DNA of 32,000 nucleotides from an uncultured Pseudobdellovibrionaceae bacterium (GTDB lineage Bacteria > Bdellovibrionota > FAC87 > UBA2466), in contig CAYNEF010000009.1 in assembly GCA_964396165.1 (NCBI GenBank), forward strand, positions 52,354 to 84,353. The letters are read 5' to 3'. The position numbers were made by a program, and so were the translations under genes. Position 1 is the first letter of the stretch. Each line of letters begins with the position of its first letter. The notes under the pieces were generated by a model that ran no database searches, had not been told where the DNA came from, and saw only the letters and a list, made by a program, of their open reading frames with translations. Positions 1 through 32,000 of this stretch are shown here, one piece after another.

Positions 1-2931
1 ATCGGCCTTTCAGAAAAAGGAATTTTAAAAAAATACAATGTGGAATTGATTGGTGCCAAAGAAACTGCGATTCGTTTGGCAGAAAGCCGTGAACTTTTCA
101 AAGGCGTTCTTGATCGTGTGAATGTCGGCTACCCTAAGGGTGGCTTTGCAAAGAACATGCAGGAAGCTGAAAAAGTCGTCGAAGAAATTGGTTTTCCTGT
201 GATTATTCGTCCCTCGTTTACACTCGGGGGCACTGGCGCCGGCATGGCGTACAATATTGAAGAATTCAAAATTGAATGTGCGAAGGGGATTGAAGCAAGT
301 CCTGTCAGCGAAGTTTTAATTGAAGAATCTGTTTTGGGATGGAAAGAGTATGAACTCGAAGTCATCCGCGACACAAAAGACAATGTCGTTATTATTTGCT
401 CGATCGAAAATATTGATCCCATGGGCGTACATACTGGCGACAGTATTACCGTTGCGCCTCAACAGACACTCACAGATAAAGAATACCAAGTGATGCGTGA
501 TGCTTCGATTCGTATCATTCGCGAAGTGGGCGTAGATACTGGGGGCTGTAATATCCAGTTTGCGGTTTGTCCAAACACAGGACGCCAGGTTGCTATCGAG
601 ATGAACCCACGCGTGTCGAGAAGTTCCGCACTTGCTTCCAAGGCCACTGGGTTTCCCATCGCTAAAATTGCGGCAAAACTTGCTGTCGGTTACACGCTCG
701 ATGAAATACCCAATGACATCACCAAGAAAACGCCTTCGTGTTTCGAACCCAGCATCGATTACGTGGTCACAAAAATGCCTCGCTTCGCATTTGAAAAGTT
801 TCCTAGGAGTGACAACAGACTTTCTCCCTCGATGAAATCTGTCGGTGAGGCAATGGCGTTTGGGAGAACTTTTAAAGAGTCCTTTCAAAAAGCACTGCGG
901 TCGCTTGAAATTAAATTGTGGGGCTTGAATCCTGTACAAGAACGAAGGAAATTACGTTCTGGCCAAACCTGGGCGGATGGAATCAAAAGTTATATCAAGG
1001 AAGCAAAGCCAGACCGTTTGCTTTGGGTAGCACAAGCTTTTCGTGAAGGTGTCAGCGTAGAAGACGTATATACAATTACAAAAATCGATCCGTGGTTTTT
1101 AAGACAAATTTCCGAAATTGTAGCCGAAGAAAAAGATATCGCTCACTGGGCAGGAAAATTAAATACTGTTCCGCAAGAAAAAATGTATTCCTGGAAGCGT
1201 CAGGGTTTTTCAGACGCAGCTATTGCACACTTTTTAAAATCTTCGGAAGATCAGGTAAGAGCTAAAAGACACCAACTGCATCTGGCACCGGCCTACAAAA
1301 TGATTGATACATGTGCTGCCGAATTTCAGTCGGAAACACCGTATTTTTATTCCACTTACGAAAAGACAAGCGATCTCGTCCCGGATACAGGTAAAAAGAA
1401 AGTCATGATTTTGGGCGGTGGCCCGAACCGAATCGGACAAGGAATTGAATTTGACTACTGTTGCGTTCAGGCAGCTTTTGCGCTTCGTGAAGAAGGCTAC
1501 GAGTGCATCATGGTGAATTGCAATCCTGAGACAGTGAGTACCGATTACGATATCAGCGACAAACTGTATTTCGAACCGCTTTTTCTAGAAGATATTTTAA
1601 ATCTGATTGATAAAGAAAAACCGATGGGCCTAGTAGTCCATTTTGGTGGACAGACTCCTCTTAATTTGAGCAGGCAACTCGCCAAATACAATGCGCCAAT
1701 CATCGGCATGGACGCAAAAGCAATCGAAGTAGCAGAAGATCGCGATAAGTTCCGTGCTCTTTGTTATGAGCTTTCCGTACGCCAGCCCGAAAGCGTGACG
1801 GTAAATCAACCCGTGCAAGCGCTAGAAGCTGCCGAGCAATTGGGTTTTCCACTTCTTGTTCGCCCTTCCTTTGTGTTGGGTGGACGTGGGATGGAAATCA
1901 TTTACAACTCACGTGATTTTCAAAAGTGGATGATGAAGGGAATTGAAATTTCTCCTGAGTCGCCTCTTCTCATCGACAGGTATTTAAGAAATGCAATTGA
2001 AGTGGATGTCGACGCTATTTGCGATGGTGAAGACGTGCATATTTGTGGAATCATGGAACAGGTGCAAGAAGCCGGCGTACATTCAGGCGATTCCGGTTGT
2101 TCTGTTCCCCCGATGACTTTGTCCAAAGAAATTCAGGATGAATTAAAAACGCAAACTGCAAAACTTGCGCTCGCATTGAACGTAAAAGGTTTGTTGAATA
2201 TTCAGTGGGCGATTGAAGACGGAAAAGTTTACGTGATTGAAGTGAACCCGCGTGCTTCGCGCACGGTTCCTTTTGTCAGCAAAGCCAATGGAATTCCGTA
2301 CGCTAAAATCGCGATGAAAGTAATGCTTGGTAGAAAACTAAAAAGTTTTGGCGATTTAAAACCGTGCTCTGATCTATTTTACGTAAAAGAAGCAGTATTT
2401 CCCTTCAATCGATTCCCCGGCACAGACATTATTTTAGGCCCTGAAATGCGTTCGACTGGTGAAGTAATGGGGGTAGGAAAGACTTTCGCTGAGGCTTTTG
2501 GGAAATCCATTATCGCTTCAGGCTTTAAAATACCCCTCTCTGGGACGGCTTTTTTGAGTGTGAGAGACGTGGATAAAGAGGGTATTTTGCCTGTTGCACG
2601 TGAATTATCGGAGCTTGGCTTTGATTTATGCGCGACCCGTGGAACTGCACAATACTTGGAAAAACAAGGACTTAAGGTCGCATTGGCCAATAAGGTAAAC
2701 GAAGGTCGTCCGCATTGCGTTGATCTCTTGAAAAATGGTGAAATTCAGCTAGTTATAAACACTTCGGCCTTAGGAATTCACGAAGTGGGAGCCGCGTATG
2801 ATTTGCGGCGCACGACTCTGATGAAAAACATTTGTTATTTTACAACTGTCGCTTCCGCAAGGGCCGGGGCTCTGGCAATTAAAGAGCTAAAAAAGGTGCC
2901 GCTAGAAACACACTGCTTGCAGGAGAGATAG
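1..2931 (+). CDS. carB: Carbamoyl-phosphate synthase large subunit, 5'-truncated by the window edge
   Basis: Frame +1 is open from base 1 ([25 protein letters not shown]...). The protein has duplicated ATP-grasp halves ([21 protein letters not shown]), [33 protein letters not shown], and [23 protein letters not shown] at the second half. The ATG given at 40 is probably internal. Confidence 0.97.
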
Positions 2932-3405
2932 ATGAGTCAAGTTCCGATGACGCTGAAGGGGAAGCTGAAGCTTGAAGAAGAAATCAAGCATTTGAAAACA
3001 GTAGTGCGCCCTCAAATTATAGAAGAGATTGCCGTTGCCCGTTCTCACGGGGATTTATCTGAAAATGCTGAATACGATGCCGCAAAAGAAAAACAGGCAT
3101 TCTGTGAAGGCCGCATTAAAGAAATCGATGATAAACTTGCGCGCGCGCAGGTGATTGATCTTTCTACTGTTACCACGGATAAAGTTGTATTTGGTGCGAC
3201 AGTTGAATTAGCAGATACCGAAACGGGCGAAAAGAAAAATTATTCCATCGTAGGTACAGACGAAGCCAATATTAAATTGGGTTTACTCTCTATTGATAGC
3301 CCGGTTGCGCGTCAGCTTGTCGGTAAAAAAGAAGGCGATGTCGTGACGATTCGAATTCCCAAAGGCGAAGTGGAATACGAAATCTTATCTGTTAAGTACG
3401 AATAA
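2932..3405 (+). CDS. greA: Transcription elongation factor GreA
   Basis: 157 aa starting [22 protein letters not shown], with the [27 protein letters not shown] motif and a C-terminal [31 protein letters not shown] domain. It directly abuts the carB stop. Confidence 0.96.
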
Positions 3406-4056
3406 TTATTTTTTCCACTCACTCGAGAAAGCTGTTTTTCCTTCAGGAATTTGGGGATAGTTCTGCTTTGCTTTCTCGGCAAAAGGTTTAAGTTGGTTCG
3501 TTTGTTCTAAATGCTTCAGGAAATCAAAGGCCTGATCGCTCGGAAATCTGCTTTCTTGCGTATTCCCGCGATCGCGACGCGCGCGGTTCATATACAGCTC
3601 CGGATCTTTATGAAACTCCGGATCGGAAAATACTCGTTGCTCTAGGAAATCTAATATTTTTTCTCTGCCCTCTCTGGAAGGAGGGTAACGTAAATCGGGT
3701 GATTTAAAATAGGCCCGGGCAGTTTTTCTCAATTCGGGGCTTTTTGCTTCAGCTTCCTCGATGGCTTTTGCTTCTTCTGCGGCTTTGCGTTCTTCCGCTT
3801 CTTTAACTTCTCTTTCTTTACGTTCTTTCTCCTCTCTGAGTTCCTTTTCTCTGGATGTTTTTATTGTATCAAGAATGTATTCGCGTACTCCATCACTTAC
3901 CCTGGCAGCTTTAAGATCTGCATCCACAGCGGCTAGTATTTTTAACAGTTCAGGACAGGTCTCATCTGCGTAACTTCTTGGAGTATAAAGAGTAACAAAC
4001 ATTAAAAGGCTGCAGGTGATGAGTTGAAGAAGAAGACTAAAATTTTTCTTAATCAT
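3406..4056 (-). CDS. Hypothetical secreted protein with a charged coiled-coil middle
   Basis: 216 aa ORF with a signal-peptide-like N terminus (MIKKNFSLLLQLITCSLLMFVTLYTPRSYA) followed by a Glu/Lys/Ala-rich coiled-coil-like segment. Confidence 0.7.
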   Translation of the reverse strand: MIKKNFSLLLQLITCSLLMFVTLYTPRSYADETCPELLKILAAVDADLKAARVSDGVREYILDTIKTSREKELREEKERKEREVKEAEERKAAEEAKAIEEAEAKSPELRKTARAYFKSPDLRYPPSREGREKILDFLEQRVFSDPEFHKDPELYMNRARRDRGNTQESRFPSDQAFDFLKHLEQTNQLKPFAEKAKQNYPQIPEGKTAFSSEWKK

Positions 4057-4065
4057 GATGCATCC

Positions 4066-4407
4066 TTAATTATTAGGTGCGCCGGCGTTGATCCAACTTG
4101 CGATGGCTGCAAGTTGAGCGACTGATGGCACAGTTCCATCTTTGGGCATTCTACCAGAATTGATTGCAGTATAGAGGGGACTTGTTGCGGCACTTCCACT
4201 GACCACTGCCTGCATGGTGCCGGCGTAACTCTCAAAACTATACCCACCTGAGGTGCCGTGGCAGCCGGTACAACCAGGAGTTAAAATATTTTGTGAAATC
4301 GAGCTGTAGGTTGCCGTGACCGCGACTGATTGGTCAATCGTGGAGCCGCTTTTAGAGCAAGAAGAAAGTAAGATTGCCGCAAGAAGTAAGATACAGGTCT
4401 TTGTCAT
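4066..4407 (-). CDS. Small c-type cytochrome-like lipoprotein
   Basis: 113 aa with a lipobox-like LLAAILLSSC and a single CxxCH haem motif (PGCTGCHG), followed by SGRMPKDGTVPSVAQLAAIASWINAGAP, typical of small cytochrome c domains. Confidence 0.8.
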   Translation of the reverse strand: MTKTCILLLAAILLSSCSKSGSTIDQSVAVTATYSSISQNILTPGCTGCHGTSGGYSFESYAGTMQAVVSGSAATSPLYTAINSGRMPKDGTVPSVAQLAAIASWINAGAPNN

Positions 4408-4488
4408 AAAAAGATTATCTTAGCCCGAGTCTACTTCGTCAAACCGGGCTTGTGTAATGGGAACTTAAGATTTAGTCTGCAACTACTT

Positions 4489-6570
4489 ATGAGTGACGTC
4501 CTCGGTAACTCGATTACATACATTAAAGGAGTGGGCCCAAAGCTTGCTCAAGTGCTGCACAAAAAGGGAATCGACACGCTTGAGGATGCACTTTATTTTG
4601 TGCCGCGTCTTTATGAAGACAGAAGGCGCATTATCCCTATCGCTTCGCTTCAGCCCAATACTACAGCCACAATTTCTGGAAAAGTTGTCAGCGCAAAAGA
4701 AGTGGGATTTACGCGTTACCAGAAACGTTTTGAAGTAACGCTAGCTGATGCGACAGGACGTACCGTTCTTACCTGGTTTAGAGCGTATCCTAGTCTGAAA
4801 GAAGAGTTCAAAGTGGGAACTTCCTTTCTCGTGAATGGAGAAGTGAAGTTGTACCGCGGGCTTTCGCAGATCACCCATCCAGATTACGAAAAAATTGAAG
4901 AGTTTGTAGACGGAAAACCAAAGGCTTCGATTAATTTTGGGCGCATTGTTCCTGTTTATAGCGAGACCGAAGGCTTGCACCAGAAAACAATTCGCAAAAT
5001 CATGGGGGAAGTTGTCCGTACTTCCGTAAAAGAATTGCATGACGTCTTACCGGAAGAAATGCGTGCACGTCTGGAACTTCCCACACTCAGACAAAGTTTT
5101 GTGGATCTCCATTTTCCAAAAACATTGCCGGAAGAAGGGCTTCCGTTAGATGCCCTGAAAAGAATCATCTTTGAAGAGTTCTTCGTATTGCAACTTGGCT
5201 TAGGCTTAAGAAAAAGAGAAACGCAAAAGAAAACGGCGCCTGCGTTAGTAAATAAAAACGGTGCTTTGGAAAAGTATATTGCAGGCCTTCCTTTTTCTCT
5301 TACAGGAGATCAGAAAAAGGTAATCGAGCAGGTGAATCACGATATTGCTCGTCCGCTCATGATGACAAGACTTGTGCAAGGGGATGTGGGATCTGGAAAA
5401 ACAGCCGTGGCGTTTGCAGCTGTCTCTGTCACAGCAAGTTCTGGTTACCAAACTGCGATCATGGCACCCACGGAATTACTCGCCATTCAGCACGCAAAAA
5501 GTGCTGCGGCGTTATTGCCTGACTTAAAAGTTGCACTTCTTACGCATAGTACGGCTAAGGACAAAGAGCTTCACAAGACGATTCACTCAGGCGAAGTGAG
5601 TTTGGTGATTGGAACGCATGCTCTCTTTCAAGAAAACGTAAAGTTTAAAAAATTGGGTCTTGTGATTGTGGATGAACAGCACCGCTTTGGGGTAGAGCAA
5701 CGCGCGGATTTACTTAAAAAGAGCGAGAAAGAAAATGCGCATCTTTTAATGATGACGGCCACTCCGATACCGAGAACTCTTGCGCTGACACTCTATGGAG
5801 ATTTGGACTTAAGTATCATCCGGGAAAAACCGCAAAACCGCAAAAAAGTGAATACGACGATTTTAAAAGATCGGGACTTGCCACGCGTTTATCAAAAGAT
5901 CAACGAGACTGTCGCAAGGGGCGAACAGGTTTATATAATTTATCCTTTGATTGAGGCGTCTGAAAAATTGGAATTAAAATCAGCGACTGAGATGTACGAG
6001 AAGCTTCGAAAAGAAATATTTCCTACGCTGAAACTTGCTTTGTTGCACGGTAGGATGAAGGGACAGGAAAAAGAAGACATCTTAAAGGCATTTAAGAACC
6101 GCGAATTTGATATTTTAGTTTCTACTACGGTAATTGAAGTAGGGATCGATGTTCCCAATTCGACGTTAATGGTGATTGAACACCCTGAACGTCTGGGGTT
6201 ATCGCAGTTGCACCAGTTAAGAGGACGGGTGGGTCGTGGAGACAAGCAAAGTACGTGTTTACTTGTGGTGGATAAATTCGTTTTACCTCGTTTAAGAGTA
6301 ATGGAAACATCGGATGATGGCTTTGTGATCGCGGAAGAAGATTTAAAATTCCGTGGGCCAGGAGAGTTTTTGGGTACAAGACAAAGCGGTCTTCCTGGTT
6401 TCAGGGTAGGGCATATCTTAAGGGATGCATCCTTATTGGAACTAGCGCGAAGTGAAGCGGAAGCAATTCTTTTGAAAGATCCCACACTGGATTTAAAAGA
6501 AAATTCCGGCATTCGTAAAATGGTAGAAACCCGCTGGAAACAAAAAATTGAGAGACTTAGAGGAGGGTAA
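4489..6570 (+). CDS. recG: ATP-dependent DNA helicase RecG
   Basis: ORF 4450..6570; the ATG at 4489 gives MSDVLGNSITYIKGVGPKLAQVL. Motifs include RLVQGDVGSGKTAVAF, VIVDEQHRFGVEQR, MTATPIPRTLALTLYGDLD, HPERLGLSQLHQLRGRVGRG and RGPGEFLGTRQSGLPGFR. Confidence 0.96.
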   Translation: MSDVLGNSITYIKGVGPKLAQVLHKKGIDTLEDALYFVPRLYEDRRRIIPIASLQPNTTATISGKVVSAKEVGFTRYQKRFEVTLADATGRTVLTWFRAYPSLKEEFKVGTSFLVNGEVKLYRGLSQITHPDYEKIEEFVDGKPKASINFGRIVPVYSETEGLHQKTIRKIMGEVVRTSVKELHDVLPEEMRARLELPTLRQSFVDLHFPKTLPEEGLPLDALKRIIFEEFFVLQLGLGLRKRETQKKTAPALVNKNGALEKYIAGLPFSLTGDQKKVIEQVNHDIARPLMMTRLVQGDVGSGKTAVAFAAVSVTASSGYQTAIMAPTELLAIQHAKSAAALLPDLKVALLTHSTAKDKELHKTIHSGEVSLVIGTHALFQENVKFKKLGLVIVDEQHRFGVEQRADLLKKSEKENAHLLMMTATPIPRTLALTLYGDLDLSIIREKPQNRKKVNTTILKDRDLPRVYQKINETVARGEQVYIIYPLIEASEKLELKSATEMYEKLRKEIFPTLKLALLHGRMKGQEKEDILKAFKNREFDILVSTTVIEVGIDVPNSTLMVIEHPERLGLSQLHQLRGRVGRGDKQSTCLLVVDKFVLPRLRVMETSDDGFVIAEEDLKFRGPGEFLGTRQSGLPGFRVGHILRDASLLELARSEAEAILLKDPTLDLKENSGIRKMVETRWKQKIERLRGG

Positions 6571-6657
6571 TTAATTAGCATATTGTGGAAGAGGGGGTAA
6601 GCGCTCCAACCCCGAAGTCGCGTTACCCCCTCTTCCACAATATGCTAATTAATTACC
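6566..6657. repeat. Perfect 35-bp inverted repeat with 22-nt loop (long hairpin 'A')
   Basis: Left arm 6566-6600 is GGTAATTAATTAGCATATTGTGGAAGAGGGGGTAA. Loop 6601-6622 is GCGCTCCAACCCCGAAGTCGCG. Right arm 6623-6657 is the exact reverse complement. It overlaps the recG stop codon and has no following T-tract. Confidence 0.98.
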
Positions 6658-6690
6658 GACAATCTAAGTATTGGGTTATTTGAGGAGTGG

Positions 6691-7458
6691 ATGATGGAAC
6701 TAGGACTTAAAGGAAAAGTGGCGTTTGTACTGGGGGGAACTTCTGGGATTGGTTTTGCGATTGCCGAAGAACTTGTGAAAGAAGGGGCTGACGTCATTAT
6801 TGCCAGCCGTGACTTTAATCATGTCGATAAGGCTGTAAAGTATTTGAAGCGGATTAATCCCACTTCCAAAGTGATGGGAAAGCAGATTGATTTACTCGAT
6901 AGTAAAAAAATTCAGAAGACCTTAAGTGAAACTCTTAAACAAACGGGTATTGATATCTTGATTAATAATGTGGGCGGCCCTGCCAGTGGTCTCACTCCTG
7001 ATATTTCGATGGAAGATTGGGATAGGGGATACCAAAGTTTGCTTCGTTCGGTACTTTTAACGACTAAAGCAGTTCTTCCCGGGATGAAAAAGAAGAAATG
7101 GGGTCGCATTCTGACTGTTACCTCAACTGCCGCGCGAGAAATTATTCCCAAACTTCCCGTAAGCGCCACTTTTCGTGCGGGGCTATCTGCATATGCCAAA
7201 GTACTTGCTAAAGACATCGGACGTGACGGGATTCTCGTAAACAATTTATTGCCCGGTCCAACGAATACGACACGGTTATCAGAGCTAAAAAAGAAAAGCC
7301 CGGCTTTTTTTAACTCCATGGCAGCTGAAACAGCGCTTGGCCGAATTGCTGAGCCGGAAGAAATTGCACGCGTTGCTGTTTTTCTCTGCTCCCAAGCAAA
7401 TTCCTACATCACAGGCACAGACGTGCTCGCTGACGGCGGTTACACCAAAGCTCTTTAA
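6691..7458 (+). CDS. Short-chain dehydrogenase/reductase (Rossmann-fold SDR)
   Basis: 255 aa with the cofactor motif FVLGGTSGIGFAIAEEL, DILINNVGG, active-site-region serines followed by LSAYAKVLAKDIG (YxxxK) and a C-terminal VLADGGYTK. Confidence 0.9.
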   Translation: MMELGLKGKVAFVLGGTSGIGFAIAEELVKEGADVIIASRDFNHVDKAVKYLKRINPTSKVMGKQIDLLDSKKIQKTLSETLKQTGIDILINNVGGPASGLTPDISMEDWDRGYQSLLRSVLLTTKAVLPGMKKKKWGRILTVTSTAAREIIPKLPVSATFRAGLSAYAKVLAKDIGRDGILVNNLLPGPTNTTRLSELKKKSPAFFNSMAAETALGRIAEPEEIARVAVFLCSQANSYITGTDVLADGGYTKAL

Positions 7459-7540
7459 GGAATAGACACCTTAACATTTGTTGCAACTTCTGTGGCGTGA
7501 CTCTTACTGCTAATGGAGATTGGTTGTATGATTAATTTAT

Positions 7541-8371
7541 ATGAAAAAACTATTCTTGGTTTTTCTACTCCCTGTGATGGTTATTGCTTATTCCGAAGGC
7601 GAGTTCTACAAGTCTCACCCCTTTAGAGGGAATACGCTCCCCCAGGAGCTGTTACTGGATGCAAGTACTCCACAAGTATTTCTCTATAATGGAAAAGGCG
7701 TATGGGATACAGGCTACGAACACCTGAAAATGTTCTTAAGCGAACACAATGTCTCCTACAAAACTGTTTATGCAAAAGATTTAATCGACGGTAAACTCCA
7801 AAGCAATTTGCCAAATACACTTATCATGCCGGGTGGTCAGTCGTGGGAGTATTTGGCGGAGCTTGGCGATCAAGGCGCTGCCAACATCAAGAATTTTGTA
7901 AGAAGCGGGGGCGGGTATATCGGTATTTGTGCAGGGGCTTTTTACGCGACGTCTAACCGAGAAGGTGGGCAGACGACTGGCTCGTACGGAATTGGATTGC
8001 TAGAGGGAACCGCCTATGACGGAACTTCTCTTCACACGACACCCTTTATAGAAGGGATGATGGACATTCCGTTGATGCCGGTGTCATTGAATGCCGGCTT
8101 TCAATCGATGAATCGTATTGTGATGTTTGGTGGACCTTCATTTAAGTACAGCGAAAAGGAAAGTACCGATAAGAAATTGGAAGTACTGGCAAGATTTCAG
8201 GTCGTAGGTGATCCCTCGATGGTTTTATTTCAATATGGCAAGGGCAAAGTGTATTTGTCTGGACCACACTTGGAAATTGAAGAAGATCGCACGGATTGGG
8301 GACAGGCTTTCTATGATCCTGAATCCGATTGGCCACTTTTAGAGCGTGTTTTAAAAACCGTAAGTAACTAA
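7541..8371 (+). CDS. Secreted BPL_N / class-I glutamine amidotransferase-like protein
   Basis: 276 aa, signal-peptide-like MKKLFLVFLLPVMVIAYS, VFLYNGKGVWDTGYEHLK, NTLIMPGGQSWEYL and GGGYIGICAGAFYA (nucleophile-elbow Cys), as in biotin-protein-ligase N-terminal-like domains. Confidence 0.75.
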   Translation: MKKLFLVFLLPVMVIAYSEGEFYKSHPFRGNTLPQELLLDASTPQVFLYNGKGVWDTGYEHLKMFLSEHNVSYKTVYAKDLIDGKLQSNLPNTLIMPGGQSWEYLAELGDQGAANIKNFVRSGGGYIGICAGAFYATSNREGGQTTGSYGIGLLEGTAYDGTSLHTTPFIEGMMDIPLMPVSLNAGFQSMNRIVMFGGPSFKYSEKESTDKKLEVLARFQVVGDPSMVLFQYGKGKVYLSGPHLEIEEDRTDWGQAFYDPESDWPLLERVLKTVSN

Positions 8372-9621
8372 CTTTTCTTTTCGTGTGAGACAAGAGCCGC
8401 GATTACCAAATCGCCACTGACATTCAATGTCGTTCTACACATATCTAAAAACCTATCTACACCGAGAATCAATCCCATCCCTTCAGCTGGCACGCCAACC
8501 GATTGCATTAAGATCATAATCAAAGGCAGTGAGCCTCCAGGTACGCCTGCAGTTCCCACGCCTGCTAAAATAGACATTAATACAACTTGTACTTGCTGGC
8601 CGAGTCCCAGTTGCACACCATAAACTTGCGCGAGGAACAAAACAGTAATGCCTTCAAAAAGCGCCGTACCGTTTTGATTTGCCGTTGCTCCGACTGTTAA
8701 AACAAAGCGCGACACTTTAGGCGGCAGTTTCAATTCTTTTTCTGCGCATTCTAATGAGCGAGGCAAAGTGGCGTTGGAAGAAGCTGTAGAAAAGGCGTAG
8801 AGGTAAACTTCCTTACAACTTCGAAAAAACTGCATGGGCGCGTAGTTAGTAAATGCTTTTAAAAGAAACGAGTACACAACAAATTGCTGGATGAGTAACC
8901 CTACTACCACCACTGCTACATAAAAGATAAGAGATGCGAATATCGTGTAACCGAATTTAAAAGCAGTATTGAATACGATGACAAATACGGCAAAAGGGGC
9001 AAGCTTCATGGCTATTTCAACTACTTTCATCGAGGCTGCAAGAATTTGCTCGAGAACTTTTATCAAAGCATTCTCGTCGTGTTCCTCGGAAGCGTAGACG
9101 AGCCCTATTCCAAACAGCAATGCAAAGAACATGAACGCGAGCATTTCACCGTCGAGAGCGCGAAGTGCGCTGTCTAATGGATTTTTTGTTATCAGTTCTA
9201 CAATAGACTGAGAAGCAGGCTTTGCTTGAGAAGCATTGCCTTGAACTTTTTCCAAAGCTTTTGTTTGTTCGGTAATAATATTGCGATCTATTTGAAAGCC
9301 GACACCTGGTTTTAAAACGTTTACTAATGTGATTCCGATGATGACAGACGCGCTACTTGCTAAAATTGTATAAAATAATGTCTTGCCCGCTACCTTACCT
9401 AAACCCCTCCCTTTGCCGAGCTCATATACGCCTAAAACAAGTGCAGAAAATACTAGCGGCACCACCATCATAAAGATCATTCGTAAAAAGATCTGTCCGA
9501 TGGGTTGCAGCATGTGCGTATTAAAATCGACTAGCCATATCAAATCTGCGTGCGGGTGAAAAACCGTTCCCAGAGCGGCTCCCAGAGTTAATGCGATTAG
9601 TAATTTTGTATGGACTTTCAT
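8368..9621 (-). CDS. Sodium/proton:dicarboxylate (SDF/DAACS family) symporter
   Basis: 417 aa hydrophobic protein with FLRMIFMMVVPLVFSALVLGV, AFSTASSNATLPRSLECAEKEL, NQNGTALFEGITVLFLAQ and DRFLDMCRTTLNVSGDL, the signature regions of the family. Confidence 0.93.
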   Translation of the reverse strand: MKVHTKLLIALTLGAALGTVFHPHADLIWLVDFNTHMLQPIGQIFLRMIFMMVVPLVFSALVLGVYELGKGRGLGKVAGKTLFYTILASSASVIIGITLVNVLKPGVGFQIDRNIITEQTKALEKVQGNASQAKPASQSIVELITKNPLDSALRALDGEMLAFMFFALLFGIGLVYASEEHDENALIKVLEQILAASMKVVEIAMKLAPFAVFVIVFNTAFKFGYTIFASLIFYVAVVVVGLLIQQFVVYSFLLKAFTNYAPMQFFRSCKEVYLYAFSTASSNATLPRSLECAEKELKLPPKVSRFVLTVGATANQNGTALFEGITVLFLAQVYGVQLGLGQQVQVVLMSILAGVGTAGVPGGSLPLIMILMQSVGVPAEGMGLILGVDRFLDMCRTTLNVSGDLVIAALVSHEKKS

Positions 9622-9928
9622 TTCATCTCCTAATGCAACCCAACATTTATATAAGGGCTACCAGAAAAAAAAGTGACATCAAGTTTAATGTTGCACAGTT
9701 TCAAAATTAAAATGCGCGTCGCAGAAAAATGATTGGATGAGTGCACCATTTTTCAGATCCTATGATGCGGTGTGGATTACTCTAATGAATTAAATACTTA
9801 ACATTCCGCCATAAGTTCGGTAATCTTTTATTAATTCGTTCTTAGTTTTAAAAAGTAGTTGAGTAAACATTAACAAACCGTCACCTACACTAGATGTATC
9901 GTAGGTGAATTAACGTAAGTGAGGAAAC

Positions 9929-10987
9929 ATGAAAAACAATAATCCAAGTGGGTTACTGAAAAGTGTAGGCTTGTTTGTGGCGGCAATCGCTTTTTGCGCT
10001 GCTCAAACAAATACAATGGCGGGTGTCGGCGGATTCGTTGATGCTCAAATCTCTGGCGGTACAAATGCTACTGCTGGAACAACTGCATCCAATACGATTG
10101 GTTTTGGAGTAGCTGATGGTGCTGTTTATTTGTCCAAGGAATTGGGCAAAGGTAAGGTCATGGTAGATCTTCCATTCAAAATGAACACATTAGGAGCTAC
10201 ATCTTTAGGTCTAGCTGCTGCTGCTAAAGCTCAAGCCTATGTCAATTTCGGTTACGATTTTGGCATGGATTGGACACTAGGTCGTTTCGACAGTCCATTT
10301 GCTAATGAATCAAATGACTCTGTTGATTTGGCATATGCATTCCAATCTGGATTGTATGCATACGTTCCACACATCCACCAAGGGTTGATGTTGAATTATG
10401 CAAACAGTGGCTTCGCTGTTAAAGCGCTCGTATCTAATAGTGCTGGTGCTGCAACTCGTGAAACTGCTGAAGGCGCTGGTTCTTATGCAGACAATTACGA
10501 ATACGGCGTATTAGCAAAATACACACACGAATCCTTCTGGGTTGGTGCAGGTTACTACATGCACAAGCCAGCTGGTGGTGACAACACAGGTTCTCTCATC
10601 GATGTAAACTTAGGAACAAAGATGAACGATCTGTCTTTAGCACTTGATGTGATTTCCACAAAAGCTGCTGCAGCAGGTATCGATAGCGGTTTTGCTGTAG
10701 CTGCAAACGTTTGGTACGCAGTTAACAAAACTTGGGGAGTTGGATTACGCCCTGAATACGCCAGCAAAGCGCTTGGATACATGGCAACAACTACAACTGG
10801 CGCAAACTACAGCCAGTTCCAAGTAACTGCCGGTTCCACATGTGCACTTACGGATGATCTTAAAGTACGTATGAACTACGTATTTGCATCTTCCAAAGCA
10901 AATGGTGGCACAGGAACAACATGGACAGAAGCTGCCACAAGCACTTCTTCTCATGGTGGTGTTCTTTCCGCTGTGTACAAGTTCTAA
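9929..10987 (+). CDS. Porin-like outer-membrane beta-barrel protein
   Basis: 352 aa with a signal peptide (FVAAIAFCAAQTNTMAG), glycine-rich alternating beta strands, WTLGRFDSPFANESND and a C-terminal aromatic residue (SAVYKF), typical of BAM substrates. Confidence 0.8.
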   Translation: MKNNNPSGLLKSVGLFVAAIAFCAAQTNTMAGVGGFVDAQISGGTNATAGTTASNTIGFGVADGAVYLSKELGKGKVMVDLPFKMNTLGATSLGLAAAAKAQAYVNFGYDFGMDWTLGRFDSPFANESNDSVDLAYAFQSGLYAYVPHIHQGLMLNYANSGFAVKALVSNSAGAATRETAEGAGSYADNYEYGVLAKYTHESFWVGAGYYMHKPAGGDNTGSLIDVNLGTKMNDLSLALDVISTKAAAAGIDSGFAVAANVWYAVNKTWGVGLRPEYASKALGYMATTTTGANYSQFQVTAGSTCALTDDLKVRMNYVFASSKANGGTGTTWTEAATSTSSHGGVLSAVYKF

Positions 10988-11007
10988 TTTAGTAATCGTT
11001 TAATAAG

Positions 11008-11039
11008 AAGGCGATCTGGGAAACCAGATCGCCTTTTTT
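11008..11039 (+). terminator. Rho-independent terminator of the porin-like gene
   Basis: AAGGCGATCTGG-GAAA-CCAGATCGCCTT followed by Ts: a 12-bp perfect stem with a GNRA tetraloop, about 20 bp after the stop. Confidence 0.95.
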
Positions 11040-11194
11040 ATTTTGCCCTCTCGTTTATCTCATCCATTTTCCGCTCTTGGGGCACAACCTACGACAAAAC
11101 ATTCTATCGTGGCCAGAGCGTCCTACTAGGGTGCTTTCTACACAAGCATAGATTCTGTAAATTGCTTTGATAATAGGAGTTCCGAATAGCAAAA

Positions 11195-11268
11195 ACGGGT
11201 GGCACATGCATTTCTAGTGATGGCGCGCCAAGAGCGACAGCACTAGAAATGCGTGTGACAGGACCCGT
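11195..11268 (+). ncRNA. Structured element 1, family 1 (RNA or DNA level unknown)
   Basis: ACGGGT | GG | CACATGCATTTCTAGTG | ATGGCGCGCCAAGAGCGACAG | CACTAGAAATGCGTGTG | ACAGG | ACCCGT. It has a 6-bp outer stem, an asymmetric GG/ACAGG internal loop, a 17-bp inner stem (one G.U) and a 21-nt loop. Confidence 0.6.
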
Positions 11269-11384
11269 GTTTCTCGCTCATACACTAATTACGCGCAGCA
11301 GTATAACGCGATACTCCATTGTGAAAAAACAATCATTTTTTATTCTAGTAAATATGCCGATAAGCCTTAGAGGTAATACGGCCC

Positions 11385-13325
11385 ATGTCCTTGTCACACG
11401 ACGTACATTCCAGACATACATTAGTGGTCTTTAAACAGACACCAGACTTGAAAAAAGTCGAAATCTCGCACGACTGGAATACAGCTGTCATTCAATCTCA
11501 CGATCAACTCCTTGCTTGCGTAGATCGCGCATACAAAAACGCACAAAGAATCGTCGTAATCGTATCCGAACTGGATTACGAAAAAACCCGCGTACTACTT
11601 AACTTAAGAATGCAGCGGGAAAACTCTGTTGCCTACGGCCTTCTTGTCGTCGCAAAAGATCCTACTAAATTCATGGAAAAAGAAGGCGGCCCCGCCGAGC
11701 TTCTCGATGCAGTAGGGGATAAAGAAGCCAGAAAAAATATTCAGATATCCCTTCTACGTGCCGTGCGATTTCTTTCACTTTCTGAATCAAAAGGAATGCA
11801 AAAAATCGGACAACGCACACTGGAGAGAATGAACGAAATATTTATCGATCTCTCTGCCGAAAGAAACTCAGAAAAACTACTCGGAAAAATTTTAACGAAA
11901 ACGATGGAAGTCACCAATGCGAAATCCGGTGCGCTTTTCATGGTGCAGGAAACAGATGGCGAAATGTATTTCCGCCTGAAAATCACAGCAGAACAAACTA
12001 AAGAACCTGTCTTTCAAAACACAACGTTAAGAGTTGTAGAAAACAGTGTATGTGGTTATGTCGCGTTGACAGGAAAAATCCATAATATTTCCGACATCAG
12101 CAATATGCGGGCAGGTTCCATCCCACAAATGCACCGTCAGTATGATTATGATTACAACGGCACAGCTGTTTGCATGGTTACGGTTCCCTTAAAAAATAGC
12201 AGACACGAAGTAATCGGCGTGTTGCAACTTGTAAATAAAAAAGACGAACGAGATGTTTCTGGAAATGGAATATGCCCATTCGAGGGAGAAGACGAAAGTA
12301 TTTTGATGTCTTTCGGAACACAAGCTGCCATCTGTTTGGAAAATGTGGATTTGTATGCGGACATCCAAAGACTGTTCGAAGGTTTTGTGAGAGCTTCCAT
12401 TACGGCCATCGAATCCAGAGATCCCAGCACGGGTGGTCACTCAGAACGTGTCGCTAAAATGTCTGTAGCTCTAGCACGCGCAACCACAGAAGTGGATATC
12501 GGCATTTACCGCTCTGTAAAATTTAAAGAAGAAGAAGTTCGAGAGCTCGAATACGCAGCGATGTTGCATGATTTCGGAAAAATCGGTGTACGTGAAGAAG
12601 TTCTCGTGAAAGCAAAAAAACTCTACGCCCACCAGCTCGAAGGAATTCAAGAGCGTATTAAAATTTGTAAAGCGGCTGCGAAAATCAATTATCTCGAAAA
12701 AAGATTGAGACAATCGGGAAATGATTTGGATTTAGAAAAAGACTACTTAAATAGAGTTGCTCAGATTGAAGGATATAAAGATATTATCTTGCAGGCAAAT
12801 GAACCAACTATCCTCATGAATGAAAATATTCAGGTTCTGGATAAGATAAGATCTGAGCAATTGCTGCTGCCTGATGGATCTAATATCGCTCTTCTTACAG
12901 AAGAGGAATTTAAAGCTCTATCTGTAACTAAGGGCTCGTTGACTGAGAATGAACGTGTGGAAATCGAATCACATGTTCGACATACGTATCAATTCTTAAA
13001 AATGATTCCTTGGACTAAGGATTTTAAACACCTGACTGAAATTGCTTACTGCCATCATGAGAAGTTGGATGGCACCGGGTATCCACGCGGTTTAGTTGCG
13101 CATGAAATTCCTTTGCAGTCTAAGATCATGACTATTGCAGATATATTTGATGCTTTAACGGCATCTGATCGTTGGTACAAAGAAGCTGTACCTACTGAAC
13201 GTGCGATTGAGATTCTTTTTAAAGAAGTAGAAAAAGGTAAGATTGATCCTGTCCTCTTTGAGCTGTTCGTAGCTAAGAAAATATTTGAAATTGCCCAGCC
13301 GAAAACTCTTCACCAAGTCGCCTAA
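11385..13325 (+). CDS. GAF domain + HD-GYP domain protein (putative c-di-GMP phosphodiesterase)
   Basis: 646 aa. The GAF-like region is around aa 160-310 (...GYVALTGKIHNISD...VMSFGTQAAICLENVDLYADIQRLFE). HD-GYP motifs are ESRDPSTGGHSERVA, MLHDFGKIGVREEVL and YCHHEKLDGTGYPRG. The exact start codon is uncertain. Confidence 0.9.
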   Translation: MSLSHDVHSRHTLVVFKQTPDLKKVEISHDWNTAVIQSHDQLLACVDRAYKNAQRIVVIVSELDYEKTRVLLNLRMQRENSVAYGLLVVAKDPTKFMEKEGGPAELLDAVGDKEARKNIQISLLRAVRFLSLSESKGMQKIGQRTLERMNEIFIDLSAERNSEKLLGKILTKTMEVTNAKSGALFMVQETDGEMYFRLKITAEQTKEPVFQNTTLRVVENSVCGYVALTGKIHNISDISNMRAGSIPQMHRQYDYDYNGTAVCMVTVPLKNSRHEVIGVLQLVNKKDERDVSGNGICPFEGEDESILMSFGTQAAICLENVDLYADIQRLFEGFVRASITAIESRDPSTGGHSERVAKMSVALARATTEVDIGIYRSVKFKEEEVRELEYAAMLHDFGKIGVREEVLVKAKKLYAHQLEGIQERIKICKAAAKINYLEKRLRQSGNDLDLEKDYLNRVAQIEGYKDIILQANEPTILMNENIQVLDKIRSEQLLLPDGSNIALLTEEEFKALSVTKGSLTENERVEIESHVRHTYQFLKMIPWTKDFKHLTEIAYCHHEKLDGTGYPRGLVAHEIPLQSKIMTIADIFDALTASDRWYKEAVPTERAIEILFKEVEKGKIDPVLFELFVAKKIFEIAQPKTLHQVA

Positions 13326-13359
13326 AAATAATTTTTAAGGATGAGATTTTAAGATGAAC

Positions 13360-13433
13360 ACGGGTCCTGTCACCTGCGAATGGGATGCTGTCGCTCTTGG
13401 CGCGCCATCACCCCATCCACAGGCGCCACCCGT
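13360..13433 (-). ncRNA. Structured element 2, family 1, inverted relative to element 1
   Basis: The reverse complement reads ACGGGT | GG | CGCCTGTGGATGGGGTG | ATGGCGCGCCAAGAGCGACAG | CATCCCATTCGCAGGTG | ACAGG | ACCCGT. It has the same architecture and length (74 nt) as element 1, and all 17 inner pairs form (4 G.U). Confidence 0.6.
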
Positions 13434-13545
13434 TCCCCGTTTTTTTCAATCCATAGTTCTAACGGAAAAAAAACAGTTCTATAAAGTCAGCGGAATGTAG
13501 CAGAGTGGTTCTATTAAACTGATTTATAAAATTTGTAAGTGAGAT

Positions 13546-13723
13546 CCTTTCAGGAAGAGGAGTGTGGGTGGCGCCTTCGTTAAAACCAGTGGCCCCGGGT
13601 AGTGATAAGCAAACTAGCAATGAAAACGAAACTTGCAGAAAGATCTCACAGCGAAGATCCAGTCCAAGGGGAGCATCTGGTTACCACGCAGGTGACAGGA
13701 CCCGCACTCCTCTTCCTGAAAGG
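13546..13723 (+). ncRNA. Structured element 3, enlarged relative of elements 1 and 2
   Basis: Outer arms are CCTTTCAGGAAGAGGAGTGTGGGT (13546-13569) and ACCCGCACTCCTCTTCCTGAAAGG (13700-13723): 24 bp, 23 Watson-Crick plus 1 G.U. The same GG (13570-13571)/ACAGG (13695-13699) internal loop follows, then a mostly paired inner stem (13572-13589 with 13677-13694, 14 of 18 paired). Confidence 0.55.
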
Positions 13724-14014
13724 TTTGCAATAATCAATACCCTATACAATTTTTTTCTCACACAAGTACTCTACGCAATGAGCAATCAAGTACTTAAAAT
13801 ATTCCCAAGCACACCTGGCATTTTTTTCCCGCACGAGAGGGAAATTCTTGCCGATCTTTCTGTCAATACATTGACAAGATTTAGGAACAATCATACAATT
13901 AAAGAGTAATATCCTTCTGTAAAAAATTAATTCCATAAAAAAAGTAGAATAGAAAAAAGCCACAAAGAGTAAGTTATTCCTTACTGTATTGTGAGTTTGT
14001 GTTTAAGGAGCCGA

Positions 14015-15373
14015 ATGAATCGCGTTCTTATTTATGAACCTGACGTTGAATTAGGTACCAGATGCAAAGAATTACTGGAACAAAACAATCTGTGGGTCAT
14101 ACACGAGTGGGACCTTAATAACGCCTTATCGTTATACGCAAAACAGTTATTTCATGTTTGTGTTTGGCGCTGCGATACAGAAGACGATTTGAAAATAATT
14201 CCCACGTTGAGAAATACGCGTATCGAAGCGGGAATTATTATCAGCAGCAATAAAACCGATTCTGATTTCATCGTGAAGACAATGCGCGAAGGCGGTTCTC
14301 ACTATTGGAATAGACAGAGTGAGCTAACGAAACTTCAATCAGCTGTAAAAGAAACTCTTTCTAAAATCGTGGATGATACGGAAACCATCGATTTTACCTT
14401 TCCGTTTCAGGAATTTATTGGAAGACATCCCAAAATCATCGATATTTTTCAAACTATCAATAGCATTAAAGATACGGATTCTACCGTACTCATTACGGGT
14501 GAAAGCGGAACAGGGAAAGAAGTTGTTGCTTCTGCAATCCACAAGCTAAGCCCTCGTGGTAGATCGCAAATGGTGGCAATCAATTGCGGCGCCATTCCCG
14601 GAAGTTTGATTGAAAGTGAACTATTCGGTCATATGAAGGGCGCTTTTACAGGCGCAACTCATAATAGAATGGGACGATTTCAGATGGCAGGAAGTGGAAC
14701 GTTGTTTCTGGATGAAATAACGGATCTTCCTCTTGATTTGCAGGCTAAATTACTACGCGCCATACAAAACAAAACATTTGAGCCCGTTGGCAGTGCTGTC
14801 AGTCTCAATCTCGAAGCTCGCATTATTGCAGCGACAAACAAAGACTTGGAAATCGCTGTCGAAGACAAAAAATTCCGTGAAGATCTGTTCTACCGACTGA
14901 ATGTAATTCCCATTTATATTCCGCCTTTGAGAAATAGAAAATCGGATATTCCGCTTCTTGTGAAATCATTCATGGATAAGTTCAGCAAAGAACATAACAA
15001 GGTCTGTGAAGGAATATCCCAGGACGCCATGAGAACCTTAATGGAATACCAATGGCCGGGTAACGTAAGAGAGTTAGAAAACCTCATCGAACGAGTCATT
15101 GTACTGAAGAGAAGCGTCGGTGCAATCGAATTGAAAGACTTGCCCGTGCATTACTTTAAAAACGTCAGAATGGATCGGTATGTCGCAAATGTGGAGCTTC
15201 CAGACGAAGGTTTGGATTTCAACAATGCGGTAGATGAATTCGAAAACGAATTGATCATTCAGGCTTTACAGAAAACGGATGGCAACCGCAATAAAGCCGC
15301 ATCCTTGTTGAATTTGAATAGAACAACGCTTGTGGAGAAATTGAAGAGAAAGGGAATCAGATTGGCTGCTTAA
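14015..15373 (+). CDS. NtrC-family sigma54-dependent activator with degenerate receiver domain
   Basis: AAA+ motifs GESGTGKEVVASAIH, GAFTGATHNRMGRF, GSGTLFLDEITDLP and WPGNVRELENLIERV, plus a C-terminal Fis-type HTH (NRNKAASLLNLNRTTLVEKLKRKG). The start at 14015 is supported by AAGGAG. Confidence 0.93.
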   Translation: MNRVLIYEPDVELGTRCKELLEQNNLWVIHEWDLNNALSLYAKQLFHVCVWRCDTEDDLKIIPTLRNTRIEAGIIISSNKTDSDFIVKTMREGGSHYWNRQSELTKLQSAVKETLSKIVDDTETIDFTFPFQEFIGRHPKIIDIFQTINSIKDTDSTVLITGESGTGKEVVASAIHKLSPRGRSQMVAINCGAIPGSLIESELFGHMKGAFTGATHNRMGRFQMAGSGTLFLDEITDLPLDLQAKLLRAIQNKTFEPVGSAVSLNLEARIIAATNKDLEIAVEDKKFREDLFYRLNVIPIYIPPLRNRKSDIPLLVKSFMDKFSKEHNKVCEGISQDAMRTLMEYQWPGNVRELENLIERVIVLKRSVGAIELKDLPVHYFKNVRMDRYVANVELPDEGLDFNNAVDEFENELIIQALQKTDGNRNKAASLLNLNRTTLVEKLKRKGIRLAA

Positions 15374-15382
15374 GCTAGGCGG

Positions 15383-16162
15383 TTACTCTTTTTCTTTGTC
15401 TTTATCTTTTTTGCCATCTTTGCCTGTATCGATGAAGGAACGCATGAAGTATTTGAGAATACTGCTGCGTTTAGCACCACCCATCATCGATTTTAAGTCT
15501 TCATAGACGCTGGGATCGTTTACCAGTGCACCTAAAGTGCCTTCCCCGTTATCTACCTTTGCCAAAATACTTTCCAGATGTTCCATCGACTGGCTAAGTT
15601 TCTCAGCGCTTTTTCCTTTTTGTAAGCTGGCAGTCAAAGCGGCAAGATTCTGGGAAGTTTGGTTTAAGCCAGAAAGCAGTTTGTCTACATTCCCATCTTT
15701 TGCAAATTGCTGGGAGAGTTCATCTACAAAGTTTCCACCTTTAGAAAATAAATCAGGAGCGGAATCGGTTGGAATAAATACGCCGTCTTTTAGTGGCTCG
15801 CCCACGCTACCTATGGATAGCTCGATATATTTATCTCCCAATACCCCTTGCGTGCGCACTACTGCCAAGGTGTCTTGCTTGATTTGATTGGCGTTGGATT
15901 TATCTACCGACATCGTTACCACAAGCTCGCGAGTGTCTTTATCTACGTTGATTTGCTTTACAACCCCCACTCTTAAACCATTCAGCGATACTTCAGAGCC
16001 CTGGTGCAATCCTTTTACTTCGTGAAATCTGCCGTAAAAAGTCATTTGGCTGCTGAATATGCCTTTGCCATCTCCGATGCTAAATACAATGAAGATAAAG
16101 ACTGCGAATCCGACTGTGACGAATGCGCCCACCACCAGATTGTTTGCCAGTTTCTTGTCCAT
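15383..16162 (-). CDS. mlaD: MlaD/MCE-family substrate-binding protein of an ABC lipid transporter
   Basis: One N-terminal TM (NLVVGAFVTVGFAVFIFIVFSI), then the MCE domain FYGRFHEVKGLHQGSEVSLNGLRVGVVKQI...VRTQGVLGDKYIELSIG. Confidence 0.88.
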   Translation of the reverse strand: MDKKLANNLVVGAFVTVGFAVFIFIVFSIGDGKGIFSSQMTFYGRFHEVKGLHQGSEVSLNGLRVGVVKQINVDKDTRELVVTMSVDKSNANQIKQDTLAVVRTQGVLGDKYIELSIGSVGEPLKDGVFIPTDSAPDLFSKGGNFVDELSQQFAKDGNVDKLLSGLNQTSQNLAALTASLQKGKSAEKLSQSMEHLESILAKVDNGEGTLGALVNDPSVYEDLKSMMGGAKRSSILKYFMRSFIDTGKDGKKDKDKEKE

Positions 16163-16164
16163 AA

Positions 16165-16926
16165 TTACCAGGCCTCTCCGTGAATAAAATTGGATACTTC
16201 TTTGTTCTCGCTATTTTGCATTTTACTTGCGTCATCGATAGCGGCTATTTTGCCATTTTTTAAAAAGGCGACTCTGTCGCTGACTTTAAAAATTGTCGGC
16301 ATATCGTGTGTCACTAAAATGGAAGTTGCGCCTTGAGATTTCAGCTGGCGAATAATTTTTACAATTTGAGAAGTGTTGTAGGGATCGAGTCCCGTTGTGG
16401 GTTCATCATAGAGAATCACTTCCGGATCCATGATAATACTTCTGGCAACACCCACTCTGCGTTGCATCCCGCCGCTTAAACTCGAAGGTAAAAGATATTC
16501 GCTTCCCTCAAGCCCCAGCTTGCTTAAAGTGAGCATTACTTTTTCATGAATTTCTTTTTCTGAAAGATCAGTATGTTCTCTTAACGGGTACGCAAGGTTT
16601 TCATGTACAGTGATACTGTCAAAAAGTGCTCCGTATTGAAATACATACGCGATCTTTTTTCTGATAGGAACGAGCTCTTCTTCATTCAATTTTACGATAT
16701 CCGTACCGTTAAATAAAATTTTACCTTTATCCGGTTTCTCTAGTCCAATGATAGAACGAAGTAGAACGCTCTTTCCCGAACCGCTTCCCCCCATCAGAGT
16801 CAAAACTTCTCCAGGGTACACTTCGAGTTCAATTCCTGAATGCACAACTTTCTTGCCGTAGCTTTTACAGATCCCTTCGAATTTAATGATAGGCTCTCTC
16901 ATTGAATTCCCTTTTCCCAAATCCAA
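16165..16926 (-). CDS. mlaF: MlaF-type ABC transporter ATP-binding protein
   Basis: Walker A GGSGSGKSVLLRSI, signature LSGGMQRRVGVARSI and Walker B PEVILYDEPTTGLDP. The real start may be the internal Met at 16902, overlapping the MlaE stop. Confidence 0.92.
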   Translation of the reverse strand: MDLGKGNSMREPIIKFEGICKSYGKKVVHSGIELEVYPGEVLTLMGGSGSGKSVLLRSIIGLEKPDKGKILFNGTDIVKLNEEELVPIRKKIAYVFQYGALFDSITVHENLAYPLREHTDLSEKEIHEKVMLTLSKLGLEGSEYLLPSSLSGGMQRRVGVARSIIMDPEVILYDEPTTGLDPYNTSQIVKIIRQLKSQGATSILVTHDMPTIFKVSDRVAFLKNGKIAAIDDASKMQNSENKEVSNFIHGEAW

Positions 16927-17762
16927 AATAGTTTGGTCAAAACAAAGTCAAAAATAACAATCAGAACACTTGAAGTGACGACCGCTTTGGTCGTCGAATG
17001 GCCTACACCTTGAGTCCCGCCACTTGTTCTTAATCCGTAATAGCAACCTGTTACGGCTATAAAGAAACCAAAGAAAATCGTTTTTACTATTCCCACAAGA
17101 AAATCTGAGGAGCGTAGACTAATAAGCGCCTGGTGAAAGTAATAATCCGGGTGGATGTAGAGTTCCGTACTCGAAATCACCATTCCGCCCACAATGCCTA
17201 AGAGATCTGCCATTGCAGTAAGCAAGGGTGCCATTAGCAACATGGCTAAGATTCGAGGAATCACAATTCTTTTAATTGGATCGGTACCTAGCGCGCGTAT
17301 CGCATCGATCTGTTGAGTGACATTCATCGAGCCTATTTCTGCGGCAATTCCAGAACCCACTCGGCCTGCAAGCATCAAGCAACTTAATACTGGTCCCAAT
17401 TCTCTTAAAATGGAAAGGCCGACTACCTTTGGCACATACAACTTTCCGCCAAATCGCTCTAGGCCGTAGCCAAATTGAATGGACATAACAAACCCGGTAG
17501 AAACTGCTGTGATAAGTACGATAGAGAGTGATTTAAATCCCAGAATAAAACATTGCTCTACGAAAAGTGCGAAGTAAAAAGGGCGCGAAAACAAGCCACG
17601 AATCGCGGCATACACCATGTTCACACTGCCGCCAAAGAATTCCAACTGTTCCAGTACTGCTTCCCAGATGCGGGCAAGAGAAAATGAAATAAATTTTTTA
17701 GTTTGTTCCATACTTAAAGCTTGAATAAAATAAATTAAATTCTTTTTGTTCGTTTGCATCAA
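16899..17762 (-). CDS. mlaE: MlaE-type ABC transporter permease
   Basis: FGYGLERFGGKLYVPKVVGLSILRELGPVLSCLMLAGRVGSGIAAEIGSMNVTQQIDAIRALGTDP is diagnostic of MlaE. The start may be downstream of the annotated Met. Confidence 0.92.
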   Translation of the reverse strand: MMQTNKKNLIYFIQALSMEQTKKFISFSLARIWEAVLEQLEFFGGSVNMVYAAIRGLFSRPFYFALFVEQCFILGFKSLSIVLITAVSTGFVMSIQFGYGLERFGGKLYVPKVVGLSILRELGPVLSCLMLAGRVGSGIAAEIGSMNVTQQIDAIRALGTDPIKRIVIPRILAMLLMAPLLTAMADLLGIVGGMVISSTELYIHPDYYFHQALISLRSSDFLVGIVKTIFFGFFIAVTGCYYGLRTSGGTQGVGHSTTKAVVTSSVLIVIFDFVLTKLFWIWEKGIQ

Positions 17763-18201
17763 TTGGTTGCTGGCTTACGAGCGTGAAATCAAAGACGCAA
17801 TTGTTTTTGGTTAAAACAAAAATCAAAAGATTAAAGGGATTATTATCGAGTGTGGCCTGAACGTTCGAATATTGACCATTCTGTCCGTCTACACTCACTT
17901 TTTTCTTTTCCTTATATTTGATTTTTCTCGCACCCATCAGCAATTGCTTAGTGAGTACTTCCAAACTGAATTTTGAATCGTTATTACAGCTAGACGTCAA
18001 AGTGATCACGCTGCCTTTTGAATTCTTGTACGCATAATCACTTTCGCCATTTGTGGATTGCTGTTTCCATTCTGTAACAGGGATTACTTGATAGCCTTTA
18101 GCGCGCGGAAGATCTGGCGTACTGCCACCACCCATAAGCGCACACGCACTTATGTAGAATTGAATTACACCCAAACATAAAATGAAAAGTATTTGCCTCA
18201 T
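17698..18201 (-). CDS. Hypothetical lipoprotein preceding the Mla genes
   Basis: 167 aa with a lipobox-like IQFYISAC. It overlaps the annotated 5' end of mlaE and is co-directional with it. Confidence 0.65.
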   Translation of the reverse strand: MRQILFILCLGVIQFYISACALMGGGSTPDLPRAKGYQVIPVTEWKQQSTNGESDYAYKNSKGSVITLTSSCNNDSKFSLEVLTKQLLMGARKIKYKEKKKVSVDGQNGQYSNVQATLDNNPFNLLIFVLTKNNCVFDFTLVSQQPIDANEQKEFNLFYSSFKYGTN

Positions 18202-18390
18202 GACTTACTAAACTTATCGGAATATTTGGGCTTTTCTTTTATTTTCAGTAAAGGATTTAAACAGGTTTTAATGTGGTGCGGTATCGTCGTTACTAGAAGG
18301 CTTGAGTGGGTGACGCACATAGCTAGCACAGCGAGTAAAAGACAAGTATTTGACGCTCTGACAGTTTTCTTGGTGCTTGGTAGGAAAAAA

Positions 18391-18406
18391 TGGCCATACT
18401 TATGCC
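18391..18406 (+). promoter_or_regulatory. Possible weak sigma54 promoter upstream of the TPR-like gene
   Basis: TGGCCATACTTATGCC keeps the GG at -24 and GC at -12 with correct spacing (consensus TGGCACGNNNNTTGCW) but has several other mismatches. It lies about 55 bp before the ATG at 18460. Confidence 0.35.
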
Positions 18407-18459
18407 GTTTAATGACCTATTTTTCGGCATGAAGATTGCTCTCTCTAGATGACTCATCC

Positions 18460-20820
18460 ATGAAAAATAGATTAATCAGAAAAATTTTCGCACTCGGCGT
18501 TATATCCTACAGCTGTTTTTTAGTTGCTGATCACAAGTTTGTGCAATTACCCGACTTGTTAAAGCCGGCGCCTTACTGTGATGGGAAGATTCGATTTGAT
18601 GTGGCAAAAGATAGTTTTGTGGAAATAGCAAATGAATTGCCAGGAGTCCAAGACTATAACGAGCTCGTAAAGTTCTATCAGAAAAAAGAATGGGCCAAAT
18701 TTAAAACGGCTTTAACTCAATACAAAAAAATATATGAAACTACTCCTCTCTTAGAAGCGGTGCAGTTTTTAGAAGTTCAAGCGATGTTTGAACAGATAGA
18801 TAGAACGGACTATAACGACTCCGCTGAGGCGGAAAAATTATTTAAACAAGTTGTTCTTCTCTATCCGAAGTCAGAACTTGTACCTGTTCTTTATGCTTCA
18901 GTCGCATCTCTTTGGCTTACTGATGGTCTTGTCCAAAAAGCGCTAGGCTACTTTGAGAAATTGAAAAAAGATTATCCCTTTCATCCACTCTATTGCTATT
19001 TTCAATTGGGCAGTGGAGAAGCTAGCTTTTTAATGCACGATTATGAAACGGCAAAAAGAGACTTAACCCAACTCATGCAAAAGTGTACAGAGCGAAAGTA
19101 TGCAGTAGGTGCGCAAACAAGGCTGAATGATATTGAGTTAAGAAAAAAAGGGGATGCGTACTTAAGTGAATACGAAAAACCTTTTTACTCAGATATTAAC
19201 TTGGTAAACAGATTTTACCCGCATGTTCTCTTCAACCTAGGGGAAGTAAAGTTTCACAAAAAAGAATACGAAAGCAGCAAACTGTTTTTTACCGAATTTG
19301 CCAAGTATGGGGGCAAAGATCCTGTCTGTGGACCGATGACATTAAAGCGGTTGGCTGACATTGCTTTACTGCAAAATGAAAATATTTCCATTGTCACAGG
19401 TAAGTACCTATCTGTAAGAGATCAGGCTCCGTTAACGGATATCGGAAGATATAGTTACGTTCATGCCATGCTCCTTGAATTCAGCGATGTGGGAGAAATT
19501 GAGCAAACAAGAAGAATAAAATTAATAGACGAAGAAATCGAAAAGATCTCTGCCTATGACTTGCGCTCTCTGTCTTTCTTGGAAAAAGGACTGGCTTTGC
19601 TTAGCGCCGGCCGATCTGAGGCACTGGATTACCTATTACATTTAGAAGATAGAACGAATTATGATTTAAAGAAGGGTCCATTGGCTGATTTTGTAAGAGA
19701 TGAAGTAGTGGCGTTCTTAGAGAGGGAAGCCAATGATAAAGTCGTCAAAACCAAGAGAATCGACACACTCGCAGATGATTCTATCTTACAGCCATATGAA
19801 AAAGTTTATGAACAATGGCTAAAAGGCACAAAATACGAAGAAAGATCCAAAAACTTTTACGAGAAGATTGTTCTGCAAAGATTTGATAAGTCCCTTCAGA
19901 AAAAAAATGGACTTGCGGCAGTTGCGAAACTTGCCAGATGGAAAAAATCAAACCTTTGGAGTCCTAAAAAGCTTACAAAAAGCACAAAGAAAAAAATCGG
20001 TGATTCCCTGGCCTTATACATGAAGGGATTAAGCGAGGAAGACTTAAGGGAACTCTCAGGAAATCTGAAAAGGTATCGTCCAGAACTGGAAGTCGTGTTA
20101 AATCCAGAATACCACATGCTTCTGGTTGCACTGGATCTTCCAAATGTGAATAAAGAAGAGATTCAGAACCACTACAAAGAGATGCAAAAGAATAGATCTC
20201 TAGCCTCCTTTAATAATGACATAGATAAAAAGGCTGTAAGCTACCTCTATAGAGTCAAAGGGCAAATGTTTATGGCGATGGAAAAGTACCCCAGTGCAGA
20301 AGAAAGCCTTTTAAAGGCGGTAAATGATAAAGAACAAAAAATTACTGTGGAAAAAGAACTCGTGACTCTTTATGAAAAGAGTAAGCAATATAAAAAGCTT
20401 TATAAATACAGCTTGGATGTTTTTGACTCTAAACCAACGGATGAATCCATTCGTTATCTGGAAACTGCAAAGTCTGCGATAAATATTGGAAAACTTTGGG
20501 AAGAGCCGAAAGCAGTTTTGAAACGTGCCGAAAAATTAGGCCTGACGGATAAAGATATCACTCCGTACAAATTGCTTCAGGCTAGAGGCAGTTTTGAAAC
20601 TGGCAAATGTAAAGTCGCAATTGAAATCTACGAAAATTTAATGAAGGAAGAACTACCAGCTGAAGAGATTCCAGGATCAAAGTTCCGTCTAGCTAAATGT
20701 CTCACTTCTACCAAGCAGACACCAAAAGCACTGAAGCTTTTTGAAGAGGTCATCGCTTTAAATGATTCATTCTGGAGTCCTCTTGCGAGCACAGAAAAAA
20801 ACCTATTGGAGATTAAATGA
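18460..20820 (+). CDS. Large exported TPR-like repeat protein, linked to the flagellar cluster
   Basis: ORF 18436..20820 with signal/TM MKNRLIRKIFALGVISYSCFLVADH. It has many TPR-like helical pairs (LVQKALGYFEKLKKDYPFHPLYCYFQLG, EIYENLMKEELPAEEIPGSKFRLAKCLTSTKQTPKALKLFEEV). Confidence 0.75.
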   Translation: MKNRLIRKIFALGVISYSCFLVADHKFVQLPDLLKPAPYCDGKIRFDVAKDSFVEIANELPGVQDYNELVKFYQKKEWAKFKTALTQYKKIYETTPLLEAVQFLEVQAMFEQIDRTDYNDSAEAEKLFKQVVLLYPKSELVPVLYASVASLWLTDGLVQKALGYFEKLKKDYPFHPLYCYFQLGSGEASFLMHDYETAKRDLTQLMQKCTERKYAVGAQTRLNDIELRKKGDAYLSEYEKPFYSDINLVNRFYPHVLFNLGEVKFHKKEYESSKLFFTEFAKYGGKDPVCGPMTLKRLADIALLQNENISIVTGKYLSVRDQAPLTDIGRYSYVHAMLLEFSDVGEIEQTRRIKLIDEEIEKISAYDLRSLSFLEKGLALLSAGRSEALDYLLHLEDRTNYDLKKGPLADFVRDEVVAFLEREANDKVVKTKRIDTLADDSILQPYEKVYEQWLKGTKYEERSKNFYEKIVLQRFDKSLQKKNGLAAVAKLARWKKSNLWSPKKLTKSTKKKIGDSLALYMKGLSEEDLRELSGNLKRYRPELEVVLNPEYHMLLVALDLPNVNKEEIQNHYKEMQKNRSLASFNNDIDKKAVSYLYRVKGQMFMAMEKYPSAEESLLKAVNDKEQKITVEKELVTLYEKSKQYKKLYKYSLDVFDSKPTDESIRYLETAKSAINIGKLWEEPKAVLKRAEKLGLTDKDITPYKLLQARGSFETGKCKVAIEIYENLMKEELPAEEIPGSKFRLAKCLTSTKQTPKALKLFEEVIALNDSFWSPLASTEKNLLEIK

Positions 20821-21761
20821 CAAATTTGTATTTTCAAAACAGGCTTTTAGTAGTTGCTGACGAGAGCATGCAAAAGACCCTGAATCTTGCCCTAAAAGCT
20901 GCGCAAAGCGCGCTGCCTGTTTTGATTTCGGGTGAAAGTGGAACGGGGAAAGAACTGATAGCACGTTTCATCCACGAAAAAGGCGCCCGCTCTGGTGGTC
21001 CATTTGTTTCGGTGAACTGTGCGGCCCTGCCTGAAACGCTAATTGAGTCAGAACTTTTTGGATATGAACGAGGCGCTTTCACTGGTGCTATAGGACAACG
21101 AATTGGTAAGTTTGAACGTGCAAATGGTGGAACATTGTTAATGGATGAAGTCAGCGAAATGCCCTATGGACTTCAAGCAAAGCTTTTGCGCGTTTTGCAA
21201 GAAGGCGAGATAGACAGACTAGGCTCGCGCGACACAATAGGAATAGATTGTAGAATTATAGCCACTACAAATCGCGATCCCATTCAGATGATTGTGGAAG
21301 AGAGATTTAGAGAAGATTTGTACTATCGGTTGAATGTGATACGTATTGAATGCGTTCCGTTAAGAAAAAGGCCTATTGCCATTATTAAGCTAGCCCACGA
21401 ATTTATCAAGCAAGCGTGTTTAAGAGACAGAAAAGACGAAGTTTACTTGTCCGAACAGTCCATTAAAAAATTGGTGGAATATGATTGGCCAGGCAATATC
21501 CGGGAGCTTCAGAATGTAATGGAGCGAGCGATTTTACTTACAGATGGCAATTTAATCGAACAGGATAACCTGCAATTCATGGATCAGTTAAGAAGAAGAC
21601 CAGAGGCAGTCGAGTCGTCTCTTCTCTCAGACTTAGAACAGACACATATTTTGAAAGTTCTCGAAATGAGTCAGGGAAACAGATCCAATGCGGCAAAAAC
21701 TTTAGGAATTAGCGTGCGAACTTTACGTAATAAACTAAAAGAATATAGCGCGGCAGGTTAG
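20817..21761 (+). CDS. Sigma54-dependent transcriptional activator lacking a receiver domain
   Basis: 314 aa with AAA+ motifs near the N terminus (ISGESGTGKELIARFIHEKG, RGAFTGAIGQRIGKFE, GTLLMDEVSEMP, WPGNIRELQNVMERA) and a Fis-type HTH (NRSNAAKTLGISVRTLRNKL). There are only about 35 aa before Walker A. Confidence 0.93.
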   Translation: MTNLYFQNRLLVVADESMQKTLNLALKAAQSALPVLISGESGTGKELIARFIHEKGARSGGPFVSVNCAALPETLIESELFGYERGAFTGAIGQRIGKFERANGGTLLMDEVSEMPYGLQAKLLRVLQEGEIDRLGSRDTIGIDCRIIATTNRDPIQMIVEERFREDLYYRLNVIRIECVPLRKRPIAIIKLAHEFIKQACLRDRKDEVYLSEQSIKKLVEYDWPGNIRELQNVMERAILLTDGNLIEQDNLQFMDQLRRRPEAVESSLLSDLEQTHILKVLEMSQGNRSNAAKTLGISVRTLRNKLKEYSAAG

Positions 21762-21834
21762 GAATAATTTTCCCCTAACAAGCAAAAGTTTCCCTTTTCC
21801 TGCTTGTTAGTGTGAATTTTAGTCTTGTGAGATC

Positions 21835-21850
21835 TGGCCCGCGGTTTGCA
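21835..21850 (+). promoter_or_regulatory. Sigma54 (RpoN) promoter of the flagellar operon
   Basis: TGGCCCGCGGTTTGCA against consensus TGGCACGNNNNTTGCW has a single mismatch and exact GG/GC spacing, 39 bp upstream of the flgB start and directly downstream of an enhancer-binding-protein gene. Confidence 0.85.
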
Positions 21851-21888
21851 CTTATATTTACCAAGTCGTCTCTTATATAAATACCCTT

Positions 21889-22266
21889 ATGCCTTTATTT
21901 GATAAAACAATAGATACTTTGTCTCGATCTCTGGATCTGCATTTGATGAGACATTCCGTAATTTCTGACAATATTGCAAATGCGGAAACCCCGGGTTTTA
22001 AAGCTAAGCGCTTGGACTTTGAAACGGCTTTGCAAAATGCGGTCGAAGCCAGTGAGTCTAATCCAGAAAGCCGCAGCATCGCTTCGGTGAATCCAGTAAT
22101 CTACGAAGATTTCCAGGCTGAAACTGGTCAGGATTTAAACGGTGTAGACATGGATAGAGAAATGTCAGCTCTAACTAAAAATGACATCCAGTATTCTGCG
22201 GCTACACAGGCGATTTCAAAAAAGTTTTCTTTATTAAAGTATGCAATCGGTAGTGAGGAAAGGTAG
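21889..22266 (+). CDS. flgB: Flagellar basal-body rod protein FlgB
   Basis: MPLFDKTIDTLSRSLDLHLMRHSVISDNIANAETPGFKAKRLDFETAL...YSAATQAISKKFSLLKYAI. Confidence 0.95.
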   Translation: MPLFDKTIDTLSRSLDLHLMRHSVISDNIANAETPGFKAKRLDFETALQNAVEASESNPESRSIASVNPVIYEDFQAETGQDLNGVDMDREMSALTKNDIQYSAATQAISKKFSLLKYAIGSEER

Positions 22267-22277
22267 GCAATTAATTT

Positions 22278-22721
22278 ATGGCTGATTTCTTTTCTAGTCT
22301 TGATGTAAGTGCCTCAGCACTTAGTGCCGAACGTCAACGAATGAATGTGACCTCAAGTAATTTGGCAAATGCCCAAACTACGAGAACTCCTGAAGGAGGT
22401 CCCTACAGACGTAAAGACGTTATTTTCGAATCTCAGCCACAGAGATCCTTTGCCTCAGTATTGGATGGTGAATTAAACGACGTTCCATCTCACCAGGTAA
22501 AAGTGGTGGATGTTGTAAGTGATACGAATGCGCCGAAGATGGTGTACCAACCGGATCACCCGGATGCAAATGCGGAAGGGATGGTTGCATATCCCAATAT
22601 CAACTCGATGGAAGAAATGGTGAATTTAATCACCGCTTCCAGAACGTACGAGTCGAACGTGACCGCAATTAACGTGACAAAAAATATGATGAATAAAGCT
22701 TTGGAAATAGGGAGGAAATAG
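22278..22721 (+). CDS. flgC: Flagellar basal-body rod protein FlgC
   Basis: SLDVSASALSAERQRMNVTSSNLANAQTTRTPEGGPYRRKDVIFE...GMVAYPNINSMEEMVNLITASRTYESNVTAINVTKNM. Confidence 0.96.
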   Translation: MADFFSSLDVSASALSAERQRMNVTSSNLANAQTTRTPEGGPYRRKDVIFESQPQRSFASVLDGELNDVPSHQVKVVDVVSDTNAPKMVYQPDHPDANAEGMVAYPNINSMEEMVNLITASRTYESNVTAINVTKNMMNKALEIGRK

Positions 22722-22724
22722 TAA

Positions 22725-23027
22725 ATGAAAATTGATTCCATAGATTTACTCCAAAAGATAAATCCCAGTCCTACGATGGACGGTGCGGATAAACAGGTTA
22801 GTGGAGGTGAAAGTTTTTCCTCTTATCTGGGCAGATCCATTAACGACGTAAATGATTTGTTAAAGGCGTCTGATTCTGTCACCAATGATTTGGCAACGGG
22901 AAAAGTAGAAAATTTACATGATGCGATGATCGGTTTTGAAAAAGCCGAAACAGCTTTTAAGCTCCTCGTGCAAGTAAGAAATAAAGCACTAGAGGCTTAC
23001 CACGAAGTCATGCGTATGCAAGTGTGA
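22725..23027 (+). CDS. fliE: Flagellar hook-basal body protein FliE
   Basis: SFSSYLGRSINDVNDLLKASDSVTNDLATGKVENLHDAMIGFEKAETAFKLLVQVRNKALEAYHEVMRMQV. Confidence 0.93.
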   Translation: MKIDSIDLLQKINPSPTMDGADKQVSGGESFSSYLGRSINDVNDLLKASDSVTNDLATGKVENLHDAMIGFEKAETAFKLLVQVRNKALEAYHEVMRMQV

Positions 23028-23101
23028 TAACACATAAATAACTTCTGAATAAAATCGGTTAAACAAGAACAACAAATAATTGCGATTAAGAATTTAATAG
23101 C

Positions 23102-23192
23102 AATTAAAAGGTGGGGATTCCAGGCGGAGTAGTTAATGCGACTGGGGTTCGGAGCACTTAACTACTCCGCCTGGAATCTCCGCCTTTTAATT
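23102..23192 (+). repeat. Near-perfect 35-bp inverted repeat with 21-nt loop (long hairpin 'B')
   Basis: Left arm 23102-23136 is AATTAAAAGGTGGGGATTCCAGGCGGAGTAGTTAA. Loop 23137-23157 is TGCGACTGGGGTTCGGAGCAC. Right arm 23158-23192 is TTAACTACTCCGCCTGGAATCTCCGCCTTTTAATT. There are 33 Watson-Crick and 2 G.U pairs on the + strand. Confidence 0.97.
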
Positions 23193-23221
23193 CTCAATAT
23201 TAACTCGAAAGGGTTTTGACT

Positions 23222-24985
23222 ATGAATGACAAGTTAAGCCAGTACTGGCGAGATCTTAAAGATTATCTCGCTAAGTTTTCCTATAGGAAGAAAGTCCTTA
23301 TGGGATCCTTGGCTGGTCTTGTCGTGGTTGCGGGTATCGCACTCGTCGTAGCCTTGCAACACGATCCCCAACAAGTCCTTTATTCGGGTTTACAAAACGA
23401 AGATGCTAAAGCAGTAGCAAAAAAACTAGGCGAATTAAATATTCCCTACACGATTACCGAAGATCACTCCACCATTTCTGTTCCTGCGAGCCAAGTACAC
23501 CGTTCCCGTATGGAATTGGCTAAAGACGGATTGCCAGGTCAGGATGTAGTGGGGTTTGAAAAATTCGATGGCTCTACTCTAGGGATGTCGAGCTATGTGC
23601 AACGCATTCAGTACGTCCGCGCCGTACAAGGGGAATTAACTAGAAGTATTCAGCGTATCAGTGCAGTTAAAACAGCCCGAGTACACATCAGCGTACCACC
23701 TAAGAAAAATTTCATGGAAGAAGAAGATCCGCCAAAGGCTTCTGTGATATTGGAACTGAAACCCGGACAAACATTGGCAAAATCAGAGACAACCGGGATC
23801 GCGCATTTGGTTGCAAGTGCAGTAGAAGGATTAAAAGTAAATCAGATTACGATTGTCGATACCAAAGGAAATTTTTTACACCGTCCTGAAGACGGTTCGT
23901 CTCAAGCGGCATTAACAGGAGCTCTTCTAGAGCAACAACGCGGGCTGGAAAAAGAGTACGAAAGAAGCATTGAAGATATATTGTCTCCGGTTGTAGGTTT
24001 TGGAAAAGTACGCGCTAAAGTAACCGTAGAAATAGATCCCTCCAGAAGCAATACCACGGAAGAAACATTTGAAGGAGACAAAGCTGTTCCCAGAAGCGTT
24101 GTGAAGAACGACGAACAGGTTGTCGGCCAAAGACCCAATCCTATCGGAATTCCTGGTAGCAGGTCTAATTTGCCGGGTACGGAAGTCAATAATCCCGGCA
24201 TACCGATGGCTACTAACAATAGTGAAAAGAATACCAGTACGACTAATTTCGCTATCCCCAGAAAAGTACAAGTCACAGACAAACCGTCCGGCAGTATCAA
24301 GCGTTTAACTGTTGCTGTAGTGGTTGATGGACATTATGCCAAAGCACAAGGCGCAGATAAAGAAACGTTTACTCCACGTAGCGAAGAAGAATTAAAACGA
24401 TTGCAGGACTTAGTAGCAAATGCAGTTGGTTACGATACCCAGAGACGTGACAGTATTACTGTCAGCTCATTGCCCTTCCAGATACCAGAAGTCATACCTG
24501 AAGAAGAAGTTCCAAAAAGTCCGTGGGATCTCAAAGAACTCCAGAAACACGGCGTAAGAAATGGATTTATCGCAATCACTATTCTTCTCTTCTTCTTCCT
24601 TGTCTTGCGTCCATTCTTGAAATGGCTCACGCAGACAGAAATCAGAAAAACAGTTAGCGTTGTACCCGATGCTCTTCCACGCAAAGTAACTGAAGTGGAA
24701 CAATTGGTACAGGCTGAAAAAATAGCGGACAAGATGGAGTCCGAAAGAAAGATAAGCGAGCTCACGAAAGCACATGAGCAAGCACAGAGTGAACTTATGG
24801 CATTAACCAAAGCAAATGAAGAGGCACTGCTTTCTGAAAATCCGGAAAAAGTAGAAGGCGAAAAACTGAAGAATAAGATTATTGAGCTCATCAATAATTC
24901 ACCCAAAAAGGGTTTCCGGGTCATTCAAGATTGGCTGGATCAAGAAGACACCGTGCCACTACCTCAAACAGGAGAGGGTTCGTAA
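23222..24985 (+). CDS. fliF: Flagellar M-ring protein FliF
   Basis: FSYRKKVLMGSLAGLVVVAGIALVVAL, the PGLPGTEVNNPGI-like linker, SIKRLTVAVVVDG and a C-terminal GFRVIQDWLDQ (FliG-binding). Start chosen at the ATG at 23222; the track gives 23216. Confidence 0.95.
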   Translation: MNDKLSQYWRDLKDYLAKFSYRKKVLMGSLAGLVVVAGIALVVALQHDPQQVLYSGLQNEDAKAVAKKLGELNIPYTITEDHSTISVPASQVHRSRMELAKDGLPGQDVVGFEKFDGSTLGMSSYVQRIQYVRAVQGELTRSIQRISAVKTARVHISVPPKKNFMEEEDPPKASVILELKPGQTLAKSETTGIAHLVASAVEGLKVNQITIVDTKGNFLHRPEDGSSQAALTGALLEQQRGLEKEYERSIEDILSPVVGFGKVRAKVTVEIDPSRSNTTEETFEGDKAVPRSVVKNDEQVVGQRPNPIGIPGSRSNLPGTEVNNPGIPMATNNSEKNTSTTNFAIPRKVQVTDKPSGSIKRLTVAVVVDGHYAKAQGADKETFTPRSEEELKRLQDLVANAVGYDTQRRDSITVSSLPFQIPEVIPEEEVPKSPWDLKELQKHGVRNGFIAITILLFFFLVLRPFLKWLTQTEIRKTVSVVPDALPRKVTEVEQLVQAEKIADKMESERKISELTKAHEQAQSELMALTKANEEALLSENPEKVEGEKLKNKIIELINNSPKKGFRVIQDWLDQEDTVPLPQTGEGS

Positions 24986-26005
24986 ATGGATAATAAAAAA
25001 ATGGTTCTCTCCGGCATGGAGAAAATTGCAATCTTGATGAATGTGATTGGCAAAGACAAGAGCATGGAAATCTTGAAAGAGATGAAGGACATTGAAGTCC
25101 GTCGTTTACTCGGGGTAATGAACAGTATGAAAAAAGCCCCGATGACACTGATCAACAGTGTTCTCAGGGAGTATCTGGACAAGATATCGGAAAAAGACGA
25201 AATAATTTTCGAAGAAAATCTGACCGAACCTGAATTAATCACCAAGGCACTTGGCGAATCCCGTGCGAAACATATTTTCGGTTCTTCTAAAACGATCAAC
25301 TTGATCGAACGCAGAAACTTAACGGTTCTCGACTCTGTAGATCCAAAAACGCTCGCAGAATTCCTGGTAGAAGAACACCCACAAACGATCGCGCTTGTAG
25401 TGGCGCATATGGAAGTGGAAAAACAAATCGCGATGATTAAAAACTTCCCCGACTCGCTTCGTCCAGAAATTGTCTTAAGAATGGCAAGTCTCGATTATGT
25501 CGCGCCTGATAAGGTCGAAGAGCTGGATGAAGTGTTGAAAAGAGAATTGTTGGGTAAAGGTGTAAAAGGCAAGAGCAACATGGGTGGTGTGCCCGTCGTG
25601 GCTGAACTTATCAACATGCTCGATAAAAAGACCATGAACAGTCTGATGACCCGACTGGAAGATAAAGATCCCATTTTGGCTGAAGAAATCAGACAACATA
25701 TCTTCTCATTCACTGACATTATCAAGATTGATAATAGAGGCATCCAGTTAATCTTGAGAGAAGTACCGAACGAGAAGTTGCTGCTGGCACTAAAGAGTGC
25801 TCCCGAAGAACTCTGCGAAAAAATATTCGCAGCGATGTCGGAACGTGCGGCAACCATGTTGAAAGATGACTTAGGAGCAATGGGTGCACAAAAAATCTCG
25901 GATGTGGAAAAAGCACAGAGAGATATTTGCGCTCTTGTACAGCGCTTAGAAACGGAAGGTAAAATTGTCATCGGCATTGGAGCAGAATCAGACATGGTCG
26001 CCTGA
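24986..26005 (+). CDS. fliG: Flagellar motor switch protein FliG
   Basis: LSGMEKIAILMNVIGKDKSMEILKEM, EEHPQTIALVVAHM, VVAELINMLDKKTMNSLMTRLEDKDPILAEEIRQHIFSFTDI and AMGAQKISDVEKAQRDICALVQRLE. Confidence 0.96.
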   Translation: MDNKKMVLSGMEKIAILMNVIGKDKSMEILKEMKDIEVRRLLGVMNSMKKAPMTLINSVLREYLDKISEKDEIIFEENLTEPELITKALGESRAKHIFGSSKTINLIERRNLTVLDSVDPKTLAEFLVEEHPQTIALVVAHMEVEKQIAMIKNFPDSLRPEIVLRMASLDYVAPDKVEELDEVLKRELLGKGVKGKSNMGGVPVVAELINMLDKKTMNSLMTRLEDKDPILAEEIRQHIFSFTDIIKIDNRGIQLILREVPNEKLLLALKSAPEELCEKIFAAMSERAATMLKDDLGAMGAQKISDVEKAQRDICALVQRLETEGKIVIGIGAESDMVA

Positions 26006-26714
26006 GGAGTTTGAACCGCTAGTTCCTCCTACAGTACGCTTAGAGGAAGTAAAATTCCCTGAGCCACCTGAGAAGGATTTAGAAAGTTCATTCTCGCTCC
26101 CGGCTGCCTTTTGGGAAGATCTATGGAAGGACCCTGTCCTTTCCGTGGAATTTGAAAAGTATATTGCCGATCGTGTGCACCAGCAGGTCAAAACAACGCT
26201 GGATAGCGAGAGAGAAAAATCCTACGCGCTTGGATTCCAAGAAGGCAAGACGGCTGGTTTTGAAGTGGGAAAACAAGAGGGGCTTGAAGCTGGTTATCAA
26301 GAAGTTAGAGCGGCGCAACCACTATTACAAAATATCGTTCAAGAAATAATTTCTGAAAAGGAAAGCTTGATAAGAGAGCATGAAAAGGAATGGGCTCAGG
26401 CGCTTGTGCACACAATACAAAAACTCCAGGTAAAAGAACCTGAATTATTCTCTAATGGAATAAAAAAATGGGTCAGCGATAGATTAATAGATTTTCCAAG
26501 TTATACAAAGCTCAGAATTTTCGTCTCAAAAGTGGATTATGAACGGATTGATTTGATTATAAAAAAAGAAGATGTCCAAAATTGCGAAATCATCGTTGAT
26601 ATTGGGCTCGAAAAGGGCCAGATCCGCTGTGATTGCGGTGAAGGGGGCGTTTTCTTCTCAAAATCAAATGGCTTTAAGATGTTGGACACTTACTTAGAGG
26701 AAAATTTTAATTAA
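25965..26714 (+). CDS. fliH: Flagellar assembly protein FliH
   Basis: Position between fliG and fliI. It has acidic/coiled N-terminal and middle regions (YALGFQEGKTAGFEVGKQEGLEAGYQE) and IVDIGLEKGQIRCDCGEGGVFFS. The start codon is uncertain, with predicted overlap with fliG. Confidence 0.82.
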   Translation: MSSALEQNQTWSPEEFEPLVPPTVRLEEVKFPEPPEKDLESSFSLPAAFWEDLWKDPVLSVEFEKYIADRVHQQVKTTLDSEREKSYALGFQEGKTAGFEVGKQEGLEAGYQEVRAAQPLLQNIVQEIISEKESLIREHEKEWAQALVHTIQKLQVKEPELFSNGIKKWVSDRLIDFPSYTKLRIFVSKVDYERIDLIIKKEDVQNCEIIVDIGLEKGQIRCDCGEGGVFFSKSNGFKMLDTYLEENFN

Positions 26715-26716
26715 AC

Positions 26717-28018
26717 ATGTCTCTTGAAAACTTTATAAATAAAATAGAGGCCGAAAGTTTCAGCCAATATTACGGTAGAGTACAGAGAGTACGGCATGAT
26801 TCCGTTCGCTTTTTTCTTCCCAATGTACGCGTGGGTGCGCTTTGTGAAGTAGAAACAAAAGAAGGACGCATTCCTGTAGAGATAGTCAGCCTCGATCCCG
26901 AGGGACACGTAGGGATGCCTTTAAACGAACTGGGAAGTGTGCGCTTGGGCGATAGAATCTATCTGACGGAAGAACAATCGGTCATCAATGTCGGTGACGA
27001 TCTTCTCGGCCGCGTAGTGGATTCCACCTGTAATTCGTACGATGGGGCAAAGTTGGTTTTAAAAGAACAGATTCCCCTCTATGGAAGCATGTTAAACCCC
27101 ATGGATCGTGCACTTATCCATGAACCCTTGGATGTAGGAGTACGCGCCGTGAACGCTTGTCTCACTACGGGTAAAGGACAACGACAGGGTGTGTTTGCAG
27201 GATCTGGTGTCGGAAAAAGCGTGCTGCTAGGAATGATGGCGCGCATGACAGAAGCCGATGTTGTAGTAATCGGATTAATTGGTGAGCGTGGCAGAGAAGT
27301 AAGAGAATTTATTGCGAAGGAACTCGGCGAAGCAGGACTTAAGAAAAGTGTTTTAGTAGTGGAGACTGCAGATAAGTCCGCAGTACGAAGAGTACGAGGT
27401 GCTTTTACTGCCACTGCGATTGCAGAATATTTTAGAAACAAAAAGAAAAACGTACTTTTGTTGATGGATTCCTTAACCCGTTTCGCAATGGCGCAAAGAG
27501 AAATTGGTATTGCCGCTGGAGAGCCGCCCACCACTAAAGGGTACACTCCTTCGGTATTTAGTCTTTTGTCAAAACTGGTAGAGCGCGCTGGAAATTGGGG
27601 AGAAAACGGTTCCATCACGGGTTTATATACCGTACTTGTTGAAGGGGATGATTTGGAAGATCCAGTAGCAGATGCCGCGCGTGCAATTTTAGACGGTCAC
27701 ATAGTACTCGCTCGCCGGTTAGCGAATCGTGGACATTATCCAGCGATAGATATTTTAACGAGCATTAGCCGTGTGATGGATCAGGTAATTTCCAAAGAGC
27801 ATAGAATTCAGGCACGAAAAATTAAAGAATTATCGGCGCGTTTTCAAGAAAATGAGGATGCTATCCATTATGGGATGTACCAACGAGGTACCGATCCTAT
27901 GATCGATGAGGCGATCGAAAAAGAACAAAAAATTATAAAACTTTTAAGACAAGGCAGAGATGATACTGCGAATTTCATGGATTCAGAAAATTCTCTCGCA
28001 GAAGTCTTTGGTAATTAA
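26717..28018 (+). CDS. fliI: Flagellum-specific ATP synthase FliI
   Basis: GKGQRQGVFAGSGVGKSVLLGMMARMTEADVVVIGLIGERGREVREF, LLMDSLTRFAMAQREIGIAAGEPPTTKGYTPSVFSLL and DILTSISRVM. Confidence 0.97.
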   Translation: MSLENFINKIEAESFSQYYGRVQRVRHDSVRFFLPNVRVGALCEVETKEGRIPVEIVSLDPEGHVGMPLNELGSVRLGDRIYLTEEQSVINVGDDLLGRVVDSTCNSYDGAKLVLKEQIPLYGSMLNPMDRALIHEPLDVGVRAVNACLTTGKGQRQGVFAGSGVGKSVLLGMMARMTEADVVVIGLIGERGREVREFIAKELGEAGLKKSVLVVETADKSAVRRVRGAFTATAIAEYFRNKKKNVLLLMDSLTRFAMAQREIGIAAGEPPTTKGYTPSVFSLLSKLVERAGNWGENGSITGLYTVLVEGDDLEDPVADAARAILDGHIVLARRLANRGHYPAIDILTSISRVMDQVISKEHRIQARKIKELSARFQENEDAIHYGMYQRGTDPMIDEAIEKEQKIIKLLRQGRDDTANFMDSENSLAEVFGN

Positions 28019-28452
28019 TGAAATTTCAGTTCCGTCTGGAAAAAATGCTTCACTTCGTGCAGATGCGCGAAGACATGAAGAAAGCGGAAATAGCGCATCT
28101 ACAAAGTGACTTGAAGATCTTAAGTGAGAGAAAGTTGAAGCTATCAAATGATGCAAGAGACTTACTGGATAAACAATACCAGACTCTCGAGTTAGGTGTT
28201 CAGTCCTTGCATTACTCGACACAGAAAGTTCTTTTAAATATCAGGGAGTCCGAGCGTATCGATGGATTGATTATCAACGCCAAGGAACGGCTGGAATTCA
28301 GAATAAACGAATTGCAGAATCTGATGCGTAGAAGAACCGGGCTTGAGAAGCTGAAAGAAAAAAGATTCGCAGAATTTAAACTGGTCAAAAATCGCAAAGA
28401 GCAGCACGCGATGGATGAACTGTACACATTATCAAAAGGAAAAAGAACATGA
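28018..28452 (+). CDS. fliJ: Flagellar FliJ-like chaperone
   Basis: MKFQFRLEKMLHFVQMREDMKKAEIAHLQSDLKIL... is a 144-aa coiled coil immediately after fliI. Confidence 0.85.
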   Translation: MKFQFRLEKMLHFVQMREDMKKAEIAHLQSDLKILSERKLKLSNDARDLLDKQYQTLELGVQSLHYSTQKVLLNIRESERIDGLIINAKERLEFRINELQNLMRRRTGLEKLKEKRFAEFKLVKNRKEQHAMDELYTLSKGKRT

Positions 28453-29081
28453 GATGGCACTATTGGGTTTCTGGATTGTTCTTGGGATTAACCATACTTG
28501 TGGTCGTATGGCTTTGTGTTGAGATGAATATCCTCGGCGCTACTAATGTTATTGCAGCCGATGGCGCACCTCCTGCCCAAGAAGCTGAGCAAGCGAACGA
28601 ATACAGCGCACGAGAACAGATTATCCAGCAAAAAGAACGCGGGCTTCAGGATCGAGAAGGCGTATTAAAAGAACACGCAGGCCAATATGAGAAATCGCTG
28701 GCTGAGCTGAATAGAAAATTTAAAGCCCAAGAGCAAACCAATAAACAAAAGCTGGATGCAAAAGAAGCTGAATACAAACAAAAACTCGTCACAAAAGACG
28801 AAGAAATAAAAAAACTTAAAAATGAATTGGCAAAAGTGAAAGACGCAAGAGCCGAATCTTTTAAAGCTATGTATGAGAAAATGGATTCTAAAAAAGCCGC
28901 AAAAGTACTTGAAGAAATGGATGTGAATCTTGCCAATCAAATTCTTACCGGAATGAAGCAGGATAAAGCCGCTGAAATTATGAGCAAGATGAGCACGGCA
29001 ACTGCAAAAGCCATCACTGAAAAAACTTTAGCTAAACGACAAGTAGCTTCTAAGGATTCTTCTAAAGAAGAAGGTCAATGA
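28449..29081 (+). CDS. MotE/MgtE-N-like flagellar protein
   Basis: N-terminal TM, long coiled coil, then YEKMDSKKAAKVLEEMDVNLANQILTGMKQDKAAEIMSKMSTATAKAITEK, the MgtE-N/MotE pattern, in the fliJ-fliK interval. Confidence 0.8.
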   Translation: MRWHYWVSGLFLGLTILVVVWLCVEMNILGATNVIAADGAPPAQEAEQANEYSAREQIIQQKERGLQDREGVLKEHAGQYEKSLAELNRKFKAQEQTNKQKLDAKEAEYKQKLVTKDEEIKKLKNELAKVKDARAESFKAMYEKMDSKKAAKVLEEMDVNLANQILTGMKQDKAAEIMSKMSTATAKAITEKTLAKRQVASKDSSKEEGQ

Positions 29082-29114
29082 AGTAAGAAGTGCAAATGAA
29101 GTAAACGAAAGGGG

Positions 29115-30422
29115 GTGAAATATGAAATGGTTAATCCTACAGCTATAAACACGCGTGCAATACAGCATTCGTCCATGCAAGGGATGTTGGGCAATGACGT
29201 TAACGCACCTGGGACAGGAGAAGGAGATTTTGATTTCCTTAACTACCTCTTGGGCCTCCAGGTCGCCCCAACGGATGTGGCCACTGATCTAAATGTCTTG
29301 TCTCTCAAATCGGGTGAACAAACCCAAACTCAGGATGAACCTGTTTTGTCTTTATTTGACAAAAAAGGTTCGGAACTCGTCAATCCAATGATTGTCGGGA
29401 CTCCGCAAATCACTGAAAACAAGACGGCAAAACCCATTGTAGTTCCAGGCAGTGAAATACTGACTGAGACTAAAACCGGGGATGTGAAAGAGGACCGCAG
29501 CACAGAAAAGACAACCTCTCTGTATGACTTTGAAAAAAGAATGTTGTTGGAGTCGAATGTTAAAACTTCCGAGCAACCTGAAGTTAAGGTAACTGAAGGG
29601 CCGAAACAGCAAAACGTTGAAGCTAGTACTGGTGACAAAAAAGACATCAATGCTGGTTACGACAAAGTGCAAAAAGCCGCTTTAGAAAATGCGAAGCAGT
29701 TGAAACAAGATTCCAATGCTACGACAAAATCCCAAGTGGATTTGTCGGATAACAAACAAAATATATCCAATGTGATTCACAATACTGCTTTCACAAAGGA
29801 AACGGTGGAATCCACTGGAACAGAAAAGAAACGCTCCAAGGATGATGAGATGGATATGTTCTCAGCGTCGATGGACGGTTCTGCACCTGTGCCCCAGGGG
29901 ATCCAAGCAGATTTAGGCGTAGATAAGCACAAGCCAACGCAAAAACCAGCGAGCGTACCTGAGATGTTTTCGAAGGTAGAATCGATGGTGCACAATGGCG
30001 GCGGTAAGATGACAATCACTTTGAATCCCCCTTCATTGGGTCATGTCGAAGTGCAAGTTACAACCAAAGGCAAGAACGTGGAGATTCAAATGAAGTCTTC
30101 CAATGATTTTGCCAAAGCTGCAATTGAAAGCCACGTGGCTGAGCTTAAATCGTCGATGCAATCTCAGGATTTAGTGCTGCAAAAACTGGATGTTCACGTG
30201 AATCATGATTTAGGAAGAAACTTTTCTGGTGCTGAGTTTTCTCAGAGCCAGCAAGGCGGAAATCCTTATCAACAGAATCAATCTGGATTCAGAGAATTCC
30301 AGGGCGGCGCAAGATCTTCATTCGGAAATTCCAATCACTCCCAAACTGTAGCCCCAGTTTCTCCTCGTCAAGAGTGGAAATCGGCAAGCATCGGAACGGG
30401 TAGAGTGGATATCCGAGTTTAA
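29115..30422 (+). CDS. fliK: Flagellar hook-length control protein FliK
   Basis: Low-complexity Thr/Lys/Glu-rich N terminus, with a C-terminal Flg_hook domain [67 protein letters not shown]. Confidence 0.9.
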
Positions 30423-30436
30423 ATAAAGGTGAAGCC

Positions 30437-31363
30437 ATGAAAGAAATCTCAGCAACGGTACCTCAACATCTGATGTTGGATGATAAGGCACCGCCAACGA
30501 AAGCAAAAAACAGTCTCGGCAAGGACGATTTTATGAAATTGCTGATGACTCAGCTCACTCACCAGGATCCTATGAAGCCGATGGATCACGAGCAATTTTC
30601 TGCTCAGTTAGCTCAATTTGGTTCTTTAGAGCAGCTGCAGAACATTGGAAAAGGGATCGAAGGCCTGAAGGGCGGGATCGGGGACGGAGCAAAACTTTCG
30701 GCGCTTACCTTGATTGGAAAAAAAGTCCAGACTATAGGGAATGAGGTTCAGCTTGTCGAAGGACAATCGGTTTCCTTAAAATATCAACCCAAAGATGGAC
30801 TCACACCAATCAAAGCATCAGTCTACGGCGAAAATGGAAGTAAACTCGTTCGAGAAATTTCCATCGACGCTCGTAAGGAGGGTGCTGAGATAGTATGGGA
30901 TGGCAAAGACACTGAAGGAAAAACATTACCAGCCGGTAACTACACGTTCAGAGTGCAAGGTACTGACAAGCAGGGACAGTCCGCAGAAATGGGAACTGAG
31001 CTCTCTGGACGTGTTACCGGTGTGGATATGGAAGGGGCAGATACCGTTCTTCTCGTTCAAACACCTAGTGGTTCGACAAGGGTAGACATGGCAAAAATAA
31101 GAAATGTAAGCGTGGATGACACGTCATCCGTGCCTGCAGCCGTACCCGCGACCGTTCCAAAAGTTGCAGCAAACGAAAAGAGTGATAAACTAAAAGTACC
31201 CATCCAGAAATCTATTCCTTCAGCAGTGGAAGAAAACGCAGAAGTTGTTGGAGCTAAGGAAGTTGAAGAAACCGGTGATGAGCCGGATCCTTTCAGCGAA
31301 CGTAGTGCAAGTAGAACATGGAATGGTGTACCGTCCCACTTTCTATCTAGATTAGGAGATTGA
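30437..31363 (+). CDS. flgD: Flagellar hook-assembly scaffold FlgD
   Basis: [44 protein letters not shown]; the FlgD Ig/tudor region is [23 protein letters not shown]. Confidence 0.95.
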
Positions 31364-31764
31364 ATCTTTTGAGTATCTCGGAAATATACAGAGGCATAGT
31401 AACAGTACCGGGTGTAGATCCGGCGCTGCCTACTGGTCAAAATGGAATTTCCAAGCCCGAAAAACAAAACGGGTCGTCGGAGTTCCACGAGATACTACAA
31501 AAAGAGTCGAGAGCTCTTAATTTATCACAACACGCTGAAACGAGAATCAAGTCGCGAGAAATTCCGTGGAATGATGCTCTAGAACAGAGAATCAGTAACG
31601 GAATCGATCAGGCAAACAGTAAGGGAAGTCGCGAAACGCTGATTATCGCCGATAATGTCGCGGTAATTGCCAACGTGAAGTCCCGTACAATTGTCACAGC
31701 GATGGATAAGTCTCAACTGAAAGAGCGCGTTTTCACCAATATCGACAGTGCAGTTCTAGTGTAA
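31360..31764 (+). CDS. Flagellar operon protein (TIGR02530-like)
   Basis: 134 aa between flgD and flgE: [75 protein letters not shown]. Confidence 0.85.
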
Positions 31765-31907
31765 GTAAAAACAATTTGTAATTACTAGTTTGATCTGAAG
31801 CTGACACTTCAGATTACGTCAATTAACCCCAAAGCTGGCCCGTGGAAAACGGAGGCTTTGGTTTTCAGGACTTTATTTCGCGTAGAGTCCGAACCAAGGA
31901 GAAAAAC

Positions 31908-32000
31908 ATGGGTGTAGTCTCGTCAATGGCAACGTCTATTTCTGGCCTGGAAACAAACGGCCAGGCATTAGCCGTAATCTCAGATAACATCGTAAACGCA
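31908..32000 (+). CDS. flgE: Flagellar hook protein FlgE, 5' end only
   Basis: The ATG at 31908 is preceded by AAGGAG. The translation MGVVSSMATSISGLETNGQALAVISDNIVNA is a rod/hook-family N terminus running off the window, after flgD. Confidence 0.85.
   Translation, partial: MGVVSSMATSISGLETNGQALAVISDNIVNA

Follow-up and report, generated by a model that had tools for sequence, protein, structure and literature searches.

Two oppositely oriented 74-nt hairpins on either side of an HD-GYP gene, and a third copy beside them, belong to a family of structured elements whose core recurs in metagenome-assembled genomes (MAGs) labelled as at least 12 phyla. Because copies of the family have unrelated neighbours, occur within genes, and extend across so many phyla, they behave like small mobile DNA rather than like a switch for the HD-GYP gene. 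The explanation that we favor, at roughly even confidence, is that the three copies (E1, E2, and E3) are local representatives of a low-copy, horizontally spread family of palindromic insertions that fold as a single strand and whose core is recognized by a putative enzyme. All coordinates below refer to the window, that is, the whole 32,000-nt stretch of DNA analyzed.

Three hairpin copies at the HD-GYP locus

E1 (11191..11272, core hairpin 11195-11268, plus strand) and E2 (13356..13437, core hairpin 13360-13433, minus strand), each recognized by sequence, by fold, and by the covariance model R1, lie around a 646-aa GAF/HD-GYP gene (11385..13325, plus strand; Pfam GAF, HD, and HD_5), which happens to sit between them and is not a part of the elements. 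As a sequence-only reading of this DNA had described, both core hairpins are 74 nt long and have the form ACGGGT-GG-(17)-ATGGCGCGCCAAGAGCGACAG-(17)-ACAGG-ACCCGT. Loop and base are identical at 40 of 40 non-stem positions, while the 17-bp stems differ at 11 of 17 pairs (seven double changes and four single-sided changes to or from G.U), and all 34 stem pairs of the two copies are standard pairs. The invariant halves of E1 are ACGGGTGGCAC (11195-11205) and GTGACAGGACCCGT (11255-11268); its 17-bp middle stem is rich in A/T, and its conserved apical module spans 11220-11240. E2 has the same base and apical module, joined by a G/C-rich middle stem with several G.U pairs. The apical 21-mer occurs twice in the window, against 0.00 occurrences expected from 100 shuffles. 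It had been described as an apical loop, and though it is indeed identical in the two copies, it is not all loop: it contains a short CGC/GCG hairpin with a 7-nt loop.

Folding of both strands, with RNA as well as DNA parameters, bore out the earlier suggestion that the strand carrying ACAGG is the folded one. In this orientation the predicted RNA fold reaches −43.5 kcal/mol for E1 (z −6.4) and −47.5 kcal/mol for E2 on the minus strand (z −5.1), whereas the opposite, plus strand of E2 (−29.5, z −1.2) folds no better than shuffled sequence. DNA parameters give the same strand asymmetry (z −8.1 for the DNA fold of E1). R1 scores E1 at 53.1 bits (E 2e-8) and E2 at 56.4 bits (E 5e-9).

The sequence-only reading counted two elements and overlooked a third local copy, E3 (13546..13727, plus strand), likewise recognized by sequence, fold, and R1. 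Its core, GGGTGG...GTGACAGGACCCG, is represented by GGGTGGCGCC at 13566-13575 and GTGACAGGACCCG at 13692-13704; a 24-bp outer stem extends the core outward, and an interior of about 120 nt splits it. The first and last P2 bases of E3 agree with those of E2 (CGCCT...CGCAGGTG). The predicted fold reaches −84.1 kcal/mol (z −7.25), and R1, which handles the interior as an insertion, gives E3 a score of 36.3 bits for 13560-13709. All three copies lie within 2.5 kb; over the remaining 29.5 kb of the window, R1 finds no copy. A possible degenerate relic of an additional copy lies at 11072..11129, where both strands weakly match the apical module (GCCCCAAGAGCG for the minus and GGCCAGAGCG for the plus strand, with local alignment scores of 12 and 8); R1 gives no match there.

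A conserved core with covarying helices

The family core can be written CGGGU-GG-CRC...GYG-ACAGG-ACCCG. The unit is a single hairpin, usually 60-90 nt long but in some cases about 180 nt, and it is one particular strand that folds. Approximately 20 nt are invariant, (R)CGGGU-GG-CRC on the 5' side and GYG-ACAGG-ACCCG(Y) on the 3' side, and these build two helices, P1 and P2, with an asymmetric 2x5 internal loop between them. Variation is tolerated at the outer end of P1, in the middle of P2, and at the tip, provided that pairing is kept, and the tip takes the form of a few recurring modules. Genome and metagenome searches used an exact pattern of the 20 core bases only; because the core was thereby required, its conservation is partly an effect of ascertainment. 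These searches returned many homologs with the same architecture, for which the sequence-only reading had called: P1, the 2x5 loop, and P2 are present in the minimum-energy fold of 112 of the 128 genome matches listed and of all 27 metagenome matches. As a negative control, a looser 17-base pattern applied to viral contigs returned 52 chance-like matches in high-GC contigs, only one of which has the same fold.

The claim that the fold is conserved despite stem divergence held up against both shuffled and slid controls. In an alignment of 65 sequences, 86% of cells are paired, as compared with 35-45% when the partners are slid, and 205 cells show double changes, as compared with 83+/-6 in shuffles (0 of 500 shuffles reach 205). 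A second subfamily has 92.9% of cells paired, with up to six pair types per position in the middle stem between constant modules; across both alignments the slid controls are 33-45% paired, against 86-93% observed. The sense strand folds better than its complement in 89 cases vs. 36 (p 6e-6). The second P2 pair is often G.U, which is the commonest type in the A4 subfamily (12/17) and is found in 15/65 members of A1. Tips are mostly C(GNA)G triloops and non-GNRA C(GNNA)G loops; both are extra-stable mini-hairpin loops in DNA. Covariation in a DNA palindrome is by itself no proof of a selected RNA fold, because the same result would be expected from selection acting at every transposition or from template switching between the arms.

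The elements do not correspond to a known Rfam family. Rfam 15 returned no match in the window at gathering score, and a tRNA was the sole match across 18 family loci; with the cutoff relaxed to E 10 over 11000-14100, all that the elements matched was mir-219, by chance, at 15.6 bits. Several likenesses of the 3' core (the RNase P P4 strand, the sarcin-ricin loop, SRP domain IV, k-turns, and CsrA sites) were set aside, as their structural contexts differ and Rfam lends them no support. No conserved motif was found outside the hairpin: more than 6-7 nt away from the core, in both directions, information is about zero, and these 6-7 nt are the covarying outer part of P1, the sequences flanking the core being complementary rather than direct repeats. 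The exact 21-mer apical module had no matches in JGI metagenomes, and the subfamily of E1 and E2 was not found there. A literature search covering REPIN/RAYT systems, in-frame palindromic elements, and the carrier taxa found no description of the hairpin element.

Distribution and genomic setting

The MAGs that carry the element include Patescibacteria among the at least 12 phyla; among the matches listed, all convincing carriers are MAGs, and no isolate genome gave a convincing match. Complete chromosomes hold 1-4 loci each among the matches listed (four in OZ241886.1, three in OY970173.1, and one in several others). Copies cluster locally: of the 100 8-kb loci searched, 12 contained extra copies, 13 in total. 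Flanking genes elsewhere encode ParA-like proteins, FtsZ, NuoD, DnaE, LepA, and PBP, that is, unrelated housekeeping functions, and the flanks are homologous between orthologous loci only.

Copies occur in either orientation relative to transcription, the sense strand being antisense to the surrounding unit as often as sense; one antisense copy lies 1 nt past a stop codon inside an operon. Judged from crude gene calls, copies are very near stop codons, and in the commonest arrangement the 3' side looks toward the end of a convergent gene no more than about 30 nt away. In-frame copies within open reading frames (ORFs) number at least three. One of these is in a conserved 730-aa membrane protein of a Melainabacteria MAG, where homologs align on both sides of the element and the element is 66% GC in a 31% GC genome (locus L090); the others are in an ABC-F gene just past the Walker A motif (L146) and in the linker of an S8 peptidase (L105). 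Two additional loci (L068 and L126) may have a copy in the N-terminal extension of FtsZ. As a separate observation, the sense strand coincides with the locally C-rich strand 85 times vs. 57 (p ~0.02), a weak bias that allows no conclusion about replication orientation because it is confounded with gene orientation.

Searches of the window genes and approximately 23 flanking ORFs with Pfam and NCBIfam identified no transposase, RAYT, recombinase, or integrase near the copies, only housekeeping or generic genes. All-against-all clustering of 5116 flanking ORFs recovered no recurrent partner family other than generic ones. Target-site duplications did not exceed control: across 151 copies, the longest direct repeats in the flanks had the same distribution as in the shifted control. 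No larger parent element or shared flank was found.

Orthologous loci in relatives

The order HD-GYP followed by a sigma-54 activator is kept, with zero elements, in two relatives (83% and 64% identical at the protein level). In a 92% relative all three sites are likewise occupied by elements, whose cores are identical and whose interiors are unrelated. In the three resulting orthologous pairs the core is 100% identical between the two genomes, whose spacers can barely be aligned. The interior of E2', the ortholog of E2 at locus L002, does not appear to be an inverted or diverged form of that of E2, as alignment scores in both orientations are at shuffle level. Interiors are common to neighbouring copies and not to orthologous ones.

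Comparison with known elements

The closest parallels are with REP and REPIN sequences, which are mobilized by RAYT (Y1 HUH) enzymes. These are likewise short, G+C-rich, imperfect palindromes found between genes near gene ends, in either orientation, and they may form local clusters; their presumed active form is a single-stranded DNA hairpin in which asymmetry marks one strand, and their arms co-evolve. However, REPs are 20-40 nt and REPINs about 100 nt, with tens to hundreds per genome, whereas the present family has 1-4 loci per chromosome among the matches listed. Outside the stem, REPs bear a GTAG-type head that is missing here; they are also lineage-specific and mostly vertically inherited, in contrast to an identical 20-nt core over at least 12 phyla. 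A cognate RAYT is typically flanked by its repeats; none was found among the window genes and approximately 23 flanking ORFs.

RPE of Rickettsia offer a second parallel, as palindromic selfish DNA that occurs in spacers and in frame within genes, where the encoded peptide is tolerated, and for which the mobilizing enzyme is not known. They are about 100-150 bp long and confined to Rickettsia, whereas the present hosts belong to unrelated phyla, so the likeness is one of behavior and not of membership. We know of no report of an invariant internal-loop core with hypervariable stems in RPE.

Integron attC sites and the attP(+) of CTX phage share the dependence on structure over sequence, with two helical boxes, an unpaired asymmetric spacer, and a terminal structure of variable length; unpaired bases set strand choice, and the sites lie just past stop codons. 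The R/L consensus of attC (RYYYAAC/GTTRRRY) is missing here, where the element ends are (R)CGGGT...ACCCG(Y), and in place of cassette arrays with a nearby IntI there are housekeeping neighbours, both orientations, and some copies within ORFs. MITEs (Correia/NEMIS, ERIC, RUP, and BOX) are also small and non-autonomous, form long hairpins, can become terminators or processing sites, and occasionally lie in ORFs; they carry the terminal inverted repeats of a parent insertion sequence and produce target-site duplications, whereas here no duplication exceeded control and no parent element was found. Mobile GC clusters and hairpin-forming elements of mitochondria are G+C-rich hairpins in A+T-rich genomes and can insert in frame, but they are organellar and have no core shared across lineages, and are an analogy only.

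Alternative explanations

The sequence-only reading proposed that E1 and E2 might be the ends of a mobile or invertible unit that carries the HD-GYP gene, or a paired regulatory device for that gene. Their inverted arrangement around one gene invites this view, and other single genes (ParA-like, NuoD, and DnaE) are also bracketed by two copies. Both versions are nonetheless largely refuted, and we consider them very improbable: the gene order around HD-GYP is ancestral and element-free in the 83% and 64% relatives, every element is a self-contained hairpin, E3 lies outside the pair, and the bracketing pairs elsewhere are mostly direct and enclose unrelated housekeeping genes. A cis-acting element used by the host in either orientation, as a terminator or as a 3'-end stabilizer of mRNA, is less improbable though still unlikely. 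It could be domesticated mobile DNA, as has been proposed for some REP, ERIC, and Correia copies. Copies close to stop codons, often with the 3' side facing a convergent gene end, are consistent with such a role. At this locus, E2 starts 35 nt and E2' of the ortholog 27 nt past the HD-GYP stop codon; a run of seven T (13440..13446, plus strand) follows 6 nt past the E2 complement on the HD-GYP mRNA strand, and TTTTT directly follows the E2' complement, so that the E2 complement and its T-run could serve as the HD-GYP terminator. A simple terminator scan of the window called no other terminator for this gene; its only call was a porin terminator at 11005-11038, and the E2 complement itself was not called. 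Moreover, on the mRNA strand that complement folds no better than shuffled sequence, high-GC members of the family have no U-tracts, copies embedded in ORFs cannot be terminators, and neither termination nor stabilization needs an invariant 20-nt asymmetric loop across phyla.

A functional structured RNA, such as a new self-cleaving ribozyme or a module that binds a protein or ligand, has a somewhat better claim than the cis element but remains doubtful. The invariant loop would then be the active or recognition center, with the helices as spacers. Ribozymes and aptamers are usually built like these elements, with an invariant internal-loop core, covarying helices, and optional large insertions (here in P2); the fold is specific to one strand and often has G.U as its second P2 pair, and orthologous copies keep the core perfectly while their surroundings diverge. 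Few copies, local clusters, and a wide spread over phyla would also be in keeping with the distribution of bacterial hammerhead and twister ribozymes. The earlier suggestion of a structured RNA family was right in that the family is real, has many homologs, covaries strongly, and matches nothing in Rfam even at E up to 10, a result that also counts against the RNA reading. It is weakened, however, by copies that lie in either orientation to transcription, some of them in frame in ORFs. The sense strand is antisense as often as sense even within tight operons, and self-cleavage of the in-frame, sense-strand copies in conserved ORFs would destroy the mRNA. In addition, the elements have no tie to any gene family, and the GNA and non-GNRA GNNA tip loops are not stable RNA tetraloops.

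The palindromic insertion hypothesis and its difficulties

Under the insertion hypothesis, the core would be read on the folded single strand by a trans-acting DNA enzyme that recognizes structure, analogous to RAYT or IS200-IS605 TnpA on REPs and insertion sequence ends, or to IntI on attC. Such an enzyme would copy the hairpin mainly to nearby sites. The arms would remain complementary because only foldable copies propagate, because of arm-to-arm template switching, or both, and neighbouring copies would homogenize one another's interiors. After insertion, most copies would simply be carried along, between genes or in protein loops that tolerate them. At this locus they would have landed in both spacers around the HD-GYP gene, and the E2 complement with its T-run may by now end transcription of that gene.

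Several observations count against this hypothesis. The identical core in the three orthologous pairs looks like constraint in place, and hence like function, unless it reflects conversion or re-insertion. The 1-4 loci per chromosome among the matches listed are far below REP and MITE copy numbers. No transposase, RAYT, or recombinase turned up among the window genes and approximately 23 flanking ORFs, target-site duplications did not exceed control, and the sequence beyond P1 is not conserved. To our knowledge, an identical 20-nt core over at least 12 phyla has no precedent among non-autonomous repeats. A more tentative proposal, which we hold with low confidence, is that the core of helix, 2x5 loop, and helix represents a new class of nucleic-acid element without a described counterpart, and not one more REP or MITE. 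This might be hairpin DNA moved by a structure-specific enzyme or by universal host machinery, or a catalytic or self-mobilizing RNA or DNA with variable, always complementary "barcode" stems between two fixed modules.

Implications

These hairpins have practical consequences for sequence analysis: they break short-read assemblies (two Logan contigs end within them), and gene callers translate through them. The covariance model R1 can be used to annotate the element. If the family is a functional RNA, it would be a widespread class absent from Rfam 15. If it is mobile, a 20-nt structured core has spread through at least 12 phyla at few copies per genome, even within essential-looking genes, and it would offer a tractable entry to a possibly new mechanism of transposition or recombination.

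Hairpin copies in the window

The two 74-nt hairpins on either side of the GAF/HD-GYP gene (11385..13325, + strand), E1 (11195-11268, +) and E2 (13360-13433, −), share the form ACGGGT-GG-(17)-ATGGCGCGCCAAGAGCGACAG-(17)-ACAGG-ACCCGT; re-examination reproduced exactly the sequences, coordinates, and form given by the sequence-only reading. The copies agree at all 40 positions outside the stem, and the 21-mer ATGGCGCGCCAAGAGCGACAG is present at two places in the window, where chance predicts 0.00 occurrences. Between the 17-bp stems, 11 pairs have changed (seven on both sides, four on one side via G.U), yet standard pairs are found at 34/34 stem pairs of E1 and E2, as the claim that the stems diverge while staying paired had it. 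That the ACAGG-orientation strand is the folded one was likewise borne out, both by the argument from G.U versus A.C and by fold energies: RNA folding gives −43.5 kcal/mol (z −6.4) for E1 and −47.5 kcal/mol (z −5.1) for E2, whereas the opposite strand of E2 (z −1.2) folds no better than shuffled sequence. DNA energy parameters return the same strand asymmetry.

A third copy, E3 (13546-13727, +), was absent from that reading; it has the GGGTGG...GTGACAGGACCCG core of E1 and E2, a 24-bp outer stem, and an interior (the part inside the core) of ~120 nt, and folds at −84.1 kcal/mol (z −7.25). A covariance model built from distant family members recovers exactly three sites in the 32-kb window, namely E2 (56.4 bits), E1 (53.1 bits), and E3 (36.3 bits). 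In the stretch separating the porin terminator from E1 (11072-11129), both strands match the E1/E2 apical module weakly; it may be a decayed fourth copy, and the family covariance model does not detect it as a member.

The rest of the window is ordinary housekeeping DNA (carB, greA, recG, SDR, dicarboxylate symporter, OmpL-like porin, GAF/HD-GYP, sigma-54 activator, mla, and flagellar genes), and the names of its nearest protein homologues point to a Bdellovibrionota-like MAG. The greA-recG interval (3406-4407, −) holds two small ORFs, one of 216 aa that matches no family and one of 113 aa that resembles the LIC11213 lipoprotein and cytochrome c551 families below threshold; in the 83% relative greA directly adjoins recG without them. 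Logan short-read contigs stop within the apical part of the hairpins: one spans window positions 11219-13409, exactly E1 tip to E2 tip, and another, from the 92% relative (L002:1-48), begins inside the corresponding E1 copy. The elements fragment de Bruijn assemblies.

Family structure and distribution

One genome per species (185,579 bacterial and archaeal species) was scanned with a pattern of 20 core bases only (GGGTGGCRC, a 26-56 nt gap, GACAGGACCCG) that set no fold requirement. Among the matches listed, 112/128 have the P1 helix, 2x5 internal loop, and P2 helix in their minimum-energy fold, as do 27/27 matches of a narrower metagenome scan. A looser viral scan yielded this fold in only 1/52 matches, which look like chance hits in high-GC contigs. 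In an alignment of 65 diverse members (A1), 86% of cells are paired, compared with 35-45% with slid partners, and double-change cells number 205 against 83±6 in shuffles (0/500 reach the observed value). The homologues and covariation by which the sequence-only reading proposed to check itself were recovered, and the Rfam search it also named (Rfam 15) returned no family matching the window or 18 family loci.

P1 comprises ~10 bp, with a co-varying outer part and an invariant inner CGGGU/ACCCG; because the collection scans demanded an intact core, core conservation is partly an ascertainment effect. The internal loop sets GG against ACAGG, and P2 starts with C-G, R-Y, and C-G pairs, the second often G.U (15/65 in A1, 12/17 in alignment A4). 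The remainder of P2 is variable and accepts large insertions, as in E3. Tips are modules that recur across phyla (for example, CGCAG-CUU-GCGAG(G/C)AC and GGGAC-CGGCC-GNA-GGCCG-CACGCC); the E1/E2 apical module (GCGCGCCAAGAGCGACAGCAC) aligns to the first type. A 17-sequence subfamily combines a constant base and tip with a hypervariable but complementary middle stem (up to six pair types per position, overall pairing 92.9%), so that the pattern first seen in E1 and E2 is a property of the whole family.

By the names in MAG record titles, carriers among the convincing matches include Solirubrobacterales, Thermoleophilaceae, and Conexibacter; Acidimicrobiia, Ilumatobacteraceae, Microthrixaceae, and other Actinomycetota; Planctomycetales; Myxococcales and Polyangia; Latescibacteria, Gemmatimonadetes, Rokubacteria, and Melainabacteria; a gammaproteobacterium; Saccharibacteria and Patescibacteria; Omnitrophota; Chloroflexia; and Acidobacteria. 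Every convincing match comes from a MAG, and several assemblers and sequencing platforms are represented. Matches in isolate genomes are few (Streptomyces, Frankia, and others); they lack the fold and look coincidental. Copy number is low (1-4 loci per complete chromosome among the matches listed), with local clustering (13 extra copies by covariance model across 100 8-kb loci). Elsewhere, single genes between two copies encode a ParA-like protein, NuoD, or DnaE.

Genomic context and orthologous loci

Neighbors of the element are unrelated housekeeping genes, and flank homology is confined to orthologous loci; no conserved sequence outside P1 was found among family copies, nor any target-site duplication above control. 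Elements occur in both orientations relative to transcription, one antisense copy lying 1 nt past a stop codon and 16 nt ahead of the next start. Gene calls, which are crude in high-GC loci, indicate a modest preference for a convergent stop codon next to the element's 3′ side, as at E2. At least three copies lie in frame within ORFs: in a 730-aa membrane protein of a 31%-GC Melainabacteria MAG (L090), whose homologues align on both sides of the copy and whose loop there has 11-13 extra residues; in an ABC-F gene just past the second Walker A motif (L146); and in the linker of an S8 peptidase (L105). In two Solirubrobacterales MAGs (L068:1022-2530 and L126), an antisense copy may lie within the N-terminal extension of FtsZ, where the start codon is uncertain; the extension is an apparently conserved, low-complexity stretch of ~140 aa (MREGPLSDLF...).

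In the relative with 92% HD-GYP identity (L002), each of the three sites is likewise occupied by an element, in matching orientation. Its element cores are identical to those of the window, whereas the interiors are unalignable: the E2 interiors align at shuffle level, and the E3 counterpart is only ~50 nt. Within each genome the copies resemble one another, the three L002 copies being alike (CCTTTCAGTGAC...) and the window sharing an apical module between E1 and E2 and a P2 base between E2 and E3. This likeness within genomes, with unalignable interiors between orthologous copies, indicates that interiors are homogenised among neighboring copies and replaced between genomes.

The 83% and 64% relatives keep the order HD-GYP to sigma-54 activator with no element present, and the conserved promoter-proximal blocks of both genes fall outside the element-bearing extra DNA. 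On this evidence, the elements are insertions into two spacers rather than ancestral regulation of the HD-GYP gene. The earlier proposal of a paired HD-GYP regulatory device or a mobile or invertible unit, given the element-free gene order, is highly improbable as a cassette or paired switch. The same neighborhood holds another small insertion, a BrnT/BrnA toxin-antitoxin pair between recG and the SDR gene of the 64% relative (L005:8459-8984). The sigma-54 activator gene is preceded by a near-consensus promoter (TTGACA-17-TACAAT, 11/12; 13871-13899) whose −35 box is overlapped by a perfect inverted repeat (TGTCAAT-AC-ATTGACA, 13861-13876). Since both the 92% and the 83% relative retain this block, it probably serves as operator and promoter.

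Nature and origin of the element

In 89/125 informative cases (p 6e-6), folding is stronger for the sense strand than for its complement, and G.U at the second P2 pair becomes an A.C mismatch on the other strand; this points to folding of a single strand of the element, which both RNA and single-strand DNA fit. A functional RNA (a ribozyme or a binding module, for instance) would account for this folding, but it is unlikely: inconsistent orientation relative to transcription, ORF-embedded copies, and tip loops favor DNA. Most tips are either C(GNA)G triloops (27) or C(GNNA)G loops of non-GNRA type; these are unusually stable mini-hairpin loops of DNA, not the stable tetraloops of RNA. Of the "structured RNA family" first suggested, then, the family with its conserved fold and covariation stands, while its RNA nature is disfavored. 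Around family members from other genomes (L059-L205), the sense strand is locally C-rich in 85 loci and G-rich in 57 (p ~0.02), a bias that could reflect replication or gene orientation, inseparable in 8-kb pieces. A domesticated terminator or mRNA stabiliser is less likely still than a functional RNA; the E2 complement is followed by T7 (T5 in L002) and may by now terminate HD-GYP transcription, although a simple terminator scan makes no call and the complement, on the mRNA strand, folds only as well as shuffled sequence.

In behavior, the closest known systems are REP/REPIN and the RPE elements of Rickettsia; in architecture, the element resembles folded single-strand recombination sites such as attC. 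However, the element departs from REP-RAYT in copy number and GTAG head, from MITEs in target-site duplication, and from attC in box consensus and cassette arrays; with no Rfam match, it is filed as a palindromic repeat outside every named family.

The best-supported reading, at roughly even chances, is a palindromic insertion element of low copy number that spreads by horizontal transfer and makes local hops, with a putative enzyme recognising its core. The main points against it are the lack of target-site duplications, the very low copy number, and the perfectly preserved core of orthologous copies; in addition, no transposase or recombinase was found among the window genes, nor a mobilising enzyme among these and ~23 flanking ORFs, and we know of no precedent for such phylogenetic breadth among non-autonomous repeats. 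The same points leave room for a more novel reading. In an insertion element of this kind, the core would be what a structure-specific enzyme recognises, with the folded single strand as that enzyme's substrate; the arms would stay complementary via selection at each copying round, arm-to-arm template switching, or both; and neighboring copies would homogenise each other's interiors. On this reading, the copies in the window, E1, E2, and E3, are passengers.

Follow-up and report, generated by a model that had tools for sequence, protein, structure and literature searches.

A folded 178-nt element in a Pseudobdellovibrionaceae genome, best explained as an enlarged copy of a dispersed intergenic hairpin family

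Element 3 and its neighborhood

The window, by which we mean the whole 32,000-nt stretch of DNA that was analyzed, carries carB, greA, recG, genes for a dehydrogenase, a transporter, a porin and a GAF/HD-GYP protein, and further genes for two sigma-54 activators, Mla proteins and flagellar components. No transposase, recombinase or reverse transcriptase is encoded in the 32 kb, and no tRNA or tmRNA was found there. The names attached to homologs of its proteins point to a Bdellovibrio-like bacterium. Three related hairpin elements lie around the HD-GYP gene. Element 1 (11195..11268, plus strand, 74 nt) is upstream of that gene, and element 2 (13360..13433, minus strand, 74 nt) lies 34 nt past its stop codon, is antisense to it and stands head-to-head with element 3 (13546..13723, plus strand, 178 bases). 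Elements 2 and 3 are separated by an A+T-rich spacer of 111 nt (13435..13545, without assigned strand), which belongs to a block that a relative at 83% identity lacks. As the outward-facing partner of element 2, element 3 has a placement that is atypical for the family described below: 220 nt separate it from the HD-GYP stop codon, it is not at a gene end, and it lies approximately 150 nt upstream of the predicted and well conserved promoter of the sigma-54 activator gene (TTGACA-17-TACAAT, 13871-13899). A coding role for element 3 was considered and rejected, the candidate being a 115-aa ORF (13562-13909) that has no Pfam match and crosses the conserved promoter of the next gene.

The 191-nt stretch containing element 3 folds in the way that an earlier note, made from the letters of this DNA, had described, with a minimum energy of -84.1 kcal/mol compared with -53.3 +/- 4.2 kcal/mol for shuffled sequences (z = -7.25; none of 200 shuffles equaled it). 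The outer stem is formed by CCTTTCAGGAAGAGGAGTGTGGGT (13546-13569, plus strand) and ACCCGCACTCCTCTTCCTGAAAGG (13700-13723, plus strand), which are complementary at 24 positions with a T opposite a G as the sole deviation (a reverse-strand match with 1 mismatch), so that the 24-bp stem with one G.U proposed in the earlier note is confirmed. The 5′ arm ends in GGGT, its four family-invariant bases, and the 3′ arm begins with the invariant ACCC. An unpaired GG (13570-13571, plus strand) then faces ACAGG (13695-13699, plus strand) in an invariant 2 x 5 internal loop, beyond which the inner stem is formed by CGCCTTCG (13572-13579, plus strand), whose equivalent family positions covary, and CGCAGGTG (13687-13694, plus strand), which is common to element 2. 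The two inner arms pair at 7 of 8 positions, the exception being a U x C mismatch. Both this loop-and-stem arrangement and the further CCAG..GCCCC / GGGG..CTGG helix that the note had drawn are present in the minimum-energy fold, where the helix is the one short helix of the 107-nt distal interior (13580..13686, plus strand) and encloses about 65 nt of A+T-rich core sequence.

Elements 1 and 2 are more compact versions of this arrangement. They have the same ends and the same 26-nt apical sequence, and their 17-bp stems differ at nearly all positions with perfect pairing in both. Element 1 folds with z = -7.47; both elements match a model built from foreign copies (E = 1.9e-4 for element 1 and 1.3e-5 for element 2), and the fold of element 2 reaches -47.5 kcal/mol compared with -29.5 kcal/mol for its opposite strand. 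The 13-mer GGTGACAGGACCC occurs 3 times in the window at two or fewer mismatches, where 0.18 occurrences are expected and none of 100 shuffles reached 3. Elements 2 and 3 have an identical block of 18 nt in common, and since the first pairs of the inner stem (GGCGCCT... / ...CGCAGGTG) are also common to these two elements they are close relatives. The idea that the variable stems could serve as guides was rejected, the stems of elements 1-3 having no second match anywhere in the window.

The membership of element 3 in the same family, as a third and enlarged copy, is borne out by its junction halves, which are exact (13566-13572 and 13694-13703) and agree with the family alignment at 21 of 21 invariant positions and 16 of 17 modeled pairs. 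The family covariance model, which was built with a 4-nt linker, does not list element 3 at E values up to 10; the linker of element 3 is 119 nt. Its basal stem of 24 bp compares with 6-16 bp in other copies. The additional sequence was read in the earlier note as a larger domain, and that reading did not hold. The interior (13587-13677) folds no better than shuffled sequence (z = +0.17, and z = +0.73 on the other strand), has no similarity in 1.7 Mb of fetched sequence, and is missing from the ortholog of element 3 in the closest relative (L122), an element of only 51 nt. Because the interior is unstructured, unmatched and absent from that ortholog, we read the enlargement as secondary growth and not as an added domain. 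The suggested relationship of an autonomous to a minimal element must likewise be abandoned, as an interior of roughly 100 nt is too short to code for an enzyme and the 32-kb window holds no transposase, recombinase or reverse transcriptase. Element 3 is best explained as an enlarged copy, specific to its lineage, of a hairpin element that is dispersed in multiple copies through intergenic DNA.

A structurally constrained hairpin family present in many phyla

The fold that defines the family consists of a basal helix ending in GGGU/ACCC, an asymmetric loop of GG opposite ACAGG that is closed by a C-G pair, a pair beyond this that is commonly G.U, G-C or A-U, and then a stem of any sequence with an exchangeable apical part. 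A scan of one genome per species with the pattern GGGTGGC-N40-70-GTGACAGGACCC gave at least 120 matches from about ten phyla; by chance, a pattern of this kind could match on the order of a hundred times. The matches listed include Solirubrobacterales, Acidimicrobiia, Acidobacteriota, Myxococcales and other "Deltaproteobacteria", Planctomycetales, Legionellaceae and other Gammaproteobacteria, Methylomirabilota, Dormibacteria, Melainabacteria and others, all of these names being the labels of metagenome-assembled genomes. A metagenome scan with a slightly different pattern returned, among the matches listed, contigs of 34-75% GC. In a viral collection of 2.9 million contigs there was a single match, and a phage origin was rejected on this basis. 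Nearly all of the matches listed nonetheless fold in one way, pairing GGGU with ACCC, leaving GG/ACAGG unpaired and continuing into a long stem. The junction that the earlier note had proposed as a search descriptor therefore recurs with the same fold across about ten phyla and in metagenomes, and the notion of a constant junction with a swappable distal part was upheld by hundreds of foreign copies in which the same GGGUGGC / GACAGGACCC is carried on unrelated stems and apical modules.

Covariation was assessed in an alignment of 100 non-redundant foreign copies, in which the two halves were joined by a linker. Paired cells made up 89.5% of this alignment compared with 67.6% when partners were shuffled, and double-sided changes numbered 374 compared with 130. 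The covariation score was 0.537 against 0.154 for the shuffled alignments, a value that none of 500 shuffles reached, and controls in which the partners were slid scored about 0.1. The pair adjacent to the junction was G.U in 38 of the 100 copies, G-C in 27 and A-U in 20. The stem arms are G-rich on the 5′ side and C-rich on the 3′ side (613 G-C compared with 257 C-G pairs), the variable stems hold 68 G.T compared with 44 A.C, and apical modules such as CGCGCAG...GAGCAC recur in unrelated taxa. These results establish the family as real, very widespread and under structural constraint.

The constancy of the junction itself has to be read with the search design in mind. Both scans demanded the exact junction, and every fetched foreign locus was chosen by it, so junction variability is underestimated and conservation overstated; the GG of the loop is the same in all 100 foreign copies of the alignment, at bases that the scan patterns had fixed. 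A model search of 820 kb of flanking DNA identified about a dozen further copies (approximately 1 per 70 kb). The only junction variants among the model-found copies were GCGACAGG, which was common, ACGGG and GACAGGCCCC, and among the dozen or so found by the model alone the sole loop variant was ACGGG, at one locus (L070).

The family does not correspond to any catalogued RNA that we searched. Rfam 15 gave no match in the window at the gathering threshold, and at E values up to 10 the only hits overlapping the elements were microRNA-precursor noise. In 18 foreign loci, Rfam returned only an RNase P RNA and a c-di-AMP riboswitch, both away from the elements, and over 19 foreign loci no family matched the elements even at E = 10. 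Literature searches with sequence strings retrieved primers only, and the REP and structured-RNA surveys searched do not mention the motif, although a prior description is possible.

Placement, turnover and exchange of copies

Genomic context was determined with crude gene calls, which took the longest ORFs and in high-GC contigs applied a third-position GC filter. Writing E for the element, ">" for a flanking gene on the strand of the element and "<" for one on the opposite strand, the 142 intergenic elements comprise 63 in the arrangement <E<, 34 in >E>, 32 in >E< and 13 in <E>; for the 35 elements in low-GC contigs these numbers are 24, 4, 5 and 2, respectively. The distance from the 3′ end of the element to the stop codon of the convergent gene has a median of 26 nt and is 40 nt or less in 63 of 95 cases. 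Copies thus lie mostly 1-30 nt past a stop codon and antisense to the gene that it ends. A smaller set of 56 elements had suggested that there was no orientation bias, a view that the larger set of 142 overturned. Where copies are adjacent and inverted, at least 10 are head-to-head compared with 1 tail-to-tail, an excess that follows from the tendency of the 3′ end of the element to face a gene end, antisense and just past the stop codon. The GGGUGG strand folds better than its complement in 215 of 263 copies, by a mean of 4.55 kcal/mol; this difference arises largely from the one junction-adjacent pair that is G.U in 38% of copies. The mRNAs of neighboring genes would mostly carry the strand complementary to GGGUGG.

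No protein family is enriched beside the elements, as judged by all-against-all clustering of the ORFs of 120 loci within 8-14-kb flanks. The only ORF clusters near elements were ABC transporters, short-chain dehydrogenases, glycosyltransferases, rib genes and 2-oxoacid dehydrogenase genes, and the neighbors of the elements are housekeeping genes. At a Legionella-like locus, for example, two copies flank recX within recA-recX-alaS, and the ORFs that lie between paired elements are recX, ribD or ORFs without a Pfam match. Among the fetched loci, neither a transposase or HUH enzyme nor a recombinase or reverse transcriptase was associated with the family.

Comparison of related genomes shows that copies are gained and lost between close relatives as discrete insertions. 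The relatives at 83% identity (L123 and L124) are without all three elements. In these genomes the HD-GYP stop codon abuts ACGCGATGAGC and is directly followed by ACGCGATGAGCAATCA, which corresponds to the window from 13774 onward; element 1 is missing together with its 150-nt upstream block. In L122, whose HD-GYP protein is 92% identical, a head-to-head pair occupies the same place with different stems and loops, and the spacer of about 113 nt has little sequence similarity to that of the window. The insertions in the window are not clean, since 35-150 nt of unrelated A+T-rich DNA accompanies elements 1-3. The sole insertion that could be resolved to the nucleotide is provided by a filled locus, L231, and its empty counterpart, L204. 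Here the insert of about 75 nt, which reads ATACTTAC-[element]-GTAAAAT, fits precisely into the gap between two genes, after the stop codon of the first and before the GGAGGA of the second. Both signals are preserved, the end of the first gene changing from ATA TAG to ATA TAA. No target-site duplication is evident. The extension of the basal stem belongs to the insert, with terminal inverted repeats present, and in this one clean case the alternative that the flanks are target palindromes that existed beforehand was rejected.

Changes within the element are documented as well. The locus L136 has the orthologous copy at the same site with compensatory changes in its stem, and at an orthologous ribD-proximal site of Solirubrobacterales four genomes carry four different interiors and keep the junction. 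Interiors have therefore been exchanged while the junction was retained. At six loci, full copies are followed at a distance of 15-40 nt by partial ones that are truncated at the 5′ side and keep only the final 16-48 nt.

Possible origin and role of the junction hairpin

We cautiously favor the view that these hairpins are dispersed repeats with the behavior of REP or MITE elements, and that a trans-acting factor recognizes their junction. In this proposal a protein encoded elsewhere in the genome would recognize the folded junction and would copy or move the element when one of its strands is in the folded state. Exchange between copies could use the common junction sequences as homology arms, which would explain the swappable distal part. 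Selection would filter the insertions such that stop codons and ribosome-binding sites survive, and would keep copies that are harmless or that help as 3′-end or intercistronic hairpins. The long outer stem and unstructured interior of element 3 would represent the secondary growth of a single copy.

The resemblance to REP, BIME and REPIN elements, which are mobilized by RAYT Y1 transposases, is extensive. Both are present in tens of copies per genome as extragenic imperfect hairpins that favor the 3′ ends of genes, frequently form inverted pairs, fold asymmetrically with respect to strand and are gained and lost between close relatives. As neither the family nor the REPs have coding capacity, any enzyme that mobilizes them would act in trans; no RAYT gene was found beside any copy within 8-14-kb flanks. 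In contrast to REPs, which are 20-40 nt long and lineage-specific, the family members are 60-180 nt long with about 20 identical nucleotides around an internal loop in about ten phyla. The only feature common to the REP super-family is an unpaired GTAG or CGTC tag (PMC3733652). Neither tag appears in the flank logos of 129 family copies. MITEs such as Correia/NEMIS, ERIC, RUP and the Rickettsia palindromic elements are comparable in length (60-180 nt), in having terminal inverted repeats, which in the family are the basal stem, and in their discrete insertion into intergenic or intercistronic DNA, where co-transcription with the neighbors is likely. However, the interiors of MITEs are conserved and need not be palindromic, whereas those of the family vary and are always self-complementary; the phylogenetic spread of the family is far wider, the L231/L204 insertion shows no visible target-site duplication, no autonomous insertion sequence with the same ends was seen in about 1.7 Mb of fetched loci, and we know of no parent insertion sequence for the family.

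The integron attC site offers another parallel, with its basal helix, unpaired asymmetric spacer, second helix and terminal structure of variable length. Recognition of the family would, as for attC, rest on structure more than on sequence, and in both the better-folding strand is antisense to the upstream gene directly past its stop codon. The family nevertheless lacks the RYYYAAC / GTTRRRY core, its basal helix being GGGU/ACCC with variable extensions, and the window and loci contain no integrase, attI or cassette array, with housekeeping neighbors (recA-recX-alaS, ribD) and mixed orientations instead.

A rather unlikely alternative is that the family is a widespread RNA motif that acts on the GGGUGG...ACAGGACCC strand, with the 2 x 5 loop as a protein-binding or tertiary module, every copy as a small RNA or RNA module, and element 3 as a variant with an extra arm. 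About 20 nt that are invariant across phyla, helices that covary fully, the prevalence of G.U at the junction-adjacent pair (38 of 100), the greater stability of the GGGUGG strand in 215 of 263 copies, the compensatory changes that keep the structure in orthologous copies, and the recurrence of apical modules in unrelated taxa are all consistent with it. For the approximately 20 identical nucleotides in many phyla, an RNA motif with a conserved cellular factor fits at least as well as the dispersed-repeat reading that we favor. Against it are the tens of copies per genome, the differences in presence and absence among close relatives, and the lack of a conserved promoter or terminator flanking the copies. 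Where copies lie antisense to a neighboring gene and 1-30 nt past its stop codon, as most do, the expected transcript is the complementary strand. The interior of element 3 is unstructured, and there is no Rfam match. The loop does resemble a kink-turn, in that five nucleotides (three plus two) face two with helices on both sides and G-rich non-canonical positions. Since it is ACA-GG opposite GG, with an alignment-invariant G.G where a kink-turn needs the tandem sheared G.A, it falls outside the kink-turn definition, and no L7Ae-type partner is implied for the family.

Slightly less probable again is the explanation that the functional molecule is an mRNA hairpin on the complementary strand, GGGUCCUGUC...GCCACCC, serving as a terminator, a barrier to 3′-exonucleases or a cistron insulator. 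Element 2 would in that case be the terminator or stabilizer of the HD-GYP mRNA, and element 3 would be a bystander partner. The placement of the copies just past stop codons (median 26 nt, with 63 of 95 within 40 nt), their antisense orientation to the upstream gene in 24 of 28 co-directional cases in low-GC contigs, and their scarcity between divergent genes all agree with this explanation, as do the insertion at L231 that spared both a stop codon and a ribosome-binding site and the run of U on the complementary strand of Bdellovibrio-like copies (CCACCCGUUCCCCGUUUUUUU in the window and CCACCCGUUUUUGCC in L122). However, a U tract is missing from both strands of most copies, UUUUU ahead of the hairpin with AAAAA behind it is a frequent arrangement, and a terminator scan called none at elements 1-3. 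In the family the 5′ arm is G-rich and the 3′ arm C-rich (613 G-C and 257 C-G pairs), the opposite of the usual pattern in a few well-known intrinsic terminators. An asymmetric loop that is invariant across phyla would be needless for a plain terminator or stabilizer, the complementary strand is the less stable one, and element 3 is not next to a gene end, being separated from the stop codon by 220 nt and preceding the predicted promoter of the next gene. A REP/MITE-like origin and an mRNA 3′-end or intercistronic role stand to each other as origin and consequence, and both may hold.

It is very improbable that elements 2 and 3 together bound a phase-variation switch, an invertible segment upstream of the sigma-54 activator gene of which they would form the inverted repeats. 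In favor of this, 308 nt are enclosed by an inverted repeat of 28 nt with 86% matching (13351-13378 and 13687-13714), and the spacer inside is A+T-rich and precedes a regulator gene. Against it, the 32 kb encode neither an invertase nor a tyrosine recombinase, head-to-head pairs occur family-wide at spacings of 38-1137 nt, the repeat in L122 has shrunk to about 11 nt, and most copies are solitary.

In practice, the family supplies unannotated hairpins between, and possibly within, the genes of many metagenome-assembled genomes, and its copies may be misread as small-RNA genes, terminators or domains resembling riboswitches, element 3 being one example. To our knowledge, small palindromic repeats such as REPs and MITEs are generally regarded as confined to single lineages, where they co-evolve with a transposase of their own. 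In the junction hairpin about 20 nt around an asymmetric loop are kept in Actinomycetota, Acidobacteriota, several proteobacterial lineages, Planctomycetota and others, while the remainder varies with perfect compensation, and conservation of the junction across phyla asks for a partner that is itself conserved or widely transferred and that recognizes its folded form. We tentatively suggest, as a possibility that we hold with less confidence than the dispersed-repeat origin, that the junction hairpin represents an uncatalogued cross-phylum class, either a mobile hairpin or an RNA module, whose modular build, with its constant junction, exchangeable stems and apical parts and exact insertion between a stop codon and a ribosome-binding site, would reflect a defined mechanism and not drift. 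Either a widely transferred or universal enzyme that reads the folded junction would move it as a new type of non-autonomous mobile hairpin, or a conserved cellular protein would bind it as a widespread RNA module. The identity of the partner would reveal either a new mechanism of mobilization or a new RNA-protein module.

Paired and partial copies

Where inverted copies of the junction hairpin, the intergenic hairpin with a GGGU/ACCC basal helix and an invariant GG/ACAGG internal loop, lie at most 1.5 kb apart, at least 10 such pairs are arranged head-to-head, with their 5′ ends facing, versus 1 pair arranged otherwise. Examples are the pair at 13360-13703 in the window and those in the fetched foreign loci L012, L040, L057, L062, L074, L083, L103, L190 and L212. 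The two members of a pair often belong to different subtypes of the hairpin. Partial copies truncated at the 5′ end, which retain the last 16-48 nt including GTGACAGGACCC, are found 15-40 nt downstream of full copies (L117, L002, L029, L063, L075, L098), and solitary 5′ halves stand immediately upstream of a full copy in two loci (L026, L086).

Apical modules and a second hairpin type

The foreign junction hairpins share a few apical modules that recur across taxa (for example in L030, L043, L080, L110 and L117, and in L003 and L010), among them CGCGCAG-(hairpin)-CGAGCAC and, in Solirubrobacterales, GAGGAAGCUUUAGCUACCGGAAGG. GCGAAGC, a sequence that folds into a highly stable mini-hairpin when the DNA is single-stranded, is part of some of these modules.

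A second type of hairpin occurs in the window, at 6566-6657 (35-bp stem, 100% paired, loop GCGCTCCAACCCCGAAGTCGCG) and at 23102-23192 (35-bp stem, 94% paired, loop the reverse complement of TGCGACTGGGGTTCGGAGCAC). Their stem sequences are unrelated and their 21-22-nt loops are related, the loop being similar to the apical module CGCGCAG...GAGCAC of many foreign junction hairpins. When the window is compared with L123, a relative of 83% identity that lacks window elements 1-3, the 6566-6657 hairpin is an insertion of ~120 nt at a site where recG and a dehydrogenase gene overlap in L123; the insert supplies its own GAGGAG ribosome-binding site.

Promoters and terminator around the window elements

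The block carrying element 1 (11195-11268, + strand) is inserted just downstream of a canonical intrinsic terminator (11005-11038, a 15-bp stem with a T run after it) that lies 3′ of the porin gene and is conserved in position in L123. A candidate motif at 11357-11368, GCCGATAA, which precedes the start codon of the HD-GYP gene by ~20 nt, resembles in sequence a FliA (sigma-28) promoter -10 element, and is kept in L123 and in the 92% identical relative L122, there as TCCGATAA. FliA promoters drive attack-phase genes in Bdellovibrio. A flagellar gene cluster is also present in the window (~21.9-31.8 kb).

The sigma-54 activator gene is preceded by a predicted promoter of sigma-70 type at 13871-13899, near consensus (TTGACA, 17 nt, TACAAT) and inside a block conserved in L122 and in part in L123. 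Element 3 (13546-13723, + strand) lies upstream of this predicted promoter.

A longer form and a copy within a reading frame

The element is longer in Solirubrobacterales (e.g. L053, L119, L074, L100), with conserved C(T/C)CCTC 5′ and CC(R)AG 3′ of the basal stem. A possible GGCG/CGCC helix outside these flanks would imply an extra internal loop.

The copy at L021 2390-2477 is located where a long reading frame of the related L110 and L062 has a variable linker. This copy may itself be translated, since a long open reading frame, for which no Pfam match was found, traverses it on its own strand. Rickettsia palindromic elements are translated, and the L021 copy is a candidate parallel.

What the first reader, a model, noticed from the sequence alone, without database searches (positions are those of the whole stretch)
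23102..23192. Second 35-bp hairpin with a different stem but a related apical loop, inside the flagellar operon
Hairpin B (fliE-fliF gap) has an unrelated stem, but its loop TGCGACTGGGGTTCGGAGCAC aligns with the reverse complement of hairpin A's loop CGCGACTTCGGGGTTGGAGCGC. The shared blocks are GCGACT, GGGGTT and GGAGC (18 identities over the gapped alignment). The ends of the loop can form a 3-bp cap: CGC/GCG in A (reverse complement) and TGC/GCA in B, a compensatory C:G to T:A change, each followed by an unpaired C. Equal 35-bp arms, ~21-nt loops and conserved loop sequence with freely variable stems point to a dispersed hairpin family whose identity lies in the loop. In B the two imperfect stem pairs are G.U on the + strand.
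Basis: partly seen in the sequence, partly recalled or inferred. Interest (0 to 1): 0.85.

Follow-up and report, generated by a model that had tools for sequence, protein, structure and literature searches.

The report
Loop-defined palindromic insertion hairpins
The hairpin between fliE and fliF and its partner after recG are real copies of an undescribed family of small palindromic DNA insertions, found in three bacterial phyla, whose only conserved part is the tip of the hairpin.

Summary
Hairpin B (23102-23192; 35-nt arms, 33/35 paired, 21-nt loop) and hairpin A (6566-6657; 35/35 paired, 22-nt loop) are the two strongest inverted repeats in the window. Their loops match in opposite orientation at 18 positions (about 3 in 100,000 shuffles do as well).

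Both are lineage-specific insertions. Relatives have a 50-56 nt fliE-fliF gap without B, and a recG/SDR junction (TAATG) without A.

The same tip, GCGAC-N1-3-GGGGTT-N0-1-GGAGC, sits at the centre of 21-29-bp hairpins with other stems. These occur in a Myxococcota MAG and a Gammaproteobacteria MAG, next to unrelated housekeeping genes, in both orientations.

Nothing matches in Rfam. REP, REPIN, MITE, attC and terminator criteria are not met.

In the gammaproteobacterial copy, the outer part of one arm is the pre-existing flank, present in relatives that lack the hairpin. The other arm is its new inverted copy. Hairpin A shows a weaker version of this at the recG end.

Best reading (about 0.45): a DNA-level, tip-defined palindromic element whose stems are perfected and extended by template switching. 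Rivals are a structured RNA and a conventional REPIN/MITE. The tip's function and what mobilises it are unknown. The source genome could not be scanned.

The parts
23102..23136 (+). Hairpin B, 5' arm (35 nt). The 14 nt nearest the tip, GGCGGAGTAGTTAA, resemble A's GGAAGAGGGGGTAA.
23137..23157 (+). Hairpin B tip module, TGCGACTGGGGTTCGGAGCAC. It reads as a cap TGC/GCA, then G.A and A.G mismatches, a closing C:G, the loop TGGGGTTC and a bulged C. The GCGAC...GGAGC orientation is on the + strand, which is sense to fliE-fliF.
   Evidence: The tandem G.A reading is my inference from the sequence and the predicted 2x2 internal loop.
23158..23192 (+). Hairpin B, 3' arm (35 nt). It has two G.U pairs with the 5' arm on the + strand.
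23094..23099 (+). TTAATA. Possible outer 6-bp extension of stem B, pairing with TATTAA at 23198-23203 across a 2x5 internal loop. This is weak, because the sequence is AT-rich.
   Evidence: reading of the sequence
23198..23203 (+). TATTAA, the partner of 23094-23099.
6566..6600 (+). Hairpin A, left arm (35 nt). Its first 5 nt, GGTAA, are the last codons and stop of recG (stop at 6568-6570).
6601..6622 (-). Hairpin A tip module. The - strand reads CGCGACTTCGGGGTTGGAGCGC, so the GCGAC...GGAGC orientation is antisense to recG and the SDR gene.
6623..6657 (+). Hairpin A, right arm (35 nt), perfectly complementary to the left arm.
6556..6561 (+). CTTAGA inside the recG coding end. It pairs with TCTAAG at 6663-6668 across a 4x5 internal loop. 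The right flank therefore carries a partial inverted copy of the ancestral recG 3' end.
6658..6690 (+). 33-nt tail of the A insertion. It holds the mirrored TCTAAG and a new Shine-Dalgarno (GAGGAG) for the SDR gene, replacing the overlapping stop/start (TAATG) seen in relative L140.

Best explanation
A and B are two copies of a DNA-level, non-coding palindromic insertion family. The heritable, recognised part is the tip of the hairpin: GCGAC-N1-3-GGGGTT-N0-1-GGAGC. I read this as two G:C pairs, a tandem G.A/A.G, a closing C:G and an 8-9 nt G-rich loop. About 10-14 bp of adjoining stem is partly conserved within a lineage.

The element lands in intergenic spacers, in either orientation and without regard to neighbouring genes. 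The long outer stem is not faithfully inherited. I propose that replication template switching within the hairpin keeps it perfect and lengthens it, at least partly by copying the host flank in inverted orientation. The same process can invert the loop. This would explain perfect, similar-length but unrelated arms around a conserved centre.

Shown: a real family across three phyla, absence at orthologous sites, no known-family match, and one arm being pre-existing flank in one copy. Inferred: the template-switch mechanism, the tandem G.A geometry, and how the tip is propagated. Propagation could be by an unidentified trans-acting single-strand DNA enzyme of the HUH/RAYT kind, or by copy-choice between copies.
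For: Family:
- Seven of 138 pattern matches in other genomes are centred in 21-29-bp inverted repeats with different stems. They lie in Myxococcota MAG SMAG_U16444 (L032, L097) and Gammaproteobacteria MAG SS_bin_65 (L060, L098, L139).
- Reverse-oriented copies lie in tandem with them in L097 and L032.
- The loop A/B similarity has p of about 3e-5.

Insertion:
- B is absent from L002 and L003, where the fliE-fliF gap is 50-56 nt against about 190 nt in the window.
- A is absent from L140, where the recG stop overlaps the SDR start; the window has 120 extra nt.
- The L098 copy is absent from five relatives at 87-94% protein identity.
- 33 kb and 44 kb of relatives' DNA contain no such hairpin.

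DNA level:
- Orientation relative to transcription is mixed: B is sense, while A and L098 are antisense.
- Neighbours are unrelated housekeeping genes: recG/SDR, fliE/fliF, SLC13 transporter/trp leader, argS, rsmH, ADH.

Stems from flank:
- The distal right arm of L098, GCCGCAGGCCTTG|TGA, is collinear with GCCGCGGGGCCTG|TGA in hairpin-free relatives, at the same 11-nt spacing from a conserved CTTGAC. It matches 10/13 in the arm (p about 7e-4 to 2.5e-3), and related ends occur in L167 and L168.
- In A, the outer 5 bp of the left arm is the conserved recG end (R-G-G-stop in both lineages), and a further CTTAGA is mirrored on the right.

Literature:
- Template switching between inverted-repeat arms homogenises arms, inverts spacers and expands repeats (PMC8604942, PMC13100816), and can create perfect hairpins (PMC8794818).
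Against: - Only two copies are known from the source genome, which could not be scanned.
- The relatives used as empty sites are only about 72-78% identical in DNA, so 'recent' is relative and the boundaries of B cannot be resolved. The L002 and L003 arm comparisons are not significant (p = 0.44 and 0.75; p = 0.14 for the L003 gap).
- For the whole L098 arm, the shuffle p is only 0.026, and the reverse-complement arm scores equally, because the flank contains small palindromes.
- In the Myxococcota MAG two copies share the same stems, so whole hairpins can also be inherited.
- The stem mismatches that are transitions fall mostly as G.U on the GCGAC...GGAGC strand. That fits selection on a folded single strand, which could be RNA.
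- No mobilising gene was seen near any copy.
Confidence: 0.45

Rival explanations
1. This is a structured RNA element: a cis-acting mRNA element, or an independently transcribed small RNA or RNase III substrate. A conserved apical loop is bound by a protein or pairs with another RNA. The stems only need to pair and are kept so by selection.
For: - The GCGAC...GGAGC strand folds better than its complement in all nine copies, by 0.7-9.9 kcal/mol. Transition mismatches in stems are mostly G.U on that strand: 2 in B, and 1 each in L139, L060 and L097c.
- The cap above the stem changes compensatorily between A and B.
- B is sense within the flagellar operon.
- Loop-defined, stem-variable multi-hairpin RNAs exist, such as the cuckoo RNAs (PMC4615179).
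- A second hairpin family in the same window looks RNA-like.
Against: - Orientation relative to the flanking genes is mixed: A and L098 are antisense, and tandem Myxococcota copies point both ways.
- There is no conserved gene context.
- Copies are present or absent between relatives at all three loci examined.
- Perfect 35-bp duplexes are unusual for bacterial regulatory RNAs.
- There is no Rfam family and no convincing promoter or terminator.
- G.T wobbles are equally tolerated in single-stranded DNA hairpins, so the strand bias does not single out RNA.
Confidence: 0.25
2. This is a conventional non-autonomous transposable palindrome (REPIN-, PATE- or MITE-like). The whole hairpin is cut and pasted by a trans-encoded transposase. 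A and B belong to different subfamilies with many identical siblings elsewhere in the genome. The resemblance of stems to flanks is coincidence or target preference.
For: - The copies are intergenic, insertion-polymorphic, present in both orientations and clustered in Myxococcota like BIME/REPIN clusters.
- Paralogous Myxococcota copies L032 and L097 share stems.
- REPINs are hairpins made of inverted arms plus a spacer, mobilised by RAYTs located elsewhere in the genome (PMC3116915).
Against: - The defining REP/REPIN features are not met. There is no GTAG or CGTC tag at the foot, the arms are not themselves palindromic REPs, and the stems are not conserved between copies while the spacer is.
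- The termini are not conserved and there is no clear direct target duplication.
- No Y1/HUH or other transposase lies in the window or next to any copy.
- The L098 arm is collinear with pre-existing flank.
Confidence: 0.2
3. These are two unrelated hairpins, such as terminators or random palindromes, whose loops resemble each other by chance.
For: Only two copies lie in 32 kb. Both are between co-directional genes, where hairpins are common.
Against: - The loop similarity has p of about 3e-5.
- The same motif is centred in long hairpins in two other phyla.
- Neither hairpin is listed as a terminator-like site.
- Both are absent from relatives.
Confidence: 0.02

Closest known systems
REP / REPIN elements mobilised by RAYT (TnpA-REP) HUH transposases
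   Same: Small, non-coding, extragenic palindromes that form long hairpins in single-stranded DNA or RNA. They are insertion-polymorphic, occur in both orientations and in clusters, and need no adjacent transposase gene.
   Different: In REPs and REPINs the arms, with a GTAG or CGTC tag at the foot, are the conserved and recognised part, and the spacer is the less conserved part (PMC3733652, PMC3116915, PMC8266576). Here it is the reverse. The arms are not REP-like palindromes themselves, and no RAYT was seen.
Template-switch (quasipalindrome) mutagenesis that homogenises, expands and inverts inverted repeats
   Same: It explains perfect arms, loop inversion and an arm that is an inverted copy of pre-existing flank (PMC8604942, PMC13100816, PMC8794818).
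   Different: It is a generic mutational process. It does not explain a 19-30 nt tip conserved across three phyla, or repeated new insertions.
Cuckoo RNA family (alphaproteobacterial small RNAs with 2-4 hairpins, loop motif CCUCCUCCC, variable stems)
   Same: Family identity lies in the loop while stems vary freely. Hairpins occur in tandem.
   Different: The motif is different and the stems there are short. Cuckoo RNAs are single-orientation transcribed genes with synteny. Here stems are 21-35 bp, orientation is mixed and copies are insertion-polymorphic (PMC4615179).
MITEs and mitochondrial mobile hairpin or GC-cluster elements
   Same: Tiny non-autonomous hairpin-forming insertions in intergenic DNA.
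   Different: MITEs are defined by conserved terminal inverted repeats and direct target duplications. Neither is evident here.
Integron attC sites
   Same: Recombination sites recognised as folded single-stranded hairpins, with structure conserved more than sequence.
   Different: In attC the conserved R/L boxes are at the base of the stem, with extrahelical bases, and the tip is variable. Here the tip is conserved, the stems are perfect, and there are no GTTRRRY boxes or integrase.

Membership tests
REP (GTAG/CGTC-tagged extragenic palindromes) | Conserved GTAG or CGTC tetranucleotide at one end (the foot) of the palindrome | tested here: not met
   The feet are AATTAAAA... (B) and GGTAATTA... 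(A). GTAG occurs only inside B's arm, 5 nt from the tip, and not at all in A. No arm contains CGTC or GACG (definition from PMC3733652).
REP (GTAG/CGTC-tagged extragenic palindromes) | Stem of 5-13 bp, with stem sequence conserved among copies in a genome | tested here: not met
   The stems are 35 bp. A and B share the same pair at only 14 of 35 positions. Copy number in the whole genome is not testable.
REPIN | Two inverted REP units, each itself a small palindrome, plus a less-conserved spacer | tested here: not met
   The arms alone fold weakly or not at all (0 to -6.7 kcal/mol; both A arms 0.0). The spacer is the conserved part.
REPIN | Cognate RAYT (Y1 HUH) gene in the genome, usually flanked by REPINs | not testable with these tools
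   None was found among the proteins searched against NCBIfam or Pfam in the window or beside other copies. The rest of the genomes could not be read.
MITE | Conserved terminal inverted repeats and a direct target-site duplication | tested here: not met
   The ends of A and B are unrelated. The junctions show no clear direct repeat; AATT in B and TAATTAATTA in A are self-complementary and ambiguous.
Integron attC | R''/R' (RYYYAAC/GTTRRRY) boxes at the base, extrahelical bases, a variable tip and an adjacent cassette or integrase | tested here: not met
   There are no such boxes at the stem base, the stems are perfect and the tip is conserved. No integrase was found among the window proteins searched.
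Intrinsic (Rho-independent) terminator | Short GC-rich stem, 3-8 nt loop, 3' T-run | tested here: not met
   The terminator scan does not list either hairpin. The loops are 21-22 nt.
Any Rfam RNA family | Match at or above the family gathering score | tested here: not met
   There were 0 matches at gathering thresholds in the window. At E up to 10 (window) and up to 1 (L097), mostly far-below-threshold microRNA-precursor models match, as generic long hairpins, together with a few other sub-threshold families.
Retron msr-msd | Adjacent reverse transcriptase gene and a1/a2 repeats | tested here: not met
   The neighbours are recG, an SDR gene, fliE and fliF. No reverse transcriptase was found among the window proteins searched.
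Spacer-like (immune memory) hairpin | Variable stem matches phage or foreign DNA | tested here: not met
   The arms give only chance-level hits in GenBank phages (E about 4) and no exact 20-mers in IMG/VR.

The most novel reading that the evidence does not exclude
The true mobile unit is only the roughly 20-50-nt tip. After landing, it nucleates a hairpin and builds its own long stem by inverted copying of host flank: a self-assembling palindrome. It is spread across phyla by an as yet unknown enzyme that recognises the tandem-G.A/GGGGTT tip on single-stranded DNA. Such an element has no fixed ends. It would be a previously unrecognised way of generating long perfect hairpins, and new intergenic structure, in bacterial genomes.
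Probability: 0.25. Interest if true: 0.85.

Novelty: new variant of a known kind. Interest (0 to 1): 0.62.

Why it matters
Bacterial extragenic palindromes such as REPs, REPINs and MITEs are defined by conserved arms or ends. Here the conserved part is the tip, and the arms differ from copy to copy, in at least one case being made from local DNA.

If confirmed, this gives a concrete and testable case of how long perfect hairpins arise de novo next to genes. It also points to an unknown factor that recognises a tip shared across three phyla.

There are practical consequences too. These hairpins sit at stop codons and inside operons: one replaced a translationally coupled recG/SDR junction. They also appear to break short-read assemblies.

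Tried and rejected
- **Rfam:** gathering and E-value modes on the window and on the Myxococcota cluster gave no family match; the sub-threshold hits were mostly generic microRNA-like models.
- **Viral contigs:** the loop pattern gave 16 chance hits, none flanked by inverted repeats. The Gammaproteobacteria-type and Myxococcota-type tips gave 0 hits.
- **Plasmids:** BLAST with the tip gave only chance 18-19-mers inside genes.
- **Spacer-like stems:** the arms have no phage or viral matches and no other copy in any held sequence.
- **Metagenome scan:** the window-type tip plus 'NCT' gave 22 hits, all without stems.
- **Shared sequence outside the hairpins:** the flanks of A and B do not align convincingly.
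- **B arm derived from flank:** comparisons with L002 and L003 are not significant.
- **Terminator or promoter explanation:** scans show nothing relevant.
- **REP-dimer reading:** the arms are not palindromic.
- **Mobilising gene next to copies:** only housekeeping genes were found.
- **Extending the source contig through exact-protein look-ups:** this failed.
- **Formal pair-count on a common alignment:** not done, because internal-loop lengths put the stems of different lineages out of register. A direct A-against-B count was used instead.

Full report
**1. The observation**

The window comes from a Bdellovibrionota-like MAG. The FliF and RecG homologues are labelled Bdellovibrionales/Bdellovibrionota, Deltaproteobacteria or Proteobacteria MAGs, and GC is about 43%.

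The inverted-repeat scan lists six pairs. The two best are:
- A: arms 6566-6600 and 6623-6657, 35 nt, 100% complementary, 22 nt between the arms.
- B: arms 23102-23136 and 23158-23192, 35 nt, 94% complementary, 21 nt between the arms (sequences).

B lies between fliE (22725-23027) and fliF (23216-24985). A starts inside the last two codons of recG (stop at 6568-6570) and precedes an SDR oxidoreductase gene.

The reverse complement of loop A, CGCGACTTCGGGGTTGGAGCGC, aligns with loop B, TGCGACTGGGGTTCGGAGCAC, at 18 positions. Only 6 of 200,000 composition-preserving shuffles, taking both orientations, do as well.

The predicted folds show:
- the 3-bp cap (CGC/GCG in A against TGC/GCA in B);
- a bulged C on the 3' side;
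- a small internal loop formed by GA opposite AG, or by GA opposite a single A in some folds;
- a closing C:G and a G-rich loop.

Fold z-scores are -10 to -14. Both mismatches of B are G.U on the + strand.

One correction applies. Of 35 stem positions, 14 carry the same pair in A and B, 1 differs on one side and 20 differ on both sides. Similarity is concentrated next to the tip: in the 5' arm, 9 of the proximal 14 positions match, against 6 of the distal 21.

**2. Both hairpins are lineage-specific insertions**

- The same strain, in an independent Logan assembly (L001), has B unchanged.
- Relatives L002 (FliF 94% identical) and L003 (84%) have the same gene order but a 50-56 nt fliE-fliF gap with no hairpin. 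The window's gap is about 190 nt.
- Relative L140 (RecG 83%) has the recG stop overlapping the SDR start (TAATG). The window has 120 extra nucleotides there, consisting of the hairpin and a 33-nt tail that supplies a new Shine-Dalgarno.
- These relatives are only about 72-78% identical in DNA, so 'recent' means since species-level divergence.
- L002 and L003, together 33 kb, contain no comparable hairpin.

**3. The tip motif recurs in other phyla**

The pattern GCGACT-N0-2-GGGGTT-N0-1-GGAGC gave 16 hits in IMG/VR, none with flanking complementarity.

Of 138 pattern matches, seven sit exactly at the centre of long inverted repeats:
- Two are in Myxococcota MAG SMAG_U16444 (L032, L097).
- Three are in Gammaproteobacteria MAG SS_bin_65 (L060, L098, L139).
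- The other two are the window's own B and its Logan duplicate L001.
- The five from other genomes have stems of 21-26 bp, all different from A and B.

L097 carries three tandem hairpins at about 4950-5230. Two have the tip in reverse orientation (…GGCGACATGGGGTTGGAGCC… on the other strand), and one of those is degenerate. L032 carries a paralogous pair.

The alignment of nine copies gives the consensus GCGAC-N1-3-GGGGTT-N0-1-GGAGC. Within the Gammaproteobacteria MAG the stem next to the tip is also similar (GGG(G/C)AT..GT(C/G)), while the distal stem is unrelated. This is the same gradient as in A against B.

The neighbours are unrelated housekeeping genes: an SLC13 transporter and the trp leader/trpE, argS, rsmH, a zinc alcohol dehydrogenase, and a Band-7 protein. 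No transposase, reverse transcriptase or integrase was found among the proteins searched in the window or next to any copy.

**4. Comparison with what is known**

- Rfam has nothing at gathering thresholds. At permissive E-values the matches are mostly microRNA-precursor models, far below threshold, as expected for any long hairpin.
- The terminator scan does not list either hairpin.
- REP criteria fail. Those are a GTAG or CGTC tag at the foot, 5-13-bp conserved stems, and for REPINs two inverted REP palindromes with a less conserved spacer (PMC3733652; PMC3116915; PMC8266576). Here there is no tag at the foot, the arms are not palindromic themselves, and the stems vary while the spacer is conserved.
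- MITE criteria (conserved ends, direct target duplication) and attC criteria (conserved base, variable tip) are likewise not met.
- The arms have no phage or viral counterparts.
- The conceptually closest RNA family, the cuckoo RNAs, shares 'conserved loop, variable stem, tandem hairpins'. It differs in motif, stem length and biology.

**5. Where the stems come from**

The gammaproteobacterial copy gave the clearest empty site. Five relatives (87-94% identical in the transporter) lack the hairpin.

Anchored on a conserved CTTGAC with identical 11-nt spacing, the distal right arm of L098 (GCCGCAGGCCTTG, then TGA) lines up without gaps with GCCGCGGGGCCTG, then TGA, in L164-L166. That is 10/13 within the arm, with a binomial p of about 7e-4 to 2.5e-3. 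L167 and L168 have related ends at the same place.

So part of one arm is pre-existing flank, and its perfect complement on the other side of the tip is new DNA. A caution applies: over the whole arm the shuffle p is only 0.026, and the opposite arm scores equally, because the flank contains small palindromes.

In hairpin A the outer 5 bp of the left arm (GGTAA) are the conserved end of recG, which is R-G-G-stop in both lineages. Six further bases of recG (CTTAGA, 6556-6561) are mirrored as TCTAAG at 6663-6668. This is suggestive but weaker.

For B the boundaries cannot be resolved. The comparisons with L002 and L003 are not significant.

In the Myxococcota MAG the paralogous copies share stems, so whole hairpins can also be propagated.

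**6. Strand of action**

The strand that reads GCGAC...GGAGC folds better than its complement in all nine copies, by 0.7-9.9 kcal/mol. The transition-type stem mismatches are mostly G.U (G.T) on that strand. Part of the difference comes from the shared tip, so the copies are not independent tests.

This suggests that one strand is selected as a folded single strand. It does not distinguish RNA from single-stranded DNA.

Orientation relative to the flanking genes is mixed. B is sense. A and L098 are antisense. Tandem Myxococcota copies point both ways. That argues against a simple cis-acting mRNA element.

**7. Most likely mechanism**

I favour, at about 0.45, a DNA-level element defined by its tip. 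It inserts into intergenic DNA, and its long stem is perfected, lengthened and occasionally flipped by intra-hairpin template switching.

The literature documents these behaviours for inverted repeats:
- arm homogenisation and spacer inversion (PMC8604942);
- repeat expansion (PMC13100816);
- creation and maintenance of perfect hairpins (PMC8794818).

This explains perfect but unrelated arms, the gradient of conservation away from the tip, both loop orientations, and the flank-derived arm in L098. It does not explain how the tip itself is moved, or why it is conserved across three phyla. An unidentified enzyme that recognises the tip on single-stranded DNA, or copy-choice between copies, are inferences only.

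Rivals:
- a functional structured RNA (about 0.25);
- a conventional REPIN or MITE with several subfamilies (about 0.2);
- chance (about 0.02).

**8. Limits**

- The source genome outside the window was never searched.
- The genome-collection scan was truncated.
- The single metagenome scan used a pattern specific to the window-type tip and returned only chance hits.
- All statements about copy number and dispersal in this genome therefore rest on two copies.

**9. Verdict**

This is a real, undescribed, loop-defined hairpin family present in at least three phyla. The two window copies are lineage-specific insertions. It is most like extragenic palindromic mobile repeats, but with the conserved and variable parts reversed, and with evidence that stems can be made from local sequence.

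I rate it a new variant of a known kind, with interest 0.62.

Noticed in passing
window 11195-11268 (+) and 13360-13433 (sense on - strand): A second, different hairpin family forms an inverted pair flanking the GAF/HD-GYP gene (11385-13325). The outer stem (ACGGGU/ACCCGU) and the tip (GUGAUGGCGCGCCAAGAGCGACAGCAC) are essentially identical between the two copies. The 13-bp middle helix is completely different and compensatory. Copy 2 folds much better on one strand (-47.5 against -29.5 kcal/mol), which looks RNA-like. Copy 1 begins with a sigma-54-like TGGCAC. It has no match at Rfam gathering thresholds.
   Followed up: partly
window 13531-13569 / 13700-13738: A long imperfect inverted repeat (39-nt arms, 79% complementary, 130 nt apart) lies in the spacer after the HD-GYP gene. 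The region 13333-13769 has no counterpart in relative L002.
   Followed up: no
L141 (Logan contig of the same strain), end at 3571: The short-read contig carrying recG stops 30 nt into hairpin A. This suggests that these palindromes break assemblies, which may hide further copies in MAGs.
   Followed up: no
L098 4487-4690 (- strand) and L164-L169 equivalents: Downstream of the Gammaproteobacteria hairpin lies a classical trp leader (peptide ...N-W-W-W-G...) with an attenuator terminator, ahead of trpE. The hairpin was inserted between the transporter stop and the putative trp promoter -35 box, CTTGAC.
   Followed up: partly
window 31893-32000 vs L002 18734-18841: A 108-nt stretch at the start of, and just upstream of, the flgE-like gene is 98% identical to L002, although the rest of the locus is about 75-78% identical.
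   Followed up: no
L055 35-128 (Paenibacillus sp. 2TAB23): The loop pattern also occurs twice in a 75-nt tandem repeat with no flanking hairpin. This is a chance or unrelated match that looks like a coding repeat.
   Followed up: no
window 6658-6690: The insertion of hairpin A converted a translationally coupled recG/SDR junction (TAATG in L140) into a 120-nt spacer with a new GAGGAG Shine-Dalgarno and a doubled ATG.
   Followed up: partly
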